Counted from the first letter of the stretch, positions 1-64,000 are shown. The stretch: DNA of 64,000 nucleotides from Macrostomum lignano (GCA_002269645.1 NIVC01000854.1:124001-188000), one strand, 5' to 3'. Program-made: numbers and translations. The notes: generated by a model not told the origin, from the sequence alone.

Positions 1-1815
1 CGTCGAAAAAGTCAGAAGATGGCGGCATTCGTCGGCGACTGGGATTTGATAAAATGCCTTCGCAATGTCGAGCTCTGAGAATAGCTGCGCCCCCGCCATG
101 TCTCCCGTCACCTCCTCGAATGTCGGGATGGGATGCCGCTCTCTAATGACCGACTTGTTCAGGTCTCTCAAGTCCTGCGTAATCCTGATCTCGCCTGGGG
201 TCTGCTTGGGCACGACGACGATGCGAGCTACCCACTGACAGGGGCCTTCAACCGGCTCGATGATGTCTTGGTCCTCGAGGCACTGTAGCTCGGCGTCGAC
301 TGCCTGTGCGAGATGTATTGGCACCCTTGATGGGGAATGACAGACCGGCCTGGCTCCCTCTTCCAGGAAGATGCGGGCGGCATAGTTTTTGAGCCTGCCG
401 ATTCCGCTGAAGACTTGTGCGTTCTCCGTCAGGAGTTCGTCCAGGGCCGGTGCCCCCGGCGCATGTAGGACTTCCTTTGGGATCCCTGCTAGCATGCTGT
501 CTAGCGAGACCTCGGGATACGGACGCAGCTGGCATGCCACCTTGTTCTCCGGGCCGACTCGCAGAATCTGAAGTCTTTCAGCGCTTCTCCGGCCAATGAT
601 GCAAGCGCCCTCACCGTCGAGCACCAAGAACGGTAGTGTCTCGTGGATCTCGAACACGCTGACTTGCAGGTCTGCCTTGCCCAGCAGTCTCAGTGGCTCT
701 TGGCTTCCGTACGGGTAGACCTTGTCGCTGGCGGGCTGCAGCGCGGCTTTTTGCGGCATCCTGTCGTAGGCCGCCCTGTCGATGATGTTGCAGGCCGCGC
801 CGCTGTCGATGAGCACATTTGCCTTGAGCTCGTTAATGGTCGCAGGCGTCCAAGCTGAGCCGCAGTTCCGCAGGGTAAATAGCTCGTGCTCGACGGGGTC
901 GTTCTGCAGATATTCGATTCGTCCTGGCGGAGCGCCCTCCTGCGGTTCGTTAACGTTCCTCAGAGGGACTTTAGCTGCTCCTCGGCACGCCCGAGCGAAA
1001 TGACCTATCTTTCCGCAGCGTCGACACGCCTTGTTGCGGGCTGCCTCGCACGTCCGATGCCCTGGCCGCCGCAGCGATCGCAGTTAATGCCGCTGTCTCT
1101 TGCCGCGGCAGCCGGCCTGGTTGAATGCAATGGTTGGTTACGAGGTGGGCGCAGCGCCGCCACATTCGAAGCGGAAGGATGGCCCGTGTCGGCTGCGGTG
1201 CCGATCTCCATGGCCTGGGCCTGCTGTTCCGCTGCCTCCCTCGCTCTGATTCGCTTCATAACATCGTCCAAGGAGACATCGTTGAGCTGCAGGAGTTCCC
1301 TCCTGATCCTGTCGGACCGGTAATGAGCCACGATCTTGTCCCTGATGATAGAGTCTCGGAGTTCGCCGGATGTGCATTGGTCCGCAGCCTTGCGTAGCCG
1401 ATGGTATCAGGCCTCAATTGACTCTTCTTCCTCCTGCCGGCAGATTTCAGATTGGTACCTGAGGAAGACAACGCTGTTCTTTTAGTCGAAGGTTCCCTGC
1501 AACTCTTTGATGAGCTCCTCGGCGGATTCTCCTTTCTCCACGCCGTTATCGTCCATGAAGTCTTCCAGCTTCTCGCCTGCTGTGTAAACTAAGAGTTTCA
1601 GCTGCTGTGTCGCATCTGTGATGCCGGCTGCGCGTATGTAGCTGTTGAACCTTCGTGTCCATGTTTTCCATCGCTGAGCTCTTGTCAGAGGATCGCCTTC
1701 GAGGTTAAAGACGTCTGGTGCCGCGAGTTGCAGGGCCTGTGCCATATTTGCTGAATCACCGGTCGCTATCAGTGCGCGGGGGGTGGGCCTCACTGAGAGT
1801 TTGCTTGCGACGCCA
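1..1815 (-). mobile_element. Ty3/Gypsy LTR retrotransposon internal region (gag-protease-RT N-terminus), decayed, runs off the window start
   Basis: Minus strand: gag (MAQALQLAAPDVFNLEGDP..., ATG ~1744) with in-frame stops near 1482 and 1410, and a frameshifted zinc knuckle (CDRCGGQG, ~1080). Aspartic protease VLIDSGAACNII at ~785-820. RT motifs WVARIVVVPK...IRITQDLRDLNK...HPIPTFEEV...LFSELDIAKAFYQI at 1-250. Confidence 0.93.
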
Positions 1816-2034
1816 TGTAATGACTCAGACTAGCTATTTAGTTTTGGCGAGAGAAAAACGATGCACTTAACTGAGCAATTCAATATATTTATAGGCACGA
1901 GAGTATTGCGTAATAAGAATATTGCTACGAATTCATTGACCAAGCCAGCCGTACATTATTACCGCGCAGAGCGTACACTACAATTTCAGTCCCTTATCTA
2001 CTATACGCAACGTCATTGTCTGTAAGAAGACACA
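1816..2034 (-). repeat. Probable 5' LTR of the Gypsy element (outer boundary uncertain), with PBS at ~1803-1815
   Basis: Minus strand reads ...TCATTACA|TGGCGTCGCAAGC: an LTR-like CA end followed by a TGG-starting PBS just upstream of gag. TATA-like CCTATAAAT at ~1887-1895. The partner LTR is outside the window, so the left edge is a guess. Confidence 0.55.
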
Positions 2035-2563
2035 TAGAGGCCATTATTTCAGCGTGCCGGAAGCGGTCATTATTTCACATTTTTATCACGCCTCAATTGG
2101 CTGTTTTGAGAGTTATTTTACCCATAGACGACTGAGATGTGTGTCTTAGTTTGACCATAGACAACACTGTGATGAGTGCTGATTTCGTTGCGTCTTGCAA
2201 GAAGTCAGGAAAGCGGGTAGTACGAGTACGAGCGTGTAGGGCGTAGGCCGTGCGCTGCACTCTCTGCCCCACATTATTATTCATGACTCATTCTCTCGCC
2301 TAAACTTGTTTACCAATTCTCGACCAATCGCGCATCGCTGCACCCCACCCCACAATATTGACTAATATATAAATATATTGAGTAAACAGAGCCATACAGA
2401 GGCCACCTTTTCGGCACGCAAACCCAGACTTCACAGAACGTAAAAGCTATTTGTCTTGTCAAAAAACTATGGCTGGTGCATCTCGTCAAACGTGCAGCCC
2501 CGCTTATTAATTGGAAGAATCTTCTTGTCGACGACTGAACGAACCGTGCGACCTATGCTTCAG

Positions 2564-2666
2564 GTGGTGGGGGGGCACCCCACTACCGGGCGCGCCTGGC
2601 GCGCCTCCCAACGCTGCCACCTTCTCGCGGTGGGACCGACTGGGCGCCCGCCCAGCAAAGTGCAGC
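2564..2666 (+). ncRNA. HDV-like self-cleaving ribozyme core at the LINE 5' end (5' strand of P1 missing)
   Basis: By-eye fold: P2 GCTGC 2613-17/GCAGC 2662-66; P3 ACC 2619-21/GGT 2629-31; L3 TTCTCGC; P1 3' strand GGGACC 2632-37; P1.1 GA 2638-39 pairing with L3 TC; P4 CTGGGC/GCCCAG; J4/2 CAAA with putative catalytic C2656. Two hairpins occupy J1/2. Confidence 0.65.
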
Positions 2667-5600
2667 AACACCCCGGACCCTGGGAAGAGTGCAGAGCGCG
2701 CTTTCGGCGGGTCAATACCACGTCGGCATTCTTTTACCAAGCTGGCCCTGGCTCCCCAACCCACCTCGGCCAGCTTCTCATCCGGGTTGGAGACATCGAA
2801 CAAAACCCGGGACGAGCCTTCCCGTGCGGAGCCTGCAATCAGAATGTCACCCGCAAAGACTACTCCACCCGCTGCTCCTCTTGCCTTCGCTGGTGGCACC
2901 GCCGTTGCAGCAACCTTAGCATAGCCGAAATCAACAACATCGGTCGTGACCGGAGACCCTGGCGGTGCGCAAACTGCCGTCAGCCGACGGCACAGATGGA
3001 CAGCCCAACGCCGCCGCCTGACCCGCCTAGCCCGCCAAACCCGCCTCCCCCGGTCCACCGTCGGACTGAAAACATGGCCACGTATCCGACCGACGGGACT
3101 CTGCACGCTAAAAACGCTAAAAACAAAGACAATGCAAATTTCCGCATCATACAACTCAATGCAGCCGGCCTCAGAGCTCGACGCCTCGAACTCCTCCGAT
3201 TCCTCGAAGAACACCAAGCGGACATTGCCTGCATCCAGGAATCGAATCTGTCGCCCACGTCTCAGGTCCCGCGCCTCCCCGGTTGGCAACTGGCAGGCCG
3301 TAGGGACCGCGCTATAAACCGCGACGGTGACGCCACTGCCACTCTCCACGGAGGGGTCTGTTTTCTTGTCAAGGAAGGCGTGGATTTCGCTGAGTACCGT
3401 CTGCCGCAGATAGACGTGACCCGCACTGCATCTGAAGGCTCGGCCATCTCGCTCCACGATAAACGGTTACCACGCCCAATTCACATCATCAACCTCTACC
3501 TCCCACCGGTTCGAACCGCCGATGGGCGCCCTGACGGCTTCGACCCGGACTGGCTCCCGACCGGCCCGGACGTGCTCACCCTCGGAGACATCAACGCGCA
3601 CCACGGTGTGTATGTGGGAGGATAACTGCAACTCTGAAGACCAGCGAGGCTCCGTTTTCGAAGACTGGGCTACCACGAACGACTACGTGGCCCTCAACGA
3701 CGGCGGCCCAACCAGAGTCAACGCCAGAGGCATCACCAGCAGCCCCGACGTCTCCTTCGTCCCTGCCAGCTGGCAGGACAAGCTGGAATGGAACACCGGC
3801 AAACATATCGGATCTGATCACCTGCCCATTATCATTGACGTTATTAACCCAAACCCGCTCCCTGTGAAAAACGACAGGAAAAAGAGGCACACTCCCTTGG
3901 CTTATCACAAAGCAGACTGGGACAAATACCGCCTTATCATCAGCGAGCGCATTAAAAACTGGACCGCCAGACCACCAAAGACTGCCACCGGAGCCGCAAA
4001 CAGGCTCACCGACGCGATCATGGACGCGGCCCGCAAAGCGATCCCGCAGGGATCCCGCCGCGCCCCTATCGCCTGGTGGTGCCCAGAAGCAGAAGCAGCG
4101 TGCGCGGCGAGGCGCCAGGCGCTAGAAGACCTCCGAGCCAACCCCAACGACGACCAACTCGCCCAGGCGTTCCAGGAGGTGGCAGCATACGCCACCGCCA
4201 CCATCCGCAACGCAAAGGAAGCCCTGTGGCGCGACTTCATCAGCGACAACTCCAGCGAGCTCAAGTCATCTTCGACGGCTTCCAAGCGCAGAAACCAGCG
4301 AAGCGGACCGCCCTACTCTTAGCTGATTTCTCCAGAGCATACGAGCGAGTGTGGCGTAAAGCCCAAATCGCCAAGCTCCACAGGAAAGGGACGCCCACGT
4401 GCATGGATTAAAAACTTCATCAGCGATCGCCGTGCCCTCGTCACCTGGGACGGGGCCCGCAGTCGCGTCCGGATCTTCACCGAGGGCCTACCGCAAGGAT
4501 CCGTTCTCGCCCCGACGTTTTGGGACGTGTACATCGACGACCTGCTCGACGACGCCCCCGAAAACGTCCTGGCGGTTGGATACACCGACGACACCACCTT
4601 CGGCGCCCAAGGCCACAACCTCAGGGAGTGCGAGTCGAAACTGCAGAGAGCGGCCGATTGGCTTGTTGCCTGGTCCCAAACCTGGAAGGTGGACCTCAAC
4701 AAGTCCAAATCGGTCGTTTCCTTCTTCTCCCTCGACCCCCGCGAGGTCAACGGCAAAGCGAGACCGAAAATTATGCTCGGCGACGTCCAGGCCCCGTACG
4801 AATTCCACCCCAGACTCCTGGGCGTGCACCTCGACTCCCAGCTCACGTTCCGGCACCATGCGTCGGTCCAAAAACAAAACCTCCAAAAGAGGACCAACGC
4901 TCTCCGCTGCCTCGCCGGGCGTGACTGGGGCCAGGACCCAGGGCTCCTGTCGCAACTCTACAGAACCTACGCCGAGTCGGCTGCTCTCCACGGCGCTGCA
5001 GCCTGGTTAAACTTCGCGTCGGACGCCTGCAGACAACTGGTGGAATCTGCTCACAACGAGGCTGCCCGTGTCATCTCAGGGTGCTGCAAATCTACGCCGA
5101 CTGCCGCGCTCCTTATCGAAGCCGTACTCCAACCCCTGGCACACAGTGCGGCGGCCGCGGCAGCGACGCTCCTGGACAAAACGCTTCGCCAACGTCAAGC
5201 CACCCCGCTACGCAACATCGCCGACAGAGAAGTCACTCCTTGCATCCGCGCTCACGGCGGAAACGGCAACTTCCGCAGATGCTGGCGCAGGTGTGCTAGA
5301 GAGCTGACCCACAGAGTCGGACTGGCCGAGCGCCAAATCGAAACCGACAACGAGCTGGTGCCACCGTGGTGTTCCTCGACAAGTTTTCACATCCAAGACT
5401 CCCTCATTACTAAGTGTTCCCGAGACGACCCATCGCATGTCCGCAGGGCCGCGGCGCTGGAGACCCTAGCGTCGCTCCCCCCGCAGACCTGGAACTCTGG
5501 ACGGACGGCTCAGCATCAGGAGGCACTACCAACGGCGGAGCAGGAGCCGTACTCTACACCTGCGGTTCGCCGACGCGCATTTTCAGAGCACCGGCGGGGA

Positions 5601-6372
5601 GCCTGACCTCGTCCTTCCGAGCGGAAGAATGCGCGCTTAGGCTCGGCCTTCAGGCAGCGTTTGACGATCTGCCGTGGCCGGGAAACCGCGAGCTGCGCTG
5701 CGCGACTGACTCCCAGGCCCTGCTCCGCTGCCTCAAAGGCGGCCCCAGCCCGCGGCTTTCCCCGTGCTGCCGCGACATCCTGCGTATTTTGGGACGCCTA
5801 CCGCCAGGCCACCACGTGACCCTGCAATGGGTCCCGGGCCACTGCGACCTTCGTCGCAACGATCTCGCCGACGCCACTGCCCGCGCTGCTGCCACTCTTG
5901 ATCAGACCAACGCACCTCTGGATCACCGCAGCGCGCGCTCTGCCATCCTGGAAACGGCCCACAACGACTTCATCCAATTGTACAAGGCAAACGAGCACTG
6001 CAGCACCCACCGCACCTGCACCAACGGACGACGACCCAAACAGAAAACTTCCATGAACCGTAAGGACAGAGTCCTGCTAGCCCAGCTACGCACTGGCCAC
6101 TGCCCGATACTCCGACAGTACCGACACCGCATCGGGCTGGAACTGGAGGCCACCTGCCCAGCCTGCGGGGAGGCCCCGGAGGACCTCAAACATCTGCTTC
6201 TGGAATGCCGCACCACAACCGAGACCAGACGACAAATCTTGGGCGAGAACCCGACGCTGGCCATCCTCCACGACGACGGCCCGCGCGCACTGCACTTTCT
6301 CCAGGCGGTAGGGGCGCAAACCCACCCCCCGGATATTAACCCGGCCGGGAACTAACAACAACAACAACAACA

Positions 6373-6484
6373 CCCCCTGGGATTTACTCCCAGCCTGCTG
6401 GGTAATCAGCAGGCCCTATCCGGCGCCGCGTCTTTGTCGCGGGGGGGAGGCAACGCCCGTTCTTCGGGCGGCGAAGAGCGCCGG
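6373..6484 (+). ncRNA. Second HDV-like ribozyme, complete, immediately after the LINE (CAA)n tail
   Basis: P1 CCCCC(T) 6373-78/G-run 6441-47; P2 CCGGCGC 6420-26/GCGCCGG 6478-84; P3 GCG 6428-30/CGC 6438-40; L3 TCTTTGT; P1.1 AG 6448-49 pairing with L3 CT; P4 CGCCCG/CGGGCG; J4/2 GCGAA with putative catalytic C6472. Two hairpins in J1/2. Confidence 0.75.
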
Positions 6485-6640
6485 GAATCGGTCACCGCTC
6501 CTGGCTCAGGGGCGGTGGATGTGGCTCGGTCCGGCCCTCTGTGCTCAGCCTTTGTCGCTGGCTCTGTCAGCGGTAGGGGTTTGGTACCTGGTCCGGTTAT
6601 TCCGAGCTCGGTCCGCAGTCAACAACAACAACAACAACAA
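6373..6640 (+). mobile_element. Putative non-autonomous ribozyme-headed short retroelement (SINE/SIDE-like) with a (CAA)7 tail
   Basis: Starts at a predicted ribozyme cleavage point, has a GC-rich hairpin body at 6485-6619, and ends in its own (CAA)7 at 6620-6640 directly before the TSD. Confidence 0.6.
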
Positions 6641-7239
6641 CCTATGCTTCAGTGGAGGTGACACAGGAGATGCGGGTGAAGCATGGTAAGCATAATATGC
6701 CAACATTGTAAGTAAATTAGTGGCTATACTAATAACTATACTCGTATATACACTGTGAATTTTTTACAATGTCCATTAATCTGCAGGTCGGATGGATTCG
6801 GAACGCGCAGTTCGCTTCTTCGAGAATTGCCACTTCAAGGATTGCACCTTTCAGTTTTAATGAGCAACTTCGGATGAACAGTTTACGAGTATGACTACTG
6901 TCACTGTGTTGTTTTTGTGCTTAATGTAGCGCGTTTTCCATTGACAAGCGTTTCGCTGCCCATTAACTGCACTTTGAGATGCGTGTTATTGTCAACATAT
7001 TTGCGTGTTATTGTCCATCGGTATATTTTAAGATAACAGAAAATTAACAAGCATACGAAGGATAACAGGTTTAAAAAAGCAATTTAACGAAATATTTAAC
7101 AAAATATTCAAGATAGCGTCGAATTCCGGCTCAAATACAACCGAGAGTTGCAGGAGCGTAATATTTTCCCTCATTGGTCTTTAATTGGAAATCATATATT
7201 CAAAGGTATTCATTCAGCGTTCTGTCATCCAGCGAGGCA

Positions 7240-9660
7240 TAGTCCGTGCGTAGGCTTCGATTCATACAAAAGTTGAAAAAACGCCTACCGTTCTCCTCCA
7301 TTTGCCGCCTGGTGCTAGCGGGCAGACCTTCAATCTCGATGCCATCTAACTGGAGCAACTCATCACTCAGATCACCGCTATCAGCTAGTTAAAGTTCTTC
7401 GAACTCCTGTAAATCGTCAAGTTGTTCGGTATCCTTCGCCAGGAAGTTCATGAAGTCGTCGATAAGCTCGCTACATTCATCGCCGTTCGAAGACAGTCTC
7501 GTAATGATGTCCAAGTCATTATCAGTGACGCCACTGATCTCATCCGTTGGCAGAGCTTTGTAGTTAAGTAAAGGCGGTGGTAGAAGTCTAGTTGATTTCG
7601 ACATGTCTCGCTTTAAATTAAAAATTTTCTGTATTTAGCATTTGTCTGAGCTTGATATCTCGCCTCAGCTTCGACTCTAATACAAAAACTCTGGCTTTCC
7701 CACAGATACTACGAGAGTATCCGATAGACTATCGCGATCAAAAGAGTATTGAGGTCGCCAATGAATCGGCCGCTGGAAGCCTTTGCCATAGAGATGCGCT
7801 GAGTTCAGCATGTCGAAAATGTCATTCAGACGCTTCGCAAATTCAGCTGTCTGCAACGCATCCTCAGATAATTCATTATGATAGACCAAAATCCTGATAC
7901 CACTTGCAACAGAATGGCTTAACACTTGTGCTGCGAGCGATACTTTCATCTTCTGACCCAGAGCTAAGCTGAAATGAGCGTCGGTGAGCTTGCTTGCTAA
8001 TCGGAGAGATGGGCCGCTGTCGTTCTGATAAAACCGGATGAGATGCTGCCACTTAGCTAGCTTGCACTCGTTGAATTTGATGTCGTTCTGCATCGGGGCG
8101 TTTCTAGCATTTTTAGGCAATGTGGGATGTCCACGATGACGTAGACTGGCTCACCGGTTACAGGGTGACGTAAAAAAGGATTAGCAGAGTCAGCCCGTCT
8201 GGAAAGGTGAGCCCACTGGGTTGACTCTTGATCCGCAACCAGTGCAACGACCTTAATCCCGGCCTTGTGGCTAGCTGTCAGGCACTCATCAATAGCTATC
8301 CCGAATCCTTCTTGGCCAAGAGTTCGAAAAACAGGATAATATGCGTGAAGTGCATGGGAAATGCACTTAATAATTGTAGCCCATACCCGTACTTTGCTAG
8401 TTTCGTCCCCTTTTTATTACGTGCTAACTGTAGTAGTCCCCATTCACTTATGTCTATGACCACGACCTTAAAACCCTTGTATTGCCCCCCCCCCCCGAGC
8501 GCGTCTTCTCTCTAAGTTTTTCTTCGGCCCAAAGCTTTCGTAATCGCATGACAAATAAAAAGCAATATCAGCCATAAGAGATAATCTGCAACAAGACAAA
8601 TACATCAGTTACCAGACACAACAATGCGATTGGTTGTTTCCAGTCCTGAAAGACTCCTCGAAGCACAGCGACGATGGCCTCGTTTACAGGTCTGGGCAAC
8701 TGCTCCTTGCTGTCATCAAGGATGTCAAGGATCGCAGCCCACCACCATGTCACGATGTTGCTTGTAGCGCAGGATGGGTGTGAGACTCATTCCATCGAAG
8801 CAAAGGGTAGCAATCCGCTGCTGATTTGTCGATGATGCAAACTTGGACTGCAAGGATCGCATCGTCAAGTTGCAAATCCCAGGCAATACGAAATACTGTC
8901 GAATTCGCCGCCTAATTGTCGAACTTGATGGTAGCGGAATCTTCCACTTATTGCGGACCAGTCGGTAAGCTGACGAGCCTTTGTGATGCAGCTGAATTGA
9001 GCACGCAATGTCTGCTTTGGTCCAGCGCATGCCGCGACTGCGAACATCACGCCTGACCTTCTGCTGCATCAGACGAGTAGCTATTGAGCTGCTGCTACCC
9101 GACTGGACTGCTTTTGCTTTTTCTATTCGCGCTTGCATCTGTCGGATGGTGGTTTTTTGGCGGCGAACTTTGCTGCGCAGCTGAGCGATGATGTTATTGC
9201 TTCGTTGTTCAGCATGACCTTGGTTGGTTGAGCTTGCCTGCTGCTCTTCGGCCTGTGGCGGCTCACCATCAGTGCTGTTGAATGGCTGCAGTTCAGGTGG
9301 ATAGAGATTGTCAGCCTCTTCGTCACTGCGAACAACCAAATGTGTCAGGTGATGTGCAATGAGGCGGGGCAGAGTCAGCTCCCTGTCTGGAACGGCATTC
9401 CATCGCAAACGTGTGGTATCTCCATGTTGCAGAGAAGGACAGCTGGAATAATTGTCAGTAAAATGCACACTGCACACTCGCAATGCCATCTTGCGAATGG
9501 CTCCGATGTCCAAGTCGATTTCCAGCATTTGCCGCCATTGGTTCGCAACTCCGTCGTCCGCTGGAAACCTGTGCATTCGCACAGCCACTCCCTCGTCCGT
9601 TAGAGATTGCGCTGTATGGGTGCAGGTGGCTGCACAGCAGCGCTTTGAGCTGAATTCCAT
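7240..9660 (-). pseudogene. THAP-domain P-element-family transposase (THAP9-like), frameshifted and partly deleted
   Basis: THAP C2CH from ATG 9660 (RCCAATC...HRFP...W...VCSVHF...AVP). Transposase motifs LPSSSTIRR, LCFDGMSL, RGVFQDWKQPIA, VVALVADQ, HPVTGEPVYVIVDIPHCLKNARN, KMKVSLAAQVLSHSVASG, TAEF..LNDIFDMLNS. The segment carrying the third catalytic residue (NQD.LE) is not seen. No convincing TIR/TSD. Confidence 0.88.
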
Positions 9661-10225
9661 GTCAGTATGGTGATTGCAAGAAGCGTTGCTGGTGTTTTTG
9701 TCGTTCTTGCCCTGCTTGCTGGTAAAGTGCGAAGTAAAATCTTTTCCTTCTCCGTCCTGGCCAATTATTCCTTTAAACTGCGTATCTCGTCCCACTTGAC
9801 TGCTAGCTAAAAACGAAGTCAATCGATTTCTTCGACTGTCTATGGCCAAGACCAACGCCTTTTTGCGGTGGGTGCAGATTTTACTAGTGGTATTTACGCC
9901 TGAGAATTTCGATCCACTGCCAAGCTTGGCCATAGATAAAAGAATTGAAAGCGCCAAGGTTGTGCGTGTGTGACGCGGGCAGCTAGACCATCATTCTCTC
10001 CAAATATTTTGTCAAGACAAAAAATAGAGCAAATATGCACTTATACCACTGGACAGAGAGTAGCAAATCAAACTGACGCATAAAGATAATGCTGAGTGAA
10101 CCATCTACATGTATGGTATTCAGTATCTGTGGGCTTTCCTATTAAAATTAAAATTGTCAATGGCCATAAACTCCCCACCCCTGCAAGAAGTTCTTCCAAG
10201 GCTGCGTGCTATTGTCTCTCCAGAC

Positions 10226-10527
10226 CATAGACTACTAGTCTATAGGGAAACACTAGTCAATGCACTCATCAGTAGCCGGGATGCTTGATATTGTATTATC
10301 GCACGAGCGCCTTTGAAGTTGAAGCGAACAGTCTGTAGTTTTTATGATCTAATTGGACTTCCTGAGTCCCGGTTAGTGCTCGCCCGATAATACAATATCA
10401 AGCATCCCGACTGCAGAAGAATATACCATTGTTTGGTGGCTAAAATGTCTTGATTATCCTTTTTTCTTGTCAATGTATTCCAGAATGCCATCAGTTAATA
10501 AATGCATAGTTAACTAACAGTCTATGG
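10226..10527. mobile_element. MITE-like element with CATAGACT/AGTCTATG ends and an internal inverted repeat
   Basis: Terminal CATAGACT and AGTCTATG. Internal arms GGGATGCTTGATATTGTATTATCG (~10282-10305) and CGATAATACAATATCAAGCATCCC (~10385-10408). No TSD found. Confidence 0.5.
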
Positions 10528-10811
10528 TTCAACCGCCTGCTAAAGCTGAATTAATGGCCAGTTGAGTCTGTCATTACACCAGGCTGTGTCTTATGATGGA
10601 CAATGCCAAAAATATAATAATTTGACTAGATGGTCTTAATTTATCGTGCGCCACGGTACATCATACTCTCTGCCCAAGTGACTTTTCAGTTCACCCACCC
10701 CATCTCTCGTCCGCCCAAGTGACTTATCAGTTCACCCATCCCATCTCTCGTCCAATCAAATCAAATTTAAGTGTACGACGTAAAACAATGGTAGATTGTA
10801 TAGTCACGGAC

Positions 10812-11235
10812 TATAGTATTTGTCATGCTATCTCAGCCTAGAGACATCCAAACTCAGCCAGTCCCATTCCGCAATGCGTTTTTTTTGGCTCGAGCTAGTC
10901 GACTTTTACCATAGACATGCTTCTTGGGGCCATGCTATCTCAGCCTGGGACATGCAATCTCAGCCAATATAGATTTCAATTGCAAACAGATCTCAATGCT
11001 ATCATTTCTATAACGTGACATGAAATGGCAACAAACAGCAATGAATGAACGCAGCAAGAAAAGTCAGTAAGGGTACGCAACAACGCTGAGATTGCATGTC
11101 CCAGGCTGAGATAGCATGGCCTTAAGAAGCATGTCTATGGTAAAACTTGACTGGCTTACGTAAAAAATCGCACTGTCGAGATGGGCTGGCTGAGTTTGGA
11201 TGTCTCTAGGCTGAGATAGCATGACAAATACTATA
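10812..11235. mobile_element. Foldback/MITE with ~150-bp inverted arms and a ~120-bp spacer
   Basis: Arm 10812-10964 (TATAGTATTTGTCATGCTATCTCAGCCTAGAGACATCCAAACTCAGCC...CATGCAATCTCAGC) is the reverse complement of 11085-11235, with a few diverged stretches. Confidence 0.85.
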
Positions 11236-11479
11236 CTTAAGTAGAAGGACGCGACACGCGCAAAACGTGCAAATTTTATTGGAGGCTGAATATTCAATTT
11301 TATGTAGCCCGACTCCAGAAACTCGCCGAAGTGTAGTTTTTTCACAGGATGCACATAACTTAGTCCTTGTTGATGTGAGATATGTAATGTATGATTAAAA
11401 CGATGCAGAAACCTTAGAAATTAGTTTCAAGCGACGAGAACTAGCTTTTGTCTGATGAGTTTCGAAGTGCGACAACTAT

Positions 11480-13000
11480 GGAGCGAGTAGAGCGAGTAGA
11501 GGAGCGAGTAGCGAGTGGAGAGGAGAGAGGAGAGAGCAGAGAGTTGCAGATGAGAGGAGAGCAGAGAGAAGAGCAGAGAGGAGTTAGTAAAGAGGAGAAA
11601 GGAGAGATGAGAGAGTAAATGGAAGAGAGAAGAGATAAGGTTGTACAGATGAGAGAGGTGTAAGGAGAGATGAGAAATGAGAGATGAGAGATAAAGGAGG
11701 AGAGTGGAGAGAGAAGAGACGAGACAAGAGAGGGAGAGAGTATATAAAAGAGGGAAGAGAAGAGAAGAGAAGAAAGGAGAAAGGAAAGTGAGGAGACAAA
11801 AGAGGTGAAAGAAAAGAGTACAGAGGACAGAATGAGAGAACATATAAGACAGTAAAGATGACAGATGAAAGAGGGGGATGAGCTGAGAGCAGAGACGAAA
11901 ATGAACAGACGAGAGATGAGAGAGTAGAGAGAACAGAGGAGAGATAAGAGAGAAGAGATTACAGAGACGAGAGGAGAGACCAAGGGAGAGAGAAGTGAGT
12001 GAGGCGAGAGGAGAGAAAAGAGGAGAATGGAGGGGAGAGAGTAGAGAGGAGAAGAAAGATGGGAGAGGAGAGATAAGAGAGAGGGGGAAGCAGAGAGAGA
12101 GGAGGAAAGCAGAGAGAGAGGGGGGAAGCAGAGAGAGAGGGGGAAGCAGAGAGAGGGGGGGAAGCAGAGAGAGAGGGGGAAGCAGAGAGAGAGGGGGGAA
12201 GCAGAGAGAGAGGGGGGAAGCAGAGAGAGAGGGGGGAGCAGAGAGAGAGGGGGGAAGCAGAGAGAGGGGGGAAGCAGAGAGAGAGGGGGGGAGCAGAGAG
12301 AGAGGGGGGAAGCAGAGAGAGGGGGGAAGCAGAGAGAGAGGGGGGAAGCAGAGAGAGAGGGGGGAAGCAGAGAGAGGGGGGAAGCAGAGAGAAGTGAAAA
12401 GAGATAAAAGAGAAGAGAGAAAAGAGAAAGGAGAGATCAGAGAGCAAATAAAGACGAGAGAGAAGAGAGGTGAAGGAAAAGACGAGAGAAGAGTGGGAGG
12501 AGAGGAAAGAGAAAAGAAGAGAAAAGAGATGTTATAAGAGAGATGAAAAAGAAGAGAAATGAGGGAAGATACGAGAGAAGAGGGGAGAGAGGAAAGAGGA
12601 AAAAGAGAAGAGAGGAGAGGAGAGAGAGCAGAGAGGAGAGACGAGGGACGAGAGAGAAGAGGGGAAACAGAAGAGAAGATAGAAGTTTTAAAGGATCCAA
12701 GGGACGTAGGGAGAGTCAGAGGCAGAGGCCAGAGTTTGCCAATACATGTTTTAGAGCCAGACAGACATTAACTGCCTATTTAAAGTAAAAAGCACCCCAG
12801 CTAACAATATCAATGTTTGCCTCAAATCCTAATTTTACGCGAATCTACTCCATTTTGTTTACTTCTATACTACTAACTATCAACAAGTTTTTGTTTCAGT
12901 ATGGGCTCAGATTTCAGAATACATGCAAAAATAGTTCCGGGGATTGGAATTCCCCGAGTTTAAATTCCGCGGGTTTCAACAGCTTGTACATCGTATAAAC
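11480..13000 (+). repeat. Dispersed repeat: ~1.2-kb purine (GA)-rich tract plus a ~300-bp unique segment
   Basis: 12680-13000 matches the reverse complement of 53430-53750 (e.g. CCGGGGATTGGAATTCC, TTTGCCTCAAATC, CAACAGCTT). Both copies adjoin long GA/CT low-complexity tracts. Contains a GCAGAGAGAGAGGGGGGAA-type minisatellite at ~12090-12385. Confidence 0.8.
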
Positions 13001-13270
13001 GATAGTCTCCAGACATTTCTAAACAATACTAAGCTAGACGTTAAGTATATAGTGACTAAAAATTGAAGAAAAAAATACGAACACACTCTGAAAAAGGGAT
13101 CTGTATAAGGGATATGTTGCGTCCTGTATAAACGACAATTAAGTAGTCCGTGTGTATAGTATGTTGCGGATCGCGGAGGTGAATAATGGCCAAAACACCA
13201 TTATGTTTTACGGTTGGACCATTATTAAACGGTGCAACATACTATAAGAGTGCATTGTATAGAATTCTCA

Positions 13271-13684
13271 CCCAGCACACCGGTCAATTTAACACACTTT
13301 TAAGCGGCCATTAGTTCACACTTTCAAATTCGATTTGATTGGACGACAGATTGGGTGGGTGACCTAATTGGTCACTTGGGCAGAGAGTATGATTAACATT
13401 GGTTATCTGAGTTTACAATCAGATAACATAATTGGATAGTCTATAACTTAGTCATAGAATTTCATTAGTTTAATAACATCATAACAGTATACGCCTGCTC
13501 TTATCAATTGGAAAAATCTGCCGGTGGGTCGCTGAATGGTGTAATAATGGCCGTTTTGACTTGTCATTATGCCTGGTTAAAAGTTCTTTACAATGGTCTT
13601 CTTTATAATGGCGTTAAAAGGACGACCGGGAATAGTTTTGTAATAAAATTGATCGAAGTGTGTTAACTTGACCGGTTTGCTGGG
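13271..13684. mobile_element. MITE with ~29-bp imperfect TIRs (CCCAGCA...)
   Basis: CCCAGCACACCGGTCAATTTAACACACTT versus AAGTGTGTTAACTTGACCGGTTTGCTGGG. Its interior (13315-13395) is homologous, inverted, to 10655-10780. Confidence 0.7.
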
Positions 13685-15989
13685 TAAATAAAAATTCTAA
13701 ATGATGCAACCAACATACTACAAAATCTACCACTGAGAAGACTTTGTGCACAATTAAAATTAGTTATCAACTCCAGCATTAAGGCGTCAGACTCGAAGCG
13801 GGTGAGCATTTACAAGAAAACTAGATCGAAACTAAAGCAACAAACAGTTGCAACGTGTATAATTGTGGAATATATGCGATTGTTTTCAATGATGTGTTTA
13901 TTTTTTCCGGAATTAGTGAGCGCATTTAAAAATATAATATTGTAGAGGAGTTTCATGTTCGTTTTCACACAATCATAGAATCGAATTTGTAATAAATAAT
14001 ATACTGGATACAGGTTAGACCGCATATCAATGTTGGCATATTGTTCAGAAAAGTACACAGATTCGCAAATTATGGTATCTTCACAAAAATTATTAAATGA
14101 AATACATTTTTGCACCTGCACGATGCTCAAGCACCTGATGCTGAAATTATTCTGGTGAATAACACATATTACTATGTACATTTGCCACCCACAACCCCGT
14201 TACTGTATACCCAGCAGCCTCCACCCCACGACGTCAAAAATCCAGTTGAAGTCATTCAGCCCCGGGCTGCCATATGCTGTTGTTACAACGAAAGGAAATC
14301 ATTTCTATCTTACGATTGCAACACAACATGGCAACAACATTATTTCAACGTTTGATCTTTAACTTACTAGTTTAGCTTGTGTAATCCACATTGTATTACT
14401 AAGAGTAGCAATCGAAAAACGTAGTCAGGCCATCACCAATATAATTTGAAAAAGAAATTGCATAAAATTCTGCACTATTTTTTCTATTGTTTGGCAAATT
14501 GATATAAATGGTAAATATTCCCCGTTCGTTGTCTATGGTTGTTGTCTCGAATTTATCAGCCCGCGGGGCAGCGGGAAATAAATGATTTATTCACCTAGGG
14601 AAATAAATGAAAACATGCGTCACATAGACACTCGCCCGGGGCAAAAGGGGGATACATTTCTGCACGGTTTTCACACAAGTTTTACATAAATATTTCCAAA
14701 GAGAAGGATTTACATAAATATAAAATGCAGGGGCGGATTTTAACACCCATAAGAGTGGCTGGGATTTAATCACTCCGTCCATTTAAAGCATTATACTTCA
14801 GAATATTGATCATATTTGGGGCTGCCAGCCCAAAAGAAAAGGGACGTGATCATCATCAGTCACAGAGTCTTCTCTGTGATACATTTTTCGGCTCAATCAA
14901 CTATTGTTGCTACTACAGGCGTAAATGGAGTATTTTTCCATAAAATAATTAAACAGTTAACCTTCCTCAGCCTCTCCCTAAAAAACTGTGCCAACAGCAA
15001 GCCAAAAGCTGCTTTTGAATTTAACTTGATCCATGGGTGCGAAGTGGCTCCTTGTGTTGACAGGTGCCGACATAAGAATATAGATCACGATATAGATTTT
15101 CATGGTGCCTCATAACCGGTTGGGGCACTTGCTTGGGAGCGGGAACAGAAGAAGGCATGGAGCCAACACAGACCAAGAAGTATGTTATAACAAGTATAGG
15201 TATAATTATTATAAGTTATAAGTTATCTGTGGGTGCACGAACGCTTTAATTCTAGCCAATGTGTGCGCATTCAAGATATATCAAGCCTAACACAGAAGTG
15301 AATTATCCTGCACTGCAAGGGCGGGCATACGAGAGCGGTAAACGTTTCCCATTCGACTCAATTCCAAAAGACTCAACCTGTGAGGAGCCAAGCGGGAAAG
15401 GCAAAGCGCGGTGGTTCACCACACTTGGCTTTCTGCTCATGATAAAGATGTAAGGAACACTGACAGGCGGTCAATAGTAATTTTAGGAGAAAAAGAGAAA
15501 TAAATTAAGAGAAAGGAGAATGGCGTAAAAAATAGTGATAAAGGAAGAAGAGAAAATGGGTTTGTCAGAGAGATCCAAGGAGGCAGACAAAGGTCAAGAA
15601 ACATCAAATACCAGAACAGAAAACTTATAGTGTCAGTATAAAAGCTGAAGGGAAGCATCTATTGACACAAAATACCTAATTATTTTCAGTGCAGTGGCAA
15701 TCTGGTGCGTCTTCAAGGACCCAACAGCCACAGACATCGACCTAGCTAGCCGTGGCTGAGCACCTCCAACATGCGGGAACCCGGTGAAGACTGCGGCAGG
15801 CGCAAAGCAGCAGTGCGGCTCAGGAGCTCAGCGTGGAGGAAACCGATGGCGAAGCCGAAAAAGGCAGACAATTTTAATTACAGTTGACTTTCTAATACCG
15901 TTGCTTTGCCAGCCAATATGTTAAATAGTCGAGGTAATTATTATTTAGATCCCAGTCCCGTTTCTACGGCGTAGCGTTTCTATGGCATG

Positions 15990-16174
15990 CAGTAGCGCAA
16001 CCAGAAATTTTTTGAGGGGGTCGGGCGGATTCTAGAGGGTAAAGTCCCGGGAGGGGGGGGGGCGGAGGGGTGGCTCTGTTTTTGGCGAAAATTCGCTTGG
16101 TCCCCCCTTTGATTTTTTTGGGTCTCCGCCTAAGGGGGGGCAACCGCCCCCCCGCCCCCCTGGTTGCGCCACTG
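15990..16174. mobile_element. Short GC-rich MITE with CAGTAGCGCAACCAG/CTGGTTGCGCCACTG ends
   Basis: 15-bp near-perfect TIRs and poly-G/poly-C subterminal runs. No TSD detected. Confidence 0.55.
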
Positions 16175-16399
16175 TATTATTTAGAATGCTCTCGGAATTG
16201 TTTACGCAAAGTGTTACTCGTACTCGTATTTAGCTTTTTTGATAAAATAAAGCCACTGAAAAACTAGATATTGTTTGTTGCATTGAGGCTGATTTTTGAC
16301 AAGAATTTGGTTTCGATTCTTTAATTTGCTTGTAGCAAGAATCAGAAACATTAATCAAAGATTCCAACCTGACTACTGATATAAAGTCTAACAAGACTT

Positions 16400-16755
16400 C
16401 ACCCTCAACCTCATTACGCCCATCACCCCACTTCACCCTCAACCCCATTTCGCCCATCACCCCACTTCACCCTCAACCCCATTACGCCCATCCCCCCACT
16501 TCACCCTCAACCCCATTACGCTCACCCCCCACTTCACCCTCAACCCCATTACGCCCATCCCCCCACTTCACCCTCAACCCCATTTCGCCCATCACCCCAC
16601 TTCACCCTCAACCCCATTACGCTCACCCCCCACTTCACCCTCAACCCCATTACACCCATCACCCCACTTCACCCTCAACCCCATTACGCCCATCACCCCA
16701 CTTCACCCTCAACCCCATTACACCCATCACCCCACTTCACCCTCAACCCCATTTC
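16400..16755. repeat. ~34-bp minisatellite (CCCATCACCCCACTTCACCCTCAACCCCATTACG)
   Basis: About 10 tandem units. The minus strand is G-run rich. Confidence 0.95.
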
Positions 16756-17156
16756 GTCCACGCACCGCCATGAATCCAATTTAACTTACGGCTGCAGGAC
16801 TCCTCGTCCGTTGGCTCTACTGATTGAATTATTTTTTCCCAAATTAGTGAGCGCATTTGAAATTATTACACTAAAAGAGGCATTGAGAAGTTTATTGTTC
16901 TGTTCCAAGCAATCAAGTGTGGAGATCCAGTTGAAGTCATTTAGCAAGATTTCTCGTCGGAGCCGTCAGCGCAGTGTTTTTTACTATCGCAGACGTACTC
17001 TTTTTTAATAAACTGATTGTTTTTGCACACGTGAAATTTTCTGCTATCGCAGGCCTCCTCGGGTTTGCTGGGACCTGTTTACAAATGATAATTTGGTTGT
17101 ACGAATAAGCTACTGTTCCACACGTAAGTAGGCAGTCAGGCATTTTTCAAGCTTAC

Positions 17157-23179
<6,023 letters not shown>

Positions 23180-24103
23180 TGTGCCGTAATCCAAGTGTCG
23201 TACCAGAGTTCAAACTCAGTAATCGGTGTGTGTGTACCGGTTTAGTATGAAACCAGCAATTATTTTATTAAGTAAGAGTTAGTTTTCTAAATTGTAGGTT
23301 TTGAGGGAGAGTTTATTTGCACTGAATTATCTTTTCTAGTTAGCAACAATTGATTGGTTGATTTACGATGCTGTGCACGGGACTCCCGCTGGGACAGTAT
23401 AGAGCTGCTGAGGCTGGGTTGTGCCACAGACTATCCTCTGCGAACTGTACCTGGAGCCGAACTCCGAATTGCCATAGACTATTTGTTTAGCTAAGGGTAG
23501 GAAATTCAAAATGTACTTTTTGGGAATCAATCTTGATTGACTTTTGGTTGAATTTTTGGTTGACAGAGGTTGGGCGACTCAAGCTCAAGATTTATTAAGA
23601 GTATTGATCTAATCAGCATCTTATCCAGTTGGCATTTGCTTACAACAGGCTAGTATACTGCAGTTACAAGTGCTGTGAAAATGATACACTAATAAACCCA
23701 AAACTTTGTGAATAAAATACGAGGTAGGTATTGATAGAACTAGGAAATGAGAATTGCGTCTCTGTGGGAAGAGAGGGGGAAGAGGGAGAGTGATCGAAAC
23801 AGAGAGGTAGAGAGGGGGAGAGAGGGAAAGAGGGAGAGGGGTGGAGACAGAGAAAGAGAGAGGTAGAGGGAGATAGGTGGATACAGAGAGGGAGGTGGAT
23901 ACAGGGAGGGGGTGGATACAGAGAGAGTAGAGGAGAGATGTGGAGGGGAACAGATTGGGAAGGATTTGAAAATACTGATAGTTTCACTCCTTGCACCGGT
24001 AAAGTCTAGTTCCGACTGTGCCAGCAGTTCAAGCAATACATCGCGAATCCATACTGTAAATCTATCATCCGACTCTCAAAAGTACATCGCGAAAATACTG
24101 TTA

Positions 24104-27956
<3,853 letters not shown>

Positions 27957-28139
27957 TGCAGTGCGGGTGCTTAGACCGGTCTCGTAATCTGCGGGATTGA
28001 CTTATTTGCGGTGAATAGTCGGGAAGGAACTCCTTAGCCAGCCATAGACTGTCTTTAAACCGCGTGCATTGACTGAGGCTCTTATCAAGCACATAGAGCC
28101 AGGTTATTAGCTACATATATAATATAGAGCAAAATTGTT

Positions 28140-28720
28140 AGATTGATAGAGACAGATTGATATATTGATAAAGCCAGATTGATAAATTGATAAAGGCAGA
28201 TTGATATATTGATAGAGCCATATTGATAGAGCCAGATTGATATATTGATAGAGCCATATTGATAGAGCCACATTGATAGAGCCATATTGATATATTGATA
28301 AAGGCAGATTGATATATTGATAGAGCCACATTGATAGAGCCAGATTGATATATTGATAAAGGGAGATTGATATATTGATAAAGGCAGATTGATAGATTGA
28401 TAAAGGCAGGTTAATAGATTGATAAAGGCAGATTGATAGATTGATAGAGCCACATTGATAGAGCCAGATTGATATATTGATAAAGGGAGATTGATATATT
28501 GATAAAGGCAGATTGATAGATTGATAAAGGCAGGTTAATAGATTGATAAAGGCAGATTGATATATTGATCGAGCCACATTGATAGAGCCATATTGATATA
28601 TTGATAAAGGCAGATTGATAGATTGATAAAGGCAGGTTGATAGATTGATAGAGGCATATTGACAGAGTCGGATTGATATATTGATAAAGGCAGATTGATA
28701 TATTGATAAAGGCAGGTTAC
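28140..28720. repeat. 20-22-bp minisatellite (GATTGATATATTGATAAAGGCA)
   Basis: Tandem array upstream of the tetraspanin ATG. Confidence 0.93.
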
Positions 28721-28919
28721 TGCTCCAATAAAATTTTGCACATTTCCGTATTTGCGGTTCTGCTATCAGTCAAGCATGATGATAAAGTTTTTCAAGCCGC
28801 GCAATGTGTTTTATTAAGAATAAAAAGCTGACCATAAGAAAAATTTGATTAACGAGCAGTTTGGAAACGAAAAGAAAAAATCGAATTCGTCAATTCGAGT
28901 TAACTGAATCGAATTAAAA

Positions 28920-29290
28920 TCGAAGTTGAGAATAGAGACAGAAGTTGAGAATAGAGACAGAAGTTGAGAATAGAGGAAGAGGTGAGAATAGAGACAGAGG
29001 TGAGAATAGAGACAGAGGGGAGAATAGACCCAAAGATGAGAATAGAGACAGGGGTGAGAATAGATACAGAAGTTGAGAATAAAACCAAAGATGAGAATAG
29101 AGACAGGGGTGAGAATAGAGACAGAAGGTGAGAGTAGAGACAGAAGGTGAGAGTAGAGACAGAAGTTGAGAATAGACCCAAAGGTGAGAATAGAGACAGG
29201 GGTGAGAATAGAGACAGAAGGTGAGAGTAGAGACAGAAGGTGAGAGTAGAGACAGAAGGTGAGAGTAGAGACAGAAGTTGAGAGTAGAGA
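28920..29290. repeat. 19-bp minisatellite (GAAGTTGAGAATAGAGACA)
   Basis: Begins ~50 nt downstream of the bestrophin A stop. Confidence 0.92.
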
Positions 29291-29336
29291 CAGGCAGATA
29301 GAATCGAGACCAGAGACAGCAGAGTGAGCAGACGCA

Positions 29337-32300
29337 TCAGAGTTTGGTGGTGCTGATCGCTTTCGTTTTGGACGAAGATTTTGCCGCCACTTTCGACGAC
29401 GCTTTTCCGTTCGCTTTGGCGGCGACCGGCGGATCGGCTGAGGTGACGGCCATGTGCGGCAGGCTGCCAGACCGGGTCAGCTGGCCCGGATTTCTCTCGA
29501 CTCTTGGCGGCTCCAAGCTGCCAGTTGTTGAAGTCCCCAACGAAGCCGTCGACTCCAACGATGCCGTAGAGGAGTGATGATGCTGCTTCTGCAGGTGACG
29601 CTGCTGTAGAGTTGTCGACAAACCTAACGAAGTCGGCCGTTCGCCAGTGGAATGCTTGCCCGCCCCGCGTCTCAGCAGGGCGCCGCCGGCGGACTCAGCA
29701 GCATGCAGCCAATCAGCGCCGCGGCCTTGAAGCCGCTTGAACAGCGCCTTCCGCAGCTGCCGCTCCGTCTGCTCGGCGCTGCCGAACTTGTCGTGCGCGT
29801 GGACGCCGGTGAAATCGAATGAGCGCAGAAACTCGGCAACCTGTAAAGTTTGTTTAGAGATTGAAGTCACTTTCTTGACTGTGGTCGAACCAAATTTTGG
29901 TTGATCTAGTGTTGCATTTGGTTACCTAAGTGTCAGGAGCTCTAAATTAAGTGTCAGACCTTTTTAGTGTCAGACTGCACTAAATAAGTGTCAGACTGTA
30001 CTAAATTAAATGTCAGATTATACTAAATTAGGTGTCAGATTATACTAAATTAGGTGTCAGATTATACTAAATTAGGTGTCAGATTGTACTAAATTAGGTG
30101 TCAGATTATACTAAATTAAGTGTCAGATTATACTAAATTAGGTGTCAGATTATACTAAATTAGGTGTCAGATTGTACTAAATTAAATGTCAGATTATACT
30201 AAATCAAGTGTCAGATTATACTAAATCAAGTGTCAGATTATACTAATTAGGTGTCAGACTATACTAAATCAAGTGTCAGATTATACTAAATTAGGTGTCA
30301 GATTATACTAAATTAGGTGTCAGATTATACTAAATTAGGTGTTAGATTATACTAAATTAGGTGTCAGACTATACTAAATCAAGTGTCAGATTATACTAAT
30401 TAGGTGTCAGACTATACTAAATCAAGTGTCAGATTATACTAATTAGGTGTCAGATTATACTAAATTAGGTGTCAGATTATACTAAATCAAGTGTCAGATT
30501 ATACTAATTAGGTGTCAGATTATACTAATTAGTTGTCAGACTATACTAAATTAGGTGTCAGATTGTACTAAATTAGATGTCAGATTATACTAAATTAGGT
30601 GTCAGATTATACTAAATTAGGTGTCAGACTATACTAAATTAGGTGTCAGATTGTACTAAATAATGTGTCAGATTATACTAAATTAGGTGTTAGATTGTAC
30701 TAAATTAGGTGTCAGATTGTACTAAATTAGGTGTCAGACTATACTAAATTAGGTGTCAGATTGTACTAAATTAAATGTCAGATTATACTAAATCAAGTGT
30801 CAGATTATACTAATTAGGTGTCAGACTATACTAAATCAAGTGTCAGATTATACTAAATTAGGTGTCAGATTATACTAAATTAGGTGTCAGATTATACTAA
30901 ATTAGGTGTCAGATTATACTAAATTAGGTGTCAGATTGTACTAAATTAGGTGTCAGATTATACTAAATTAGGTGTCAGATTATACTAAATTAGGTGTCAG
31001 ATTATACTAAATTAGGTGTCAGACTATACTAAATAATGTGTCAGATTATACTAAATTAGGTGTCAGATTATACTAAATTAGGTGTCAGATTATACTAAAT
31101 TAGGTGTCAGATTATACTAAATTAGGTGTCAGATTGTACTAAATTAGGTGTCAGATTGTACTAAATTAGGTGTCAGATTATACTAAATTAGGTGTCAGAT
31201 TATACTAAATTAGGTGTCAGATTATACTAAATTAGGTGTCAGATTATACTAAATTAGGTGTCAGATTATACTAAATTAGGTGTCAGATTATACTAAATTA
31301 GGTGTCAGATTGTACTAAATTAGGTGTCAGATTATACTAAATTAGGTGTCAGATTATACTAAATTAGGTGTCAGATTATACTAAATAATGTGTCAGATTA
31401 TACTAAATTAGGTGTCAGATTATACTAAATTAGGTGTCAGATTATACTAAATTAGGTGTCAGATTATACTAAATTAGGTGTCAGATTATACTAAATTAGG
31501 TGTCAGATTATACTAAATTAGGTGTCAGATTGTACTAAATTAGGTGTCAGATTATACTAAATTAAGTGTCAGATTATACTAAATTAGGTGTCAGATTATA
31601 CTAAATTAGGTGTCAGATTGTACTAAATTAAATGTCAGATTATACTAAATCAAGTGTCAGATTATACTAAATCAAGTGTCAGATTATACTAATTAGGTGT
31701 CAGACTATACTAAATCAAGTGTCAGATTATACTAATTAGGTGTCAGACTATACTAAATCAAGTGTCAGATTATACTAATTAGGTGTCAGACTATACTAAA
31801 TTAAGTGTCAGATTATACTAATTAGGTGTCAGAATGTACTAAATTAAGTATGAGACTGCAATAAATTAAGTGTCAGACTGTACTAAATTAAGTGTCAGAT
31901 TATACTAAACTAAGTGTCAGACTGTACTAAAGTAAGTGTCAGACTGTGCTAATTAAATGTCAGACTGTACTATATTAAGTGTCAGACTTTACTAATTTAA
32001 GTGTCAGATTATAGTTGTGAGTCAAAAGCTCAAATGTGTCAAAAGGCATAAATTTGCTTTCAGGAGTTTCTAATATCTGTTTTTCTGAAGCTCTCTGTTC
32101 GTCACAAATGCTTTTCCTCTGCTGCAAGTAGTGCTGTGCTATTCGGGATTGTGTTTTTCAAATGCTCCGACTTCTCTTATTACAGCATGAAAATGCTTTT
32201 CCCCTACTACGAGTAGTGCAATACAGACCTGCGCTTCCTCGGCCTCGCCGCTGTCCGTCAATCCACCGGGGAAGATGCTGTCCTCGGCTCCGCCGATTTT

Positions 32301-34678
32301 CACTGATGCCTTCAGATTGGAGTTGAGAATGTCGGACATGGGGATGTCGGCCTTGTCCTTGCCCATCGGGTTCAGGAGGCACATCCCAATTTTGAACCAG
32401 CCTGGGAAAGCAGTTTTTGCTCCTGAGATTACTGACAGAAAATCTTACAACTATTACAGGTTCTTTACGAATTACGGATTTTTAACGTTTCTCTATCCTC
32501 GATGCTCTCCAAACAACATTTCTCCTGAATCTCAACTTTCAAAATCCGAGCCTTCTTAGAATCCCAGTATTCCCAAAATCCCAATATTCCCAAAATCCTA
32601 ATATTCCCAAATCCCAACTTTCCCAAAATCCCAATATTCTCAAATCTCAAATCTATACCTGTCCAAATCCCAACCTACTCAAATCCCTTATAAACTCCAA
32701 ATTACCGAAACTTGAACCTTTTGCTCACCCAGGTAGAAGATGAACTCCAGACTGCCAATAACTGGCAGGTAGGAAAGCAGATTGAGGCCCAAGGTCCTTG
32801 TCACAGTGCCATTCCTGGACGGGAAGTTTTCCAGCAGCAGGATGTCCGAGTCAACCAGTTGGGTGGAGATCAGGGTGGAGGCTAGGAACAGGTAGACTGC
32901 AGTCACGGCCACCTGGGTGTACACCAGCGGGATGTTGAACTCGGTGTACATCCACACCGTGCCGAGGTTGCCGCGAAAATTATTGATGATGTTCACTAGG
33001 AAGAGGTACTGCCGCTCGTCAGCGATGCAGCCTGGAGTTTTGGGAATTGAATCAATTTCAGCCTTGACCCGATATGACCTTGACCCGATGACTATATGAC
33101 CTGTTGTGCCGTTAAACCCGTGTGACCTTAACCTGACATGACTATAACCCGATGTGACCTTGACCTGATGGGACTGTAACCCGATGTGACCTTGACCTGA
33201 TGGGACTATAACCCGATGTGACCTTGACCTGATGGGACTATAATCCGATGTGACCTTGACCTGATAGGACTATAATCCGATGTGACCTTGACCTGATGGG
33301 ACTATAACCCGATGTGACCTTGACCTGATGGGACTATAATCCGATGTGACCTTGACCTGATGGGACTATAATCCGATGTGACCTTGACCTGATGGGACTA
33401 TAACTCAATGTGACCTTGACCCGACGTGAATACGTGAATACGACGTGACCTTGGCCTAATGCGACCTTAATCAGACTTGGGCTCGACCCGATTCGAAGCA
33501 GACCTAAAAAAACCTATTTAGCTACAACTAAAAAGCCTAAGACTCAAACATTTGTTTGACCAAATTTCGATCCGAATTCAAATTAAACTTCTAAATTAAA
33601 ATTCTCACCCAAATTTTTGGCCCTACGAATAAGCCGGGTCGCCCACATGAGCGGCAGCCAATACTCGGGATCGTAGCTGTGGTCATTGTCGTTGGACAGC
33701 TCCGCAGACTTGGCAAACGCCTGCATCTCCTTATCGGTGACCAGCTGGCCAAAGTACTTCTGCACTTTACTGTCCGAGTTGATCAGCTGGAGCCGGCGCT
33801 GCCAGGTGAGCTGAAACTTTCTCCATTTCGGTTGCCAGTAGCCGAACCGCTCTTTGATGTGCAGCGACACGCCGGCCATCATGAGGATCCAGGCCAGGTT
33901 CAGGTATCTCAGCACGGTGATTCGAAGTTTCCTGGCCAAATCGCTGCGACTCGTCTTCGGACTGTCGACCAGAGCTTGGCAGTAGAAAGAGGAGGAGTGA
34001 AGCCACGGAATCGAAGTGCAGACGCTCCACCAGCTGCGATCAAATATTCGATATTCGGTTGAGGCTTAGAATTCTAGTTTGACTCGACACCGTTCCATCA
34101 CCTGACCCATATCGTCACCTGACCCGTTTCATCCCCTGACCAGTTTCACCACCTGACCCATTTAGTTACTGACCCATTTCGTCGCCTGACCCATTTCGTC
34201 ACCTGACCCATTTAGTTACTGACCCATTTCGTTACCTGTTCCATTTCATTAGGTGACCCATTTCGTCACCTGAACCATTTCGTCACCTGAACCATTTCGT
34301 CACCTGAACCATTTCGTCACCTGACCCATTTCATCACCTGACCCATTTGATTATCTCGTTCTATCAATTTTATCTCGTGACCAATATTGACACTGACCGA
34401 CCGAACACGGCGGACACAAAGAAGCCCAACATGAAGGACAGTGGCACAGAGGTGCGAATCGCTTTCAACCAGGCCACGGTAACCTCGAATGTGGCCTTGA
34501 GTTCGGCGTGAGTGTACAGCAGGTTGAAGTAGAGCACAGCCAGGCCCACGTACATTAGCGTGAAGATGAGGTAGTCAATCCAAAGCAACTGCCACACGCT
34601 ACCAGCCCAGCGGAACAGGAGGCGAACAAAGAACAGCCGGTCATCGGTGTAGATCTGGGATGCGTAGCTAACAGCCAT
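29337..34678 (-). CDS. Bestrophin family anion channel, paralogue A (~561 aa)
   Basis: Exons 34678-34398, 34033-33609, 33031-32729, 32401-32229, 29840-29337; GT-AG, phases 2/1/1/0, in frame. Motifs FVRLLFRWAGS, VPLSFMLGFFVS..R|WW, LRYLNL, IPLVYTQVAVTAVY, EFIFYLGWFKIG..LLNPMG. Confidence 0.93.
29940..32010. repeat. 22-bp minisatellite (GGTGTCAGATTATACTAAATTA), ~2 kb, in bestrophin A intron 4
   Basis: About 90 tandem units. Confidence 0.98.
33060..33460. repeat. 32-bp minisatellite (GATGTGACCTTGACCTGATGGGACTATAACCC) in bestrophin A intron 2
   Basis: About 9 clean units with degenerate flanks. Confidence 0.93.
34095..34350. repeat. 17-bp minisatellite (CCCATTTCGTCACCTGA) in bestrophin A intron 1
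   Basis: Tandem, moderately diverged units. Confidence 0.9.
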
Positions 34679-36479
34679 GGCCTCAAACCACTTGGAATTA
34701 TAACTCGAATCAGCTTCAAACTCGGTGCACGCCCTCGTCGAGTTTGCGTGCTTTTTTACCAGCCAAATTGAAGCCTTATCGCTCTAAGTCTATGCTGAAA
34801 AAAATTATAACCAACGCTGCCGTCACTGGTTTTGGTAAACTTTTTTACTTTCTGGCATGTTTTTTGGCCTCAACCTTTCTCTTATCGGAAGACTGTGGAG
34901 CGTAGTAGTGACACTACCAGACCCCTCATTTTTTAAGATAGGTGCGCCATTTCATTTCTTTCCAAATTTTTTTCTTCCCAGAAAGTAGTTCTCGAACCTG
35001 AATGAGCACGCTGTTTCGTGGTCGTAAAGGTCTACTGAGCTCGGACATTGATCCTGACACGGTGCTCAAAGCTGAGCGATTATGGTTTCGGCACAATGCA
35101 TGCAGATAGCTTGTCTGCATGACAGTTATAACAGACATTCTGCGCTCTGCGTGTGACTCGCCTTTACACAAAACACATAGCGACGTAACTAAATGACACC
35201 CTAAAGTCCGCGGCGACCTTTAAACAGAGCTTCGAAGGAAGCACACATAAAAAATGAAAAACAGCAACGGTAGCGGTCAGACAGGGCCTCGGAATGCAGG
35301 ACTGTCCTCACAGAACAAAATGTGGCGCAGGTAAGCCCGCGGCCACATTGCCACATCGTTGGTAGAACCAGACCGTCAAGGTAGACGAAACTGCTGACAT
35401 CGAGTAGTTCCATCGCCTGTCGCTTGTCAGAGAATCGCAGTCTCGATACCGTTCGGCACGCAGAGCACGATGGTCTTCCGCGTGTTGATTGATCTACAAG
35501 GCCGAAACTCGCCGCAACAGCAACCAGCGTGTCCAGTTGTCACTGGGAGCGGTGGAGCAAAGCACACTGACCGTCTCTCTGTTTGGCGTCGACCCAGGCG
35601 TCGCCCCAGCAGAAGCCGTCATCGTTGGTAGGAACAACACTGCTCAGCACCCAGCCAACTGCCGGAACAAACAAACACCCCAACGGAGCAAACGTGGCTC
35701 CCAGGAGCACCTTAGAGGATGTTTAAAAGAAGTCTGATTAGGCCGTTGTTGACGCAGCAGCTTTTTGCGTTAAACAGTGCCATTGCAGCCTCAAAAAACG
35801 GTAAAATCCTCAGTAACTAATCAGCGCATCAAGACAGCGTCTCAAGAATACGGTGCATTTAAGGTGCCAAGAAAGAATAAATACATGCACCTCTCTGAAG
35901 TTCTATTAACATTTTTTTCAAACTTATTTTAAACCCTTGTCCAGAAAACCAACAATTGAAATGTTGATGTTTAACTCAGAATTATTCAGCAAGTTTCTAA
36001 CGAAAAAGTGATTAAGCCATAGCCAACGACAAATCCACTATGGAAACGTGGCTTCACAAACCCTCTGCACAAAATAGGAATTGTGCCACGCGCTGCACCA
36101 GGGGATTAAGTGAACTCTGCCTATAATCCTTCAGCTAGAACTAGGCGCAAGAACAGGTTTGCTCACAATGGAATCTCTCAGAGGATCACGATTATGAATA
36201 AAGACAGCAGATGGCTTCTGTCGCTGGCTTAGCTGACGTGGCAAACAGCAGATGTTGCAGCTCTATCTATGATCTGCAGCCAGACTAACCAACAACAACA
36301 AGCAAACAAGTTGAAGAACCAAATCTCGCTTTGAGGACACGTGGCAGAGCTCTGGATTAAGCCACCCGTCTCTCTAACTGTGCATAAAAGCTGCGCCTGA
36401 CTACGCAAATCTGAAGATTCCTCGCTGCGAACTGATTCTACTTGTCCCGATCAACTTCTCAACTAGCATTGCAGTAGCC

Positions 36480-37196
36480 ATGGCAAAGTTCTGCGACGCC
36501 CTCTTCGCCCTGATTCTGGTGACTTTTGCTGCCGCCGTTGCCGCCTCTGTCTCCTCTGAAGATTCCGACGAGGTTGCCAAGCCGAAGTACACGGTCACCG
36601 AGGAGGTCTGGTTCGAGATCGAGATCAAAGACCTCGACGGGCCCGGCGACGACTTTACCGGCCGGTTCACCGTCGCCGTGTTCGGCGAGGACGCCCCCGC
36701 TACGTCGATGAACTTCGCGTCCCTGGCCCGCGGCTGGAAGTCCGCCAAAGGCGACGTGCTGCACTACAAGAACACCCCGGTGCATCGCGTTGTGCCGGAC
36801 TTCGTCGTTCAGATGGGCGACGTGGTGCGCAAGGACGGCACCGGCGGAGCCAGCATCTTCGGCAAGGCATTCAACGATGAGCCCTTCATCCTGTCGCACC
36901 GCAGCGCCGGCTGGGTTGCCATGGCCAACCACGGCCCGGACACCAACGGCTCGCAGTTCTACATCACCCTGACCAAAGCTCGCTGGCTCGACAAGCATCA
37001 CGTAGTGTTCGGCAAAGTCGTCCGCGGCTTCGACGTGGTCAACACGATCGGCGAGGTGCCAACGAATCCGTCAAATGCGCAGCCGAAGAAGCGAGTCCGC
37101 ATCATGGACTGCGGCGTGGTCGGCATCAAGAAGCCGTACACGCTGAGCAAATCCGACCTTGACTCGACGGCCGATCTGGTCAAGTCCGAGCTGTGA
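36480..37196 (+). CDS. PPIB: Cyclophilin B (ER peptidyl-prolyl cis-trans isomerase), intronless, 238 aa
   Basis: N-terminal signal peptide. Motifs VTEEVWFEI, YKNTPVHRVVPDFVVQMGD, GTGGASIFG..FNDE, MANHGPDTNGSQFYIT, WLDKHHVVFGKV. C-terminal KSEL. AATAAA at ~37315. Confidence 0.96.
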   Translation: MAKFCDALFALILVTFAAAVAASVSSEDSDEVAKPKYTVTEEVWFEIEIKDLDGPGDDFTGRFTVAVFGEDAPATSMNFASLARGWKSAKGDVLHYKNTPVHRVVPDFVVQMGDVVRKDGTGGASIFGKAFNDEPFILSHRSAGWVAMANHGPDTNGSQFYITLTKARWLDKHHVVFGKVVRGFDVVNTIGEVPTNPSNAQPKKRVRIMDCGVVGIKKPYTLSKSDLDSTADLVKSEL

Positions 37197-38194
37197 GCGC
37201 TGCACCAGTGCCAAACAATGAAAAACTTGCTTCTGATTTGATAATTAACGCATTGTATCTAAATATGGTTAGCTATTAATTATTAAATAGCTGCGGTACT
37301 TATAAGTTGGCTGAATAAAAATAAATATAATAAATTTGATGCTTTGACTACCAGCGTAAACACCAGGGGCTCCCCTCTCTCGGATGCCATTTGCTAGTTA
37401 TAAGTTGACAATTATTTCGTGGCTTTGTGATTGTGAATGTCATTTTTGAGGGTACATGTATGTACGCAATTTCATGTGTTTATAAATTACATAAAAATCC
37501 TACATTTAGATTATTAGTATTTGATGCTGGCGCCCCTTGGTGCTGCTATAACTGCTATACTTATAATGTAACTTTCTAATCTAATACATAAAGACCCCCA
37601 TTCAGACATTTACTCAAAATCAATGCTTAGTACGCACCCAGCACAATAGGGACAGAAACTCCTTCACAATAATAAAAATAATCAGATTTTCTATGAAAGC
37701 CCAATCAGATTTGATAAAAAGTCTATTGTTACTGTCATCACGAATTTTTAGTAGTCTGTTCCATCTAGCAACGCCAACGCAAATTGCTGCTGAAGGTGGA
37801 TTAAAATGGGCATCCTTTTATAAACTTAACAAAAACTCGTATAATGATAACAAAATTTAATTGTCAAGAGACAGCTCGAATTTACTAATTTGAATACTAA
37901 TTAGACGGCAGCCAGTCAGTAGTGTGGTGCAGATATATGCAAAAAAATGGATATGATTTTCTGAGCTAAAGTAAGAACTATTCCCAATAGATCAAGGAGA
38001 GAGTCAGGTTGTACAGCCGATATGTATCGAAAATTACAGGAAATTATATGATATCAGTCGCTTCTATTACGGTTACTAAACACACAAACACATATTCGAG
38101 CTGGGTGTTGAAAATTACAATTCACTTGCAGTAGCACGCAAAATATCAAAATTTATAGAGAAAAACATTCACAACCCACCTCTACTACTAGCAA

Positions 38195-38930
38195 CACAGC
38201 CGATATGTATCGAGAATTTTGATATTAACAGTTAGCTTGAACTGTCGATAACACCCGATATGTATCGATAATTTAATATTAACAGTTAGCTTGAACTGTC
38301 GATAACACCCGATATGTATCGATAATTTAATATTAACAGTTAGCTTGCATTGTCGATAATACCCGATATGTATCGATAATTTAATATTAACAGTTAGCTT
38401 GAACTGTCGATAACACCCGATATGTATCGATAATTTAATATTAACAGTTAGCTTGAACTGTCGATAACACCCGATATGTATCGATAATTTAATATTAACA
38501 GTTAGCTTGAACTGTCGATAACACCCGATATGTATCGATAATTTAATATTAACAGTTAGCTTGAACTGTCGATAACACTCGATATGTATCGATAATTTAA
38601 TATTAACAGTTAGCTTGCATTGTCGATAATACCCGATATGTATCGATAATTTAATATTAACAGTTAGCTTGAACTGTCGATAACACCCGATATGTATCGA
38701 AAATTTAATATTAACAGTTAGCTTGCATTGTCGATAATACCCGATATGTATCGATAATTTAATATTAACAGTTAGCTTGAACTGTCGATAATACCCAATA
38801 TGTATCGATAATTTAATATTAACAGTTAGCTTGAACTGTCGATAACACTCGATATGCATCGAAAATTTAATATTAACAGTTAGCTTGCATTGTCGATAAT
38901 ACCCGATATTTATCGAAAATTTTGTGTTAA
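38195..38930. repeat. 54-bp minisatellite with internal palindromes
   Basis: Unit AACAGTTAGCTTGAACTGTCGATAACACCCGATATGTATCGATAATTTAATATT, about 13 copies, just downstream of the bestrophin B stop. Confidence 0.96.
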
Positions 38931-39008
38931 AGTGAGCTTGCACTACCGTTAATACCCGATATGTACCGAAATGTTGGTTTAAACACAGCAAAACTACGCA
39001 CAACACAG

Positions 39009-46116
<7,108 letters not shown>

Positions 46117-46941
46117 GATGGTTGCTAACCGACAACCGTTGCTTTGCTAATAAACAATTTCTTGCTGGCTTGTTTGTTTGAGGAACCTTTTTGTTTAACG
46201 GCGAAGTACTGCTTACCGCAACTCTGGCTTGCCCCCCTTAGCGCGCCAAGGTCAATCGGAAAATTCCACTGAGCTTCTTTCTATATAACATGCAGCGCAG
46301 GGTAAGGGGAAAGGAAAAGGGAAATGAAGAGCTGGGAGAGGCTAGAGCTGAAATGTACACTCGGGACCGTACATTGATGAAAACGGTGGGGGGGCTAGGT
46401 TAAGGGTGGGGCTTTGAGAGTGAGAATAGACTGCTACTTTAGACTAGAAGGCGGGATCAATGTACACTGAACGGAGCTAGACCGGAGCGGCGGGTCGGGT
46501 GACGGGTCAGGAGGGGAGGGCAAGCAAACGACAACAACAGCATACTCAAGTGCGGGCGTGAGTAGATGAGAAATGCAATTGCAGTTGCAATTATGAAAAT
46601 TGGACATGCATTGTACTGGCCACTATTGTGTTATCGACTCGCTCAGCAGAAAGCTTGTTGGCTGACTCAGGCTGAGTGGTTGATGCTTTCTATACGAGTC
46701 GCCAAGCCCTTGAAGTGCAACTGCTACTTTGCAAGTAAAAGATCGAAGAATCCTATCCTAATCTTTCTAAACAAAGCTATATGCAGCATGCCATATGCAT
46801 GCATGTCATATTTAAACGCCACCGAATCCTTACTACAGTTATCATCAATTTATTAGCATTAACATGTTCCTCTTAGCACTTCATCCATAATCCAGTAGCC
46901 TATCTAGGGAGGGGGGTGTATCCACCCCCATTTCGCTGACA

Positions 46942-48301
46942 CATAGGCGTAGGGACGTGGGGCCATGGCCCCCCACTTTTTAAAATGGGGGGGCAGTAAT
47001 GGCATCTGGCCCCTCCACATTTTAAATGTAAAATGTAGACTTCTTGATTATTTTTTGTTTTTGCTGCTTTGCATGAATACATTTTGCTACGGGGCGACAA
47101 AACATAGCGCCTGCAGCGCCAAAATGAGTGCCTGCAGCGCCAAAATGAGTGCCTGCAGCGCCAAAATGAGTGCCTGCAGCGCCAAAATGAGTGCCTGCGG
47201 CGCTAAAATGAGTTGCCTGTGGCGCTAAAATGAGAGCCTGTGGCGCTAAAATGAGTGCCTGCAGCGCCAAAATGAGTGCCTGCAGCGCCAAAATGAGTGC
47301 CTGCAGCGCCAAAATGAGTGCCTGCGCCGCCAAAATGAGTGCCTGCGGCGCTATAATGAGTTGCCTGTGGCGCCAAAATGAGTGCCTGCAGCGCCAAAAT
47401 GAGTGTCTGCAGCGCCAAAATGAGTGCCTGCAGCGCCAAAATGAGTGTCTGCAGCGCCAAAATGAGTGCCTGCAGCGCCAAAATGAGTGCCTGCAGCGCC
47501 AAAATGAGTGCCTGCAGCGCCAAAATGAGTGCCTGCAGCGCCAAAATGAGTGCCTGCAGCGCCAAAATGAGTGTCTGCAGCGCCAAAATGAGTGCCTGCA
47601 GCGCCAAAATGAGTGCCTGCAGCGCCAAAATGAGTGCCTGCGGCACTTTATAAAATGAGTGCCTGCAGCGCCAAAATTAGTGCCTGCGGCGCTAAAATGA
47701 GTTGCCTGTGGCGCCAAAATGAGTGTCTGCAGCGCCAAAATGAGTGCCTGCAGCGCCAAAATGAGTGTCTGCAGCGCCAAAATGAGTGCATGCAGCGCCA
47801 AAATGAGTGCCAGTAGCGCCAAAATGAGTGCCTGCGGCACTTTATAAAATGAGTGCCTGCAGCGCCAAAATTAGTGCCTGCGGCGCTAAAATGAGTTGCC
47901 TGTGGCGCCAAAATGAGTGTCTGCAGCGCCAAAATGAGTGCCTGCAGCGCCAAAATGAGTGTCTGCAGCGCCAAAATGAGTGCCTGCAGCGCCAAAATGA
48001 GTGTCTGCAGCGCCAAAATGAGTGCCTGCAGCGCCAAAATGAGTGTCTGCAGCGCCAAAATGAGTGCCTGCAGCGCCAAAATGAGTGTCTGCAGCGCCAA
48101 AATGAGTGCCTGCGGCACTTTATAAAATGAGTGCTGACAAGATGGGTTTTGAAAACAATTGGAACATGATAATGTGCATTTTCCGTAAAAAAAATCTTAC
48201 TCGATGGGGCGTGCACCCTGTGGGCCCCGCCCCCCCCCCCCCCCCTAAATCCATCACTGAACCTGCCCCCCCCCACTTTTTGAAACGTTCCTACGCCTAT
48301 G
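46942..48301. mobile_element. Non-autonomous hAT-like element carrying a 21-bp tandem array
   Basis: TIRs CATAGGCGTAGG/CCTACGCCTATG. 8-bp TSD CGCTGACA (46934-41)/CGCCGACA (48302-09), 7/8 match. Internal array GCGCCAAAATGAGTGCCTGCA at ~47105-48135. Confidence 0.8.
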
Positions 48302-48619
48302 CGCCGACAGAATATCGAGCGTCACTAGCCCGTTGATCGATTAATTATTTTTGTTGTAGGCAGGTTCAAGGGCTGCAAAGATTTAAATCGCGATTAAATC
48401 AAGTTAAATTTTCTGAGCTTTCTGTTACCCTCGAGCGGTATCAAAGCCACTAATTGTTGCCAGCTGTTGCACTTAAAGACTTGCACTATGAAGTTTGCAG
48501 CGTGGCAGCAATTCTCGATGACTTAAGAAAATCACTGATTGCCTGTCATCATTCTTATCTTAATTAGCCAAATCTGTCAAATCATGGAAAGATCTCGGTC
48601 GGCACCACTAAATGAGCGA

Positions 48620-48640
48620 CAACAACAACACAACAACAAC
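48620..48640 (+). mobile_element. Tail-only (CAA)n retro-insertion flanked by a 10-bp direct repeat
   Basis: AAATGAGCGA (48610-19) + CAACAACAACACAACAACAAC + AAATGAGCGA (48641-50). Confidence 0.6.
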
Positions 48641-49749
48641 AAATGAGCGAATAATTCAAAGCTTCGGTCTGGATTGCTGTTTTGTTTTAACGCGACTCGT
48701 AGAAGGTTCAGCCGTGCAATCTGCGCACGATTTTGTTAATTTTTAAAAAACGAGACGTCATTCTTCGTTTGTGCACTGAGTATACTACTTAGTAAGTAGG
48801 GAAGTTAAGTCCTGCAAAGTTCTGTAAATGGAAATATGTAGGCTGGCCTACACTACAGTCGTTATAATACAACTAATACTCAAATCTTTCAAATTCCCCG
48901 TGGAAATCGAATTCTCATATAGTATAGTATAATTCCCGCCGTATTATTTTATTATACATATATGATTAATTGAATATACTGTAATTATAATCATACCGGT
49001 ATTATTATTTTTGCCATTCTTAGCGTACGAGCGTAGGTACATCGTACATGTAGGTAATAAAGTGAGGGAAGGAAATGAATAATGACCTTTTCTCTGGGCC
49101 ATAAATAAATATATAGCAACTTTCAACAGCCGTCGATTTACTGAAAGGTAAGCAGGCTTTATGCAAATATTTTTTTAGATTCGAGCTAACGAATCGAACG
49201 TAACTGTTAGGGTAATGCATTCTGGCACAAGACAGAAAATTCCTAACTCGATTGATATTCGACAATTTGCATTTACGAAAACCCTAAGGAGAGCAAGAGC
49301 TTAAATGAAAACAAAACCTGACCAGAAGCAATTCAAAAGTGAACTCGTATTGCAATTGCACAGTTTAGTCTGGCACAGTTAGACAGTCATGCGCTAATAC
49401 TAACAACAGACACGACGCTATGGCCTATTGGGGCGCGGGGGCAGAAGAAAGACATTGGTGTTTGCACACCCCGTGTTTCGTTCGGTTCTGCTGTTGATTA
49501 ACTATAAAAAAGAGAAGGGGTTGGGTTGGAGCTATATTGGTACAATGTACATTTGTAGAATTTGGCCCCTCCGAAGGAAAGGGTAAAGAATATTGCCCCA
49601 CCCCAAGAGGGCATGTACATTGCACCCCCTTTCTCTCCATGGCCCTTAACGAAGATAAGGCCTCACCCCTATACAAAAACGCCCTGCAGGCCAATTTCAA
49701 CTTAATTGAACTGAAATTAAACAAACGCCGCGATTAAGCAAATACGGTC

Positions 49750-52134
49750 ATGGAGCGGGAATACCCGAAAAGAAAATCGTCAACGCACCCGGACAGAGTC
49801 GGTAAGAGGCGTCGATACAAGCGACTGCTATTTAAGAATGGCGACATGAACATAACGCAGTGCTCGGTGAAAGACAGGCGGAGGCGCTATCTAGCCGACA
49901 TATTCACGACGCTAATTGATTCAAAATGGACTTACGCCGTTTTGTTATTTGTTGCTGTTTTCGTTCTCAGCTGGTTAATTGGCGGCCTAATTTGGCTATT
50001 GGTGGCCTTCAGCCGACAGGACACGATCCCAGAAAAAGCTGACTCTGCTCGCTGCGTCTACGGAGTGAGTAGCTTTATAACTGCGTTTCAGTTCTCCTTG
50101 GAAACTCAGCACACCATCGGTTACGGTACGCCTCGAACGGCGAATTCTTTTTGCCCAGAGGTGGTACTGTTTGTTATGCTGCAGTCGGTTGTCGGCGTGC
50201 TCATACAGGTGAGTGACAGCCTGTTAATTGCTTTCGTACTCTGTTTATCTGTTTGACAAAAAGCTGGTTTGATTTCAAACTTCGAGAAAAAGTCCGTGCG
50301 CTACTGCGCCACGTGTTGCCACTTGCCAGCTGCCCCAGCTTCACAAGCAATTAAAGTGCATGCTATAGTTTCTCCCTGTTTTGCTATTTGCAGTCAGCAT
50401 ACTGTACTTAAAGTAGCCCAATTTTAAGTCTAAATCTACTTTAGCCTTTATTATTCAGTAGTAGCAAAAGATTGGGTATATGAATATTTAGCATAACGAA
50501 ACGTGTGTGTGTGTGTGTGTCACATGATGCAGACAGTGTGTCACATGATGCAGGCAGTGTTTGTGTCACATGATGCAGGCAGTGTTTGTGTCACATGATG
50601 CAGGCAGTGTTTGTGTCACATGATGCAGGCAGTGTGTGTCACATGATGCAGACAGTGTGTGTGTCACTTGATGCAGGCAGTGTGTGTCACATGATGGAGG
50701 CAGTGTGTCTCACATGATGCAGGCAGTGTGTGTCACATGATCAGGCAGTGTGTGTCACATGATGGAGGCAGTGTGTCTCACATGATGCAGGCAGTGTGTG
50801 TCACATAATGCAGACAGTGTGTGTGTCAAGAGACAGGGGCGCCCACCTAAGAGTTCGGAGCGCCCACCTAAGAGACAGGAGCGCCAGCCTAAGAGACAGG
50901 GGCGCCAGCCTAAGAGACAGGGGAGCCAGCCTAAGAGACAGGGGCGCCAGCCTAAGAGACGGGGGCGGCAGCCTAAGAGACAGGGGCGCCAGCCTAAGAG
51001 ACAGGGGCGCCAGCCTAAGAGACAAGGGCGCTAGCCTAAGAGACAGGGGCGCCAGCCTAAGAGACAGGGGCGCCAGCCTAAGAGACAGGGGCGCCAGCCT
51101 AAGAGACAGGGGCGCCAGCCTAAGAGACAGGGGCGCCAGCCTAAGAGACAGGGGTGCCAGCCTAAGAGACAGGGGCGCCAGCCTAAGAGACAGGGGCGCC
51201 AGCCTAAGAGACAGGAGCGCCAGCCTAAAAGACAGGGGCGCCAGCCTAAGAGACAGGGGCGCCAGCCTAAGAGACAGGGGCGCCAGCCTAAAAGACAGGG
51301 GCGCCAGCCTAAGAGACAGGGGCGCCAGCCTACTCGTAAGAAACAGGGGAACTGAATTAATTGATTCAACTGAATGCTGAGTCCGAACTCCGGAAAGCTT
51401 AATTCAGCTGACTGGCTCCTCAAAAACCCGCACCCATGCAGGCCTTCATGACGGGGTTCATATTCTCAAAGCTGACTCTACCCGGCAAGCGAGCTGGCGC
51501 CATCATGTTCAGCCGAGAGGCCCTAGTTACTAAGCGAGACGACCAAATGGTGCTGCTAATTCGGGTTGGCGACATGCGCCGGTCCCAGCTGATGGAGGCC
51601 AGCATCAAGGGCACTTTAGTACGAAAGCGAATCACTAGGGAAAACGAGATATTGCCGTTGGAACAATTCCGAGTCGATTTCGGCGCCTCCACAGGTAGAG
51701 ACCGCCTGTTCCTGCCGTTCCCAGCCATTGTGGAGCATCGAATCGATGAGAAATCCCCGTTTTGGGATATCTCAGCCGACGACCTTCAGCACGAGCAGTT
51801 CGAGCTGGTAGTGGCTCTGGCCGGCGTGGCGGAGTCGACCGGAAGCACAGCGGAAGCTCGCACCTCCTACCTGCCCTCGGAGATTCGTTGGGGCTACAAT
51901 TTCGAACGATTAGTAACCTATCAGAAAGAAAACGGTCGCTACCAGATCGATTTTAACAAATTCAATTCCACCCGCCCGACGCCTCTGTTTCCTAGAATGT
52001 CGGCCAGGCAGATGGCCGGCCTGTGCGAGGCCAATCTGAGACTCTTTGATGCGCCAGCCGCAGCCGGCTCTCGCATATCGGCTATTGATGAAACTCAAAC
52101 AGTCAATCCCGAAGAGATGGACACCCATCTCTGA
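49750..52134 (+). CDS. Inward-rectifier potassium channel (Kir family), 2 exons, ~383 aa
   Basis: Exons 49750-50208 and 51442-52134 (CAG|GTGAGT ... CAG|GCC), in frame. Motifs KNGDMNI, YLADIFTTLIDSKW, AFQFSLETQHTIGYG, CPE, IMFSREALV, IRVGDMRRSQLMEA, EHRIDEKSPF, ARTSYLPSEIRWG. Confidence 0.95.
50505..51335. repeat. Two abutting minisatellites in the Kir intron: ~21-23-bp GTGTCACATGATGCAGGCAGT and 21-bp AAGAGACAGGGGCGCCAGCCT
   Basis: First array ~50505-50825, second ~50830-51335. Confidence 0.95.
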
Positions 52135-53260
52135 CAGGCTGGCCGAGTTTACATCAAGGACTACTCCTTCCTCGGTACTTGGCACAGATACTAGATGGGC
52201 CACTCAGCACATTTGCGTGCAAGCTACTTTTAGTTCAGTAGTAAGTTAAACAGAAGAATTTTAATTGTATTTTTAAACCCAAGGCTCATTTATTGGCTCT
52301 CACCCCCCCCCCACAAGCTTAAACCCGCCAACCGCGCCTTTCCACACTTACCCCCCGCCCGCCCCAATTTTTATTGCCTTTCTCGGAATTCCAGCCTAAA
52401 GCTGCCATTTACATTTCAGTGGACATGGCTAATGTACATTATTGCTGAACCAATTAAGCAGGTTGTTTACGCACCTGCAAGCTTGGGCTTCTAAACTTAT
52501 TAAATTCGTTTCAGCTGCCTTTATTTTTATAAAATAGCTTATGTATTCTTCTTTGCTACTGAACTGAAAGTAGAAAGCAGTTTTGCTAAGTATATATGCC
52601 TTGATCTAGTTATTTTAGTATCTGTGGTCCTACATTCAGTCAGGGTAGGAACGAGGGCCTCTAGAAGTTACCGTTGCGTCAGGGCGTATCGCATAACAAT
52701 TCGCATTTTATGGACAATTTATTTGAAGGTCCAACCTTACGTTTTAAACACTGAATGAACGATTTCTTAACATTCTGCTAATACCACGATTACACGAGGG
52801 TAAAAAACTGAAAACTTGAAGCGAGATTAGGCCTTAAAATTATTGAAGCGTAAGTAGTATATTACGTCCTGACATAATTGCAACGGTAACAGTGCTATAC
52901 CTATAAGAACTGTATTTTTAAGTTGAGAACCTGTAAAAATTCTCATTATTGTTTTAGGCTCTGATAAATCAAAGTACTTTAACTTCATTAACAAATGTTT
53001 TTGTTGTTCTAACTTTTTTGTGCTGTATAACAAAAATCTCGATGGTTGTAATTGTTTCCTAGATTTTCACGCTCTTTTGTTCTGTAACTTTTTTCCATTT
53101 AAATGTTGAACACACTATTATGTGTAGAGTAGTTTCGAATTAGAAACAATTAAAATGTTAGTTAATAATTTGCCAGGTATTTTCTAGTCGAATACAATCA
53201 TAAAAATGTATGTAGTTTTTTTTTCTTTTCTAATTTTAAAATGTCTGCAAGAGATGCATT

Positions 53261-64000: not shown

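What the first reader, a model, noticed from the sequence alone, without database searches (positions are those of the whole stretch)
6353..6652. Second HDV-like ribozyme heading a short (CAA)n-tailed unit, fused behind the LINE tail inside one TSD
Seen: the LINE stop codon is followed by (CAA)5. At the next base a sequence begins that satisfies all HDV/CPEB3-type pairings by eye: P1 CCCCC/G-run, P2 CCGGCGC/GCGCCGG, P3 GCG/CGC around L3 TCTTTGT, P1.1 AG, P4 CGCCCG/CGGGCG, J4/2 GCGAA. About 135 nt of further hairpins follow, then a second (CAA)7, then the TSD. Known: L1Tc/ingi, R2 and RTE elements use 5' HDV-like ribozymes, and R2 has ribozyme-headed SIDEs. Inference: either (a) a ribozyme-headed non-autonomous retroelement parasitising this LINE, co-inserted by an RT template jump from its cleaved 5' end onto the LINE 3' tail, or (b) a LINE that uses a 3' ribozyme to cut its RNA precisely after the (CAA)n tail.
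Basis: partly seen in the sequence, partly recalled or inferred. Interest (0 to 1): 0.88.

Follow-up and report, generated by a model that had tools for sequence, protein, structure and literature searches.

The report
Ribozyme-headed mini-retroelement behind a LINE
A 268-base tailed unit whose first 113 bases fold like an HDV-type self-cleaving ribozyme sits directly behind a decayed LINE inside one target-site duplication; it looks like a new example of the known ribozyme-headed parasites of LINEs, not a new kind of 3' processing signal.

Summary
One 13-bp TSD (ACCTATGCTTCAG, 2553-2565 and 6641-6653) brackets a frameshifted LINE (2566-6372: 2A-like motif, PHD, APE, RT, RNase H, zinc finger; TAA, then (CAA)5CA) plus a 268-bp unit (6373-6640) ending in (CAA)7.

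Bases 6373-6485 satisfy every HDV-like pairing. This is the only hit of a strict descriptor in the 64-kb window, and GC-rich hits are rare in shuffles. Rfam gives only a sub-threshold match (RF02682, 29.5 bits against a cut-off of 44).

In related LINEs from public contigs, a ribozyme that directly follows a (CAA)n tail is always the 5' head of the next element. One contig carries three LINEs head-to-tail inside a single TSD. More than 20 other relatives end in a tail followed by ordinary flank.

Reading (a) is therefore favoured: a ribozyme-headed, non-coding, SIDE/NARTc-like element joined to the LINE tail, probably by an RT template jump. The joining mechanism is not proven. Reading (b), a 3' ribozyme belonging to the LINE, is not supported.

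Limits: only one copy of the unit could be found, so there is no covariation test and no cleavage data. A model built from the relatives' ribozymes does not detect it.

Novelty: new member of a known kind. Interest is moderate.

The parts
2553..2565 (+). Left copy of the 13-bp target-site duplication ACCTATGCTTCAG
   Evidence: Exact repeat of 6641-6653.
2566..6372 (+). Decayed full-length LINE. It carries a 5' ribozyme relic, a 2A-like GDIEQNPG motif at 2792-2815, PHD, APE, RT, RNase H and a zinc finger. Its stop is TAA at 6353-6355 and its tail is (CAA)5CA at 6356-6372. At least 4 frameshifts.
   Evidence: Pfam hits; tblastn against the L003 LINE shows frame changes near 3612, 4250-4320, 4390 and 5370-5490; 2A motif.
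2566..2668 (+). The LINE's own degenerate 5' HDV-like ribozyme. P1 is GUGGUGG with GGACCGA (only 4 of 7 pairs), J1/2 is about 42 nt, P2 is GCUGC with GCAGC, P3 is CACC with GGUG, L3 is UUCUCGC, P4 is CUGGG with CCCAG, and J4/2 is CAAAGU.
   Evidence: Read by eye and by homology to the L039/L038 ribozymes. There is a weak, non-significant hit of model R2 at 2612-2667 (8.6 bits, E 4.7). It fails the strict descriptor.
6373..6485 (+). HDV-like ribozyme candidate heading the short unit. Predicted cleavage is between A6372 and C6373; the candidate catalytic base is C6472.
6378..6414 (+). Two hairpins inside J1/2 (6378-6392 and 6393-6414), resembling the P1.2 peripheral domain.
   Evidence: MFE fold. 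A J1/2 helix is a known activating feature of large HDV-like ribozymes (PMC4908430).
6486..6619 (+). Structured, non-coding 3' domain of the unit. It contains GCGGTAGGGG (6570-6579) and CCGGTTATT (6593-6601), which lie at nearly the same distance from the tail as GCGGTAGGGG (6305-6314) and CCGGATATT (6328-6336) in the LINE.
   Evidence: Fold z = -4.2. The tail-anchored 10-mer match is reached in 14 of 20000 shuffles and in 0 of 3665 LINE-body 60-mers; this is a post hoc test.
6620..6640 (+). Second tail, (CAA)7
6641..6653 (+). Right copy of the TSD ACCTATGCTTCAG

Best explanation
Bases 6373-6640 are a separate, short, non-coding retroelement of the SIDE/NARTc type. Its first 113 nt form an HDV-like self-cleaving ribozyme with a structured J1/2 insert. 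Its 3' end carries the same (CAA)n tail as the LINE and perhaps a short LINE-like recognition motif, so the LINE's reverse transcriptase could copy it.

Inferred function: when the unit is transcribed as part of a longer RNA, the ribozyme cuts just 5' of C6373 and releases the unit with a defined 5' end. As a by-product, any upstream LINE RNA is trimmed to ...(CAA)nCA.

Inferred origin of the arrangement: one integration event. Reverse transcription started on the unit's tail at the nicked target and ran to the ribozyme-made 5' end. The enzyme then jumped onto the 3' tail of a LINE RNA and copied it to its own ribozyme-defined 5' end (G2566).

Shown: the anatomy, the single TSD, and the fold's compliance with the HDV-like motif. 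Inferred: cleavage activity, mobilisation by this LINE, and the template jump.
For: Fold:
- All HDV-like helices and the J4/2 C-G-A-A are present.
- It is the only strict-descriptor hit in the window and such hits are rare in shuffles.
- The MFE fold recovers the nested helices.
- RF02682 aligns to the conserved core at 29.5 bits.
- The predicted cleavage site coincides with the tail/unit boundary.

Precedents from papers:
- L1Tc and NARTc begin CCCTG/CCCCTG and cleave at +1, so a C at +1 is known (PMC3185411).
- Long or structured J1/2 regions are known (PMC3774820; PMC4908430).

Relatives:
- L003 carries a 5'-truncated LINE plus two full-length LINEs of different subfamilies, head-to-tail inside one TSD (CAACATCGAACACCA). 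Each internal member starts with a canonical HDV-like ribozyme right after (CAA)n-CA.
- L038 shows LINE-B's ribozyme head directly after LINE-A's tail.
- Five relatives' ribozymes give 100% paired cells and 7 of 12 pairs with compensatory changes.
- The outer target sites (window, L003, L039, L004, L001) are not (CAA)n arrays. Repeated chance landing inside 15-27-bp tails is therefore unlikely.
- All three internal members are full-length to the +1 base, while a 5'-most member is truncated. A jump from a template's 5' end predicts this pattern.

3' end: the unit has the same tail as the LINE, plus a 10-mer at the same offset from it.
Against: - Only one copy of the unit exists in the window. 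None was found in the fetched loci or public collections. There is therefore no covariation, no copy number and no standalone copy with its own TSD.
- The Rfam score is below every family threshold.
- A covariance model built from the relatives' LINE ribozymes does not detect the unit.
- The unit shares no detectable sequence with this LINE's 5' end, unlike NARTc or the R2 SIDEs.
- The cleavage-site pair is C-G rather than the usual G-U.
- P1's G-run could also pair with CUCCC at 6387-6391.
- The 3'-end similarity is weak in a global alignment (p about 0.017) and was noticed post hoc.
- A single TSD is equally expected from later insertion into the tail.
Confidence: 0.6

Rival explanations
1. 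Two separate events. The LINE inserted first and made the TSD. Later the ribozyme-headed unit inserted into the LINE's (CAA)n tail, because its own tail anneals to the (TTG)n strand at a nick. The outer TSD is untouched and the tail is split into (CAA)5 and (CAA)7.
For: The anatomy is identical to the single-event model. Microhomology between tail and target is visible at the outer junctions: AC in the window and CAACA in L003. Relatives of this group insert in or next to microsatellites: L039 and L004 lie at (TAC)n.
Against: None of five outer target sites is a (CAA)n array. Both kilobase-long internal LINEs of L003 are full-length to the base, which independent insertions rarely are. All three tail-to-head junctions have the same ...CAACA phase.
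Confidence: 0.17
2. The composite is the mobile unit. A parent locus already carried LINE plus unit, the ribozyme is slow or dead, and an uncleaved read-through RNA was copied from the second tail. This amounts to a 3' transduction of a neighbouring element.
For: A single TSD brackets both parts. LINE 3' transduction is a well-known process (own knowledge).
Against: It only moves the joining event back one generation. The ribozyme helices carry no mismatch. In L003 the array members are different subfamilies at 49-55% amino-acid identity, so arrays are assembled, not merely copied.
Confidence: 0.12
3. Reading (b): the segment is the LINE's own 3' UTR, and its ribozyme trims read-through RNA just after the first (CAA)n.
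For: Cleavage at 6372/6373 would leave a LINE RNA ending precisely in the tail. PMC3185411 suggests that ribozymes keep tandem L1Tc/NARTc transcripts monocistronic.
Against: The ribozyme stays on the downstream fragment, so copies made from the cleaved RNA would lose it. L001, L002, L004, L039, L003-LINE2 and about 20 metagenomic relatives end in a tail followed by ordinary flank. Wherever a ribozyme follows a tail, it heads another LINE.
Confidence: 0.05
4. Chance. A GC-rich, hairpin-rich stretch of unrelated DNA happens to satisfy a permissive double-pseudoknot pattern.
For: The Rfam score is sub-threshold. A relaxed descriptor gives many spurious solutions in GC-rich sequence. There is no covariation data.
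Against: The strict descriptor gives 0.075 GC-rich hits per shuffled window and none with 26 bp. The conserved single-stranded letters also match: L3 U...G, AGGCAAC, GCGAAG. The fold starts exactly at the tail boundary and is followed by a second identical tail.
Confidence: 0.06

Closest known systems
NARTc / RIME / SIDER, the short non-autonomous partners of L1Tc/ingi LINEs in trypanosomatids
   Same: A unit of about 260 bp with no coding capacity, headed by an HDV-like ribozyme that cleaves at its +1 base (a C). The partner LINE has a single ORF with an N-terminal 2A, APE, RT, RNase H and a zinc finger. Tandem L1Tc/NARTc arrangements are reported (PMC3185411, PMC3383444, PMC4035085).
   Different: NARTc shares its 77-nt ribozyme almost identically with L1Tc and has a poly(A) tail. 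Here the unit's ribozyme is unrelated in sequence to the LINE's, it has a 41-nt structured J1/2, the tail is (CAA)n, and the host appears to be an animal (Kir channel exon).
R2 SIDEs and R2/R1 hybrid SIDEs of Drosophila (PMC3414825)
   Same: A 5' HDV-like ribozyme is fused to a LINE 3' end, the J1/2 is large and variable, there is no ORF, and template jumps by the RT are documented in vivo. The hybrid SIDEs combine a ribozyme of one lineage with the 3' end of another LINE, as may be the case here.
   Different: SIDEs sit at fixed rDNA sites and are cut out of 28S co-transcripts. Here the insertion site is not specific, and the upstream RNA would be a LINE.
5' HDV-like ribozymes of LINEs (R2, R4, Dong, Baggins, RTE, L1Tc) and the drz-Agam-2 class with a P1.2 helix
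   Same: A nested double pseudoknot at the element's first base, and a helix in J1/2 (PMC3774820, PMC4908430).
   Different: No Rfam family threshold is reached. The pair at the cleavage site is C-G.
Chimeric retrocopies made by RT template switching (L1-U6 chimeras; R2 with snU12 or tRNA at its 5' end)
   Same: Two RNAs are copied end to end in one TPRT event and bracketed by one TSD (PMC3414825; L1 chimeras from own knowledge).
   Different: Here, and in L003, both partners are retroelements whose joined ends are a ribozyme-made 5' end and a microsatellite tail.

Membership tests
HDV-like self-cleaving ribozyme | P1 helix of 6-7 bp starting at the cleavage site | tested here: met
   CCCCCU 6373-6378 pairs with GGGGGG 6442-6447. 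An alternative 5' strand, CUCCC 6387-6391, is possible.
HDV-like self-cleaving ribozyme | P2 pseudoknot helix closing the fold | tested here: met
   6420-6426 pairs with 6478-6484: 7 Watson-Crick pairs plus one G-U.
HDV-like self-cleaving ribozyme | Short P3 with a 7-8 nt L3 carrying the U...G pair | tested here: met
   P3 is 3-4 bp. L3 is UCUUUGU, with U at position 1 and G at position 6 (feature described in PMC3774820).
HDV-like self-cleaving ribozyme | Two-pair P1.1 between L3 and the bases after P1 | tested here: met
   A6448-U6433 and G6449-C6432.
HDV-like self-cleaving ribozyme | P4 hairpin followed by J4/2 with the catalytic C (C-G-A-A) | tested here: met
   P4 is 6454-6470. J4/2 is GCGAAGA with C6472.
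HDV-like self-cleaving ribozyme | G-U wobble at the cleavage-site base pair | tested here: not met
   The pair is C6373-G6447. L1Tc and NARTc, which also start with C, cleave at +1 (PMC3185411), so this is not disqualifying.
HDV-like self-cleaving ribozyme | Score above the curated threshold of an Rfam HDV-type model | tested here: not met
   RF02682 scores 29.5 bits against a cut-off of 44; other HDV-type models give no hit. The same library also misses the canonical L003 ribozymes, so its sensitivity is low.
HDV-like self-cleaving ribozyme | Compensatory changes among homologous copies | not testable with these tools
   Only one copy of the unit was found. Covariation was shown only for the relatives' LINE ribozymes.
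HDV-like self-cleaving ribozyme | Site-specific self-cleavage leaving a 5'-OH, abolished by mutating the catalytic C | not testable with these tools
   This needs an in vitro transcription and cleavage assay.
Ribozyme-headed non-autonomous retroelement (SIDE / NARTc type) | 5' ribozyme homologous to that of the autonomous partner | tested here: not met
   There is no similarity to the LINE 5' end. Model R2, built from the relatives' LINE ribozymes, gives no hit at 6373-6485. Hybrid SIDEs show that this feature is not obligatory.
Ribozyme-headed non-autonomous retroelement (SIDE / NARTc type) | 3' end and tail shared with the partner LINE | tested here: inconclusive
   The (CAA)n tail is the same. 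GCGGTAGGGG and CCGGWTATT lie at matching offsets from the tail (p about 7e-4, post hoc). The global alignment is only marginal.
Ribozyme-headed non-autonomous retroelement (SIDE / NARTc type) | Short, with no coding capacity and no pol III (tRNA/5S/7SL) head | tested here: met
   The unit is 247 nt plus tail. Two of its three reading frames carry no stop codon, as is common in GC-rich sequence, but they show no 2A motif and no similarity to the LINE protein beyond the 10-nt 3' motif. Rfam finds no tRNA, 5S or 7SL match in 6300-6700.
Ribozyme-headed non-autonomous retroelement (SIDE / NARTc type) | Many dispersed copies with their own TSDs | not testable with these tools
   The source genome is not available. 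There is no second copy in the window or in the collections.
L1Tc/ingi-like LINE (the partner element) | Single ORF with N-terminal 2A, APE, RT, RNase H and a C-terminal zinc finger, plus a 5' HDV-like ribozyme | tested here: inconclusive
   The domains are present, but the ORF is frameshifted and no phylogeny was made. The 5' ribozyme is degenerate in this copy. It is canonical in the relatives.

The most novel reading that the evidence does not exclude
In this animal LINE group, retroelements travel as 'trains'. The reverse transcriptase jumps from the ribozyme-made 5' end of one RNA onto the (CAA)n 3' end of the next, so several elements (LINEs and short parasites) are laid down in one integration inside one TSD. 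When such a train is transcribed, each member's 5' ribozyme both frees its own 5' end and defines the 3' end (...CAACA) of the member upstream. The LINE and its parasite would thus share a polycistronic, ribozyme-resolved life cycle.
Probability: 0.3. Interest if true: 0.7.

Novelty: new member of a known kind. Interest (0 to 1): 0.5.

Why it matters
If confirmed, the L1Tc/NARTc strategy is not confined to trypanosomes. That strategy combines a 2A-bearing single-ORF LINE, a 5' HDV-like ribozyme and a short ribozyme-headed parasite. Here it would occur in an animal genome, in LINEs with microsatellite tails.

It also gives clean natural examples of multi-element cDNAs inside a single TSD: this window, and the three-LINE array in L003. 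These can test how often LINE reverse transcriptases jump between templates in vivo, and whether ribozyme-made RNA ends favour such jumps.

That question is of practical interest for R2-type insertion tools, which already use ribozyme-defined RNA ends.

Tried and rejected
- Rfam at gathering thresholds on the whole window gave nothing.
- Rfam in E-value mode on the LINE 5' end and on four related loci gave no HDV-type hit, even for the canonical L003 ribozymes.
- My first descriptor missed the site because it forced a 3-bp P3. A relaxed descriptor was too noisy to be useful.
- blastn of the unit and of the LINE against the window found no other copy.
- A protein search with the LINE N-terminal part gave no hits.
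The 5-sequence alignment gave 33 metagenomic relatives, none with a ribozyme after the tail.
- Covariance models R1 and R2, built from the relatives' ribozymes, find the L038 ribozymes (22-23 bits). In the window they find neither the unit nor, significantly, the LINE 5' end.
- blastn and nhmmer of the unit against all fetched loci found nothing.
- An exact-pattern scan of the ribozyme core in genome contigs and viral contigs found nothing.
- The idea that the unit is an internally deleted copy of this LINE's 5' leader was rejected. There is no similarity, no 2A motif and no GGCATTYTTTT leader motif.
- A tRNA, 5S or 7SL SINE head was rejected.

Full report
**What is there**

Bases 2566-6640 are one insertion flanked by an exact 13-bp direct repeat, ACCTATGCTTCAG (2553-2565 and 6641-6653). 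It has two parts.

The first part (2566-6372) is a LINE.
- It has a 2A-like motif (GDIEQNPG, 2792-2815), a PHD finger, an APE endonuclease, a reverse transcriptase, RNase H and a zinc finger.
- The reading frame changes at least four times, near 3612, 4250-4320, 4390 and 5370-5490. It is an old, dead copy.
- The stop codon TAA (6353-6355) is followed directly by (CAA)5CA.

The second part (6373-6640) is 268 bp. It shows no similarity to the LINE protein and ends in (CAA)7. Neither part has a second copy in the window.

**The ribozyme call**

- P1 is CCCCCU with GGGGGG.
- J1/2 is 41 nt and holds two good hairpins.
- P2 is 7-8 bp.
- P3 is CGCG with CGCG around the L3 loop UCUUUGU.
- P1.1 has two pairs (AG with CU).
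- J1/4 is GCAA.
- P4 is 6 bp.
- J4/2 is GCGAAGA, with C6472 as the candidate catalytic base.

A strict descriptor written here finds this site and nothing else in 128 kb (both strands). Shuffled windows give about one hit each, almost all AT-rich. GC-rich hits average 0.075 per window and none has 26 bp. Local shuffles hit 0.15% of the time. The descriptor was adjusted after seeing the site, so these numbers flatter it somewhat.

Independent of any descriptor, the ordinary minimum-free-energy fold recovers P1, both J1/2 hairpins and P3, and the centroid structure also shows P4 (z = -4.55).

Rfam reports nothing at curated thresholds. In permissive mode, the bacterial HDV-like model RF02682 aligns to the conserved core (UCU..GU, AGGCAACG, GGC.AAGA) at 29.5 bits against a cut-off of 44. 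The same library also misses the textbook-like ribozymes of L003, so a sub-threshold score says little.

Two departures from the classical motif have precedents.
- A C at +1 occurs in L1Tc and NARTc, which start CCCTG/CCCCTG and cleave at +1 (PMC3185411).
- Long or helical J1/2 regions occur in R2 ribozymes (up to 498 nt; PMC3774820). In the drz-Agam-2 class, the J1/2 helix accelerates cleavage (PMC4908430).

**What relatives show**

The closest proteins in the public collection are only about 39% identical, so the source species is not represented.

*L003.* This ENA long-read contig holds three LINEs head-to-tail.
- A 245-bp 5'-truncated copy comes first, followed by two full-length copies that are 49-55% identical in protein.
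- All three lie inside one TSD, CAACATCGAACACCA (3841 and 13491).
- Each full-length member begins, right after the preceding (CAA)n-CA, with a canonical HDV-like ribozyme. One has a G-U at the cleavage site. The helices differ between the two copies but always pair.

*L038.* One LINE's ribozyme head follows another LINE's tail.

*L039.* A solitary LINE starts with a ribozyme directly at its junction with a (TAC)n target.

*Models built from relatives.* A covariance model built from three of these ribozymes finds the two L038 ribozymes. On the five sequences, all cells pair and 7 of 12 pairs show compensatory changes.

*Other relatives.* More than 20 others end in a microsatellite tail followed by ordinary flank, with no ribozyme.

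So in this LINE group a ribozyme after a tail is the head of the next retroelement. It is not a 3' appendage of the LINE.

**The window LINE's own 5' end**

The LINE begins GUGGUGG, like the P1 strand GUGGUGC of L039. It also carries a recognisable core: P2 GCUGC with GCAGC, P3 CACC with GGUG, L3 UUCUCGC (identical to L038), P4 CUGGG with CCCAG, and J4/2 CAAAGU.

However, P1 keeps only 4 of 7 pairs. The site fails the strict descriptor and scores an insignificant 8.6 bits with model R2. I read it as a decayed ribozyme.

Both members of the composite therefore appear to start at a ribozyme +1 base.

**What the unit is**

- It has no pol III-type head.
- It has no similarity to the LINE 5' leader.
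- It has no homologue in any fetched locus or scanned collection.
- Model R2 does not detect its ribozyme, so it is not a recent internal-deletion derivative of this LINE.
- Its 3' end has the same tail as the LINE. It shares GCGGTAGGGG 40-41 nt before the tail and CCGGWTATT 18-19 nt before the tail. A tail-anchored 10-mer match is reached in 14 of 20000 shuffles and in 0 of 3665 LINE-body 60-mers. The test is post hoc, and the global alignment is only marginal.

This is the logic of a SIDE or SINE: its own head plus the partner's 3' end. The closest analogues are the R2/R1 hybrid SIDEs and NARTc.

**How the pair arose**

A single TSD fits three routes.
- An end-to-end template jump within one TPRT event.
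- A later insertion of the unit into the LINE's tail.
- Copying of an uncleaved composite RNA.

I favour the jump for three reasons.
- The outer targets of five independent insertions are not (CAA)n tracts.
- All three internal members seen (two multi-kilobase LINEs in L003 and the unit here) are complete to the +1 base, while a 5'-most member is truncated.
- All three internal junctions share the ...CAACA phase.

The sample is tiny, so this remains an inference.

**Reading (b)**

This reading fails on logic and on comparison. Cleavage leaves the ribozyme on the downstream fragment, so a LINE RNA trimmed this way cannot pass the ribozyme on. Relatives also lack it.

Trimming of the upstream LINE RNA would still be a real side effect in any co-transcript. 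This is the seed of the more novel 'train' reading.

**Verdict**

Activity and family status are untested.

Noticed in passing
window 2566-2668: The LINE's own 5' end looks like a decayed HDV-like ribozyme. Its L3 (UUCUCGC) is identical to that of L038 and its first bases (GUGGUGG) resemble the P1 of L039, but only 4 of 7 P1 pairs survive and J1/2 is about 42 nt. It fails the strict descriptor and scores 8.6 bits with model R2.
   Followed up: partly
window 2792-2818: The 2A-like motif GDIEQNPG is followed by Arg instead of the obligatory Pro. Relatives have GDVEKNPGP, IDVEANPGP, GDVEQNPGP and similar. This is probably a decay mutation in this copy.
   Followed up: partly
window 2456-2565: The LINE reading frame stays open upstream through the TSD, and an ATG inside the TSD (2557-2559) is in frame with it. 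It could be chance, or a host-supplied start codon for this copy.
   Followed up: no
L003 3841-13505: Three LINEs are arranged head-to-tail: one 5'-truncated and two full-length copies of different subfamilies. They are separated only by (CAA)n and bracketed by a single TSD, CAACATCGAACACCA.
   Followed up: yes
L038 8527-9258: A 243-aa ORF with a PHD-like zinc finger and a coiled-coil region ends in a (CAG/CAA)n stretch that abuts the ribozyme head of LINE-A. It may be an ORF1-like gene, another element in the train, or a host exon.
   Followed up: no
L039 9640-9822 and 14425-14470; L004 8622-8675: Related LINEs with (CAA)n tails sit in or next to long (TAC)n microsatellites, which hints at a target preference unrelated to their own tail.
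   Followed up: no
window 10600-63400: The window is packed with dozens of minisatellite and microsatellite arrays with periods of 2-240 bp, some longer than 1 kb. Between them lie transposon fragments: a THAP-type transposase (8725-9957, minus strand) and LTR-retrotransposon RT and integrase (59113-61231).
   Followed up: partly
window 36480-37196 and 51436-52134: There is an uninterrupted cyclophilin ORF of 238 aa, possibly a retrocopy, with a (CAA)4 run about 180 bp upstream at 36290-36301. There is also an exon encoding the C-terminal domain of an inward-rectifier K+ channel, which points to an animal genome.
   Followed up: no
window 6526-6533 and 6608-6615: CGGTCC occurs twice in the unit. 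It is the exact complement of the LINE ribozyme's P1 3' strand, GGACCG (2635-2640). In a unit-then-LINE arrangement it could supply a P1 strand. It may well be chance.
   Followed up: no
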